In this document: piece by piece, positions 1 to 64,000 of the stretch
Position numbering within the stretch: the stretch's first letter is position 1
Layout of the letters: every line of letters begins with the position of its first letter
Assembly: GCF_963676685.1 (NCBI RefSeq)
Contig: NC_092352.1
Span: forward strand, 23,188,001-23,252,000
DNA: 64,000 nucleotides
Origin: Mytilus edulis
Taxonomy: Eukaryota
Reading direction: 5' to 3'
Translations under genes and position numbers: made by a program
The notes under the pieces: model-generated
Told to the model about the DNA's origin: nothing
What the model saw: the letters and a program-made list of their open reading frames with translations, nothing else
The model's database searches: none

Positions 1-88
1 TTAATTATGTTCAAAGAAAATTGCACAACAATCTTTAAATTATGCAGTAATAGTTACAATAATCATGATAGAGACAAGAACAAAAATG

Positions 89-833
89 TATGTGTTCCAG
101 ACCGTATGAGTATTTAGACCGTACGTGTACGGTCTGGACCGTATGCATATATATTCAAAATACGCATACGGTCGGATTGTACGCGTACGGTCTGACTAAT
201 ATTAAGAAGTTGGTCACGTTTATCAGATACAAATGTATATAACAGATCAACATAGCTTACATCTCAAATTAATGTAAAAAGTTCAATAGTAATTGAAATA
301 AAACAAAATAATGTTATAACTATTTTAAAAAATCACGTTTATTTAATCTGTTAATCTCCTGTATTTAGCATGTCAGTAATTCATATATTGAAGCCAAGTA
401 TGCTAATTAAAATTGAAGTTACAGAAGTAAACTTAGAGTGGGAGGACAATCGTTTTAGAATATTAAGGAACTTTACAAAAAAAATGCAAAGCAACGTGCA
501 TGAACAAATTATGTTACTGTAAAAAAAATATGACGTTCTTTGTGGAAGTCAGTGTCACCTTGAGTACCAAAATAGGAATCACGGATATAAAAATAAACAC
601 ATATTTAATTTCAATTGTTCGCTTAATCATTTCATCCATATACATGTAATAAAATCAATTTGTATAACTAAAAATAATGATTTTGATAAATATTTGTTTA
701 CATTTAACCAATATGATCCCAAAACATCAGCTGGACCGTACGCGTATACTCATACGGTCCGACCGTACGCGTATGGTCGGACCGTACGAGTATACGTATA
801 CGGTCCAAATACTCATATGGTCTGGAACATATG
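89..833. mobile_element. MITE with about 31-bp TIRs and palindromic subterminal repeats
   Basis: tgttccagaccRtatgagtatttRgaccgta inverted at both ends; repeated gaccgtacgcgta motifs inside both termini. Confidence 0.85.
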
Positions 834-1352
834 TAAGCTTTTCGAATCTCCTTTGCTTTTTAATGTACATTCACAACATGCTGAAATATTAACTTACAGT
901 TCTTTCAATACAAAATGAAAGTAAAAAATTCACATAACATAGTATCAAGAATTAAAACATTTTTAATCTTACAAAAACTTTGCAAAAACTTTCAATATAA
1001 AATATATTTAAAAAATAATAAATATAATAGAGAACTACACATTTACATATGTGGTAATTTTTTATTATCATTGGAGTGTATAATCAACAGAAATTAATAT
1101 TTGTCTCTGTTTCTTATCCCTATACACGTTCTGTACTGTACATTTTTTTGTATTTATACTAAAAAACATTAACAGTGAAATCCATTTAAAGTAACCAATC
1201 TTTCTTCTTCTTTTCTAGCTTCCTTTTCGTTTTCAATTCTTAAGAACCTTTTTGATAAATATTTAGAAATATACTTGGTATTCATTACATGAGGATGATT
1301 ACATTGGATTTATCGTGCCTTAATAAAAAAAATAAAGTAAAAATGAACTTAC

Positions 1353-1513
1353 ATTCCCTTCAGTATACCAATACATAACAGGAAAGAAAACAACAGCTTG
1401 TCTTTCTCAAATAATGACCGACAGACATTCCTGTAGATACTGTTTGTAAAATGATCGTTCAGGTTAAATATTCTTTCTTCCAGTACTTTTGATGGACTGC
1501 TGTTCATTATAGA
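1353..1513 (-). CDS. DNAH3: DNAH3 exon 57 (last in window)
   Basis: [18 protein letters not shown]. Confidence 0.95.
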
Positions 1514-4500
1514 CTGAAATAACCAAATTTAACATTTAACTTCAATAAACTCATTTCACAAATAGTAAAAATAAACTCAACAAATTCACAAATAGTAAAA
1601 TAAACTCAACAAATTCAATATTTTTGCATAAAAAAAGTGACAATAAAGCTTTCAAGAGCAAATTTATAGATTTATGCTGCTATTTACAATTTCTTTTACA
1701 CTTAATTCATAGTAGACCATGTCAATAGTGGAAACCTGAATGGGCTTCAATTCAAGTATCATCAACAATGATAGAAACTATATTACAAATGAGAAAAATA
1801 ATTGGAAAAAAGAGCCTACCTGAAGATATAGATTAATAAACTATGTCAATGAATACTGGTACATAGGTTCTATGTTGGCTAGATCTGAGATACAGAAGAA
1901 TAAAGCTTACCTGAAGGTATAGATAAATAAACCATGTCAATGAATACTGGTACATAGGTTCTATGTTGGCTAGATCTGAGATACAGAAGAATAAAGCTTA
2001 CCTGAAGGTATAGATAAATAAACCATGTCAATGAATACTGGTACATAGGTTCTATGTTGGCTAGATCTGAGATACAGAAGAATAAAGCTTACCTGAAGGT
2101 ATAGATAAATAAACCATGTCAATGAATACTGGTACATAGGTTCTATGTTGGCTAGATCTGAGATACAGAAGAATAAAGCTTACCTGAAGGTATAGATAAA
2201 TAAACCATGTCAATGAATACTGGTACATAGGTTCTATGTTGGCTAGATCTGAGATACAGAAGAATAAAGCTTACCTGAAGGTATAGATAAATAAACCATG
2301 TCAATGAATACTGGTACATAGGTTCTATGTTGGCTAGATCTGAGATACAGAAGAATAAAGCTTACCTGAAGGTATAGATAAATAAACCATGTCAATGAAT
2401 ACTGGTACATAGGTTCTATGTTGGCTAGATCTGAGATACAGAAGAATAAAGCTTACCTGAAGGTATAGATTAATAAACCATGTCAATGAATACTGGTACA
2501 TAGGTTCTATGTTGGCTAGATCTGAGATACAGAAGAATAAAGCTTACCTGAAGGTATAGATTAATAAACCATGTCAATGAATACTGGTACATAGGTTCTA
2601 TGTTGGCTAGATCTGAGATACAGAAGAATAAAGCTTACCTGAAGGTATAGATAAATAAACCATGTCAATGAATACTGGTACATAGGTTCTATGTTGGCTA
2701 GATCTGAGATACAGAAGAATAAAGCTTACCTGAAGGTATAGATTAATAAACTATGTCAATGAATACTGGTACATAGGTTCTATGTTGGCTAGATCTGAGA
2801 TACAGAAGAATAAAGCTTACCTGAAGGTATAGATTAATAAATCATGTCAATGAATACTGGTACATAGGTTCTATGTTGGCTAGATCTGAGATACAGAAGA
2901 ATAAAGCTTACCTGAAGGTATAGATTAATAAACCATGTCAATGAATACTGGTACATAGGTTCTATGTTGGCTAGATCTGAGATACAGAAGAAAAGAATAG
3001 AAGAATGGATGGCCACTGGTTTATATCCATTCCTTGTTTCATCAATTTCTTTCTCTGTCTCGGCTGCTATTTCTTGTTTAGCAGAAATTTCTTCAGACAG
3101 AACTTTAGAAGAAGATAAAATCTTGATGGCTGTCTCATCTTCTAGAATATTACCCTGAGTAAATATAAAACAAACAATTTATAAAAACTCTGGTGCATGT
3201 ATATAAACCAATCAAATCAGAGAATAGAAACTACTATATTACATGTTATACTTCACAAAATGTTCAGTTGATCCAAAGCAAGATATGGTGTTTCACAGAT
3301 GCAGGTCTTTTCTTTCAGCCAAAAATCCTTCAATATTAATGTTTCCCAATTTAAATCTACTCGTTCATAAAAAAATAATTTCTGCATTTGGTTACATTTA
3401 CAGGAGTAAAAAAATATGTTTTAGTCAAAATTACAATAAAAAGAAAAGTGGATAGATAGTATTACTCTAAAAGAATATGCATAAAAAAACAATTTTCAGT
3501 GGAGTAGTTAATAAATCTTTATAATTACCTCTGATGATGATAAAACTTCAAGAATCTTATCTTCAATTTCCTTGAGTTGTTTCTTATTTGAAGCACTTTC
3601 TATGATGAGTTGATTTTTCTTCTCTTCCAGTTCAGGTTTCTCTTTAGCAGCTACAATTCCTAACAACTGGTCTTCTAATCCTTGGGGTGTGATCATGAAG
3701 TTAACCAAACATACCTGTCAAATACACATTCAAATAATCATGTGGCTCACTGGTAAAAATTACAACATCAACAAAGTACTTCACAAAGCACTTTTCCAAT
3801 TCCAGCATTTTTTCTGTGTATAGGGTGCTATTTCCCCCTCTACTTTTAAGTTTGCCAAAGTGGTTATCTGTCAGGTCAGAAAACTCATCTTGTATCTTAA
3901 TATCAAATATCATAAGGGGAATTTCGTGTTGAAGTCGCAACTTTTAAGTCAGTGTGAATAAGTGGCTGACACATAATAATTAAAAAGAGTCTAATGCCGA
4001 AGACTGTATGTTGATTTTAAGTGTTGTTTTTTTTTGTTTCCCTTAATTGATGGGTAATCGACGTTAAGTAATTCTCAACAATTAATAAAACAAAGAACCA
4101 GGAGTAACACTGTGTAGCACTTCAACTTTAGAGCAGGACAGAAAAATAAATAAAAATCAATGTCAAAAATTGATTATGTTTCGACAAAAATATTGTCAAA
4201 ACAGATTCTTTTATTGCAATATGTGACATAATCAATAGTTTTTATTTGTTAATGCCACTTTCAGCAATAGTGTGCTTTTTAATGATGGTCATTTTTTATT
4301 GGTCAGGTATGCTGGAGTGTCTGGAGAGAATCTGACAATCCTAGTCAATTATGACATCTACCACATGCAGAATTTGAACCCACAACCTGAGAGTTGACTG
4401 GCTAGTGATATAGTAGTTTGACTACTTACACTGCTTGTCCACTGACCATCCTCAATAGTTTATTTTCTACTATATTACTTTACAAATAAACATGAAGTTG

Positions 4501-7500
4501 AGAATTGAATAATTACCTTGACAGATATCTCTGGTAAATAATGTGGATTTCTGAATCTAGTTGTAATATAGAGTTTAAAGTCTTTAGAATATTCAATAAC
4601 ATTGTCTCCCAGACGTATATAATCTACACCCTGTTGTCTGAATGTAAGTTTCTGTAAGATAGGTTCCAGTATAGGATCCAGTTCCTCTCCCACATTCTCC
4701 AGTAATACTGGTGTACCAAACTGTATAGAATTCTCAAGAGTTCTCAGGTAATTGGCATCAGAAAGTTTGATTACTCCAAGTTTGTTTTCTCTCTCCATGT
4801 TCTTTATCCATTTATTGGCTTGTCCTGTTTAAAATGGTAAAGTATTGTTTTTAGTGTAAACAATGTAGATGAGAAAACAACAAAATCCTTGAAATTTTAT
4901 CTCATAAAAATTGTGTAGTACAATGTAGTCTTATTGATGGTCACCACTCATAGCTTTTACATATCAGACTAAAATTATTTAATTGTACGACAAATTGTCC
5001 AATTAGATGTGACAACTCTCTATAAAAAAGAACAGAAATGTTTTCTTTGGAAACTGACCTTGTGGATCAATCATTAATGGCCATCTTCTTGACTTAGATA
5101 CAATGATACCATTGTCAACACTGAAGGTATCTACAGGAAGGCCAGCTATATTCCAGGATCGAATCTTTACAGGTTCACCAAGGGTAGCATTCAGTGAAAA
5201 ATTCTCAGAACAAGGAATGTTACGCTCAATTGAAGCTTTGTGCCACTTGGCAATTATTTCCTGTAATTAAATGCATGGCTTAAAAATTTAAAATACAAGC
5301 AGAAATAGCAACACAAACAATAGGTTGAAATCTACCAGCTAGTTAGATCATGGAAGTATTATATTGACAGGAACTACTACGACCCGACTTCAAACGTTTC
5401 ATCTGCGATGCCGCGCCCAATTTAATGACATGTTAATTAGCTTGAAACATGGTACGTTATTTACATAGCAGCTTGTGGTGCCCTACAATATTGTCATTCT
5501 CGGTTGATTTCGGGATTACGGATAAACGAAGAAATCGAAAGTTGTGATAAATTCTTAGGAAACAGCAATCGGCAAACTTCGGCAGATTCTATTACCTAAC
5601 TGTGCTGATTGAGTGATTGATAGATTAATGCGAGTTATCATTAATTCTATAGAAAACACGTTGACGATGGAAATGTGCACCAAATTTATTGAATAAATGC
5701 CCCATTTTTATTGATTTATTTTTTCGGTAGAAATTGCACTATATGTAATATATATCGCAAGTTGTGATTATATAATAACTACTGTTTACTCCATTGAGTG
5801 GCACACATTTCCTGCATATTTAAGACGATTGTAAATGATCGTTCTGATAAAATCAAAAGATCAAAGAGATTTTAAATAAATGTAGGGTAAGATCATTGGT
5901 TGGTATGTTCAGCTGAACCCTGATGTGTTGATTTTTTTTTAGTACTGCGACTTTGTATTTGTATTTGTATTTGTATAGTGACATTGTACAAATTTTTGTG
6001 CGACTGTTCAATAATATTTACCAGTATCATTTGTACGGTTTCATTTGGTCGGATAGTGATAACATATTTTAGGGGACAGAAATGTATTATATAAATATCT
6101 ATATAACGTAGTTTCTTCTGCTGTATTTTGTTGATTGGTACTTGCTCGATTAATTTTTGTATTATAAACTGGAAATTTCTACTTTCCAGGTTTATCCAGT
6201 AACTTAACCATATATATTACTCTAAACTTCACAGTTTTAATATTTATCAAATATATTTATTGTTAACCGGCGGTAATCGGAACACACCTTAATCACGATT
6301 TAAACTTCACCCACAAACTAATAAAATAATGTCACTCACTATTTCAAATCGTTGTAGAAAAAATAATTCTGGGCCGATTTTCATTTTTTATGCATCAGTC
6401 GATTTGTTTAAATAAGTTGTTCATGAATAAAGGTCTAACGACGCGATTGAAATAAGTAAAGGTGTTTTCCGACAGGTAATATTGTAAAGCTGTCTCGATT
6501 AAAACCAAATGATTGCTAAGAAGTATCTCTGGTCAATTTATGACTGCGGCATCGCAGATAGTCACAAAAGAAATTAACGACAGCGTACTAATTAGACAGT
6601 TTCCATATCTTTTCTACAGGGCTACCCGGGTTATAAATAAATGCTAATTAATCGTTGTAGTTCCTGTCAATATAATACTTCCATGGTTAGATACTGGTTG
6701 TGTTTGAATGAAAGAGCTTATCTTTATCAATCAAATGAAAAAGGGGTTAATAAAATATTTAAAAAAAAAGTGTATCACCTTTTCTAGCAGCCTGCATTAA
6801 TTTTTTTTTATCATTATTTATCTATTTTCAGACAGTTATCTGTCTGATATCAATTGATATTTTTTGAGTTCATTATTTCTTTATAGATTTTTTCAAACTT
6901 AGAATACTGACAAAATGGAAATTCATGACTAAAATGAATCCAAAGGGCAATAATAATTTACCTGTCTATAATCCACAGTGAAAGCTCCAAGATATGCCAC
7001 CAAACCAGATGACAGAAGGACATCACCAGTGATGTTAATGTATCTATCTCCCAATAATCTGGCAGCCTCTGTCCATCTGTCTTTCTCACCACCCAATCCT
7101 CCTATTAGTTTCTCTGCTCTGTCAAGTTTCTTCTCACAAATATCAATATTAGTCTCTAATTCTTTCTTCTTTTGTGTCATTGCTTCAAATTCATCATTCA
7201 ATGCTTGTAATCTATCTGTAACCTGTACAATAAGGATAAAAAAAAAATCATGTTTTTATTCTTCTTTTGAGTCATTGCTTCAAATTCATCATTTAATGCT
7301 TGTAATCTATCTGTTGACTTCGACATGATGAGGTTCTACTGTAGCTATAATGGAACTTCGCTTGAGTTAAGTAGTTCCTTAATTAAAAGAATTTTTAATA
7401 TCAGAATGTAAAATCTCAAATTTTGCTTTTTTTCAATATTTTTCAAAATAAATGTCTCCAAATATGTCAGAATGATGATGGAAGTGTTTTACAGCCCTTG

Positions 7501-10500
7501 CACGGTCGGTTACAAATGTGAGAATAAATGACACTCACCTCTTTGAGCTGTGCTCTTTTAGCATTAAGTTTTTCCATCTGAACAGCCAATTCGGATTCAG
7601 CCTCTGCCAACTTGAGTTTCTTTGGAGCTACAACTTTGGCAACCTTATCATAAATATCCATAGCTTTTACCCATCTACACAGACCTTCACAAGCTGTTGA
7701 TGCATTCTTAATTAATATAGGGTCAAAATCAGGGTTTGTTATGTATCTGAAATAAATAATTATTCAGTCAAACTTTTCAAGCATATCAGTCAATCAATGA
7801 ACCATAAGGTACTGAAGAATTTTTGATAGTGTCAATAAAATCTGAGTACTTTCTTTAAAATTCAGGCAAGTACTGAAGGAGGATAAAAATCAAATAGAAG
7901 AATGGATGCAATAATCACTATATACAAATCTTATTCAATATATAAAAACTCTATCTTACTTTTCTCTTATCTTTTTAATAATAGCTGGAGCAATATTATC
8001 TTTATCATATGACTTCAGTCTATCCAGGAACTTAAAATCTGCCAGGAGTTTCTGAGAAGGTCCCCAATAATCTTCTACCATCTTTCCTGTACCAGTTGGA
8101 TCTGGTTTTCTCTCAGACTTGGCATTCATCATTACACATACTGATTCCATAACAAGTCGTACAGGTGCTGGTGGATTCTAGAAGAGAAATCAGTCATTAT
8201 TGTCTGTTCTATTTCTTTCCTCACTCAATCATTTATTCTTGATAGAGACGTTTTTATGGATTTGGCTACCAACTAACTAATTGAAGAACAATTGAATAAA
8301 AAAAAAATCATTTCAAACCTTCTCAGCTTTATACAGAAGCAATACATTTTATATTTTTTTTTTATTGCAAAATCGAATGGATAAAAGATAAATAAAAATT
8401 AATGAAAACTTTCCAGATTGTTGAAAAAAGGTTTTATAGAAAGTCTGAAATACATGTAAACAGTGTGGAATATCTGACAGGTGATTCCTTAATCCCTTGA
8501 TATGGTATTATAATATTTATCAATAATAAGTCATCATTGTATACCTTCATGGATTTGACTAATGTAATATCTGCTGGTTTCAAAGTGTTTAAGGCTTGGA
8601 TTGCAGCCTCAAGAGCTGGGATAGCCTCAGCCAGTTCACTTTCACATTCATCTTTAATAGCCTGAGCTGCAGCAGCGGCAGCGTTAGCCACAGCTTCATC
8701 AGCAGCTACTACTTCTTTCTTTGCTTCCACTTCCACAGTATCCTGTTCTATTTTGATCATCAACTTCTCTGTCTCAGCAGAAGTTTTAATGAGCTCTGGT
8801 TGTAAAGCCTTAAGTTCTGCCTGCATAATGGAGACTTGTGATGCAGCAAAATCCAGCTTCTCAAGACCAACCAAATACCTATTCCTTAGGGTAAGAATTT
8901 CATCACGTTTGACACCCAACAGAGACTTGAATGTCATGATCAGTTCTAAATATGATGTTGGTGTCACATAATTATGTCTTCTTAGTTGGTCCATAAAGCT
9001 AAAAGTACCAATATGCAGACATTTTAAATTTATTAAACTGACATGTTAGTTAAATTGTTTTCATAGTTCACATTTTTAAAAGTACCAATTTGTTGAAAAA
9101 GAAATATTTTAATACTGCTATTTTTCAATTCCATAAATTAATCGTAGTAAAAACACTTAAAATGTATTCAACATTCTAGTTAGGAACATAAATACTTAAT
9201 TTTACTAATCTTATATTGCCTTTTGTCTAGATACTAGAAATGGATATGGTTCTAAGGCAAGTCTGTCAAAAAACATGTTTAATATAGTGTAAAATTCATT
9301 ATATCGTTGTTGCAAATCACAACATATGTAATACCAAGAACAACTAACTTATCCCATACCTGACAGAAAGTTCTCTGACACTCTCATGGAACATTTTGCA
9401 CATAACCACACTCTCTTTCCTTATGGAATCATCTAAATCAACTTCTTCTAAGAATTTATTAGCTACCATCTCCAAAGCATCTGGCGGCCATGTCTACAAT
9501 AAATATGAATTATAGTATTCTGGAAATATACAACTCTTCTTCGTATGTTTTAAAAAACAAGTATCAAATCAAATGTGTTAAACTCTCATCCTTACTACTG
9601 GTAATACTGTTACACATTGACAACATTTTGGCTGACATGGAAATCTGCGAAACTAGTATATAATGTTACGTTCTAAAGTCTCTTGGTCATATATTCACAT
9701 CATTCTGTCACAGCACCAATATCTTGGGTGTTATTAACTTGTTTCTGTAAAGAAAATTACATCTTACTAATTCAGATGCTTTTCATTTCTATCATTCATA
9801 GAACATGTAACAATAGCTTTACATTTCAGTACACCAGCGTGTCCGAAAGTTCGGAAAAGAATTGCTAAAATTAAGTTTTGAAGTCTCTTGGTCCATATTC
9901 CTGACTTTTTTATTGAGTCTACTCACCTGGAACCAATCTATAGTACAGCAGTTAATCAGTGAAGGGAACATCCTCAGACGATTCCTGAAGGCATCTCCAA
10001 TAGGACTCATGGCTAACACTATGTGAAGGTTCTTTTTCACACGTTCAATGAAATAGTTGTACATAGCTAAGGGTGTGGCATCCATTTTTTTACCCTGTAA
10101 ATATTGTGATGAGAATAAAATGATATAACCCTGTGTAAGTGTTTCATTAAAAAACGACTATACTAAAACTAGTCACTAAAATACAGGATATTCACCAGTG
10201 TTTTCAGCCTTCCTTAATATTTTATACTTTGGCTTCTTTTAAAGCTTTGCATCAATTTTATTGCCAAACCAAAATATTAAAATTTCTTTTTCACTCTACT
10301 GAATACATGCATTACAATCAGTGAATCTATGATAAAACTTAACATTAAACATTTATTATATATTTTATCTGAGATATGGACTTGACCACCAAATAGATCA
10401 CTATCCCTATGTCGAGCTTTCTGCGATAAAATTTGCAGGCTCAACAAAAAGAAGTTTCTACAAAAATAAATGAATCCTAAGTAACTAAATAACTGTTAGT

Positions 10501-13500
10501 GCTATATTTAATTGATACTGAATACACTTATTCTGATATATTTGATACATATAATATATGCATGAATGTGAAACCTAATATCATGAATTAAGTAAGGATT
10601 ATAGTTTTAAAAGTAGAATTTACTAAAACTAAACATGCTGTTTCTAGTTCTAACTGTTAAGTACAGTTACAATTCATTCATACATAACCAAGAAGTAATT
10701 TCTATTTATACTAGTTCATACTTATAATACTTTTGTAATATAATTTGTTAACTAGAAATGGAAAAGACTATGTGTCTACATAGATGTGTGAACCTTCGTT
10801 TATGTGCTCATTCTATAGACATAGTATAGAATAGTATTTCTTTTAAATTCAGAATTAAGCAACCTATAAGTAACTTATGAATATTATACATGTATTATAC
10901 AAAATGGCTAAAATAGTTGTTGCCAAATTCTGAACTTTCTGTAGAATTTCAAAAGCTGAGATATACCACCCATGCTTATGCTATTTATAAAGCTAATATA
11001 TAACATAACCTGTATATAGTATCATGCAACGAGACTAATGTATCACATGACCTGTAGTCATGGTTACTACAGTACTTACTGAATACTTCTCCTGAAATTG
11101 TCATTAAAGTAAAAAAAAAAACACATTAAAATAGCTGGAACAAATATATAAAAATATCATTTGAGAACACTTTATTATAGAGATTTTAAAACCTTCAATA
11201 AAATCATAATGTGCTTCATTCAAAATACAAACTTATAATCTTTTCAGCTTTGCAAGTCATATTTGCATATCTTAATACAATATTATATATAGTTTGCATT
11301 AATTCAACTTTGTGATCCTGAATGTTTTTTTGATAATTTTAGATTTATTCAATGTTTGATGTTCATTGAACACAAGCAGAATGTGCACAAAACATTAAAA
11401 ATGATTGCATGTCTTTGTGCATGACACATCTAGTAAATTTAAAATATTGATTAGATATTCCCACATCATTGTAACATTTAAAATTACAAAGGCATTGAAG
11501 TTAAACATTCTTTTCTTTTACATTCTAAATAAAATCATCTTATAATTCCAATAAATTTGTAGAATATTTTGATTACCCTAGTGAAACAAAATTATTTACC
11601 TGACATTTTCCCCATATTAAATCTAGTAAAGAATTATCTTCCCTGGCAATAGAAATACTAGTACCCTATGAACCACAGAATCTTGGTCAAACCCTAACAG
11701 TGCATATATTTTAAGTTAAAAAAAATTAACCTGATATAGTATAGTAAAACAGAGGGCGCAGAGATCTGAAAACATAAACGCCTCCCCTTTCATAGGCAGA
11801 GCATAAAAATCATTTCACAACACTATGAATTGTGTTTGAGTGTTAACTGTTGGTGTACATCTCACCTCACAACATCACAACATAAAAGCATTTTATAACT
11901 GAAAATGCAAATGAATAGAAATGATACTTAAATTCACTATGGTTGGGTGAACAAGGAAACAGACAAAAAAAACCAACTTTATTACAAAAAAAAATTGCAA
12001 TTTCATTTAATCAAGTCTCCATAATTGTTTCTAGATTGTATTGAAGATTATGTATGCTGATATATTTGTTTAACACCTTATAAGGGAGTAAGAAATGTAA
12101 AACTGATGACAGATTTCTTTCTTACTCAAAGCAGTGAAATTCCAGAATGCAGGGTTTAATACATTTTTTAATTTAACTGACATTTTTCCAGAATACATTT
12201 TAAACCAAAAAAAAAGTAGAAAAGAACAGTGAATTGTTTTAAAGTCAATGCTGACATATGAATCTATAATACAGCTAGAATATAGACATCACATATATAT
12301 GAAACAAATGGGATTTTTTCAGGTTTGAAAATATGGTTTGCTTGAATTACCGAAGAAAATTCATCTTCTTGAACTTCCTTATTTGCAACATCATTTTTTG
12401 GCTGTAAACAAAAAAAATAAACAAACTGAGGAATATATATAATGTAAAACTGATGATAGCTATTCAAGAAAATTTGGTGATTCCCATTGTTGTTGTTTTA
12501 CTGAGACAACCCATTCTTTACAATTTCAAATTCAACATGTTTTAAAATTTTTGGTATGTTTTTAAGTTCAAAATTAAAGACTTAAAGATTATGTTTAATT
12601 AATTAATTCAGAAGACTCTTATTACTCAAATTAATTTAAAATGCAGAGTAAAAAATTCTAATCTTCCAAGAATAGCATCATGAACAAAACAGGAATTAAC
12701 GGATGATAAAAATGAATGCCTTTTCTTCTGGAGGAGCTGTTTGACCAGTCTCTTTGGCCTCCTTAGCTTTGGCAGCTGCATTAATTTCCTAAAACAATCA
12801 TTCATAAAATATTATAAAATTAGGGGTTTTGGGGAGTCATAACTAAATTTTGTTTTGTTTATTTAACTTTTTACTGTGTTCTACCAACAAATTTCATAGA
12901 GCATCCTGGTACACAGGAAATTTTAAAACAGTCCTTGCTATTATAGCTCATTACTCATAAGAAGTGATAAAATCACGAGCAAAAACTTTACAGTTTATCC
13001 AAAAAATTGCTGAACCATGAAAATGAGGACAAGCACAATAAATTAGCCAGATTGAAATTTCAGAAAACATAAGGCATCTTTTTACAAGATATGAATTATT
13101 CAATTTTTCTCACCTTTAATTTTTTTAGCTTTATTTTTAACCAATAGTGAAAGATTTTAGCCTTGGATTAGCATTCCTGAGTCTTTTGCAACATTCATAA
13201 TAATTGAGATTAAAAACTGTAGTGGTGCACATATTAATAACTACACTGGACACACAACACTGCACATCACATCCATTAATATTAGTTTATAAAGTTTTAG
13301 TAATTGCATGAGCTCTCCATTTTAACTTGCATATTCATTAATCAACAACACTCCTAATATATCTATCACAAAATATTTGTGAAACCCAAATGGAAAAGAT
13401 TATATTACCTCTTGTCTAGCAACAGCCTGCATTTTCTCTATTAATTCAGCTTTCTCATCTGAGGCAAAGATATTAGGAACATCACCAGTATTTAAAATCA

Positions 13501-16500
13501 TACTTATATCCTCCATAAAAGATTCATCTTTAATCTGAGTATCAGCAAACAAAAATACCATTGGTTTTCCATCAGCTCCAGCTTTTATAAGAAGCTAAAA
13601 GAGAAATCAAAACAGCGTTTCAAACAAAACAAATAGTAGATATAGACTTTTGTTTAATAATACATACAAGTTCATTTAAATTTAAAGCATGACAATGTAA
13701 TTATTTTTTTTTATTTTGATTCAAACCATAAATATTTTTTTCTACTGTAATTGACAAGTATGTCATGACCAATTGATGTGTAAATTTCACTTTTCTGAAC
13801 AAAATTGTTTTTATGTTGGTCACATAGGTTGTTTGACTGTTCTACATACTTTCTTGACATCTTCTCTCCACTCAGTAGCAGTATAATTCTTAGTGATTTC
13901 TATCATAAACATATCAAAGTCTGCCATAAATGTGGCCAGTTTTACAGCACTCTGTCGTCCACTACCACCAATACCTACAAAATCATATCTAATAATGTAG
14001 AACTTAGTAAACTAGAGGCTCTAAAGAGCCTGTGTCGCTCACCTTGGTCTTTGTGAATATTAAACAAAGGAAGCAGATGGATTCATGACAAAATTGTGTT
14101 TTGGTGATGGTGATGTGTTTGTACATCTTACTTTGCTGAACAGTCTTACAATTATCTCTATCTATAATGAACTTGGCCCAGTAGTTTCAGTGGAAAATGT
14201 TAATAAAAATTTACAAATTTTAAGAAAATTGTTCAAAATTGACTATAAAGGACAATAACTCCTTAGGCGGTCAATTGACCATTTCGGTAATGCTGACTTG
14301 TTTGTAAATCTTACTTTGCTGAACATTATTGCTGTTTACAGTTTATCTCTATCTATAATAATATTCGAGATAATAACCAAAAACAGAAAAATTTCCTTAA
14401 AATTACCGATTCAGGGGCAGCAACCCAACAATGGGTTGTCCGATTCATCTGAAAAACGGGTTGTCCGATTCATCTGAAAATTGGCAGATAGATTTTGACC
14501 TGATAAACAATTTAACTCATGTCAGATTTGCTCTAAATGCTTTGGTTTTTGAGTTATAAGCCAAAAACTGCATTTTACCCCTATGTTCTATTTTTAGCTA
14601 TGGCGGCCATCTTGGTTGGTTGGCCGGGTCACGCCACACATTTTTAAAACTAGATACCCCAAAGATGATTGTGGTCAAGTTTGGATTAATTTGGCCCAGT
14701 AGTTTCATAGGAGAAGATTTTTGTAAAAGTTAACGACGACGGACGACGACGCCGGACGCAAAGTGATGGGAAAAGCTCACTTGGCCCTTTGGGCCAGGTG
14801 AGCTAAAAAAGGTCACATTAAAAAAACATCCCTACTAACAGAATGTGATGTTAAGAGCAAGGTTGATCATTTAAGTTTTTTTCCTTTATTTTTAAAATTA
14901 TAAAAAAAAAAAACATTTTTCCTCTATGTTCTTTAAATTTAAATTTAAAGAACACATTATCAGAATAAAAAAAAATACAGCACAGCATCCTTTTTTAAGC
15001 TATAATGCATCAATTCTGCACTAGAATTACTGGACAATAAATGCTGGATAATGAGACATACGAAAAAAAAGTGTTTAGACTCATTGGTGGCCTACGTTTT
15101 TTTAATTTTTGTTGCTCTTTGGTCGAGTTGTTGTCTCTCTAATACATTCCCAATTTCCATTCTCTATCTTATTATTTATAGTTATACATACCAACAAGTA
15201 ACATGTGACCATTATCCTGAAGTAATACTCGACAGACACGAGATATGTGTTCAATGGCAAATTTAAACATAACTAGTCTCATTGGTGCCTTACTGATCAT
15301 GTTGTATTCATCTAAATAGCTGTAAAAATATAGAAATATAAAGATAGGTATGTGAACCATATATACTTAAACTGTATGCCTCAGCAAAATATAAAACAGA
15401 TAAAAAAATTCATACAACCCTAAAAATTCTTTCAATTTGACATTTTCTTCCCAAATTTTTTGGGTGAATTTATTACATATTTTAATTGGCACAATTTCTA
15501 TCATAATGACAAATGAAATGAAAACCAAACAACAAATTTCCATGTCTTTAAATTGAAATCTAATATAAATGTTACACAAATAAACAATTGAATACCAACT
15601 CTCTATGTTATATAAGACTTACTTTTCTATGACTTCTGTTAATTGTTTTAAGTCTGTAACTTCATCATACACTTTATTTTCAGCAATCATGTAATCTCCA
15701 AAGAACAAACTACGAATGTTTTCATCTACAACAGTTCCGCTAGCTGATAAATGTCCAAGGATTTTATCTATGTTCATTTTAAAACTGTTTGAACATTGTT
15801 CCTTCACTATCTTGAAAAACATTTCCCTGAAAAAAAATTAAGAATTATCTTTTGTTTTTTCTTCTACACATTGCATTTGGTGTGTTTTTCTTTTATAGAC
15901 TGCATCTGTTGTCTTTTCTATATAATATTGCATTCAGTTATATATGAAAACATGAACCTCATTCAGTTTTCCAATATATGTATCTGTAGAAGCAGTGATA
16001 GCAATATAAAACAATCCAATACTATTGATACAGAATACATTACATTTCTTGCATTGAAATATAGTGATTTCCAAGTCAAATAAAAACTAAAATAAACTTT
16101 GTCATAAAACTTTGGGTGATTATCAACAAAGTGACATCAAAACCAATTTAAATTTAAGGAGATGTAGGATAGCTATTCTATTGCAACACAAAACATTATT
16201 CTACCAAAACATACATCTAATATTAAAAAAAAAAGCTTCTCTCAAACTATTTTATAATCAATAATCAATATTGGACTTTGAAATTGTTATACATGCTTGA
16301 TGGTAGAAAATTCACATACAGTGATAGATTACAATGCCCCTGACAAAAACATTTCAATATATTCAAAATTTGCAATATCAAAATAATTGTTGGAAAAAAT
16401 CCTTGATTTTACCTATCTTCATGATCAATAAGACGATCATAGAATACTCTGTAAACTTCATGCACCCACAAACGCATAAGTTTATCTGCTTCCTGTAAAT

Positions 16501-19500
16501 GGGTTGAAGGCACTAGCAGTACACCTCTAATTACACGAGCAAAGTCTCTCAAATTGAACACGTAATGACTCTTAGCTGGAGTTGGAAGGAAATTTAAAAC
16601 AGCTTCCTTGTATACTCCCATTGTAGCGGCTACCAATAACTGAAATAGTACAGTAAAGATTGAATATTTAATTTTTAAAAAAAAGTTCGGACTTATGTTC
16701 CATGATCAGAAGCTAGAATATTTTTACACTTTAATCCTTCACATCATTTCCTAACTCCCATTGTTCCATGTTTTCTAATTATTTCTTATTTCTATACATG
16801 TAACACTTTTAAGTATCTAATTGGTTTTTCAATGGATGTTTTAAGTTACCAAAAATCAATAAATCAATCTAACATGGGTTTCTGTATCAAAATCTCAATT
16901 TGAAAAAGAAAGGTACTAAATCACATTTTTAATATCACATCAAAGCAAGCAAACATTTAATTTTTTTTAAGGAGATGGATAAAAAACAAGAATGTGTCCC
17001 TAGTACATAGATGCCCCATCCGCACTATCATTTTCTACGTTCAGTGGACTGTGAAAATGGGGTAAAAACTCTAATTTGGCATTAAAATTAGAAAGATCAT
17101 ATCATAGGGAACATGTGTACTAAGTTTCAAGTTAATTGGACTTCAACTTCATCGAAAACTACTTTGACAAAAAAACTTGAGAAGGAATAGACGGACAAAT
17201 GAACGAACAGATGGATGAACGGACGCACAGACAAAAAACATAATGCCCATAAATTGGGTATAAAAAAAATCTCATGATTTATTTTCAAATGAAATTAGCA
17301 AGGTTAAATTATCTAGATTTTTTTTACTTCCAATAATAATCTTACCTTTCCATTCCTTACAAACGATCCTTCAAAATTGGCAAAATGCCAATCTGTTATT
17401 GATGTAAAAATTCTGGTCATTGTTGAATCATCAAATTCATTTATTGATACAACATTCAAATGTCTGGTAAAACGACTTGTAATATCGTTCCTACCTCCAC
17501 CAGGTGGACCCATAGCTGCTACAAGTAGCTGAAAAATATTTTTATTTTGTGACAATTTACTTTACAAAAGTGGAAATACAGTTCTCATTCATTTGTGTGA
17601 TTATCTATGCAACATTTGAAGTAAATTTCAAATTCAACAATATTATAGAAAACTTCTATCCACGAAGTCACAATAAATGTTATTATAGCATCAGAGAGGT
17701 TACATGAAAATACAAAGATTTTGGTTTTCAGCCTTGAAATCATTAAAAGACATATCATTTTAAATATCCTATATACCTATCAATTATTTTATACAAAACA
17801 ATACTTCATGCTTAAGTAAAATTGTGCCATTAGCACACTTTCTGAATTGCAAAGTTATAGGAATTTGTAAGATTTTTGTCTGATACATACCACGTCTGTT
17901 AGGAAAACTTTAGTTGTATCTTTTCTGTCATACCAATGTCCATGATCTAACCACTGCCTCAATAACTCTATAGGAGGCTGAGCTCCGTACTTCTCTTTAG
18001 CTGGCATGTTCAGGTCATCAACAAATGTGACAGATTTCTTTCCCATTGGTGGACCAAACACTCCTTTTCTTCTCCTGATAATTGTATGGTTTTTTTTCAT
18101 CATTAGAAAGGTAATTCATACTTTAATTTTCCAGAGCAATTAAAATATAATATGATACCAATATTGGTTTAAAAGATTCAGGAAAAGTTTTTTTGAAATG
18201 TTATGTAAATGAGGCCAAAAGTTACCATACATGTTGAATGGTATATATAGTCTTCTGAGTGCAGGATAATAATACATAAACATTTCTCACATTGTTAAAG
18301 ACCCAATGGTAGCCTTTCGGCTGTTTTCTGCTCTTTGGTCGGGTTGTTGGCTTTTTGTCACATTCCCTATTTCCATTCTAATTTTTTTTCACTTAGATCA
18401 ATAATTTTACTCTTACCTGTCAAGTTTAGCCATTACAATATCTTGTGTTTGATTGGCTGATGTTCTGGCTGAGAAATTGATACAGTTTGGCATATACCTA
18501 TAAACATACAACAAAAAATGTAGAATTTCTTCAAGTAAATATTTTTTTTAATGTTTCAAGTATTGTATAAACATTAAAATTAACAAAATCAAAGGAAAAT
18601 CAAATTTGAATTGTAATGTGTAACTGAGAACCAGTATCCTTAAATATATATTAAAAAAGAAGATGTGGTATAATTGCCAATGAGACAAATCACCACGAGA
18701 CCAAAATGACACAGAAATTAACAACTATAGGTCAACTATGAGGTCTTAAGACATGCAGATGAAATCAAAGGCTCAGAATACTCCAATAGTCTCCCTTTGT
18801 GGCAAACTAGGCAGTTGAAATCCGAAAGAAGACAGGAAACCACAAAAAGATAATAATTTAGTGTTACTATGGGCTATAAATTAGATATATGTTATTTTTT
18901 TCCATTAAAAAGGCTTTTTTTCTCAAATCAATGATAAAACTTACAGGTCTTTAGGTAGATCTAGAAGGAAGCCATTTGTAATAGCAGATTTTCCTGTACC
19001 AGTAGGCCCAACAAACAACATGGGCTGTGAATGTGGAAGGTATGTAGTCAGGAAGAAAGCTTGTCTGGCTGTGTCTGTGGTCTGTATAATTACTTCATTA
19101 ATCTACAAAAATATACAAATATGAGAAACATGGGAGTTAGTTCAGTTATTAAGTTTGTCAGTAACATATGTATACAACTTTGAGGAAACTACGAAGGATT
19201 GTCTGCACTGTTAGCCACTAGTCCAATGAACCAGACTAGTAAATGTTTAATCTAACTAGTAAGTAAGACACATACAAAAAATGATTGAAAATTGGTCTTT
19301 GGTCTAGTTGTCAGAAAAGATTTTGGTTATCTGTATACAAGTAAACATTACTTCTTAACAATTAAATGATTTTCTCAAAATATCTTGTGTAATTTATACT
19401 TCGTAAGCATCTGTAATGCTGGGATAGTCTCATCCGACCATGCAAGGGCTGTATAGCCAGTCAAGGTCATTAAAAAATTCCATTTGTTGTAGATAGTCTT

Positions 19501-22500
19501 ACCTTTGCATCCTTTGGAATTATCAGTTTATTTTTATCTAATGTGTCCATCCATTCAATCCAGTTACCACTGGCTTTCTTCTCAAAGCAGAAATCATATA
19601 TTGAGGATCTCTCTGGAATCATGTTACTCTGAAATCATCAAACAAAAAATAGTTTTATTTATGCACTGAATTTTTAAATGTTTCCGCATAATTTATCAAC
19701 CATCATATAACTTATATTACAAATAAAATGGCAAACTACATAAATTATATGTTCTACATTAAAAAAAAATATTCAAATTATGTGTGAGAAATTTGATCTT
19801 GTGAAGCATGTCAAAACACTGCAATTTTACGCAAGAAAAGTAAAAAGAGAAATTCCAGAACATGATGCAGTAATTCTATATAGAGTGACGAGTTTAATTG
19901 GTGACAAACCTTGGTAATTTTATATAGAGTGACGAGTTTAATTGGTGACAAACCTTGGTAATTTATATAGAGTGACGAGTTTAATTGGTGACAAACCTTG
20001 GTAATTTTATATAGAGTGACGAGTTTAATTGGTGACAAACCTTGGTAATTTTATATAGAGTGACGAGTTTAATTGGTGACAAACCTTGGTAATTTTATAT
20101 AGAGTGACGGGTTTAATTGGTGACAAACCTTGGTAATTTTATATAGAGTGACGAGTTTAATTGGTGACAAACCTTGGTAATTTATATAGAGTGACGAGTT
20201 TAATTGGTGACAAACCTTGGTAATTTTATATAGAGTGACGAGTTTAATTGGTAACAAACCTTGGTCATTTTATATAGAGCGACGAGTTTAATTGGTGACA
20301 AACCTTGCTAATTTTATATAGAGTGACGACTTTAATTGGTGACAAACCTTGGTAATTTTATATAGAGTGACGAGTTTAATTGGTGACTAACCTTGGTAAT
20401 TTTATATAGAGTGACGGGTTTAATTGGTGACAAACCTTGGTAATTTTATATAGAGTGACGAGTTTAATTGGTGACAAACCTTGGTAATTTATATAGAGTG
20501 ACGAGTTTAATTGGTAACAAACCTTGGTAATTTTATATAATGTGACGAGTTTAATTGGTAACAAACCTTGGTAATTTTATATAGAGTGACGAGTTTAATT
20601 GGTGACAAACCTTGGTAATTTTATATAGAGTGACAAGTTTAATTGGTGACAAACCTTGGTAATTTTATATAGAGTGACGAGTTTAATTGGTGACAAACCT
20701 TGGTAATTTATATAGAGTGACGAGTTTAATTGGTGACAAACCTTGGTAATTTTATATAGAGTGACGAGTTTAATTGGTAACAAACCTTGGTCATTTTATA
20801 TAGAGTGACGAGTTTAATTGGTAACAAACCTTGGTCATTTTATATAGAGTGACGAGTTTAATTGGTGACAAACCTTGGTCATTTTATATAGAGTGACGAG
20901 TTTAATTGGTGACAAACCTTGGTCATTTTACATAGAGTGACGAGTTTAATTGGTGACAAACCTTGGTAATTTTATATAGAGTGACGAGTTCAATTGGTAA
21001 CAAACCTTGGTAATTTTATACAGAGTGACGAGTTTAATTGGTAACAAACCTTGGTAATTTTATATAGAGTGACGAGTTCGATTGGTAACAAACCTTGGTA
21101 ATTTTATATAGAGTGACGAGTTCGATTGGTGACAAACCTTGGTAATTTTATATAGAGTGACGAGTTTAATTGGTGACAAACCTTGGTAATTTTATATAGA
21201 GTGACGAGTTTAATTGGTGACAAACCTTGGTAATTTTATAGAGTGACGAGTTTAATTGGTAACAAACCTTGGTAATTTTATATAGAGTGAGGAGTTTAAT
21301 TGGTGACAAACCTTGGTAATTTTATATAGAGTGATGAGTTCGATTGGTGACAAACATTGGTAATTTTATATAGAGTGACGAGTTCGATTGGTGACAAACC
21401 TTGGTAATTTTATATAGAGTGACGAGTTCAATTGGTGACAAACCTTGGTCATTTTATATAGAGTGAGGAGTTTAATTGGTAACAAACCTTGGTAATTTTA
21501 TATAGAGTGACGAGTTTAATTGGTGACAAACCTTGGTCATTTTATATAGAGTGAGGAGTTTAATTGGTAACAAACCTTGGTCATTTTATATAGAATGACG
21601 AGTTTAATTGGTGACAAACCTTGGTAATTTTGATGCTAGAAATATTTTGCAAGTATAATGAGATTCCAGAACTTAAGGCAGTCAGTTTTTAGATTGTATT
21701 TTATTGTAAACAAACCTTTGTAATTTTGATTGACTTTGGTTTTGGATGATCAGGATCTACACCACTGACAATATTTCTGAAGAACGTATCAAACAGTTTA
21801 CGTCCATCATCAGCAACAGTTCCTCCTACAGTCCAGATCAAGGAGAACAAAAACAATCCTTGTAACCATAATGTTATCTGAAATATAAACCAGTTATTGT
21901 CATCTCTTAGTATAAATAATATAACAAATGACATTCTTCAGCAAAAACTTGAAGTAAGTTAATGCATAATCATCCAATTAATACTGTATAGAAATTTATT
22001 TTTAACTGCCATTATATTAGTTTTCCAAATTTAAAGTGTGAAATCCATACATATATGTTGATTTGTATTTCATATTTCCAATATTAATTTACATAGTGTG
22101 ATTTTCTTCTTCACTTTATTGCCAAACCAAGCAATGTTTTTTTTAATTGTGAGGATATTTGAGAGAAGTAGGAGCTACATAAATCACAATTTCCTCAACT
22201 TTATTTCCTGTTTTATTTAAGGAATGACTAATATTTGTTCTGTCTATGAAGAAATAACATAAAAAATGTGATGTACACTGAATAACCCACATAGAGTCTT
22301 ATTTCAAAGTGTGCACCACATTTTTTTATGTTATTTCCAATAGACAGTTAAATATTATAGTCATTCCTTATAATTTAATTCTAAATTCCATTTCAAGCCG
22401 TGAGCAAACTAGGAAAAAATGTTGATGACGTCACGGTTACAATTTTTTTTTACATCTACGAGCTGATAGACATAACACTGTCAGTCAATAAAAGACGTGT

Positions 22501-25500
22501 TACATCCAAAATTAAATTATTGAAATATAAACACAAATGAACACTGAAATATTTCTTATATAAAACTGTACCTGTTGTTTAGTAAGTATATCTGTTTGTT
22601 CTTCTTCTCCATCACTTTTTTCCATTTTGACACATGTATCTTTAATCTCGTCCAATAGACATGTATACAGCCTCATCAAAGACTGAACCAGATGCATGTC
22701 TGATGTCGTCATAAACACTTTACATTTCTTATGAATAAAGTATAAGCATGGGTCAATTAACCACTCAAACAAGTCATTCACTAGGTCTTTATCCTCCTGT
22801 GATAAGTTATGGGGAAGTTCATACATCATGTACGATTCTTTAAATGGTCTCCAGCCCAGCTGGTGGGGTTCTAAGTAGATCATACCACATCTACTGACGG
22901 TAGCAGGGGAAGCCTGTTCTAAATCGGCAGGCTCAAATATCAGGTTCATAACATTAGACATCTGAATGATTTCACCACTCATCAAACACAGCTGTAAAAA
23001 AACACAATACAGTCATTTTAGATATCTCACTTCATAATAACACCAGCAATTCATTTAACATTGTCTATAAAAAGACTATCAATATAACAACTGTCATTAT
23101 CTGCTATCCTTTATTTTTCACGGTCTCTTTCCTTATTGTCATAAGATTGTGACTTTAATGTGCAGTTCTTGGATATAGAACAGTTTGAAATTTTCTAAAT
23201 TAAATCCTATTTTTAATACATTTTTATACATGATAGTGAAGAATGTTTTTTGTAAAAAATAAATAGAAATTTATAAACCTTTTTGTTGTCATCCAATACA
23301 GTGTTCATGTTTTCTATCCACACAGCATCCACAGGTCCATCAAATAGAATCCACTTCCTGTCATCATTTGGATTACTGGCATATTCTCTGAATGTATTAG
23401 CAAGTACACCTGGAACATAAAAATATGTCTTATCACTGTTATGATCATCTAAAATTTGCAATATTAGATAATTTTTAATCATTTTACTTTTAAATAGTTG
23501 CATTACAAATATCTGCACAAATGCTATAAAAACAGGTACAACATTTCATGTTTAGTTTATGCTGTAAAGTTTGAGTAAAAAAGTCAATAAAAACAAAGAA
23601 CTCTTCTTTATTTTTTTTGGTGCCTCAACTTATCATTTAACTCTTATCACACAAATGTATGATCAAATCCTGGTTAAAAATTCAAGTTCCAAGCAGAATA
23701 TCAAACATATGCAAAATTACAATTAAATTCAATAAATATAATACCATCAGTCCATTCATGAGATACGGGATCAAAACATCCATACAGCTGGCCCATGGTG
23801 ATAGCTTTAGGGTTGATTATTCTGTATATTGTCTTAAACTCAGGGTACTGTCCTGAGGCATGTAGATCTGAGAGGGCATCGGCTAACACTTGCCATCCCT
23901 GTGTTTTACCACCTAATGGTTCTCCTACTATCATCAAACCATGCCGTACCAAAATCATCTCATATACCTGTCAAATACATTATTCATTTCATTAATTTTC
24001 AATTGTGAAAACACTGAAAAGACTCTGAACCTGTATAGAAAACTTACATTTTTATGTGTATTATTGTATCAGGACCTAAGATAAGTCAATGGAATTTCAT
24101 AAGCTAACATATCATATCTATTAATGGATATTGGATTCCAATTGTGGTATAAATGAATATATTACATAGCAACATTATAATTCACTCAAAAAATTTGATT
24201 TGCAACATTTTAGCATATTGCATGAGTGCAATTATAGCTTCAAATTATCGACATCATCTGAACGAATAATTTATACAGTTTATCAAGCTTCTTTCTCTAT
24301 ACAATACATGGGTTATTGCATAAATATTGTTAATTTTTAACAATCAATCTCTCAGATCTTAGTTTATACTTAATTAAACAGTTAATCACTAAAATAACTC
24401 TTAAAAAATGTCATCAAAAGTTACAGTAAATAATTATAACAATTATCACCTGAATAATTTTATCCAAGAACCAAGGATGTGGTTGTAGATGCCTCTTGAC
24501 TGTATTGTCTTTAAGCGCCTCCATGAATAAACCATAATCAGGCTTAGGGCATTCCACACCAGGGAACAGATCTGAAATAATACCCTCAAACAGAGGTACG
24601 TCCTGGGCTAAGAATTTAGGAAGATTGACATCCATGATGGCTTTCAGCAGAAGGACTGGTTCCTCTTCTTCTAAGTACTTGAGTTTGAGGTTACCAGCAG
24701 CAGTCAATACAGATTTAACAGCTCTCATTCCATAATCATAATGGTGCTGTGATGACAATTGTTCAGAACACAATGTGTATACTGCTACAATTTTGTTTGC
24801 CAAACTGAAATCGAAAGTTGAATTAAAAATAAAGAATAATGAAGATTTCAACCATTCTGTTAAGAAAATATCATAAAATCTATCATTTCATCATCCATAA
24901 TTTCTCTTTAGTAAAACAGCTTATTGGACATAACACATGGCTTAACTTAATTCACAATGTTAGTTTTCTATGTTATAATTTTTCAAATCTTGTCATCCTG
25001 GGGCCTTTAATAGCTTACAATATAGTATGTGTAATGCTCATTGTTGAAGGCCATACAGAGACCTGTAATTGTTTACACTCTTGTCCATGGGTCTTTGGTG
25101 GATAGATTTAAAAAATACAAGAATGTGTCCATAGTACATGGATGCCCCATCCCCACTATCATTTTCTATGTTCAGTGGACCGTGAAATTTGGGTAAAACC
25201 CTAATTTGACATTAAAATTAGAAAGATCATATCATAGGGAACATGTGTACTTAGTTTAAAGTTGATTGAACTTCAACTTCATCAAAAACTACCTCGACCA
25301 ACAACTTTAAGCCAAAAACTTTAACCTGAAGCCGAACAGATGGATGGACGATGAACGGACGCATGAACCAGAAAACAAAATGTCCATAAATGGGGCATAA
25401 AAATATGTTTCACACATCTTTGAAAATCAAGCTGAAATGTAGATAAAAAGCACTATCCATGGTAAATATCTATATCTTACCTTCTGGCATCTACAAATCC

Positions 25501-28500
25501 CATAGAGTACAATGAGATCTCCCCAATCATACCATAATCTGGCACCATCATAGCTACTGTTCTGAATAATACCTGAAATAGATTGATTCAATATTGTTAT
25601 ATATAATAATTTGACTTATGATATGTATCTCTTAAATATAGTTTTATATTTCTTTCAGTGAAATAAAAAAGTATTTTTATGAAATGTTACAGATGATTTT
25701 TAACACTGCAAAACTATCAGTAATCAACATCTTTTTCATATTTATCAAAGATTACATAAGGAACAAGTTGTCTTTGGTTCTATCTATCAATAAGTTTCTA
25801 TGGTTACAGAATTTGGGTAATTTTTATGGAAGATTCGTTTGTTGTCTCTTTCATCTTTAATTACAACTTGTCTAAACTTGGATGATTTAGTACTTATTGA
25901 CTACTAGATACTTTTGTGGTTCTTCTAATGTTTAAATACAAACCTTAAGGTTATCAGGTAACTCCTGTCGGCCAGCATAACCAGGGTTCATGGTAATAAA
26001 ACATGTACAGGAAGGATTAAGAGCTAATTCTGTCCCTTCAAATATAAATCTCTTTAGTCCTGCTGCTACAGCCTGTTGGATACTAAGAATTTGTTGAGCC
26101 ACAACAGACAATACTTCCAACTCTATACGATTAAACTCATCAAAACATGCCCATGCACCGGCCTGGGCTAAACCTTTGAAGAATTTACCCATTGCCTTGT
26201 AATCCAAACCATCTGAACAGTTGAATACCACACACTGAAATACAAACAGATAGGAATTAGGGTATCATCTAAAAAAAATTATTTACACGAATTAAACAAA
26301 GAAAACACTTTAGCTTCTAAATAAAATTTCAGTTGTAATAATCTTTGAAGTATATTAATCTCTAGAAAAATTTAAAAAAAAACCTTAACTAACTAAAAGT
26401 TTCCTTAATTACACTATACTTGTTCTATATTATGTTTCACAATTTTAAAATGCTGAAAAAAACAAATCTGTTAAGAAAAAATTAACTTGGAACTTTGAAA
26501 TAGAAGTTATGAGATAACTTTACCTGTTTGGCAACAGCTTTGGCTAAATCTTTACAAGTCTCTGTCTTCCCTGTACCTGCTGGACCTTCAGGGGCTCCAC
26601 CAAGGAACAACTTCAGAGCTCCCATTAAAGTTCTGAAAACACCACAATTGTTTTGTTACAAAAAAGGTAGTTAGCTTTCTTGTTTGAATTGATTTATGTG
26701 GGTGCCTTAATAGCTGATTCTACTGCATTTGTTTTTCTCATTGTTAAAGGACGAAACAGTGGCCTCAAATTGCTTACTACCACTTCATTTATACTCTGGT
26801 GGATAGTTGTCTAATCAGTAATCAATTTCATACAATGTTTAGTATAAACATATTTATTTGCATAAACACAAATTGTGTAAGGCACAAGTCAAACAGATAA
26901 TGTTTAATGTCAGAAACTAACACAATTTCTGAATATTACTAAGGAACCATTACCTGGAAACTGTAGGAGTTTTGCATTCATAAACCTCCTAATGTGTTAG
27001 AATAACATACAGCTGCTTTTTCAACAATACTAGAGATCAGAACACAGACAAAAATCAAGATTTATAAGTCATTAAAATATTCAACTTACTCACAGAAAAA
27101 AGCATGATACCAGAAATCAGGACATCAACTAAATGAAAAGATATTGATCATGATAGGAATCCAGAATTACCTGTAACACCTGTCTGTCAGTGGTGTAATG
27201 ACCAAACGTCCTGAGTTACCCAGATACTCATAACCATATTTGATATCTGTTGTTATCATTCTAACAATCACATCATCTTCCCAGTAATAACGTAACTGAG
27301 CTAGCCAATCAAAATCAAAGGGACTGCATACATTGTCTTTAGCCATCTGGGCAACAACGTCACGAGCTGAAAAATAGTAATAAATCTTTTTATTTTTCAA
27401 GTTAATACATCTTTTGTTTGATTTTTGTAGGTACCTATATGTTGAAGTTTAAATATTTTGTTTTATTGGGTTGCTGTTTCAATGTCAGAAAAGTGTTAAA
27501 ATGTAAGAAATTTCAAATGCGAGCATACCTTCCCGTCTGATAATTGAAGGGAACACTACATTTCAATATTAATTGTAAACCTTTCATTCCAGCAGTGTAT
27601 CTTTCATATTAACCATGCCCATATTATGTTTATAAAACATCTATTAAGAAAAAAATGTTCATTTCTCAGCAAGTGAATTGTATAAACCCATGAACCCTTT
27701 AAATTAACATACTAGCTGTATTTATATGAATATTTTGCCTCTTTGACATGCATTTATGTGACACAACCCTCATATCGTAAACCAAATTAACATATTTTTG
27801 ATAAATCATCACATGAAAACCTACCATGTACATCAATTACAGTCAAAGCTCCCAGGGTAACTCTGATTCCAGCATCTAGTTTACCTCTCACCAGTTGGAC
27901 AATCTGGTCGATCTGGCCGTTACACTTTAAATGGTATTTCTGTGAAAGAGAATATACTTTTTAATAAAAACAGGAATTATAATTTTCTACTGTTGTATAT
28001 ATCTACAAACTCTGTAACATTAGGTTTAAATCAAGGAGCTTGTTTGCTCATGTTAAAAGCTGAATTTTTTCCTTGTTTTTAATTTAACAAATCAACAACA
28101 GCATAACAAAGTGCATAACTTTAAATTGATCAAGATCCTTAACACATTATGTTACTAGAAATAAATATTTCAAAGCACAAACCTTTACTCCATCTGGTTC
28201 CTTCATTGATTCTGTTACTTCTGATGTCCACCATATAGAGCCTACACAGATGGCAACTTGTCCTGGCCAGTCTACTACCCATTGATTACGAGGTGTTGTA
28301 CTGTAGGCAGCGTTAGAGTCCATTATAACTTTACGTAAACTGCTCATCATAACATCTTCTACTTGTAACAACCATTTCTCTACCATACCCTGTCATGGAA
28401 ACAGATACATAAGTTTACACATGATATAAAAAAATGACACCAAAAATTATTGGATAAAAAAAAAATAAGTTATTAAATTATCTATCTATATGTTATGTGG

Positions 28501-31500
28501 GAGGCAGTTCCAGTAACTAAAATTACATTTGTATATTATGCATGATGAAAAATGCAAAACTTCCAGAAACTTACATTTGCTTTTGCAGGTATGATCTTTG
28601 TTGAGAAAGGTACAGTTTCTTTTTCTGCTGAGACCATGCCTACAATTTCCTGGTTTTCTGTGAATTCCAGTTTACTGATACCTTCAAAACATTTTTTCAA
28701 ATGAGGCTGCACACGCATTGGATCTTTTGTCTCAGACAAGATTTCTAATAACTCATCGTTTGACAAGAAGAAAAATCTGAAAGACAAAGAAGACATTATC
28801 TGATAAATCAATTCAACTTATTTATAAAGAAGAAAATCCAATCCTACTTCTAAAATTGTCTCCTACAAGATTTATAAAGTTTCTTACATGTGATCATTAA
28901 GAAAAGCTGATCAATAGACTTGGTATGTTGCTCATCAAATAATTATGTAGTGTAGTGTATTGTAAATTCAGAAATTATTGCAATGTTTTTATTATTGCGA
29001 AAAATGCAACAGGGTTATAATCACAATAATTTAAAATCACATTTTGATTTTTTTTTATATGAATTAAACAGGATTTTTCTCACTATAGCAAAAAATAAAG
29101 TTGCCAAAATCGCAATAATAAATGCACACATTAATTTCTGAATTTACAGTAATCAGTTGACCTATAATCAGTTGACCAAAAAATACCTCTAGTTCTAAGA
29201 TCACAAGAGACTAAGAAAAATGGGTACAACTGGTGTTCTCCAACAGATTTTAAAATTCATATATATTATTACTTTTAGTTTCAAATACTGTTATACAAGA
29301 TTTTAAATGTCATAGATAAAGGAAGATGTAGTATGAGTGCCAATGAAACAACTCTCCATCCAAGTCACATTCTATAAAAGTAAACCATTATAGGTCAAGG
29401 TACGGTCTTCAACACTAGTATACATATACATAAAATACAGTAGCTTATATTCAGTTTTTTTCTGACCATACAAAAACACCCAGGTTATCTTACCTTGGAA
29501 AGTACAATCTCTTTTTCTCTAGATATGCATTCAATCCTTTCTGGATTTCATCTAACAGGTTGTTAGCATCTCTCAGACGTCCCAACATGTTATTCTGAGA
29601 TGTAGCTACCAGACAGTTAGGATCTTTGATGGCCTCAGTCATGATGTCTCTCCATACACTGTCTACAATGCCAAACTTACGACCCTCTTCAGGCATCTGA
29701 GCTAAAATGTCCTCTGAACTGAAGATAGGTTCCAAATACAACCATGTGGCTTGACACTGTAATATCATACAATTAATGTTATGGCTATCTTGTCTTCATA
29801 TAAAGGTTATTTCAGAAATTACACTATCATTATATAGGTTAGCTATCATGAGGAAATAAATATTTTTTAAAGATTTCGATTACTATTGATTCATTTATTT
29901 TCCTGGCTATCTATTTTAGTGGACTAAAGAAGAAAAAAATATTTACATAGATATTTGTATACAAAAGTCTGCATACAAGATTACAGAAAATATGTTCTTA
30001 GCTAAACAGTTAACTTGTGGTTCAACTGTACCCATGAAATCCACAAAAAAAATGGTATTCTTGGAATAATAATGAATTCATAGTATAAGTTAAGTGTTTC
30101 TTTTGTCACATCTGAAACTAAATCAGTACCATAAAACTATAAGCATTAACATATGTATATAAACATATCTATCAAAACTTAAAAAGGAAGTTTTAAAGGA
30201 AGTCAAGTTTGAACTGAGTTCTCATCTTTACCTTGAGCCATTCATCCAGGATGTCTTGCATCAGTACCAACTTTTCTTCCCACTCTTTCATCTCAACTTC
30301 AAATGGTTTAATGAATGGAGAACCTCTCATGGTCTGAGCTTTCACAACATGATCATCTAACAGTACTTGAATGTCATCTGGTGCAGCCATAATACTGATT
30401 CCCTGAAAATGAAATAATTAGGCCTCAGTATGTCATTGCTGATATAAATTTGTCTTAAAAAATAATTTCATTCCTTTTGATTTTAACCATTTGTTATGCT
30501 TTCCTTTACCCTGTCAATTCTTTTCCAAAAGGGACAATGACTTAAAAATATTATCAAATGTTTGACGTTCTATGTTTGAAAAATGTTCAGACTATAGATA
30601 ATGTGATTTACTGTTTCTCTGTATGGAATCAACTCAAAGGCCATGTCTTTCCATTCAATCTTCATCTTCTCCAAAGCTTTTTCTAGAGAGAACTCCTTTG
30701 CTGCAGATGCTCCTATGTCTTCCAATCTGAAAATAACCAGTTCTTAGTTAAGATCTTTACTTCAAAATTTCATTTACTCATATCTTTAAGTGAAGATATG
30801 TGTATCAACATTGTTCATGGTGGTTATATTTGTCTAGTAACTCCATTGTAATTGTTTCAATATTTTGCAAGTAAAAAGATCTTCAGCACTATTTACCAAT
30901 CATCAAACTTTCTATGTGTTCTTAACATTTGATTTATTGAGTTTTCTTCAGTTCGTTGCCTAACATAAAGAACATGGGGTGATTTAAGATGTTTTCATTC
31001 TGTTTTTCCTGTATTTCGCATAATTCCTCAATTACATTTTATCTTTCTGAATCTTTATCTTTGAATTTTCATAACCTATATGACACATGATGTTAATACT
31101 TACTGTGCCAGGAATTTAGTGAGACCAAACTCTAACATATTACTGAGTGAAGTTCCATCAACTGGTCTGATATCTGTCCCAACTATTTCACTCATCTGTC
31201 AAAAAATTTCAATACATAAGTTAGGCCATTTAATAATGCGTCATAATATATGGAGGAGCTAATATAATTCTTACTCACATTCAAATCTTTCATTGCATTT
31301 CATTCATACAGTGAATAAAGGTTGAGGCAAACTAATTTATTAAAGGACTAAAGTTCCAACTACTAAAGATGTTGATTATGACAAAATGTCAATGGTAGAT
31401 TACTTGTTATTGCTTTGAGTCACAAAAAACTTTTTCAACTCCTTTATAAAATATTGATCAAATCATCCAATTTGTATGGCCACTTTTTACCACTAAAAAC

Positions 31501-34500
31501 ATGTTGATAAATCGACAAATAGCATTCATCTCTGTCATGCAGATGCTTAATTAATTTGGCCCTAAATTTGGACAGACAAACAAACGATGCACCCTTTTTC
31601 CTTTACTAATGAAAAAGGCACTGAGGGCATCCAATTAAGGAAATATATCATTAGTAATTAATAAATTGATAAACTAAACCCACCCTCTGCCAATGTCTCT
31701 CCCTAATTCCAGGGTTACAGATTGTGGATAATATTGGTAGATGTTGTTTAAACTTGTCAATTTTCCCTCTGACATTATCAGCTATTCTACGTGGTCCAGC
31801 TTGATCATTGAATGTCTTTGTTAACTTGTACATCTGTCTCCACATGTCTCCAACATCATTCTCTATTTCTTCAGCATTCAAATCCTGGAATGCTCCTGAA
31901 ACATATTTAATTCATAAAATTTTACATTTTACAAAATCAGATAAAAACAAAACAAAACACAACATGCTATTTACCTGTGTCATTAAAATAATAAACCATC
32001 CTTATTTCAAACTATTTATGATCAATTGCAACTTGGTCAAGATATTTATACATTATTTTAACACAACAATGCTTACGCAAAGTGTGGGGTCAAGGTTCAA
32101 TCCTGTCAGGTTGAACCAAACACTTGAAAATTTGTTCCAACTTCTTTTCCACTATCTAAGGCATGCAGTATTAAGAATATGATCAAATATAAAAAAGAAG
32201 ATGTGGTATGATTGCCAATGAGACAACTATCCACAAAAGACCAAAATTAACAACTATAGGTCACCATACAGCCTTCAACAATGAGCAAAGCCTATACCGC
32301 ATAGTCAGCTATAAAAAGCCCCGATAAGACAATGTAAAACAATTCAAACGAGAAAACTAACGGCCTTATTTATACAAAGACTTGTTTACTATAGTCAGAA
32401 TAATGTGTCAGCTCAACACATTTCTTCCTATAGACTTTAACTTTGTGTACAAGCATATTAAAATTAAGGTAAAGCATGTCCATCTAGTACAAAGCAGGAG
32501 TTATTCCATAGTTTTCTAAATGGTACTTTATGTTATGACAACTTGCCATTAAGCCATTTCTCATGTTTCTGGTGGAAGGAATAAGCAGTATTCCATATTT
32601 TTTTTTTTATGGTTCTCAACAGTTTTTATATTGTTCTTAATGTTCTAACAACCTACCATTAAGCCATTTCTCATGTTTCTGGTGGAAGGAATAAGCAGTA
32701 TTCCATAATTTTTTTTTTTTATGGTTCTCAACAGTTTTTATATTGTTCTTAATGTTCTAACAACCTACCATTAAGCCATTTCTCATGTTTCTGGTGGAAG
32801 GAATAAGCAGTATTCCATATTTTTTTTTTTTTATGGTTCTCAACAGTTTTTATATTGTTCTTAATGTTCTAACAACCTACCATTAAGCCATTTCTCATGT
32901 TTCTGGTGGAAGGAATAAGCAGTATTCCATAATTTTTTTTATGGTTCTCAACAGTTTTTATATTGTTCTTAATGTTCTAACAACCTACCATTAAGCCATT
33001 TCTCATGTTTCTGGTGGAAGGAATAAGCAGTATTCCATAATTTTTTTTATGGTTCTCAACAGTTTTTATATTGTTCTTAATGTTCTAACAACTTACCATT
33101 AAGCCATTTCTCATGTTTCTGGTGGAAGGAATAAGCAGTATTCCATAGTTTTTCATATGGTTCTTTCATGGTGAACATCTGCTGTAACTGAGGGAAGAAA
33201 CTTTGTTCCCATTCTAGTAATGTCTCCTCATCATTGATACCCTCTAGTTCATCACGTGCTGCTACTAAGTTTGTATCTAGTGTAGCCAACTGTTCAGTGT
33301 TGTTTCTCATGGCATCTTCACTCAGGAACTAAAAAATAGGTAAGTATATTAATTTAATTGAACTACAATCTGCATCTGAGTAAGGTTAAACATTTCACAG
33401 GGTTTAATAATATACCCTTAAAAATTTCTCATATACAGATTCAAATGTTAACATCAGGTCATGAGAAATCCATTCAAATATTGCAATATTTATCTAAAAT
33501 ATTTGTATTGCACGGGTTTACTTTTATGAAACAACAGTATATTGAGTATAATTGTGAAATTAAGTAAAATCTAGCATATAGCAATTAACATCACCAGTAG
33601 TATTACCCTGTTCACACAATCTTTACAAATTCAACCAGATGCTATTTGAACAAATTTCATTCACTCTTGTCTATTAAAAAGTCAAACTTACTTCTTTCTT
33701 CTTGAAAGATTCCACTTCTTTCATCATATCATTCAATTTCTCCTCAAACTTGGCAACCCTGCTCTTAAGCTCATCTTCAATGGAATCTCTCTTACTAAGG
33801 ATAATCTTCTGAGCTATCTCAAACACATTCTTAATATGATCTGGCCAGTGGAATACATGTGTGTTCAACTTCTGGTCTTCAGCTGTTAAAAGATATTTAA
33901 GTTGTTACATATAGCATCAATTAGTTTTTTTTTCTACTACCATCTTTTAGCTCTATATGATTATGAATTATTAAGCTAACAAAAAATATTTTAAAAATTT
34001 ATCATACCTTGTCAAAATAACATTAAGTTAAACAAAGATTGGAAATCTGTATCATTATACAAACATGTTTCTTTTGTAATAACAAGTATGCTTTTTTTAC
34101 ATAAATAAGGTCATTAGTTTTCTTGTTTGAATTGTTTTACATTGTCATTTTGGGGTCTTTTTATAACTATGCGGTATGGGCTTTGCTCATTGTTGAAGGC
34201 CGTAGGGTGACCTATAGTTGATAATTTCTGTGTCATTTTGGTCTCTTGTGGAGAGTTGTCTCATTTGCAATCATACCACATCTTCTTTTTTTATATGTTA
34301 TATTTCTCTCCTATTTTGGAAGACATATAGATTACTTCAGAAATGAAGTATCAAGTCCAAATGACCTTAAGAGGAAGATAACTTACTTGGATAGATAGCA
34401 TAATCCAACAGAAACATGAGCCGATCCTTGGCATCCTCTATATCATCTTTTAGTTTATACACTGTCACCTCCTGGGACTAAAAGGGTAAATAAAATAAAC

Positions 34501-37500
34501 ATAAGCTAAAAACAACGAAACATCTTATTACTTAGCAATACTAGACTAGAAAGTTTCAAAAAGTGTTCACTTGCTCAATAACCTTTAAATTGTAATACTA
34601 GTTTTTGACTTTAAATAAAATTATCAAATAATTTGTAAGGGTTCCGCGGAACCCAGTGTCTTGCTTACCTTATGAATCTTATAAATGTTTTAAGATTTTT
34701 AACTGCAGACTGTATGTTATGTTAACTGATACAAAGACTAAGTCGATTTATAATTAAAATTCGGATAAACAGGATTTTTTTTTTCACAAAATTATTTCTG
34801 GATACTATCTTATAATGATAAACAAGCTTCTGTTCAAGTTTGGTAGAAATCCAGGATAGTTTAAGAAAGTTATTAAAGTTTTAATAATTTAACCACAGAG
34901 TGAATATTTGTGGGCGCCGACGCCGATGAGAGAATTAAGGATCACTATGTCTTGCTTTTTTGACAAAAGTCGAAGGCTCAACAAAAAGAGGAACACATCA
35001 TCTAAGTTTATACTTTCTTAAAGCAATGTGATGATAAGGTTTTACTTACTGTTTTCAAGTATTCCTGTATTTCCACAAGTTCTTGTGTTGTTTTGGGTGT
35101 TTCATTTACTTTATCTGCCATTTTGTCATATTTCTCACACAAACTAAAATAAAAGATACGTCATATACTGATTGATTGATTTTTGTTCAATATCCTTTCC
35201 AAAATATTTCATCCTACAGCTATTATTAACCTACAAGTGAATTGGTACTTATCTTGCATTTTATAGGGGGTTCTAGTGCTAATATTATAAAATTCTTTTT
35301 AAAAATTATAAGATCGAAACCGAAAAAGTTAAAACTGTCTCAACTCTTTTATTTAAAAATAAATACATACGCTCTGTTCATGTCTCTGTTATCATCAATT
35401 TGTCTGGTGACCAGTTTATCCTTCAGTCTTTCTGCTCTACCACACAAATCATCATTCAATGCTACACAGTCCAAACAGAACATACTCAGTGGAACAGTTA
35501 TCCTCAATAAAGCTATTTCTTCTCTTAGTTTGTTAAAGGCTATGATTTTCTGTAACACAAATTATTAATGTATTTGTAAACTGCTTACAAAAGTATTTAA
35601 TTTTCAATCTTTTTATTCCAATTTAATAGATTCAGTGATTTTATTGAAAGAAAATATAGACAGATATATAATATTATATCATATTATGATTTAGAGATAT
35701 AAGAAAAAATCTCACATTTCCAATGGGTCAAATTTTTACAAAATTATTACCAAAAACTCAAAATAACGACTAATCATGAAAAAACCTGTCTGTAAGTTCT
35801 GATCAAGTGATTTTCCTTGAGGAAATTGGCATACAAAAAAATCCTTTTATAAGTCTTAAGCAAAGTTTTATATCATTGATATGAAACATACCTGTTTATA
35901 AGCTTCAATTGAGTGATCTTCTCTGAGGAAGGCAGCAACTTCCTGCTCAGCCTCATTGTTGAGTAAGTTAGCATACTTCTTGTATGTGTTCAAATACCTA
36001 GAAATGCACAAAATGTTTTCATGTCATAATCAACAAGTAAAAAAACCTTACACAGCAGTATGTACCAAAAACCATTAGGTTAAACCTGTGAAATGTAAAC
36101 ATTCTGTGAATTAGTTTGAGTTTTTTGTTCATTTAATAGTCAAAGCTCTTATACATAGTGTTTGAAATTTTCAATTAGTTGTATAATTAAGCTTAAAAGT
36201 TCTTGGCAACAATACTGTCCATTAAATATACTATAGAAATGTTGACTTACTTCTGTGGTCCCACAGTGTTATTTTTGAATATATCCATAGCTTTGTCTAC
36301 ATATTCTACAACTAAAGATTCCTCAATCTTGACAGTTCTCAACAGTAACTTCTTACTTCTCATGTCTGGAAACAACTCACATTCAACCTATAATATTACA
36401 TGTAAAAGTTTAAAAATATGAAATAAAAGTCAATATTGTAAATTATAATTGTAAATTAAAATTTCTCTGCCCAAAAATTTGTATGACAATAATTTCAAAC
36501 TTTGTTGATCTTTTATAATCAGTTTCATAACAGCATGGACAAGATCATTTTCTTGGCACGCTCATGATTATCATTTGACTGGGTCAGATTAGGTAAACGT
36601 CATCTGAATTGCCCATTTGTCATATCGTACATGTTATAGACATTTAAACTAAGGGGTCTCCAAAAAACAAATAATACTAATAACTAGCAGAGGACTAAAC
36701 CTTGTGTGTTGATTCAAATGTTGAATAATTAAATTTTCTTTTTATCTTCTGTATGTAATTAACTCTTTTATTCTATTTAAATCCCCATTAGAAAAAACTC
36801 TGACAGACTGAATGAGCGTAAAATCATGGTTATTAATAGCTGATGACAAAAAAGATAAAGGTATATGATCAGGATTATTACCAACATAAGTATTGTGGTT
36901 GTACACGCTGTTATGCAAATAATTTTATGTATAAAGTCTCTACAGTGTCATATCGTGTTTGCTTCATCAAACATTTGTCCTTAAACATTTTTACCAGAAA
37001 CACGTGTTCATTCACAATGATAGTTTACAGAGTAACTAGATCAAGTCAGTGCTTACCCTCGTTAATCCGTCCCCACTAGCCACAATCTCAGAGAAACATC
37101 TAAGTATAATGTCTCTTATTTCTTTGAAAGCAGGATCAAAAATAATCTTAGGTTCTTCAATTTTTAATTTAATTATCATCATTGATGTCTCTAAGTATTT
37201 CAGTTCATCAAATGGTTCTTCAAAATCATTTCCTTCCTAAAATATAATAGAACCAAAATGTAATCCTACAGGCTATAAAATTTTATATATAGAGAAATCT
37301 ACAAATGTTAACTAAAATTTATATTACTTATCTCATTTTCATTTACCAATTCTATTAAAAAGAAAGGAAAGGAAAAAAAAAAGAGGAAATTTTGTTGTTC
37401 AGCAATAATTGAATATCAATCCGATAGGTTATGAGAAGACATCATTTTTCTTGTGACAGTAAAGATCAGACAATAGAAACTTTGTGGATAACATGGCTGG

Positions 37501-40500
37501 AGACTTTTGTTAAAATTGCATTACCACCTGATAGGACTAAGAAAAGTTTTTTTCTGTGTATATTTTAGCTGAAGACAAGCTTAAATTTGGTCTTATCAAT
37601 GAACACTAATGATCATCTTTAAACACTTTATTATAAACATTTTTATATTTTTTTTAGAGCTCTGTTAAAAATTACCTAAAATGGAATAATAGAAACAGCT
37701 ATATAACCAAAGTTGTATTCTATGGTGATAAATTTATCAAATATCCTTACTTTATGAGTTGCAAAGAATTTGAGGAAGTCAGCGAGAGAATTGATGACCA
37801 TTCCTCTCAGTTGTATAGACATCAGACCTGCAACACAGGCAAAGAATTCCTCAACAAGTTCTGTGTTGTCATCATCATCTGGAGGCACAAGGTCTTCCCA
37901 TAATTCATTGTGTTCAACAAATAACTTGGCACAGTTTGGAATCCAGCTAAAAAAGTGGGAAAAGAGTTTAGCAAAGTCAAAGTTTTCATTTTTTTAACAG
38001 AAATCAAATAAATGTTTAATGCATTTTTTGTACTTATCTATAAAATAAAAAAAAAACAGTTAGACTTGGCTTTTCCTTTTTGTATATTTATATATATATA
38101 TATATAAAAAGATTTGGGGTAAACCATTTATAAGACTGCTATCAGAAAATACATAGTACTTCACAATGTATATCTAGATAAAACCATAATGATAATAAAT
38201 GATTATATAATATGTATTGGTGGTAAAATCGTAAATAATTAATTAAGGTGGTATGGGTGTCTTCCTCCATCTTGGATTGTAAAAAACAGAGAATCAAAGG
38301 TCCAGATTTTCCATCAAGTTAGCAAAATTTGATGCAGGAATGCAGATGTTTAATGTACATTTTCATTTAAAAGTACCAATTTATAAGAATATAACTTCTA
38401 AATATTGATATTTTTGCAAATGTTAATTATTTTTGGTTGGTTTTTTTTTTTTTTTTTTTTAAATTGGCATTTTAAGGGGAGGTAACTTTAAAAAAGTGCA
38501 TTTTCTGAAGGATTCTGTATGGAATTTTCCTATTTTGTATTTTAGCCGGAAAAAACTTACGGTGACCCTATCTTTTCTTTCGATATTCTCAAAGCAGTGT
38601 CTGAAAGCTATCTTTTCCTGAAGTATTTAACAATTCTATCATTTTGTTTAGTTTCTAATCACAAAATGGTGTTTTTTCCTGTATAATCCATACAAAATGT
38701 GTCATTTTGTCCCGTCCTGTAGCTTGAGAAAATGCGCGGTGACCTATCATTTTTATTATATTTTTCAACATGTATCAATAGATACAACGTTTTGGCAAAG
38801 TATGAACAAATTCTATCATTTTTATTTTAGACTCCCATACCACCTTAAACACAAGTTTTTTCTAAGATAAATACTATCCTACCTTTTTCTCAGAACTTCA
38901 TGTGCTTCCCAACATTGTTTCTTAACCAAAGATTCAAACTCTGAGGGTAATAAAGGTAAATCTGCTTCATTTAGTTCTTTCAGGTTTACAAATCTCAATT
39001 CATTAAATCTGTAAAAAGTCAAATGGTTGTTAAAACAGGATAATGAATTAGTTAATGGATTAGTCATTTTTATTTCTAACATCCAGTTCGAAAAAATTTG
39101 AATTTATAGTACAAAATGTACCTTCATATAATAACAAATGATAGATTAATTTTTAATATAAGCTTAACTGTAACTATTTTCTTCCTTACTTTCCACTTGA
39201 TGATCAGATAAATCACAGGAATTTCAGTTTCTAGTTCAATTCCATGTTTGTTTGCATTAAAATATAAAGAATTACATCAGCTTTTCTTTTATACAATAAC
39301 AATCTCAACATAAACCAACAAATAGTGACTCCTTAACTCTTTCATGAATGCTTAGGCTACAGTACATCAATAGTCAGACTATCCTAAATATGTCTACATA
39401 GAAAATAATGAACTTAAAAATCAAACAAAAACTTACTCATCAAACCAAATATCCTGCAGTTTTAACATTATTGGATTTGTGATAAACAGATGGATCCTGT
39501 TCGTGTCTTTCATGTTTCTATAGCTATCATGCCATGGAACTGGAGCTCTAATGACTCTATGAATATAATAAAGAAACATTCAATACAAAGATTTGTGTTT
39601 ACATAATTTGCTTTGTACATCCATCTAAAATTTCATTATAGATTAAAAATACACAAAAGTTATCTTAAAAATGAAATTAACTTAATCCGCTAAAAGTGAA
39701 ATACATTTAGACTAACTTTATTTTTATCATAAAAAGGGGAAAGTTTGATCAGAATAAACCCCTATAATATATCTTATCCTGCATCAGGTCAATTCAATAC
39801 ATTTGTCATTTTAAGAAACTTTTACAGTATGAGTATTTCTCATTGTTGACCTGGATAGTTATCTAATTGGCATCCATACCACATCTTATTATTTTTATAT
39901 CTCAAACAAACACATCTTATGAATAAGCACGAAAAAAACTTTCAAATCATAAATATTTAGCCAAAACATCCTATACTTTATTTACCTGTGAGGGAAAGGC
40001 TTTGGTGTCCATGCAATGTGCAGTCTTTCTTTTTCTGTTGGATCTTTTAAAATGTAGTCAACTGAAATTATCAATAATTCTTATTTGAAATAAATGCAAA
40101 ACACAACATTAAAGTGACACAGGCTTCAAGGCTTCCTGTTCGTAATATACTGCAATAGATCCAGTATACCGAAAGAATGTACAATGAATTGGTACTAAAT
40201 AAAAGTTCATTTCTAGTGTACATAAGAACCAAACATATTTGAAATTGTGTTCATAAGAAGGCTGCAAATATTTACTTTTGTATATCAGATGCATGCATTC
40301 GGGTGTATCATGAAATAGACAAATCAAGTGTTCCTGGGAGAAAGCTTTCTATATAACTCTAAGGTTTTGGATTACCTTTAACGCAAATTCAGTATAAAGT
40401 TTTTATTTCCAGTATTCCACAGAAAATATAAAAATAATTTCAAACATGATTTCTATATGGTCAAATAATTAATGATAACAAAATTAACAATAATTTTACC

Positions 40501-43500
40501 AATGGTTTTCCTCAAACTGAACTCATAATCCTTCTGCACTTCCTCTGTCAGGTCTCGTACCATAGGTGTTAGGGAGGTACTAGATAAGAGTGGTGGAGGG
40601 ACTAGAGATCTGATATTCTTCATTGTGTCAGGATGAGGCGCAGCTAACATCTGCCTCTTGACACCTTTCTGTATGTAATAGTAATATCTCTGTAAAAAAC
40701 AAAACATTCAAAATAAAGTCTTGTGTATGCAATGGTAATATCTCTATAAAAAAACAAAAAACTCATTACAAAAATAGAAGTATTAATATATATTTTATTT
40801 CAATCTTTATACTATATTGTCACAGAAATCAAATGTAAGTAACTTGTTTTGTTTCCTTTCAAAAACAGGGCATTTTTTTATTTATTGAACTAGGTCTTAT
40901 AAAATGATAGTGAACAGATCTAAATCTGTTAAAAACATTTAAAAAATTCTGGACAATAGAAATGATAATATTATGTATAATTAAAACTTACTTCCTCGTC
41001 TCTGCTAGAGGGTTCTCCTGTTTCTGTTATTTCATGATCCTCAAAAGCTCTCATTATGTCTAGTTGTTCATTAGGTGTGAATGGTCTACTAGGTGGTATC
41101 TCTGTTCCAATGTCTGGTAACACATCATGGCCATTCACTCCATTTGTTCCATTAACACCATTGGCAGTCCTATAATCCAAACAATATCATAGCATTTATA
41201 TTGAGAAAAGGTTAACAAAATGTACATTAGGCCATCTAAAAAAGTGGTCTCATACTGATAAATTATGTGCATTTCCAAGAACAATTAGAATTTAATTTTT
41301 TAAATGATATCATCTATAGTAATTTTACATTACTTTATTTTAATACAAAAATGTTTGCTGAAAATACTGCTTTTTGTTATAAACTTATATACCAACAATT
41401 AAGCTGGGTAAAAAAATTGTGAACAGAATAGTTTTCACAACTTTGGATGGTTCTTATATGAAAAAAAACTTACCCATTAAATGTAGGACTTCTTGGTGAT
41501 TTTCTTGGACTTTTCTTTTTTAATACTGAAAATTTATAATAGAAAATACTTCATTATCAAATGAATTCATAGCAGTTCTCTTTCAACTCTACCAAACCCC
41601 CTTGTTTAGAACATAAGTATCTTTGTATGAATGATGCAGGAGATTGTTCTTTAAAGTCTTTTTTTTTAACACAAAATTTTGCTTTTACTTAAAATATCAA
41701 GGCAAATGTTAAAAATATATATCTGATTTAGATAGGTAAATTTTGGATTCTTAATACAAAAATCTCACGATTATATAATTCTCCTGTATTCTGAATAGGT
41801 TTTTTTGAAATTATCTCTAAGCACAGCACACAAAACAAGCACTTGCTACCACCACCTTTCAAAACTCTTCAATAATATACTAGGGATTAAGCAATCTAAC
41901 TGAATACAATATTTCCCTCTTTATAAGCTTTAAATAAAGTACTACTATTTAAAATAGCCATACATTGAATTATATAAATCTTCCTTCCATCAGTATTTTT
42001 TTTAATCTAAACAAATAATAACAATACAATTTATGTGAAAATAAAATGCTTTTTTTATAAAATGCCCTCTGGTGGAAGTTTAGTAAAAACACAGTTCCTC
42101 TCGATAGAGGAAACAAAAGTTGTAAATAAGATGTTCAACGTTTTCCAATCAGAGACAATTTCATTCATATATAGCAAATAAACACAATAGCTACTACACC
42201 ACACGCTTCACACAACTATATCTACATTTTACCATCATCAATAGGTGGCAGTTCTTTCTTGGTATAAATACCAGAATAAATCTGATCTTCCAGGTCTGAA
42301 ATCCAGTCAATTCAGTTAAAACATCTCAATTAATTTTTAGTACAGTAGTAGGTCAAATGTTAATTATAGAAAATCATTAATGATAATTCCATACCTTAAG
42401 ATTCAGGAACCTTTTATCTCATTATATCTGCTACATAGTATATCTTATATTATTTTCATATAAAGTTAAATTATACACAATTAATTTCTAATCTCATGAT
42501 CAATAAACTTACATTTTGTTTTTTGTCTTTGCAGTTTGGGAAGATCTTTCATCTTTAAATCACATGCTGACGGGGTATAATTATTAGCAATTGATTCACT
42601 TGGTGTCCGATGATATCGCTCTTCTTTGAATGGAGCAGCTAGAGTCCATGAGGTACCCTTCATTATCGGTGGATGCTCACTGTTCCGCAAAACAATCTAT
42701 ACACAAGAAAGAAACAATGACTGTTAATAACAGAATTCCAACTTGGGTGAAAAGAATAGACAAATACTCATGCATTATAAATGCAAAGTGTCAAATTAAT
42801 GTAAAAAGGGTGGATATGTAAAAATGTCTAAACTGTCTCAGCTATGAAAATTTAGGATTTCTACTTATTGAAATCCAAAACATAAGAACACATATGTTTC
42901 ACAGTAATCATGGTAAATCACTGTCTTAAAGGACATATATCAGTAACCATGAATATAGCCATGGAATAAAAACTTGTCAGAGACAAATCTCTTGGCTCCA
43001 TTTAATCAACAAAGTAGATTTCCACGAAAGCAATGCAATAAAAAGAATGTTAATTCATGTTCCCCTTTTATCATTATCATTTTTTTTTTTAAATTAATCA
43101 ACCCTTTATTTTCATTCCCCTTTTCCTACTCAAACATGTTTTTCTTCAAACATTGTCTTAACTCTTAATTATTAAACTGACTCTTTTTTTATTACTTTTT
43201 TGAAAACTTAAAAAGTACATAAGTGAGTCAAATTAATGATAAACCTGCTTTATCTTTTTGCATTTCTCAACCCAGTCATACCACATAATTGGATGTTTCT
43301 ATTGACTTTTAGTGTGTATTTTGCCATATTAATGTAATATTTCCGAAATATGATACCTTGTATAGATCTGATTGTTCTTTGGAATGTGTAGGAAGAGGTG
43401 GCAAGCCAGGTAACCCTCTGGTCTTACTGCAGCTCTGCACTGGAGTTTCAACATACTGAAATTAAAATAATAGTCTAATAAATTCTTTATATATTAAATA

Positions 43501-46500
43501 AAACAGCATGTATTTTAAGACAATTACAATGCAGTAATATAAAAATAAGAAGATTTGGTATAATGTGACGTGTGGTATGTAACACATACATGTATATCTA
43601 GTTATTAATGTCCACTTTATGATAGGTCAGACTTGGCAAAAACATGTGTTTTATGAGTATTGCCCAGCCCAGTGTCTGACAGTCCATTCCTAAAAACATA
43701 GACTTGCACTAACTACTTTAAAACAAAGATCAACGTCAAATAGTACTGTGTAAAAATAAACAATTTTCTTTCACAGGAGTCTGGAGTGAAGTTGAGATCA
43801 GATTTCAAAGGAAAACAACAAACTATAGGAAAAATTTTGAAGGTTTCAAAAATTAAACAACCCACTTTTCTCAACATTGGTTTCAGATTTGATACATCAC
43901 CTAATGTTAAAAAGGCAGACTGTCCTTTTTGGGGGTAAAACTTCAAATTATTTTGAAATCAGTAAAATAAGCTATTAGAATTAATTCATTTATAGTACAG
44001 AACCTTTCTTTTTTCCAAATGAATGAACCATACAAGATTATGAGCATATAATTTTGTACACTTTACCATGTGTACTGGATATTTTGGTTAACATATCACC
44101 TAAATAATTTTTTTACTCAATTTTTAATCAAACAATTCCAAAACCCAAATACATATCTTTTATTAAATGAGGCCAAAGTGTCATACTTAAAGTATTACAT
44201 ATAAAAAATTATGAAACTGGCAAAATATCCTGATTGGAAATCAATAACTTAACAAGCATGTTTTATAAGATACAAATTAAATGTACCATGAATGCCAAGT
44301 AAATGCCGGTATTGAAAAGAAGGATTTGGAAAAGTGCCAAAACATTTCAATTGTTATTTTATCTTATTTGGATTTCTTTCAGTAACCAGATTTCACAATA
44401 AACCAAATAAAATATTTACATGCACTGAGTTTATATACTATTAACTGTTACCTAACACATTATAATTCTTAAATTATAAATGAGCAATGATTATACACTT
44501 TGAAAACTAACATGCTTATTTATGCTTTATCTAAACATGTATATAGATTCCTCTTATAACGCTGTTTATTTAAATTTTACACTGTCAACATAAATTTATA
44601 ACTGGGGTAGACTCAAGCTTTTATTTTACATACTTGTGTTGTTTGTTGAGAAAAAGAATAAATAAATTACTTGGATTATTGAAAATATATCCCCTTTGAA
44701 AATCTTCTAGCCCTAATTATAGCTTATAATTATATGTTAATTACATTATTGAACCAAAATATTGAAAAGAGTTATACTCCTGCTCAACTTTATAAACATT
44801 ATATATAACAGAGTGGTTTATTTTTATATTTCTAATTCCATCTTCATGCCTACTACATTGTATATCATGTACTGTGCTACAACTCTAGATTCTACTGATG
44901 AGGAAATGTAACACTGAAATTTATGGGTTCAGTCTTAAGTTGGCCTAGTGGTCTAGAGGGATGGACACAATCCAGGTGTTGTAATTGGCCACTGCCTTCC
45001 TTATTGTTTATTCTGTTTATTACTGCAGCATAAATTTGTAATCAGGCCATATATCAGGTTTCCTCATTCTAATTGTTTCACATTCTATCTATTCTATATT
45101 CACCCTCATTTATGGTAGATGTTTAACTCATTGTTGAAGGCCCTAGAGTGATTCTTTTAAATTGTTCACATCTTTGTTCTATGGACTTTATCATGCCTAT
45201 GTTCTGTTGTCTCACTGACATCACATTACATAGCCAGTCTTCTCACTGGTAATCTTTAAGCCTGAGTCATTGAGATACAGAACAGTGAAGCATACATGTA
45301 TATATATTATAAAGAAAACGAGAATTCCAGCATAGATAATATAGATGAAGAGAAGAGAAGCATATATCATATAGATACTTCAGACGTGAAGTGTACATAA
45401 TATAGATGATATTCTTAAATAATGGTTCAGACCAAATTTGATTTAATATTGGCCCCATAATTAAATAATAAATCCTGGTGGCCATCTTGAACAGTAAATC
45501 AGCAGCAAAGTAGCAACACTTAATCAGTACCTCATGTCAGAGGAACATTTATGACATTTTAAGTTTCATTCCAAGCAGTGGTTTTCTAAAAAGAAGACAT
45601 GTGTATGTATTTTCTATAGCCATAGGGTCATATGTTAAACCAAGTCCCCCGCTGGTGGCCATCTTCGATGATGGATCAGCTACAAAGTAACAACACTTGG
45701 TCAGCACCACATAAGGAACATTAATGCAATATTTGGTTTCATTCCATACAGTGGTTCTCTAAAAGAAGACATTTGTATGTATTTCCCATAGGGTCTTATG
45801 TTTCAACTAAGTCCCCTGTTAGCAGCCATCTTGGATGATGGATCGGCTATAAAGTAACAAAACTTGGTCAACACCTCATAAGGAACATTCATGCCGTATC
45901 TGGTTTCATTCCATTCAGTAGTTCTCTAAAAGAAAACATTTCTATGTATTTCTTATGTATCCTATATTTAACTAAGTTCCCTGCAGGTGGTCATCTTGAA
46001 TGATGGATCAGTTACAAAGTAACAACACTTGGTCAGCACCTCATAAGGAACATTCATGCTGTATTTAGTTCCATTCCATTCAGTGGTTCTCTAAAAGAAG
46101 ACATTTCTATGTATTTCACATAGGGTCCTATGTTAAACTAAGTCCCCTGCTGGCGGCCATCTTGGATGATGGATTGGCTTCAAAGTAACTACACTTGGTC
46201 AGCACCTCATTAGGAACATTCATACCATACATATTTGGTGTCATTCCATTCAGTGGTTCTCTAGGAGAAGTTTTAAATTAAAAAAAGTTAACAACGAGAG
46301 ATGCCAAGTGATGAGAAAAACTCACTTGGCCCTTTTTTTTTTTTTGAGCTTGTACTTGAGGTTGATTGTATTAAGGAATTTGGTAGGTAATTTCGTAAAA
46401 CAGATTCTGAATTTATAAAAGATTTCTTATACAGCTCTGTTTTGACTTTAGGAACTTGCAGTTTTTAGCAGGACGCAATACTCAAACAATATTGGTTTAT

Positions 46501-49500
46501 TTCTTGCATTTCTTTAAATATACAGGGGTTCATTATTAAGGCATTTCTGCTTTTTCTCCTTTGTCTTTTACCTATATATATATACATGTATATCTATCTA
46601 TAACCATACATTTCGTTTTAGCCAAAGTTATGGACATGTTATTTTCATAACACCATTTTTCAACACATTGGAGACAATCTTGTACATTAAATTGTACATG
46701 TATATATCAGAAATACTCTTTCCTGATGTATGTATAGTTACAAGTGTCATCAGTATACAAGTCTGTATTACAGATTTTGATGCGTAATACTGTGGATTCA
46801 TTTATTTTCTTGGGTATCAATTTTTCGTGGATTGCTGAAAACTTTCATATTCATGGATATTGATTTCATGGTTTTGCCAATATCTTTACACAAAGCCTGT
46901 TGTAAATATGTTTTTCCTTCAACATTTGAATTTGTGGTTAACCTGTATCTACGTAACCCATGAAAATTGGTATCCAACGTAAAATTCTGAATCCACAGTA
47001 GAAGGTCTTTTATATGTACATATGTATTTACAAAACAAACAAATTGGAACACAAGTACATGTATTACATGTAAGTCCTGTGGAACACCAAAATTTATAAA
47101 CTTTTTATCGGAATAGTGATTACCTTTATGGACTTGCTTTCTTTCGAATAGGATTAAAAAAAAATCCAGTATTGTCATGGAAGCCAGCTGGGATGAAAAT
47201 CTACCAATAACTTATAATTGACTGATTATCAATCAAAATCATGTTTATAAATTATAAAAAAATAGGAAGGCTAATCAACATGCACTGGGTTTGCTTACAT
47301 ACTTTATCCTCTTTCACAGGTAACACCTGATCCATATCAATTAAAACAAACATGCACCAAAAACCTAAATGTATTAGAAATTATCAGGTACAACCATGCA
47401 ACATATACATATAAGATGCTCTTGAATGGAGCATAAATAGTGGAAGTGTAAATTTTGGTTTACAGTGGGTATCACTATTGTATTCATATGTCATGATTGT
47501 CTTAGACACCTTTACGCTATTTGATAATATTTAATTGCCATATCTGTAACATTGAAGTCACCTTAATTTCAGTTGTAGCGTCTGAAATCTCGTCTTGGGA
47601 CCTCAACACTTTAAATGGCAGACAAATATTGATGATTAAGGTGTACAAAAATTTCTTTCAAGGTTTTCACTCAATTTAGTTATTTTCGTAATACATCACT
47701 GTCATCATGAATGAGCAGATGTTTTCCCACAACTTTTTAAATTAGAAATAGACCTTTGAGAGGTCATGAAATACAAATGAAGCACCTGTCAACCTCTCAT
47801 ATTATTAAAAATACCTGTACATGGTTTGAAAGATTTGTATCCCAATATGTAATTTTCTCTTTAATTCCTTATGGTAGCCTTATAGCTACAGTACACTATA
47901 TGAGAGTAGAAACGACTTTAGACTCAGGCATCAAACTCCTTTTTTCGCTATCATTAGCGTCAAGCATGTCAAATGAGCCTTAACTTATTATTGTCATTCC
48001 TAATATATTTATCATAAACGTTATTTCAAAACATAAACATTACCATCATTCCTCAATTACACCTTATCGCTAATCCTGGCTGACCCGGCCGCTTGAACTT
48101 TTGACGTCAACAACAATCACTTTTCCATTGTGACGTCAACATTTTACTTGAACCTGTGTGATATCCAGCAATGGCGGACAAATAGCGATAAGGTGAATGG
48201 GGTATATATAGTGGGTTTCATTGAGGTCTAAGTGTGATACAGGATTTGCCAAATTTTTTTAAGCATGACAAATGAAAGTTGAATAATCAAGCGTGTACAG
48301 TACGCCCAGAGAGTTTGTAATCGCGAACTTTTATCACCGATTTCCGAGTGTAGCGGTGTGACACCGCGAATCACGGATTCTACTCCCAATTTCCTCCAAA
48401 GATTCTCTCCCAACACCGCGTGGCTGTTAATTGGTTTATTGCCCATCGGATGAACTGAAAATTAATGACGCGTGACAACATAATCGGATTAGCCAGATTT
48501 ATTACCTTTGTACATTTAATCGATCTTGATTGCACCTGTGTGCTTTAAAATACGTTATTTAAATGTCCATTCATTGTCAGATAAAAGTGTGACATTTTTA
48601 TTTACAATAAGATAATTATTCTTGTGTGTATATGCCCATGTCATTGTCATATTAAATAAAACGTAAAAACGTATAAAAATACGAATAAAACACTTATTTA
48701 GTATTTTCATTATAGTCCGATCAGGTCATAATTTTTGTTTTTTCAACAAAGTTTCAACAAAGATGATTTTACCACAATTAGAACCTTTTATGACCTACTC
48801 AGTGAATATCCGGTTCATTAATAGTTCAATATTATATAATTAATATCAACTGGCTTAAAACAAAATGTTGTTTTTACGGTAATTTGTCCAATCTAAATCA
48901 AACCCTAGAGTTAATTTATCGGACCAACAAGTGAACTCTGTTACTTTCAATTTATTTTGAAATGTAAAATATTATGTTTCACTACCTCGGTAGATTACCG
49001 ACTTGAAATATTTGAATTTAAAAAAGAAACTGTAAAGTGACAAATAGTTTTGTATGCAATGTGGCAGCCCTATATTCATAAATACTGAGATAATTCCCCG
49101 CCCAGACACAACACAATAATCACAACCTTATTTAATTATATGAAGAAATAAAATCATGTGTTTTTTATCTGTTATGATCTGTTATTGATCTTTTATTAAA
49201 ATAAAATTGGATTGGCGCAATCCGTATTTTACTTCTGTTAAAAGTCCTCGGCGAAATATAAAAAGAAGTATTTCAACAATTTATACTATAGAATATTAAA
49301 ATGAAATTATATCGTACAAGAAAGAAATATGTAAAAAAAAATGTGGATCGGATTTTTACGATCGACAAATTTTCACAGAGGATCTCTACCAACGCCCATC
49401 AGGAACTAAACGACATGCATCCTGTTTTCATCTACCATTAATGTATAGTGTTGACTATGGAAGTATAAATAATGTCCAGGTTTATGTCCTCTGTTGACTG

Positions 49501-51284
49501 AGAAACGTATAAATAAAAGGCTGATGTTCGTTTATTCAGAAAAGGAATAAAATTTAGAATCCGGTTAATCAATTGTAAAAGGACCTTCTAGAGCCTCAAT
49601 CTTAACGCACACAAATGTCAATCATTACATGAATTTTCCCACGGTTATCCAGAAAGGTCACCTGAGTTTACTGTTACATGATACTATTTCCCGCCAAATA
49701 AAAATCTCGTGGACAAAATTGATGTCACTATTTTTAGCATTCAATATTGTGAGCGAAGTCAAGTTCAAGTTCAACCACGCACTGTTGATCACTGAGATGC
49801 GTGTCGTCTTCCCACGGCAATTAATTGTTTTAAAAATATTTAAAGATAACTGTTCTAAATACAACACAAAGGTTTACATTCATTGTGCGTAAATGAATAT
49901 TATGCAACGACGAGTTGATGCAGCTATAGAAGTATTCCTGTTGTAGCCGAAATATATTATATCCTAAAGTAATGCTAATCGTGAAGAGAAAATGCCGTAG
50001 ACTTATTAAGCATAACGAATGGTGAATAGTATTTTCTTTTTTACTTGCATATACAAGTTTTAAGACACGTAATTTTCTAATTTTCTTTAAACTCACTGCT
50101 CACATTTTATACCTTCAGCGTTAGTTTCCGTTTATTTTCACGCAAGTATGTCTCTTTTCGTAAGTTATATCAATTACCGATAAATAAAAAACGAGGTCAT
50201 AATCAAGTATAGATTTTTTTTTATAAATCTTTAATGCAATTGAAAGCATTAACAACAACGTTTTGGATTTTAAAACTTTTATTTTGTAATCGTAAAATGG
50301 AAATGGCGTAGAATTATTAGCATAACAGATAAGGAATAATATTTTCTTGTTTACTTGTAGTATAAAAAACTTTGAGACGTGTAATTTTTCTTTAAACTGC
50401 CCTCATTTATTCAGCGTTAGTCTCCGTTTATTGTTGCACAATTATATCTCTTTCAGTAAATTAAATATTTATTTACTGATAAAAAAAAACGGAAGTCAAA
50501 ATCAAATATAGTTGTTTAAAAACTTGATTAAAATGTACAGAGTAATTGAAAGAATTAACAACAACGTTTTGCTTTTTATTTTAATCTTTCATTTGTTTCA
50601 AGCAATCAGATATAACCTGATAATCAATAGACAGGAAATACAATTGTTTAATTACATTAGAAATCTCACATACCTTGACTGTCGCGTGCCGGCATAGATC
50701 AGACGGATTAGGGCAATTAATTACCTGGTGTCACGTCGCGTCACACCAGACTGGGAGAGATGTCGCTAATACAATAAACAAAAGGTAGCGGATTTACGCG
50801 GAAGTCGGAGGGAATACTCCCAAATTTCTCCGAGAATTTTGGGAGGGATGTCGGAGTTTCCTGGTGTTACACCAGGAAAAATATCGGAGTATGGAGTTTG
50901 GGATTACAAACTCCTTGGGCGTACTGTACTGTAGGACACATGAAATTATATGCACTATTATGGCAACAAGAAAAGGGACACAGGATTCTCACTAAACAAT
51001 AAGCGGGATACAGGATCAAATTCCCACCCCCAAATGAGACCCCCTATATAGTGTATAACCCTGAAAGTCTAAATTTCAACAACAGTCAACATGAACAAGA
51101 TCTACTACATAACAAATTGGAATATTGGATAGAAAACAAAAAGTATCAAGTCATGGGAAGTGGTTGACAGGAAATTTTAACATTCAATTTATCTTCTGAT
51201 TTTTTATTCAATTACTGAGTACTTTGTATTCAATCAAAGTGTTTGTTTACACGACTTATTTACCTTGGCCCTTTCCATGGCCAT
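1353..51284 (-). CDS. DNAH3: Axonemal dynein heavy chain 3-like, spliced gene, 57 exons in window, 3' end beyond position 1
   Basis: Exons join in one frame through GT-AG introns. The N-terminus ([46 protein letters not shown]) matches my recollection of vertebrate DNAH3 rather than other inner-arm paralogues. P-loops: GPAGTGKT (AAA1), GEPLGGKT (AAA2), GPTGTGKS (AAA3), GIGGSGRQ (AAA4), followed by stalk/MTBD and AAA5. Confidence 0.93.
1818..2992. repeat. 91-bp tandem array made of the exon 56 3' end plus donor (12 intronic copies plus the real exon end)
   Basis: Units start at 1818, 1909, 2000 ... 2910; unit = 81 nt of exon + GTAAGCTTTA. Confidence 0.97.
2912..3154 (-). CDS. DNAH3: DNAH3 exon 56
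   Basis: [27 protein letters not shown]. Confidence 0.95.
3529..3714 (-). CDS. DNAH3: DNAH3 exon 55
   Basis: [16 protein letters not shown]. Confidence 0.96.
4250..4450 (-). mobile_element. Degraded tRNA-derived SINE-like copy (Meta-SINE-like)
   Basis: aatgccactttcagcaata..ttttattgg..ggagt..ggaga..atttgaacccacaacc resembles a common bivalve SINE in reverse (from recall). Confidence 0.5.
4517..4824 (-). CDS. DNAH3: DNAH3 exon 54 (AAA5)
   Basis: [27 protein letters not shown]. Confidence 0.96.
5059..5260 (-). CDS. DNAH3: DNAH3 exon 53
   Basis: [17 protein letters not shown]. Confidence 0.96.
5349..6685. mobile_element. Non-autonomous P-superfamily-like DNA transposon
   Basis: 34-bp TIR catggaagtattatattgacaggaactacWacga; 7-bp TSD gttagat (5342-5348, 6686-6692); 14-bp internal inverted repeat (5401-5414, 6546-6559). 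Confidence 0.88.
6962..7222 (-). CDS. DNAH3: DNAH3 exon 52 (stalk CC2)
   Basis: [23 protein letters not shown]. Confidence 0.96.
7539..7746 (-). CDS. DNAH3: DNAH3 exon 51
   Basis: [19 protein letters not shown]. Confidence 0.96.
7960..8177 (-). CDS. DNAH3: DNAH3 exon 50 (microtubule-binding domain)
   Basis: [26 protein letters not shown]. Confidence 0.96.
8545..8998 (-). CDS. DNAH3: DNAH3 exon 49 (stalk CC1)
   Basis: [22 protein letters not shown]. Confidence 0.96.
9360..9493 (-). CDS. DNAH3: DNAH3 exon 48
   Basis: [15 protein letters not shown]. Confidence 0.95.
9927..10094 (-). CDS. DNAH3: DNAH3 exon 47
   Basis: [38 protein letters not shown]. Confidence 0.96.
11080..11091 (-). CDS. 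Candidate 12-nt microexon (EKYS) in DNAH3 intron 46
   Basis: T-rich tract..atttcag|GAGAAGTATTCA|gtaagt; phase 0-0. Confidence 0.4.
12351..12401 (-). CDS. Candidate cassette exon B in DNAH3 intron 46
   Basis: tttttgtttacag|[17 protein letters not shown]|gtaatt; 51 nt, phase 0-0. Confidence 0.55.
12720..12788 (-). CDS. Candidate cassette exon A in DNAH3 intron 46
   Basis: ttttag|[23 protein letters not shown]|gc; 69 nt, coding-like composition, but needs a weak GC donor. Confidence 0.5.
13409..13594 (-). CDS. DNAH3: DNAH3 exon 46
   Basis: [18 protein letters not shown]. Confidence 0.96.
13850..13974 (-). CDS. DNAH3: DNAH3 exon 45 (AAA4 P-loop)
   Basis: (G)[16 protein letters not shown]. Confidence 0.96.
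14009..14810 (+). mobile_element. Helentron/HINE-like non-autonomous element
   Basis: Subterminal inverted repeat gctcacct (14037) / aggtgagc (14796), 3' hairpin ggccctttgggcc, gacg microsatellite, A-rich flanks, internal duplications. Confidence 0.75.
15192..15319 (-). CDS. DNAH3: DNAH3 exon 44
   Basis: [19 protein letters not shown]. Confidence 0.96.
15623..15826 (-). CDS. DNAH3: DNAH3 exon 43
   Basis: [20 protein letters not shown]. Confidence 0.95.
16413..16639 (-). CDS. DNAH3: DNAH3 exon 42
   Basis: [26 protein letters not shown]. Confidence 0.96.
16983..17268 (+). mobile_element. Short HINE-like element, copy 1
   Basis: Highly similar to 25111-25403; acgg/acga microsatellite and terminal hairpin. 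Confidence 0.78.
17346..17528 (-). CDS. DNAH3: DNAH3 exon 41
   Basis: [13 protein letters not shown]. Confidence 0.96.
17891..18074 (-). CDS. DNAH3: DNAH3 exon 40
   Basis: [20 protein letters not shown]. Confidence 0.96.
18417..18497 (-). CDS. DNAH3: DNAH3 exon 39
   Basis: [14 protein letters not shown]. Confidence 0.96.
18945..19102 (-). CDS. DNAH3: DNAH3 exon 38 (AAA3 P-loop)
   Basis: [12 protein letters not shown]. Confidence 0.96.
19503..19628 (-). CDS. DNAH3: DNAH3 exon 37
   Basis: [19 protein letters not shown]. Confidence 0.94.
19878..21634. repeat. 44-bp minisatellite, about 40 copies, related to the exon 36 donor junction
   Basis: Unit atatagagtgacgagtttaattggtgacaaaccttggtaatttt, with shorter (mostly 43-bp) variants. 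Confidence 0.97.
21716..21877 (-). CDS. DNAH3: DNAH3 exon 36
   Basis: [21 protein letters not shown]. Confidence 0.95.
22219..22369. repeat. About 150-bp imperfect palindrome (foldback, probably transposon-derived)
   Basis: aaggaatgacta..gaaataacataaaaaatgtg mirrored by cacatttttttatgttatttc..tagtcattcctt. Confidence 0.85.
22572..22991 (-). CDS. DNAH3: DNAH3 exon 35
   Basis: [22 protein letters not shown]. Confidence 0.96.
23279..23409 (-). CDS. DNAH3: DNAH3 exon 34
   Basis: [22 protein letters not shown]. Confidence 0.96.
23745..23967 (-). CDS. DNAH3: DNAH3 exon 33 (AAA2 P-loop)
   Basis: [28 protein letters not shown]. Confidence 0.96.
24450..24804 (-). CDS. DNAH3: DNAH3 exon 32
   Basis: [18 protein letters not shown]. 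Confidence 0.96.
25111..25403 (+). mobile_element. Short HINE-like element, copy 2
   Basis: atgcccc..ggggcat subterminal inverted repeat; homologous to 16983-17268. Confidence 0.78.
25481..25572 (-). CDS. DNAH3: DNAH3 exon 31
   Basis: [12 protein letters not shown]. Confidence 0.96.
25944..26234 (-). CDS. DNAH3: DNAH3 exon 30 (AAA1 Walker B)
   Basis: [26 protein letters not shown]. Confidence 0.96.
26524..26632 (-). CDS. DNAH3: DNAH3 exon 29 (AAA1 Walker A)
   Basis: [15 protein letters not shown]. Confidence 0.96.
27171..27366 (-). CDS. DNAH3: DNAH3 exon 28
   Basis: [26 protein letters not shown]. Confidence 0.96.
27825..27939 (-). CDS. DNAH3: DNAH3 exon 27
   Basis: [17 protein letters not shown]. 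Confidence 0.95.
28183..28389 (-). CDS. DNAH3: DNAH3 exon 26
   Basis: GMVEKWL..WPGQV. Confidence 0.95.
28575..28776 (-). CDS. DNAH3: DNAH3 exon 25
   Basis: [19 protein letters not shown]. Confidence 0.96.
28958..29151. mobile_element. About 200-bp TA-flanked MITE family, copy 1 (reverse orientation)
   Basis: tgtaaattcagaaatta / taatttctgaatttacag TIRs. Confidence 0.85.
29494..29756 (-). CDS. DNAH3: DNAH3 exon 24 (linker)
   Basis: [27 protein letters not shown]. Confidence 0.96.
29881..30085. mobile_element. Degraded copy of the MITE at 46788-47000
   Basis: tactattgattcatttattttc..tgaattcatagta. Confidence 0.65.
30232..30402 (-). CDS. DNAH3: DNAH3 exon 23
   Basis: [17 protein letters not shown]. 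Confidence 0.95.
30612..30726 (-). CDS. DNAH3: DNAH3 exon 22
   Basis: [21 protein letters not shown]. Confidence 0.94.
31104..31195 (-). CDS. DNAH3: DNAH3 exon 21
   Basis: [19 protein letters not shown]. Confidence 0.93.
31684..31895 (-). CDS. DNAH3: DNAH3 exon 20
   Basis: [18 protein letters not shown]. Confidence 0.94.
32191..32370. mobile_element. High-copy SINE-like repeat, end segment
   Basis: aagaagatgtggtatgattgccaatgagacaact.. recurs in both orientations near 18655, 25000, 26670, 29320, 34108-34293, 52270-52575, 53300-53640 and 59455-59600. Confidence 0.8.
32541..33166. repeat. About 110-bp tandem array of the exon 19 3' end plus intron start (5 intronic copies)
   Basis: Units at 32541, 32651, 32763, 32875, 32983; true junction at 33091. 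Confidence 0.96.
33097..33328 (-). CDS. DNAH3: DNAH3 exon 19
   Basis: [25 protein letters not shown]. Confidence 0.93.
33692..33882 (-). CDS. DNAH3: DNAH3 exon 18
   Basis: [20 protein letters not shown]. Confidence 0.92.
34387..34477 (-). CDS. DNAH3: DNAH3 exon 17
   Basis: [18 protein letters not shown]. Confidence 0.92.
34635..34990 (+). mobile_element. HINE-like element
   Basis: gggttccgcggaaccc hairpin at the 5' end, cgccga repeat, 3' end ctatgtc..ggctcaacaaaaa also seen at 10395-10450. Confidence 0.6.
35050..35143 (-). CDS. DNAH3: DNAH3 exon 16
   Basis: [17 protein letters not shown]. Confidence 0.92.
35371..35549 (-). CDS. DNAH3: DNAH3 exon 15
   Basis: [16 protein letters not shown]. 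Confidence 0.93.
35892..35997 (-). CDS. DNAH3: DNAH3 exon 14
   Basis: [19 protein letters not shown]. Confidence 0.92.
36251..36387 (-). CDS. DNAH3: DNAH3 exon 13
   Basis: [16 protein letters not shown]. Confidence 0.9.
37057..37236 (-). CDS. DNAH3: DNAH3 exon 12
   Basis: [15 protein letters not shown]. Confidence 0.92.
37751..37946 (-). CDS. DNAH3: DNAH3 exon 11
   Basis: [22 protein letters not shown]. Confidence 0.92.
38247..38844. mobile_element. TTAA-flanked MITE, Kolobok-like
   Basis: TTAA|ggtggtatgggtgtct .. agactcccataccacc|TTAA; GG rather than CC termini argues against piggyBac. Confidence 0.82.
38883..39008 (-). CDS. DNAH3: DNAH3 exon 10
   Basis: [15 protein letters not shown]. 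Confidence 0.92.
39437..39556 (-). CDS. DNAH3: DNAH3 exon 9
   Basis: [19 protein letters not shown]. Confidence 0.92.
39986..40061 (-). CDS. DNAH3: DNAH3 exon 8
   Basis: [17 protein letters not shown]. Confidence 0.92.
40500..40689 (-). CDS. DNAH3: DNAH3 exon 7
   Basis: [19 protein letters not shown]. Confidence 0.92.
40992..41169 (-). CDS. DNAH3: DNAH3 exon 6
   Basis: [26 protein letters not shown]. Confidence 0.88.
41474..41525 (-). CDS. DNAH3: DNAH3 exon 5
   Basis: [16 protein letters not shown]; phase 1-2, needed to keep frame. Confidence 0.82.
42233..42295 (-). CDS. DNAH3: DNAH3 exon 4
   Basis: [15 protein letters not shown]; phase 1-1, 63 nt, could be skippable. Confidence 0.72.
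42513..42696 (-). CDS. DNAH3: DNAH3 exon 3
   Basis: [26 protein letters not shown]. Confidence 0.92.
43357..43455 (-). CDS. DNAH3: DNAH3 exon 2
   Basis: [24 protein letters not shown]; ag/gt bounded, 99 nt. Confidence 0.88.
45465..46340 (+). repeat. About 166-bp satellite-like tandem array (about 5 units) ending in a HINE-like 3' terminus
   Basis: gccatctt anchors at 45481, 45658, 45825, 45990, 46156; tail aagtgatgagaaaaactcacttggccc matches the element end at 14761-14787. Confidence 0.85.
46375..47178 (-). pseudogene. Decayed CR1/L2-type LINE reverse transcriptase fragment
   Basis: In order on the minus strand: ERKQ..FGVPQ, HIKDLLL, [MITE], [42 protein letters not shown]; frameshifts and an internal deletion. 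Confidence 0.82.
46788..47000. mobile_element. TA-flanked MITE inserted in the LINE remnant
   Basis: tactgtggattca / tgaatccacagta termini. Confidence 0.88.
48060..48195. mobile_element. 136-bp MITE; degenerate second copy at 47507-47645
   Basis: caccttatcgcta / tagcgataaggtg TIR; shared aatggcRgacaaat. Confidence 0.75.
48298..50926. mobile_element. 2.6-kb non-autonomous Tc1/mariner/pogo-like element in DNAH3 intron 1
   Basis: TA|cagtacgccca..gagtttgtaatc ... gattacaaactc..tgggcgtactg|TA; CpG-rich ends; no transposase ORF recognised. Confidence 0.85.
51264..51284 (-). CDS. DNAH3: DNAH3 exon 1, coding part (probable start)
   Basis: gaaATGGCCATGGAAAGGGCCAAG|gtaaat = MAMERAK, phase 0 fits exon 2; promoter motifs about 190 bp upstream. 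Confidence 0.65.
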
Positions 51285-51472
51285 TTCAGCTGTTCACTAG
51301 CAATAATTTATAAGTTGATCGCAATTCTTCGTGTGTCCTCAGTAACGATTAATAAGCGTTGAGCTACACTATATAAAAATGAGGTCGTTATACAATATTT
51401 AGATCCATGCTTAACTCCGAAACGGTTTCTTTGCTATGTCCACCATTTTCATAAGCAGCATCCGGGGTATTT

Positions 51473-51502
51473 GTTGCTAGGAAAATAGAACCTTTTGATT
51501 GG
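51473..51502 (-). promoter_or_regulatory. DNAH3 promoter: RFX X-box-like site and CCAAT box
   Basis: GTTGCTAGGAAAA at 51473-51485 (one mismatch to GTTGCTAGGAAAC-type X-box); ATTGG at 51498-51502 (CCAAT on minus strand); about 190 bp upstream of the ATG. Confidence 0.6.
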
Positions 51503-52267
51503 ATGAAATCTTTAAAAAAAAACGTAATAGTGATAGGGAGAAAGCAATGTGCCCAAGGTGCTTCTAAAGTTTTAACGCGGGAAATTTAAAAATACCACAA
51601 TAAATCTCTTTTTTATACAGGCAGGCTGTATATAGATATACATGTTGACATATCATTCAAATTTAAGATTTGATTTGCTTTTAAAAAAACCCACCAAAAA
51701 TGATAAATATACAAACTATTGTTTTTATATCTAATACCAAATGGCAATTTATAAAAAAATCTTTTAATTTTGCATTAAATCTGAGACTTCTATAGTACAT
51801 GTAGTCTCATATTAAATAGGAAGCAGAACGTATATTCTTGCTGATTGACTATGTATTTAAATCTGACGCTACACTTATTTATCTTAGACATCTTATAATT
51901 TTGCAAAGGCTTCACTGCTTTAATACTTTTGCTCTTCGTCTTGTCTTTATGTAAGATTATTTATTTTCAGCTTTAAATCATGCCAGGATATCAATTTTCA
52001 AAATCCTGTCCTCTTACAGCTCCAAAAAGTTAAATGGTTGTTAACATACTATAAAGTATGTTTTTCTATAGTTGTTTACATCAACAATTATTTATTTATG
52101 GTGGATTTTTAAATAAAGAATTTATTATTATTATATTATTATTATTATTTTTGTCTCATAAAATTATAGGCAATCAATCACATCTTTTTATTCTAATATA
52201 CCAACCACTAGAAACTAAAAGGATTCATTACATTTTCATTCTATAACATGAACTATCCATGCACTGT

Positions 52268-52575
52268 AGGGTAAGGGTGAAGATTGGTACATATTAAACC
52301 CGCTGCATTTATTTGCACCTGTCATAAGTCAGGAACCTGATGTTCAGTGGTTTTCATTTGTTGATGGGGTTCATAAGTGTTCTCTTTTCTTGTTTTTACA
52401 TAGATTAGATCATTGGTTTTACACTAGTCATTTTGGGGGCACTTTATAACTTGCTGTTCAGTGTGAGCCAAGGCTCCATGTTGAAAACTGTACTTTGATC
52501 TATAATGGTTTTCTTTTACAAAATGTGACTTGGATGGAGAGTTGTCTCATTGGAACTCATACCACATCTTTTTAA
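52268..52575 (+). mobile_element. Longer copy of the same SINE-like family with a Nin/Deu-domain-like segment
   Basis: ttaaacccgctgcattt..cctgtcataagtcaggaacct followed by the common ..gagagttgtctcattg..ataccacatctt tail (domain name from recall). Confidence 0.6.
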
Positions 52576-53688
52576 AACTATGTACAGACCTGCCAACTTA
52601 CACCATTTATGGTGGATTCCCTTCAACATGTAAAGTGATGACATGAGTTTTGAAATTATACAAACCAAACACCTCCAAAAAGGCATTTATATGAGTTATA
52701 AGGGTAATGCACATGCATACTCATTAAAACAATATAACAATTGGTTATGGCAATATAGGAGCTATAAACAGGTCTTTGTGGAGTTCAGGGGTAGATGACT
52801 TTATTAAGGGCAAAATTTCTGAGCATACAATATAGTCCCTTGTTTTCCTTGTATCATCCTTCTCCTAATCCATTATATGTTAAGGTTCTTATATTGTCTA
52901 AATTTCAATAAAACATAACAATAAGCTTCTAAGAGTCTAAATTGTTCACCTCTCAAAAATTTATCTTATATTGTTGATCTTTTTTTACAGTTCATAATGA
53001 TAAAATGGTTTTAAGATAATGGACAAAAGCTTTAAAGGTGAAAAATTACCATTAAAGGACAATAATTTCTGTAATTTTACATTTATGAGCTAAATTCATT
53101 GGAAGTGTAGCGATTGATAGTTCAGTATAGGATAACATGATATATCTATAAGTTGTTATTGGATTTGAATTCGGTTTCAGTAACTGTGAGTTCAAATGAA
53201 CTCTTATATTGGTGCTTCATTTCTATTGTTTTATGCAAGTAGTTGTTTTATTTGTGCTTTGAACCATTCTGTTGAGTCATGCACTTATAGTTGGTTCTTA
53301 TTTTGTGCTGTCCAACCACTGATCTAGGTTAGGTTGAGTTCCCACACACATGGTGAACAGCACCACATTCTTTATATGTCTGGAGACAGTTATTAAGTGG
53401 TTGTCATTGGTTCACATCCATCATATTTGTTTTTCATAAAATGTATGGTTATAAATAAATTTTCTCATTTAAATTGGGTTTACATTTTTCTAGTCTCAGC
53501 CTATCATAGCTGACTATAGGGTATGGATATTTTTCAATGTTGAAGACGATAGGGTGACCTAAGGCTGTGTATATTTTTTTCATTTGAACTCTAGTGGATA
53601 GTTTTTCTCATCAGTAATCATACCACATATTCGTATTTTCAAATCAATAATAAAAACACCTGGCTTCATTTATAAATATTTTTTTTAA

Positions 53689-53698
53689 TTTATTTATT
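53689..53698 (-). terminator. Candidate polyadenylation signal of the RASGEF1-like gene (implies about 2.8 kb 3' UTR)
   Basis: Overlapping AATAAA on the minus strand at the end of an AT-rich stretch (53700-56500) with no recognisable repeats. Confidence 0.4.
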
Positions 53699-56504
53699 TT
53701 TCATTGAGAGATTCAACAAGTCCATATAAATCATCAAATATTTACATAGTAGGTAATAACAAATAACTTTCTCAACCTTTTGAATGAGCAGTAACAAGTA
53801 CACAGTAAAACAAAATGTACCATGTAAAATGAAGTTTAGATATAACATGTTCTTTTCCACAATTAAAATCATTCTCACAGTAACAATATGTAAAACAAAC
53901 ATTCAAAGCTTTACACTATGTATGATAAATGAAGTATGTAGATTTCATAATGACTAGGAGTTATTCCACTTACAAATGTGACTAGGAGTTATCTCCCTTA
54001 TAAGTAAGTCTAAGTTCCAAATTTTATATGCATATCTATCATTAATAATCTATAACAACTGTCACTAATCCAACAATACTATTAAAGTAACATCAGATTT
54101 TAGTTTAAATTACTGGGACATTAATCCTAACATTTTTTTGCATTACTAAAAAGCAAGCAATGGAAAAACCAGTGTGTAAAAATATCTAATAAAATCTGGA
54201 ACTTCTAGTGGTAAAGTTGGCTGACATGAAATATAACATTAAAAGTTGATAAAAATTCTTAGGAAATTTCCAAAATGAATATAACATTTCAGTAACAATT
54301 AAAATTTCCAAAACAATATGAAATTTTTACCATTAACAAGTGTAAAATCTCTGATCACAAAACCAATTGTAAATTTAGATGTATGTGATGTGAAAATCTT
54401 AAATAATGTTTTAAAAGCACCATAACAGAATAATCTCAATGAATGTGATCAACAACAAGTGAAGCTCTGTATACATAATGAACATTGTTGTTGATGGATG
54501 AATAAGCAAAAATCTCTAGTTTTAAAATAAAACAAACAGCATCCTCTTGGTGCTTTTGTTTAATTAAGAAATTCAAAGCTTCTGGAGTAAATGGTGATAG
54601 GAAATGATATACATGGTTGAAAACTTAATACAAATTTAATTGACATTCTTTTCTATAAATTTATTATAGAACGAATATGAATTTAAGTTTTTAGAATATC
54701 GAATGAATAATAGATCAAATTCTAACATTGATGCATACATTCAGAAAATGGGTGAAAAATGTTCGTTGACTTCTTTCAATGTTTTATAACCATTTTTTAC
54801 ATCAAAACTGTTAAACCTACATGAGTATTTTAATAACTTAAGCATTCATAACACTGGTTGAATAATTTAACTTGATGCCTCAATGATATCACAATTAAAT
54901 GAAGAGGTTATGGCCATTAGTCAAATTACTATATATCCATTAAATTAACACTGTAAGTGTATCATTCTATAAATTGGGCAATTTTTTTTTTCTACAATTA
55001 CTTTTGTCGTTGTGTGTCATTCATTATACGAATTTCCATTTAAAGGTAAATTAATCATTCTAATGCTTTCTATAAAATGTAACAAGCTAAGAAGATAACA
55101 ATAATGTTACAAACTCTATCAAAATAAAGATATAAAAATAATTTTCAGCGTAATTTCTGTTTAGCATTACCAATTTGCAAAACTAGATTCAACATGCAAA
55201 CCAAAAAAAAAAAAAAAAAAAAGTATTTAATCTAACTAAGCTTCAAATAGACAAATCAAGTCCTAGTTTTGACAAAGCACATATATAAAAGTATCTTTAA
55301 ATAATAAGAACTATAATCTTGACAAAACCTCTTCCTAAGTAAATGCCATTTACAGTCAAACATCAAAAGCAAAAGCTTCAATATTTTAAGTCTATTTCAA
55401 GAGTTCACATAACCATGATGAGTCACTGACTAGCAGGGATGAACAATGTCAAATTGAATGAATGGAATGGTCAAATAATTTGAGGTAAATTTTTTAACAA
55501 GATTAATTTGGCAATAAATCTTATTCTGCATATTTTTTTGGTTTCAAGGGTGAAATATTCTGTCTTCAGTCCAGTTTGATTTTATTTTACTTATTTATCA
55601 GCCAAATTATTATTCTCACATTTGCTAAAATAATCATTTGTTTTTAAAAGAAATAAGCACCAACACACAAAACTCTGTAACCCTTCAATAAATCTTGGGC
55701 AGAAAGATGACATTGCTAATTGAATACTTGTCAACAACCCTGACATCCTACATAATAAAATGGCCAGTGAACACACCCTATAACCAGCTATTAGTACAGC
55801 AGATATATCTAGGATCTCTGTCCTGAAATATTGTTCAAACAACTGTTTTTGCTATTGAGTACAGCATATGTTCTGCTGTTCCAATTGGTATTGTAATACA
55901 ATGGACTTTGCAATCTTGTACTGTATATTTGAATCTGTGTTACCTTTTGCATTTGTACTAACAATAGCTGGTAATAGAGTGTAGTTAAGTACATGTACAT
56001 ATATATTCAGATAGGAGTTAATTTAATAAATATATCATTTTAAAACTAATTTTCTAATGAAGCATATCAATTAAATATATTCATTAGATTTGACTACAAA
56101 TATTTAACATACATTTAATTAAAATATAACTCTACAAAATATGTCCTGATAACTTCGTTGTGATGAGGCATGATAAATCAATGAAAACATTGCACTAGAC
56201 AAAGATATAGCACTAACAAATATGACAATCACATGATTATCATGTGATTATCTATGGCTGGAATGTCAAAGGAACACAGTCATCGTTTGTTTTAATCATC
56301 AAGTCTTTTTTGCATCCAACAGCTGATACAAGTATTCTGTCCTTAGGACTACCTCTTCTATTCTTGGACTGGTCAAGATTTAAAAAATCATAAACCAGTC
56401 TGAGTCTCTACACAGGTGGACCAACAATTGTACAAATGTCAAGGTCATCTGCAGTGAACACCAGGTAATAGGTACCATGCTTTATTTACATTGCTTCATC
56501 TTCG

Positions 56505-56526
56505 TCATGAGATGCCAACCTTTGAT
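56505..56526 (-). CDS. RASGEF1B: RASGEF1-like terminal coding exon
   Basis: ttctag|A TCA AAG GTT GGC ATC TCA TGA = KSKVGIS*. Confidence 0.75.
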
Positions 56527-59500
56527 CTAGAAATAAACAAATAGTTAAGTGATACTATAGACTTAAAAAAGTATATTCATTTCAAGTGCTTACATTTCTA
56601 ACAAAATATCAAACAAGTTGTAAGTTCTTTGAATAATTAACAATAATGATAATGCATTCAGTCATGTACACTTAACATTATATTTTATGATTATCTTGTT
56701 TTAACTTAAGACTATGTACATGGTATTAAAGTGTGCTTTTAGTTTAAAAACTTTGACATCACCATTAAAAAGGTGATTGATTCTTGGAATCTGAAGGTTA
56801 TTCGGAGCAGATCTAAGGTCATTAAGAGACAAAATTCAGCTAAATACCAAAAGTGTAGTAGTTTATTCAAATGTTGTTACTTACTTTAAGTCTTTGTGTC
56901 TCTCTTTTTCATTTTTTGAGAATGGTGCTTCACATTCAAATGATGCTAAACTTAAATCTGAAAAATAAAATACATTTTCGTCTAAAAATGTTCATGTCAT
57001 GTTTGATTACTGTAAATTCAGAAATTATTGCGTTCATTTATTATTGCGATTTTGTCATTTTAAATTAAATGCGATTTTAATTATTACGATTTTGAGAAAA
57101 GTCATGCTTAATTCAGTTAAGAAATTACAAAATGCGAGTTTTAATTATTGCGGTTACAACTCTGTCGCATTATTCGCAATAATAAAAACCTCGCAATAAT
57201 TTCTGAATTTACAGTATGGTTAAATGCAATAATCAATTACATTTTTGTTTGTTAAAAAGAAATCTGACTAGTCATGAATTTATTTGAGCTTGAATGAAAT
57301 ATTTCAGTTCACTGTAATACCTTTTGTCACAAACAAATCATTCAGTTTTGATTCATTAGAGATAATTAATGCTAACAAATGTGTACTTACTGGACTCCGA
57401 GAAAACTGGATTTGTTAGAATATAATGTAAAACATCTGCCTTCTTCTCAAAGGGACACTGAAACAGATAAACAGACAATGACCATTGTGTTAAATCTCAA
57501 AATGGACAATACTTTGGTATTGGTTATATAGACTTAAATTTACTTTCCATTTACATATTTCAATACTTACTTTGGCGCTTTTATACTCTGTTTCTAAACA
57601 ATTATTTCAGCCAAATGTTCCTTTGCAATTTAAATTCATTATCTATTTTACAAATGTTTATGTATAAAACTCAGCATACAACTGTTAAAGGAAATGATAA
57701 TTGTTTTAAATCTAGATATTTTTTTCTGAATTGAATAAATGTTGACTTCTTACCTGAACTTGTTGCCAGGTGACTAATCCGGAAATCTGTTTAGCTAGCT
57801 GCCAGAACTTTTCAAAATTGATATTACCATTTTCTAATCTGAAAAATGATAAGTAAGTGTAAACAAAACATGAAAAACTCTAAAGTATAAGACACAATTT
57901 TCATATTCTAAAGGAATTGTACATGCTATTTTGAAAGTTGAATAAATCAATCAATCAAATATAACATTAGTTACTAGATTTTATTTTCTTAAGCTGATGT
58001 CTACTTGCATTTTTTTCTTTTTTTTTCACTACAAGCTATAGGCACTTTGTTCGTTTCAAGTGATTTTCACCTAAATTCTATTTTAATTTCTAAGATAAAA
58101 CCACAAACTCTTATAACAAATACTTACTTGCTAGAATGGCCTTCATTAAGGAAATACAGATCTTTTACAAACAGACTGAAGAAAGGAATGACTATCTGAA
58201 AATATAATTAAAAAACCAAACTTAAAATGTGATTAGTATTTCAGTTCATACTATAATAAATTAAATTAAATTACAATGGAATGAAATTATTATCTACCTT
58301 TGAATTTGTTATTTCTTTGTTCAGTGTTGTTATATGTCTGAATATTGTTCCCAGAACTTTGTACAAGTCTTCTCATAAAATTACATGATTTGATTTTTCA
58401 GCATCTATAAAATGGTCTGAAATTATTCACACATTTGAATTTTTACAATTTTATAAGATCATGCATGTGTATGCACCTTATGGGCTCATAATGGAACAAA
58501 ATGATTCTCATTAATACAATCAATTTCTATTAACTGATATGATTCATTAATTACTTTGACAACTGACCATTTCATTTTCCATTAAAACGTACCTTTTCTC
58601 GTGCATTGGTAGCGCCCTCTGATCTCCACATGGCTGCCTTTAGACAGGACCTATAGCTGCCAAAGTTGTTCGATGGGTCCATTTGATGTTCTAAAATCTC
58701 AAATTTTGCTGTATTTACTTTAGCCCACTGAAAAAAACAATAGACAAGAATGATTTACCTAAAATAAGGAGTAATGGTATGACTTAACAAACTCTGAATA
58801 AAGTTAATATGAAACAATTCTACTCTTGAACTTGCTCTTTATGGTAAAGAAATGAATTGTCTCCCTTTGCATAGGCTGATACTTGATTTTATTGGTACTA
58901 TCTGGTCTTGACAATAATATCCTTTTTACACTATAATAATTGAACCTGCTGGATTGACAGATAGCTGTTTTAACGTCAAATGGCAAATTACATAAACTAA
59001 ATAAATCCACATTCAGGAAGAAGTTTATGAATGATCAATATGGCTGTTTTATAGTCTGAGAAATAGACAGGCCTATGTTCTATATCTACTTACTGTTTTC
59101 TTTAACCTTGACACTTGGCTCATATTAAGACCAGCTATAATGGCTATCAGAGAATTGAAGTTACCAATGTTGATGCATTCCTTCCCCACATCTAAGAAGT
59201 ATTCTATCACTTTTACCCTATTTTTCTTCTTTAAATGCTGAAATTGAAAACAAAATGAACTTAAATATTTGTATTATCATAACATTTTTTATATGAATTT
59301 ATAGGTCATACAATTTATTACTGAAAACCATTGTATTCACAATAATATACTTCTATATCAAATTTCTGGTGTTTTTATAACGTGTATATTTAGTGTCCCT
59401 TATAATTTCATGATATTTTAAGATGCCATGATCACTTTAATGAACTATTTGATATTTAGGGGCCTTTTATAGCTTATTATGTAGTATGAAATTTGCTTAT

Positions 59501-62415
59501 GTTTGAAGGCTGTACAATGACCTATAGTTGTTAACTTCTACACCATTTGGTATCTGGTAAAGAGTTCTCATTGACAATCATATCACATCTTCTTATTTTT
59601 ATATTTTGAATGAAAACAGAACATAATCCTTATTTGTGATAGTATTAAAATACTTACTGAACATATTTCTGTTGTGATTAGGTAACTTAATCTATTAAAC
59701 CAATTCACATAAGCTTCTAAGTTGGAGGTTTTCTTCATATCTTTAAATGATGTCTGTAATAAAATAAAAGAAATTGTCATTTCTAATACACATTTATATT
59801 TCTACTTTAATCCATTGCTTGTCAGAGTAATTACAATTATCTAACATTATTGTAGTATTAAACCAATTTTTAAGACGTTTCGGCTAATGGTCTTCTTCAG
59901 TTTCTTTATTTTTCTTCAACTACATTTTAAGATGATAACATCTTAATGAATGAAAAAGAAAAAAATACTACAATAATGTAAAGTATGTTCCTTATTGGAA
60001 GTTAAAAAAAAAGAATTATCTAACAAATAATTTGAATACATTATTTCCATTATGGATACTGGCTTATTATTTTGGCAGACAGAAATAAAATAGAATTTAA
60101 AAAAAAAAAAAAAACACAATTTAACTCAACTCTATGTATAAATCATAAATGTTTGTTTTGTTACATCCTTTTTATTTATCAAAAACCTCATACCTCTGAA
60201 CTGACAGGTTCTTTGGCAAATGCTTGAACAAACTCTTCTGGACCAATTTGTCCAAGGCGTTCCTGAAAAAAATTTATTACAAAGGTTAACATTTGACAAA
60301 CATTTATCATAAAACATAAAAAAAGAGGCAAAGCCTGTAAATACAAAATGTCACAGATACTTGGGACTCAGTGAAATTCTAGATTTGTAAATTTCTATCA
60401 CAAAACGTAATTAAGAGGCGAAGCATGTAAATACAAAATGTGAAAAGATGCTTTGAACTCAGTGATGCATACTCCAGATGGTTATATTTTACATATTCTT
60501 GTATATATCATTTGGGGTTTTAAATATACTTAACATCTGTTACATAATATATTCTAAGTACATTTTCAGAATATCATATCACATTAAGGATCAAAATGTC
60601 AAAATTTTCTAAATCTTTTACTTAATAACTTCTTTTGAATTGTACTTACTAGTTCTATATGTGTGAGTTGTTGTGCACATTCTAATGGACTAGGACAGAT
60701 TTCAGTGATGTCAGTCTACAATTTAAAACAAAGTCATATATTAACTTAAATAATTGCATGAAAACAAATCATTATATTAACTATAAAGCTGTACAGGTAC
60801 ACATAAAAAAAAACTTATCAAACTTAATACCAAAGAGTTGACTTCTGGCCTTTTCTAAATCCCTAAAAGCATATTTGATTAAATTTTGTTGTGTGAAAGA
60901 CTGTCAGTTATTCTCTGAAGGCAAATAATTCACCTATGAGGCATGCAACTGAAAAAATGCGCTATAGTTGCAAATAAAGAAAGAAAAAATACATGCTTAC
61001 AAGTTGTATTGTAAACTCTTAAATATGTAATCCCTTTGATCTTCCATTGCAAGCTATATATCATTTATGGTATATTTCCTTGGTAATATTTTTGTAACCT
61101 GTCAAATCAGAGTAAAAACTTACTGTAGGGACTTCCTGAATACTGGACTTTCGTACAGCTTCTGTGTTGATCTTAGACAATTCTTCTTCATATTTATGTA
61201 ATGAGGACAACTGAAAAATGTGAAGAAAAATTAAAAAATTGCTATGCATTTTAAGTAGACTAGAAACTGTAAATAAATTCTGTGGAAATGAATCAGTATT
61301 TATCTTTTAATTAGCATGTTATCTATCATTTTAATGAATGAACTTGCAAGATGTGCAAATGTTTTTGATTCTACTTTAAGGAATTTGGAAAATTTTCAAA
61401 TATCTATGTTTTATATCAAAATTAAACACCCTATTCTTGCCAAACACATTCATTATTGGAACAGTTTCAAATAAATGTCCAAACTAGTAAAAGTGCCAAA
61501 CTTTCACTATTAACCACTAACAACATCCTCTTACCCTAAGACATCTGTATTATACAATCAATTATATTTACTCAAGTAATCAAGTGCTTCTTAATGATTT
61601 TATCAATAAAACATTACAGGAAGTCAAGTTTATATAACAGCAGATCTTTGATTATCCCAAAGTTTTATCTCAAAATTCCAAAATACTGGATTGTTTCCAA
61701 GGAAAAACAAGGGAGACAACTATTGTTCAAAGTTAAGGGGAGATAAATAAGGTTAAAGTGCAAAGTGTGACACTTTTATGTGATGGCCTCCACAATAGTT
61801 GTTGAAGGTGTGGTCCATGACAACATTTGACCTCGCACTACATAAATTACATTTAGTTGTATTTTTTACAATCATAAACATTAGTAATATCTTTGACCTA
61901 AATTTGAGACTGCTAATGTTACTCATCAGGCTGATAAAATAAACATAAAACCTTCTGTATCTAAACTTTTTATGAATGAAAACTTTGTGTTATCTGATAA
62001 GAGTGAGGTGGCTAATATGTTTACAAAAATATTCATCAATGAATCCTGTGTTTATTTTAAATAGAAAATGCTTGTGGTTTGTACTCTGTGGTTTTTATTG
62101 TATAATGAAAATTTAGTGCATGCTGAGTTGTACACACTTTATAATAACCACAATATCTGTATACAGATGGTACTTTCTTTTCAAATGGATAAGCTCAAAA
62201 TCCAATTATGTTTTATCTTTTTGTTGTATAAAGTACAGGTTGGGTGCAGTTGATCATTTATACTATTGCTTACCTTATTAATTAAGTTATGAGTAAGACT
62301 AGCAAAATCTGTTTGGAGTTCTGGATAAATACTAATGATTCTTTGGGTGATTTCTTTTAACTGTTTCATCATTCTATCATCTCGGAAATCGTAAGGAAAC
62401 ATTTCTGTCCATTCT
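56505..62415 (-). CDS. RASGEF1B: Ras-GEF domain family member 1 (RASGEF1A/B/C-like), last 12 exons; 5' part not traced in window
   Basis: Spliced frame gives EWTEMFPYDFRD, AQQLTHIELERL..IGPEEFVQAF, NLEAYVNWFNRLSYL, GNFNSL, MDPSNNF..YR, VIPFFSLFVKD, INFEKFWQLAK, LASFECE (REM end plus CDC25 domain). Vertebrate paralogue letter cannot be resolved. Confidence 0.9.
56885..56957 (-). CDS. RASGEF1B: RASGEF1-like exon
   Basis: LSLASFECEAP..EKERHKDL. Confidence 0.9.
57008..57216. mobile_element. Same MITE family, copy 2
   Basis: TA|ctgtaaattcagaaattattgcg..cgcaataatttctgaatttacag|TA. Confidence 0.9.
57391..57457 (-). CDS. RASGEF1B: RASGEF1-like exon
   Basis: CPFEKK..YILTNPVFSE. Confidence 0.92.
57754..57838 (-). 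CDS. RASGEF1B: RASGEF1-like exon
   Basis: NGNINFEKFWQLAKQ. Confidence 0.93.
58128..58195 (-). CDS. RASGEF1B: RASGEF1-like exon
   Basis: IVIPFFSLFVKDLYFLNEG. Confidence 0.93.
58593..58727 (-). CDS. RASGEF1B: RASGEF1-like exon
   Basis: WAKVNTAKFEILEHQMDPSNNF. Confidence 0.93.
59094..59237 (-). CDS. RASGEF1B: RASGEF1-like exon
   Basis: ECINIGNFNSLIAII..VSRLKKT. Confidence 0.93.
59658..59753 (-). CDS. RASGEF1B: RASGEF1-like exon
   Basis: NLEAYVNWFNRLSYLITTEIC. Confidence 0.93.
60194..60262 (-). CDS. RASGEF1B: RASGEF1-like exon
   Basis: ERLGQIGPEEFVQAF. Confidence 0.92.
60650..60715 (-). CDS. RASGEF1B: RASGEF1-like exon
   Basis: TDITEIC..AQQLTHIEL. Confidence 0.92.
61124..61210 (-). CDS. RASGEF1B: RASGEF1-like exon
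   Basis: LSSLHKYEEELSKIN.. Confidence 0.88.
62274..62415 (-). CDS. RASGEF1B: RASGEF1-like exon
   Basis: EWTEMFPYDFRDDRMM..LINK. Confidence 0.92.
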
Positions 62416-62823
62416 CTGTAAAAAAAAATTATTACTTCTAAAGTTTTCCAATAAACATTTTTTCACTTTTGAATGAATCACCCTTTTGAATGCTTTCAAT
62501 TAAAAAAAAATGCATTCAGCTTCCTTTAGTCTTTAGTGTACCTGATGTATGCTATTACAGAAACAAGAAACAAGGATTAGGTGCGCTGAAATTGTTATAA
62601 CCTTTAAATTAAACTTTATAAAACAGTTGGAGTCTTGGAATTCTTACAATGTTAAACAAGCAATTAATGAATGGGAAAATCTTATTAAGCCTGATATAAT
62701 GCTCTTCAACTACAGAGTTTGACTGACAGAACATATATAATTTGTTTCACTTCGAAAACCTGTTCAGTATGTCTAACTGTAAACAGAATCCTGACTATGC
62801 CTAAATGTAAATAGATTCCTAAA

Positions 62824-63031
62824 TACTGTAAATTCAGAAATTATGGCGTGCATTTATTATTGCGATTTTGTCATTTTAGACTTAAATGCGATTTTTATTT
62901 TTTATTTTGAGAAAAATCCTGTTTAATTCATATAAAACATTTCAAAATGCGAGTTTAAGTTATTGCATTTACAACTCTGTCGCATTTTTCACAATAATAA
63001 AAACCTGGCAATAATTTCTGAATTTACAGTA
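62824..63031. mobile_element. Same MITE family, copy 3
   Basis: Same TIRs and internal sequence as 57008-57216. Confidence 0.9.
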
Positions 63032-63174
63032 TATTAATCAGATTTCAATATTCTCTCATTTTGTTTAGAAAAAAAACGTCCAGCCATCGATCGACATAAA
63101 CCTGTTATTCCTCTTATTGTACCCCTCTATAATTGTACATGTATATATTTTTTCTATACTCTGACAGTCTGATA

Positions 63175-63327
63175 CTTATTATTTTTTCTGTGATATTAAC
63201 TTATTATTTTTTCTATGATATTAACTTATTATTTTTTCTGTGATATTAACTTATTATTTTTTCTGTGATATTAACTTATTATTTTTTCTGTGATATTAAC
63301 TTATTATTTTTTCTGTGACATTAACTT
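63175..63327. repeat. 25-bp minisatellite, about 6 copies
   Basis: attttttctgtgatattaacttatt repeated. Confidence 0.92.
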
Positions 63328-64000
63328 TATAATCAATGTAGACATGTACCTGTAATTAGTTTCTAACACATTATGAGAGGCTGAAAAACCACCATGATAT
63401 TGTCATGGAGTTGTCTACAGTAATCAATGTCAAACACAAAAGAGAGACTGAAAGAACACCATGATATTGTCATGGTGGCATAGCATAATTTGTCTACAGT
63501 AATCTATAAGAATGACAGGTGCCTATTGTTTATCTTGCACACATACCTAAACATCAAGTATAAAATGTAAATCAAGAAAATGTCAATAGAAGCCACAACC
63601 ACACATACAATGCATGATCAAATACTGTTTTATCATGTGGTTAGAAGGTGTCACTTTTTCTCAAGTACCAATCTCCTCTCTGATAAGTGTCCAGGATAAA
63701 AATAAATATGGTAATCTTTACAGGAGAATGTTTTTTTCTTAAAACCCACCTCCACATCGGACATTCCACCTTGTGATGCTCATGGGATTAGGATGTTTAT
63801 TTCCTTTTGTGGGGAAATGAAACAAAAGTGAAAATGTGACCTATGTCTATAAAGGAATAAAATTGATTCATCTTTTTATAAAAACTGAATGTCATAACTT
63901 TTTCTAAATCTGGAAATAGCAAATCAAAACAATTCAAAATCAAATATATATATAAATATAGATTTTAAAATTGGTGATCTATTTTTATATAATAAAGTTA

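Follow-up and report, generated by a model that had tools for sequence, protein, structure and literature searches.

Why does a mussel dynein gene carry the end of one of its coding exons, with the 5' splice site attached, thirteen times in a row, and do the extra splice sites regulate the gene or are they tolerated as intron DNA? We addressed this question in a 64,000-nucleotide stretch of the Mytilus edulis genome (NC_092352.1, positions 23,188,001 to 23,252,000; hereafter the window), using unit alignment, splice-site scores, DNA and RNA sequencing runs and a survey of other dynein loci.

An array of exon ends in a dynein gene

The array lies on the minus strand (Table 1), where Tandem Repeats Finder detects 13.0 copies of a 91-bp unit with 98% matches. 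Each unit takes up the last 27 codons of a coding exon and a junction, and the original prediction, which was made from the letters alone, had described both this repeated exon end and the donor in every unit correctly. Donors recur at 2911 - 91i, where i counts the units from zero; in the alignment of units, the first 12 read CAG/GTAAGC and the outermost (1819) reads CAG/GTAGGC, in agreement with what had been noted before. The 12 silent downstream donors each consist of CAG/GT with a pyrimidine-rich tract upstream. A tryptophan codon is replaced by a stop in units 2, 3 and 13 (TGA, TAG and TAG, respectively), stops that the original prediction had omitted. Unit 13, at the edge, is the most diverged, consistent with escape from homogenisation, and has probably retained the original donor and start of the intron; in DNA run X14 this unit reads TGG, so its stop is not fixed. 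The N/Y variant follows the order NNNYNNYYYYYYN along the 13 units, which amounts to 5 runs (P = 0.12, runs test). Such blocks of variants, which had been taken to argue for unequal crossover, are compatible with it but do not reach significance.

The exon that ends in the array has DNAH3 as its best match among solved structures (E 4.5e-38) and as its best named homologue, and by sequence similarity the host gene is a DNAH3-like inner-arm dynein heavy chain, a cilia motor. The exon numbers 56 and 57 are those of the original prediction; 33 introns were mapped here, in the C-terminal part of the gene. Genome matches to the 91-bp unit are confined to this place and to the exons of dynein paralogues, ruling out a dispersed or transposon-derived unit, and the array is absent from L013, a dynein paralogue that has an intron at this position. 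Other repeats were seen in the window as well. A MITE-like element lies in the next intron (90-832; inverted ends of 34 nt, 91% complementary and separated by 675 nt) and also has subterminal palindromic repeats, a 29-bp doublet stands at 1555-1617, just upstream of the acceptor at 1514, and a 44-bp repeat runs through 40 copies at 19870-21631. A diverged 165-bp repeat occupies 45498-46270; similar periods occur in many introns, so that it is likely a dispersed satellite or element.

Table 1. Positions of the array, its host exons and comparable arrays (window coordinates unless a locus is named)
Feature	Position	Strand	Details
Next coding exon (exon 57 of the original prediction)	1353..1513	-	Reads and exon mapping
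Array-bearing intron, 1398 nt	1514..2911	-	Exon mapping; joint CT..AC in reads
Tandem array	1813..2992	-	13 × 91 bp: 81 nt of exon end and 10 nt of junction
Outermost unit (13), most diverged	1813..1900	-	TAG for TGG, TAT for TAC, GTAGGC donor
Predicted 65-nt pseudo-exon, unit 2 (repeated in units 3-13)	2821..2885	-	Begins ATC TAG; no joint listed in the three RNA runs
First, used donor CAG/GTAAGC (G of GT at 2911)	2903..2914	-	32 reads from 2912 into next exon; PWM 10.9
Coding exon (exon 56 of the original prediction), 243 nt	2912..3154	-	Last 81 nt are unit 1; homology, RNA depth and joints
Second, independent exon-end/donor array, same gene	32510..33164	-	About 108-112 bp × 6
Near twin array	L025-L029 joined, 43367-44666 (C1 near 98.72 Mb)	+	Dynein survey
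Very long array at a donor, 4.5 kb (74-bp unit, about 60 copies), following a dynein exon	L065-L069 joined, 24647-29203 (C5 near 10.11 Mb)	+	
Acceptor-side 28-bp array (× 29)	L020-L024 joined, 40099-41320 (C14 near 50.50 Mb)	+	Dynein survey

An array whose units are 98% alike, and whose exact count of 13 is spanned by no contig, could in principle be a repeat over-expanded during assembly, although we give this artefact next to no chance. Five DNA runs (X1, X4, X5, X11 and X14) and three RNA runs (X21, X22 and X24) were counted, with X2, X3, X6-X10, X12, X13, X15-X20 and X23 outside the counts; reads were mapped onto two single-unit stretches, so no read spans the whole array. The array junction is present in 5/5 DNA runs, which come from 5 studies under 4 organism labels (the source sample is possibly X1): contigs of X1, X4, X5 and X11 contain the 91-base back-joint, with 25-37 letters on the short side in the latter three, and X14 shows the letters of the junction and elevated depth, although none of its records formally bridges the joint. 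Depth on the unit is raised in all five, with unit/flank ratios of 10.2, 11.4, 7.6, 4.7 and 7.6; contig depth is no copy number, and the differing ratios suggest variation in length. The unit junction also occurs in raw RNA reads of X22, and the unit variants are heterogeneous. The junctions in the DNA runs and in X22 RNA refute an artefact as regards the presence of the array, and they answer the doubt, voiced with the original prediction, that it might be missing from raw reads. The array is common to 4 organism labels, which are close enough for read placement at 90%.

Donor use in RNA and the stop-bearing alternatives

Splicing is regular at the authentic first donor. Across the three RNA runs, 92 reads join this donor to the next exon (47 joints to 1513 in X21, 13 joints to 1513 in X24 and 32 loose ends from 2912 into the next exon in X22), versus 3 read-through reads from 2 starts. 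In X21 and X24, 61 loose ends are listed at the start of the unit, all of which read native exon, and no 91-base back-joint is listed; carriage of the array is assumed for these two runs because they have the same species label as X14. In X22, 3 sense reads (2 starts) cross the unit junction and this animal therefore carries the array, X22 being the one run in which carriage is seen in RNA. Further X22 loose ends at 3551, 3582, 3635 and 3682 are located in the upstream exon, probably come from paralogous dyneins and were excluded from the counts.

The three X22 reads would represent about 1-2% of molecules if they derive from unspliced arrays of 5-13 units, and up to 9% if all derive from donor 2. 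The upstream intron (374 nt) has zero depth in X22, where about 1-3 reads would be expected from nascent RNA, so low-level mis-splicing is possible; a depth of 2 in the next intron of X21 counts for a nascent origin of the read-through reads. A small leak from the array that is degraded by NMD is possible, since products removed by this pathway do not show in steady-state RNA.

Splice sites were scored with donor and acceptor PWMs built from 29 other introns of the same gene. The first 12 donors score 10.9, at or above 29/29 real donors, and the last scores 8.0; all 12 extra donors retain GT, and 11 of them match the first in strength. As had been predicted, the first is the sole donor with an open frame and the only one that would give full-length dynein, and read-through to any later donor meets a stop, at 2834-2836, behind which donors 2-13 all lie. 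By length alone, donors 4, 7, 10 and 13 would preserve the frame, but they are past this stop. In-frame alternative products were rejected, as every product tested contains a stop except one 36-nt in-frame piece, the only stop-free alternative, which starts from an AG scoring -0.6.

According to the original prediction, an AG inside each unit defines a 65-nt poison pseudo-exon, and the number of these pieces tunes NMD-coupled dynein expression, a proposal that we consider highly improbable. The 65-nt stretch does open on an immediate stop, as claimed, and its inclusion is predicted to terminate the protein prematurely; its AG scores 7.5 and is paired with a strong donor, copy number seems to vary (contig depth ratios) and steady-state RNA is poor in NMD targets. 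However, no joint of the 65-nt piece is listed in 3/3 RNA runs (threshold of 3 reads from 2 starts; no NMD block), and the inclusion in some transcripts that characterises a poison exon was not found in these runs. Nor is the AG with its pyrimidine tract a creation of the unit junction, as had been thought: it scores 7.5 at 2885 (junction copy) versus 7.4 at 2976, inside the native exon, and is therefore inherited. Its use within the native exon is not listed in any RNA run, and 21 reads in X22 take the normal acceptor. The AG follows a strong donor at a distance of 26 nt, with a further AG between the two; scores as high are reached by 33/957 intronic AGs, and 29 other introns of the same gene contain 7 comparable decoy pseudo-exons.

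A second candidate acceptor, missed in the original prediction, is the CAG at the end of each unit, which scores 9.7-11.3 and exceeds the modest true acceptor at 1514 (PWM 4.9); a YTNAY motif (TTGAC) stands 27 nt upstream of each such AG. Donor 1 could then be spliced to a unit-end CAG, regenerating CAG/GTAAG, so that a stack of recursive splice sites would ratchet the array out and occasional use of the next donor would include a 91-nt stop-bearing RS-exon and lead to NMD. Each donor-to-donor interval is a 91-nt GT...AG, an acceptor is directly followed by a donor and, further downstream, by an RS-exon donor, and the 3 X22 reads carry the sequence expected from RS-exon inclusion. The layout matches ratchet points with cryptic RS-exons, which in the accessible portion of PMC8605326 likewise have AG/GT, followed by a short exon that is out of frame and by another donor. 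Even so, recursive splicing of the array appears unlikely. The ratchet points described there are solitary, conserved sites that mostly lie in long introns, whereas the array is young and multi-copy in an intron of 1.4 kb (1398 nt); recursive sites in shorter introns are also on record (PMC10156609, accessible portion). AG/GT comes free with a duplicated donor, 14/29 real donors having it, and it is found in only 8/16 other independent arrays, so arrays are tolerated without ratcheting. No X22 joint is listed in which the native exon is skipped by way of the AG at its end, and the PWM rests on 29 introns. A recursive-splicing intermediate would have the sequence of an unspliced junction, and read depth in the intron is close to zero; ratcheting would leave the mature mRNA unchanged, which therefore yields no positive evidence.

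Boundary minisatellites in other genes

The locus is very probably an exon-intron boundary minisatellite, with tandem units that span the boundary and repeat the splice site, a first donor that is used in mRNA reads and extra copies that are likely near-neutral intron DNA. Several known repeats behave in a similar way. In human F7, intron 7 contains a 37-bp VNTR whose first unit likewise spans the boundary and whose identical downstream donors are functional yet silent, the most upstream being used (PMC1557585, accessible portion). The F7 unit has 4 exonic bases versus 81 here and 5-9 copies versus 13, and it was tested by mutagenesis, whereas the mussel locus was followed by RNA reads only. 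In the same portion of that source, LMNB2 (100 bp × 10-15) and PDGF (81 bp × 16-18) share with the mussel array its architecture, unit size, copy number and use of the first donor only; the CBS IVS13 and 6-16 minisatellites, in contrast, have two further donors in use, compared with at most a small leak here. Amphioxus 'mirages' (Adh3 and the globins BflGb6 and BflGb9; PMC3087553, accessible portion) are also invertebrate, boundary-spanning and length-variable, with edge units that escape homogenisation and splicing that is undisturbed. They concern few loci and both boundaries, whereas our count in 15 dynein loci places such repeats at about 5-8% of donors, with donors favoured 3:1 over acceptors.

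The array probably arose by local tandem duplication across the donor and expanded by unequal crossover or slippage, the outer unit being left out of homogenisation. By analogy with F7, the first donor would most likely win through exon definition or first-come choice of the 5' splice site. Rare read-through RNA would be unspliced or mis-spliced, bear a stop and be cleared by NMD, with no tuned switch. The array is thus real and likely a harmless example of a known repeat type rather than a demonstrated regulator. No title or abstract start in the open-access literature matched a mussel report of such arrays or copy-number-tuned NMD at donor VNTRs, and the accessible portion of PMC10078293 contains nothing on reiterated donors.

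Donor-spanning repeats across dynein loci

In the second array of the same gene (Table 1), the first donor, GTAAGT (33096), is stronger than the four GTAGGT donors and the last, GCAAGT. We surveyed 50 kb around the motor domain at 15 other dynein loci (L015-L089), with exons placed by tblastn and arrays called at a period of at least 25 and at least 2.5 copies. Among the 84 arrays found, 27 touch coding blocks by eye: 18 at donors, 6 at acceptors and 3 that were dropped (two without a splice-site span and one part of a neighbouring array). Donor-spanning arrays occur at 18/371 coding blocks (16 independent), while random placement of 82 arrays, a crude null, predicts 6.4 each at donors and acceptors (P = 0.0003 for at least 16). 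In a 24-mer test allowing 3 mismatches, repeats were detected at 18/315 donors, 6/340 acceptors and 363/14,492 intron positions (Fisher p = 0.011 for donor versus acceptor and 0.001 for donor versus intron); with 5 mismatches, the counts were 24/315, 8/340 and 462/14,492. Overall, repeat rates were 5.7-7.6% for donors, 1.8-2.4% for acceptors and 2.5-3.5% for intron positions, for loci that are all dyneins and splice sites picked by matrix near alignment ends rather than from RNA.

The near twin, in another dynein, repeats a 100-bp unit 13 times (97% alike) and joins an exon end to an AAG/GTTTGT donor. The 28-bp array on C14 is followed by a partial exon-start copy, a second short array and the full exon, a layout that is possibly an intermediate of intron gain or a broken exon. 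A single decayed donor array with a 36-bp unit is common to three close DNAH7-like copies, two on C4 (near 52.12 and 53.11 Mb) and one on C14 (near 50.49 Mb). The C4 copies gave 13 and 21 coding blocks versus 33 on C14 and are perhaps partial duplicates.

Older arrays lose the GT, which is retained in 1/3 and 1/5 later copies, a decay that looks neutral. The special regulatory role assigned to the array in the original prediction is not borne out, given that such arrays occur at about 1 in 20 dynein exon ends and that old ones lose GT. At the same time, donor-spanning repeats are ~2.3-fold over the intronic background, which counts against a boundary minisatellite as the whole account; pure random duplication does not explain this excess. 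Its causes may include mutation bias, purging of acceptor copies and selection for extra U1 sites. One far-reaching version would have 12 working recursive sites ratchet the array out and leak 91-nt stop-bearing RS-exons to NMD, with copy number setting the ciliary dynein dose, in mussel genomes where donor arrays would be made or kept at two to three times the frequency of repeats at acceptors or within introns; taken as a whole, we find it quite improbable. We found no description of a 5' splice-site repeat bias in the open-access literature.

As a single locus the array matters little, repeating what F7 and the lancelet mirages already show; its value is as a natural system for studying first-come donor choice in an invertebrate whose wild populations likely carry alleles of different length. 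The wider lead is the excess of donors over acceptors, which calls for a genome-wide count: about 1 in 13-20 dynein donors carries such a repeat, three times the acceptor rate and about twice the intronic background. Should the excess hold genome-wide, for which the chances are about even, it would indicate that mutation or selection is biased at 5' splice sites, and errors are to be expected at such exon ends in gene models and in short-read assemblies.
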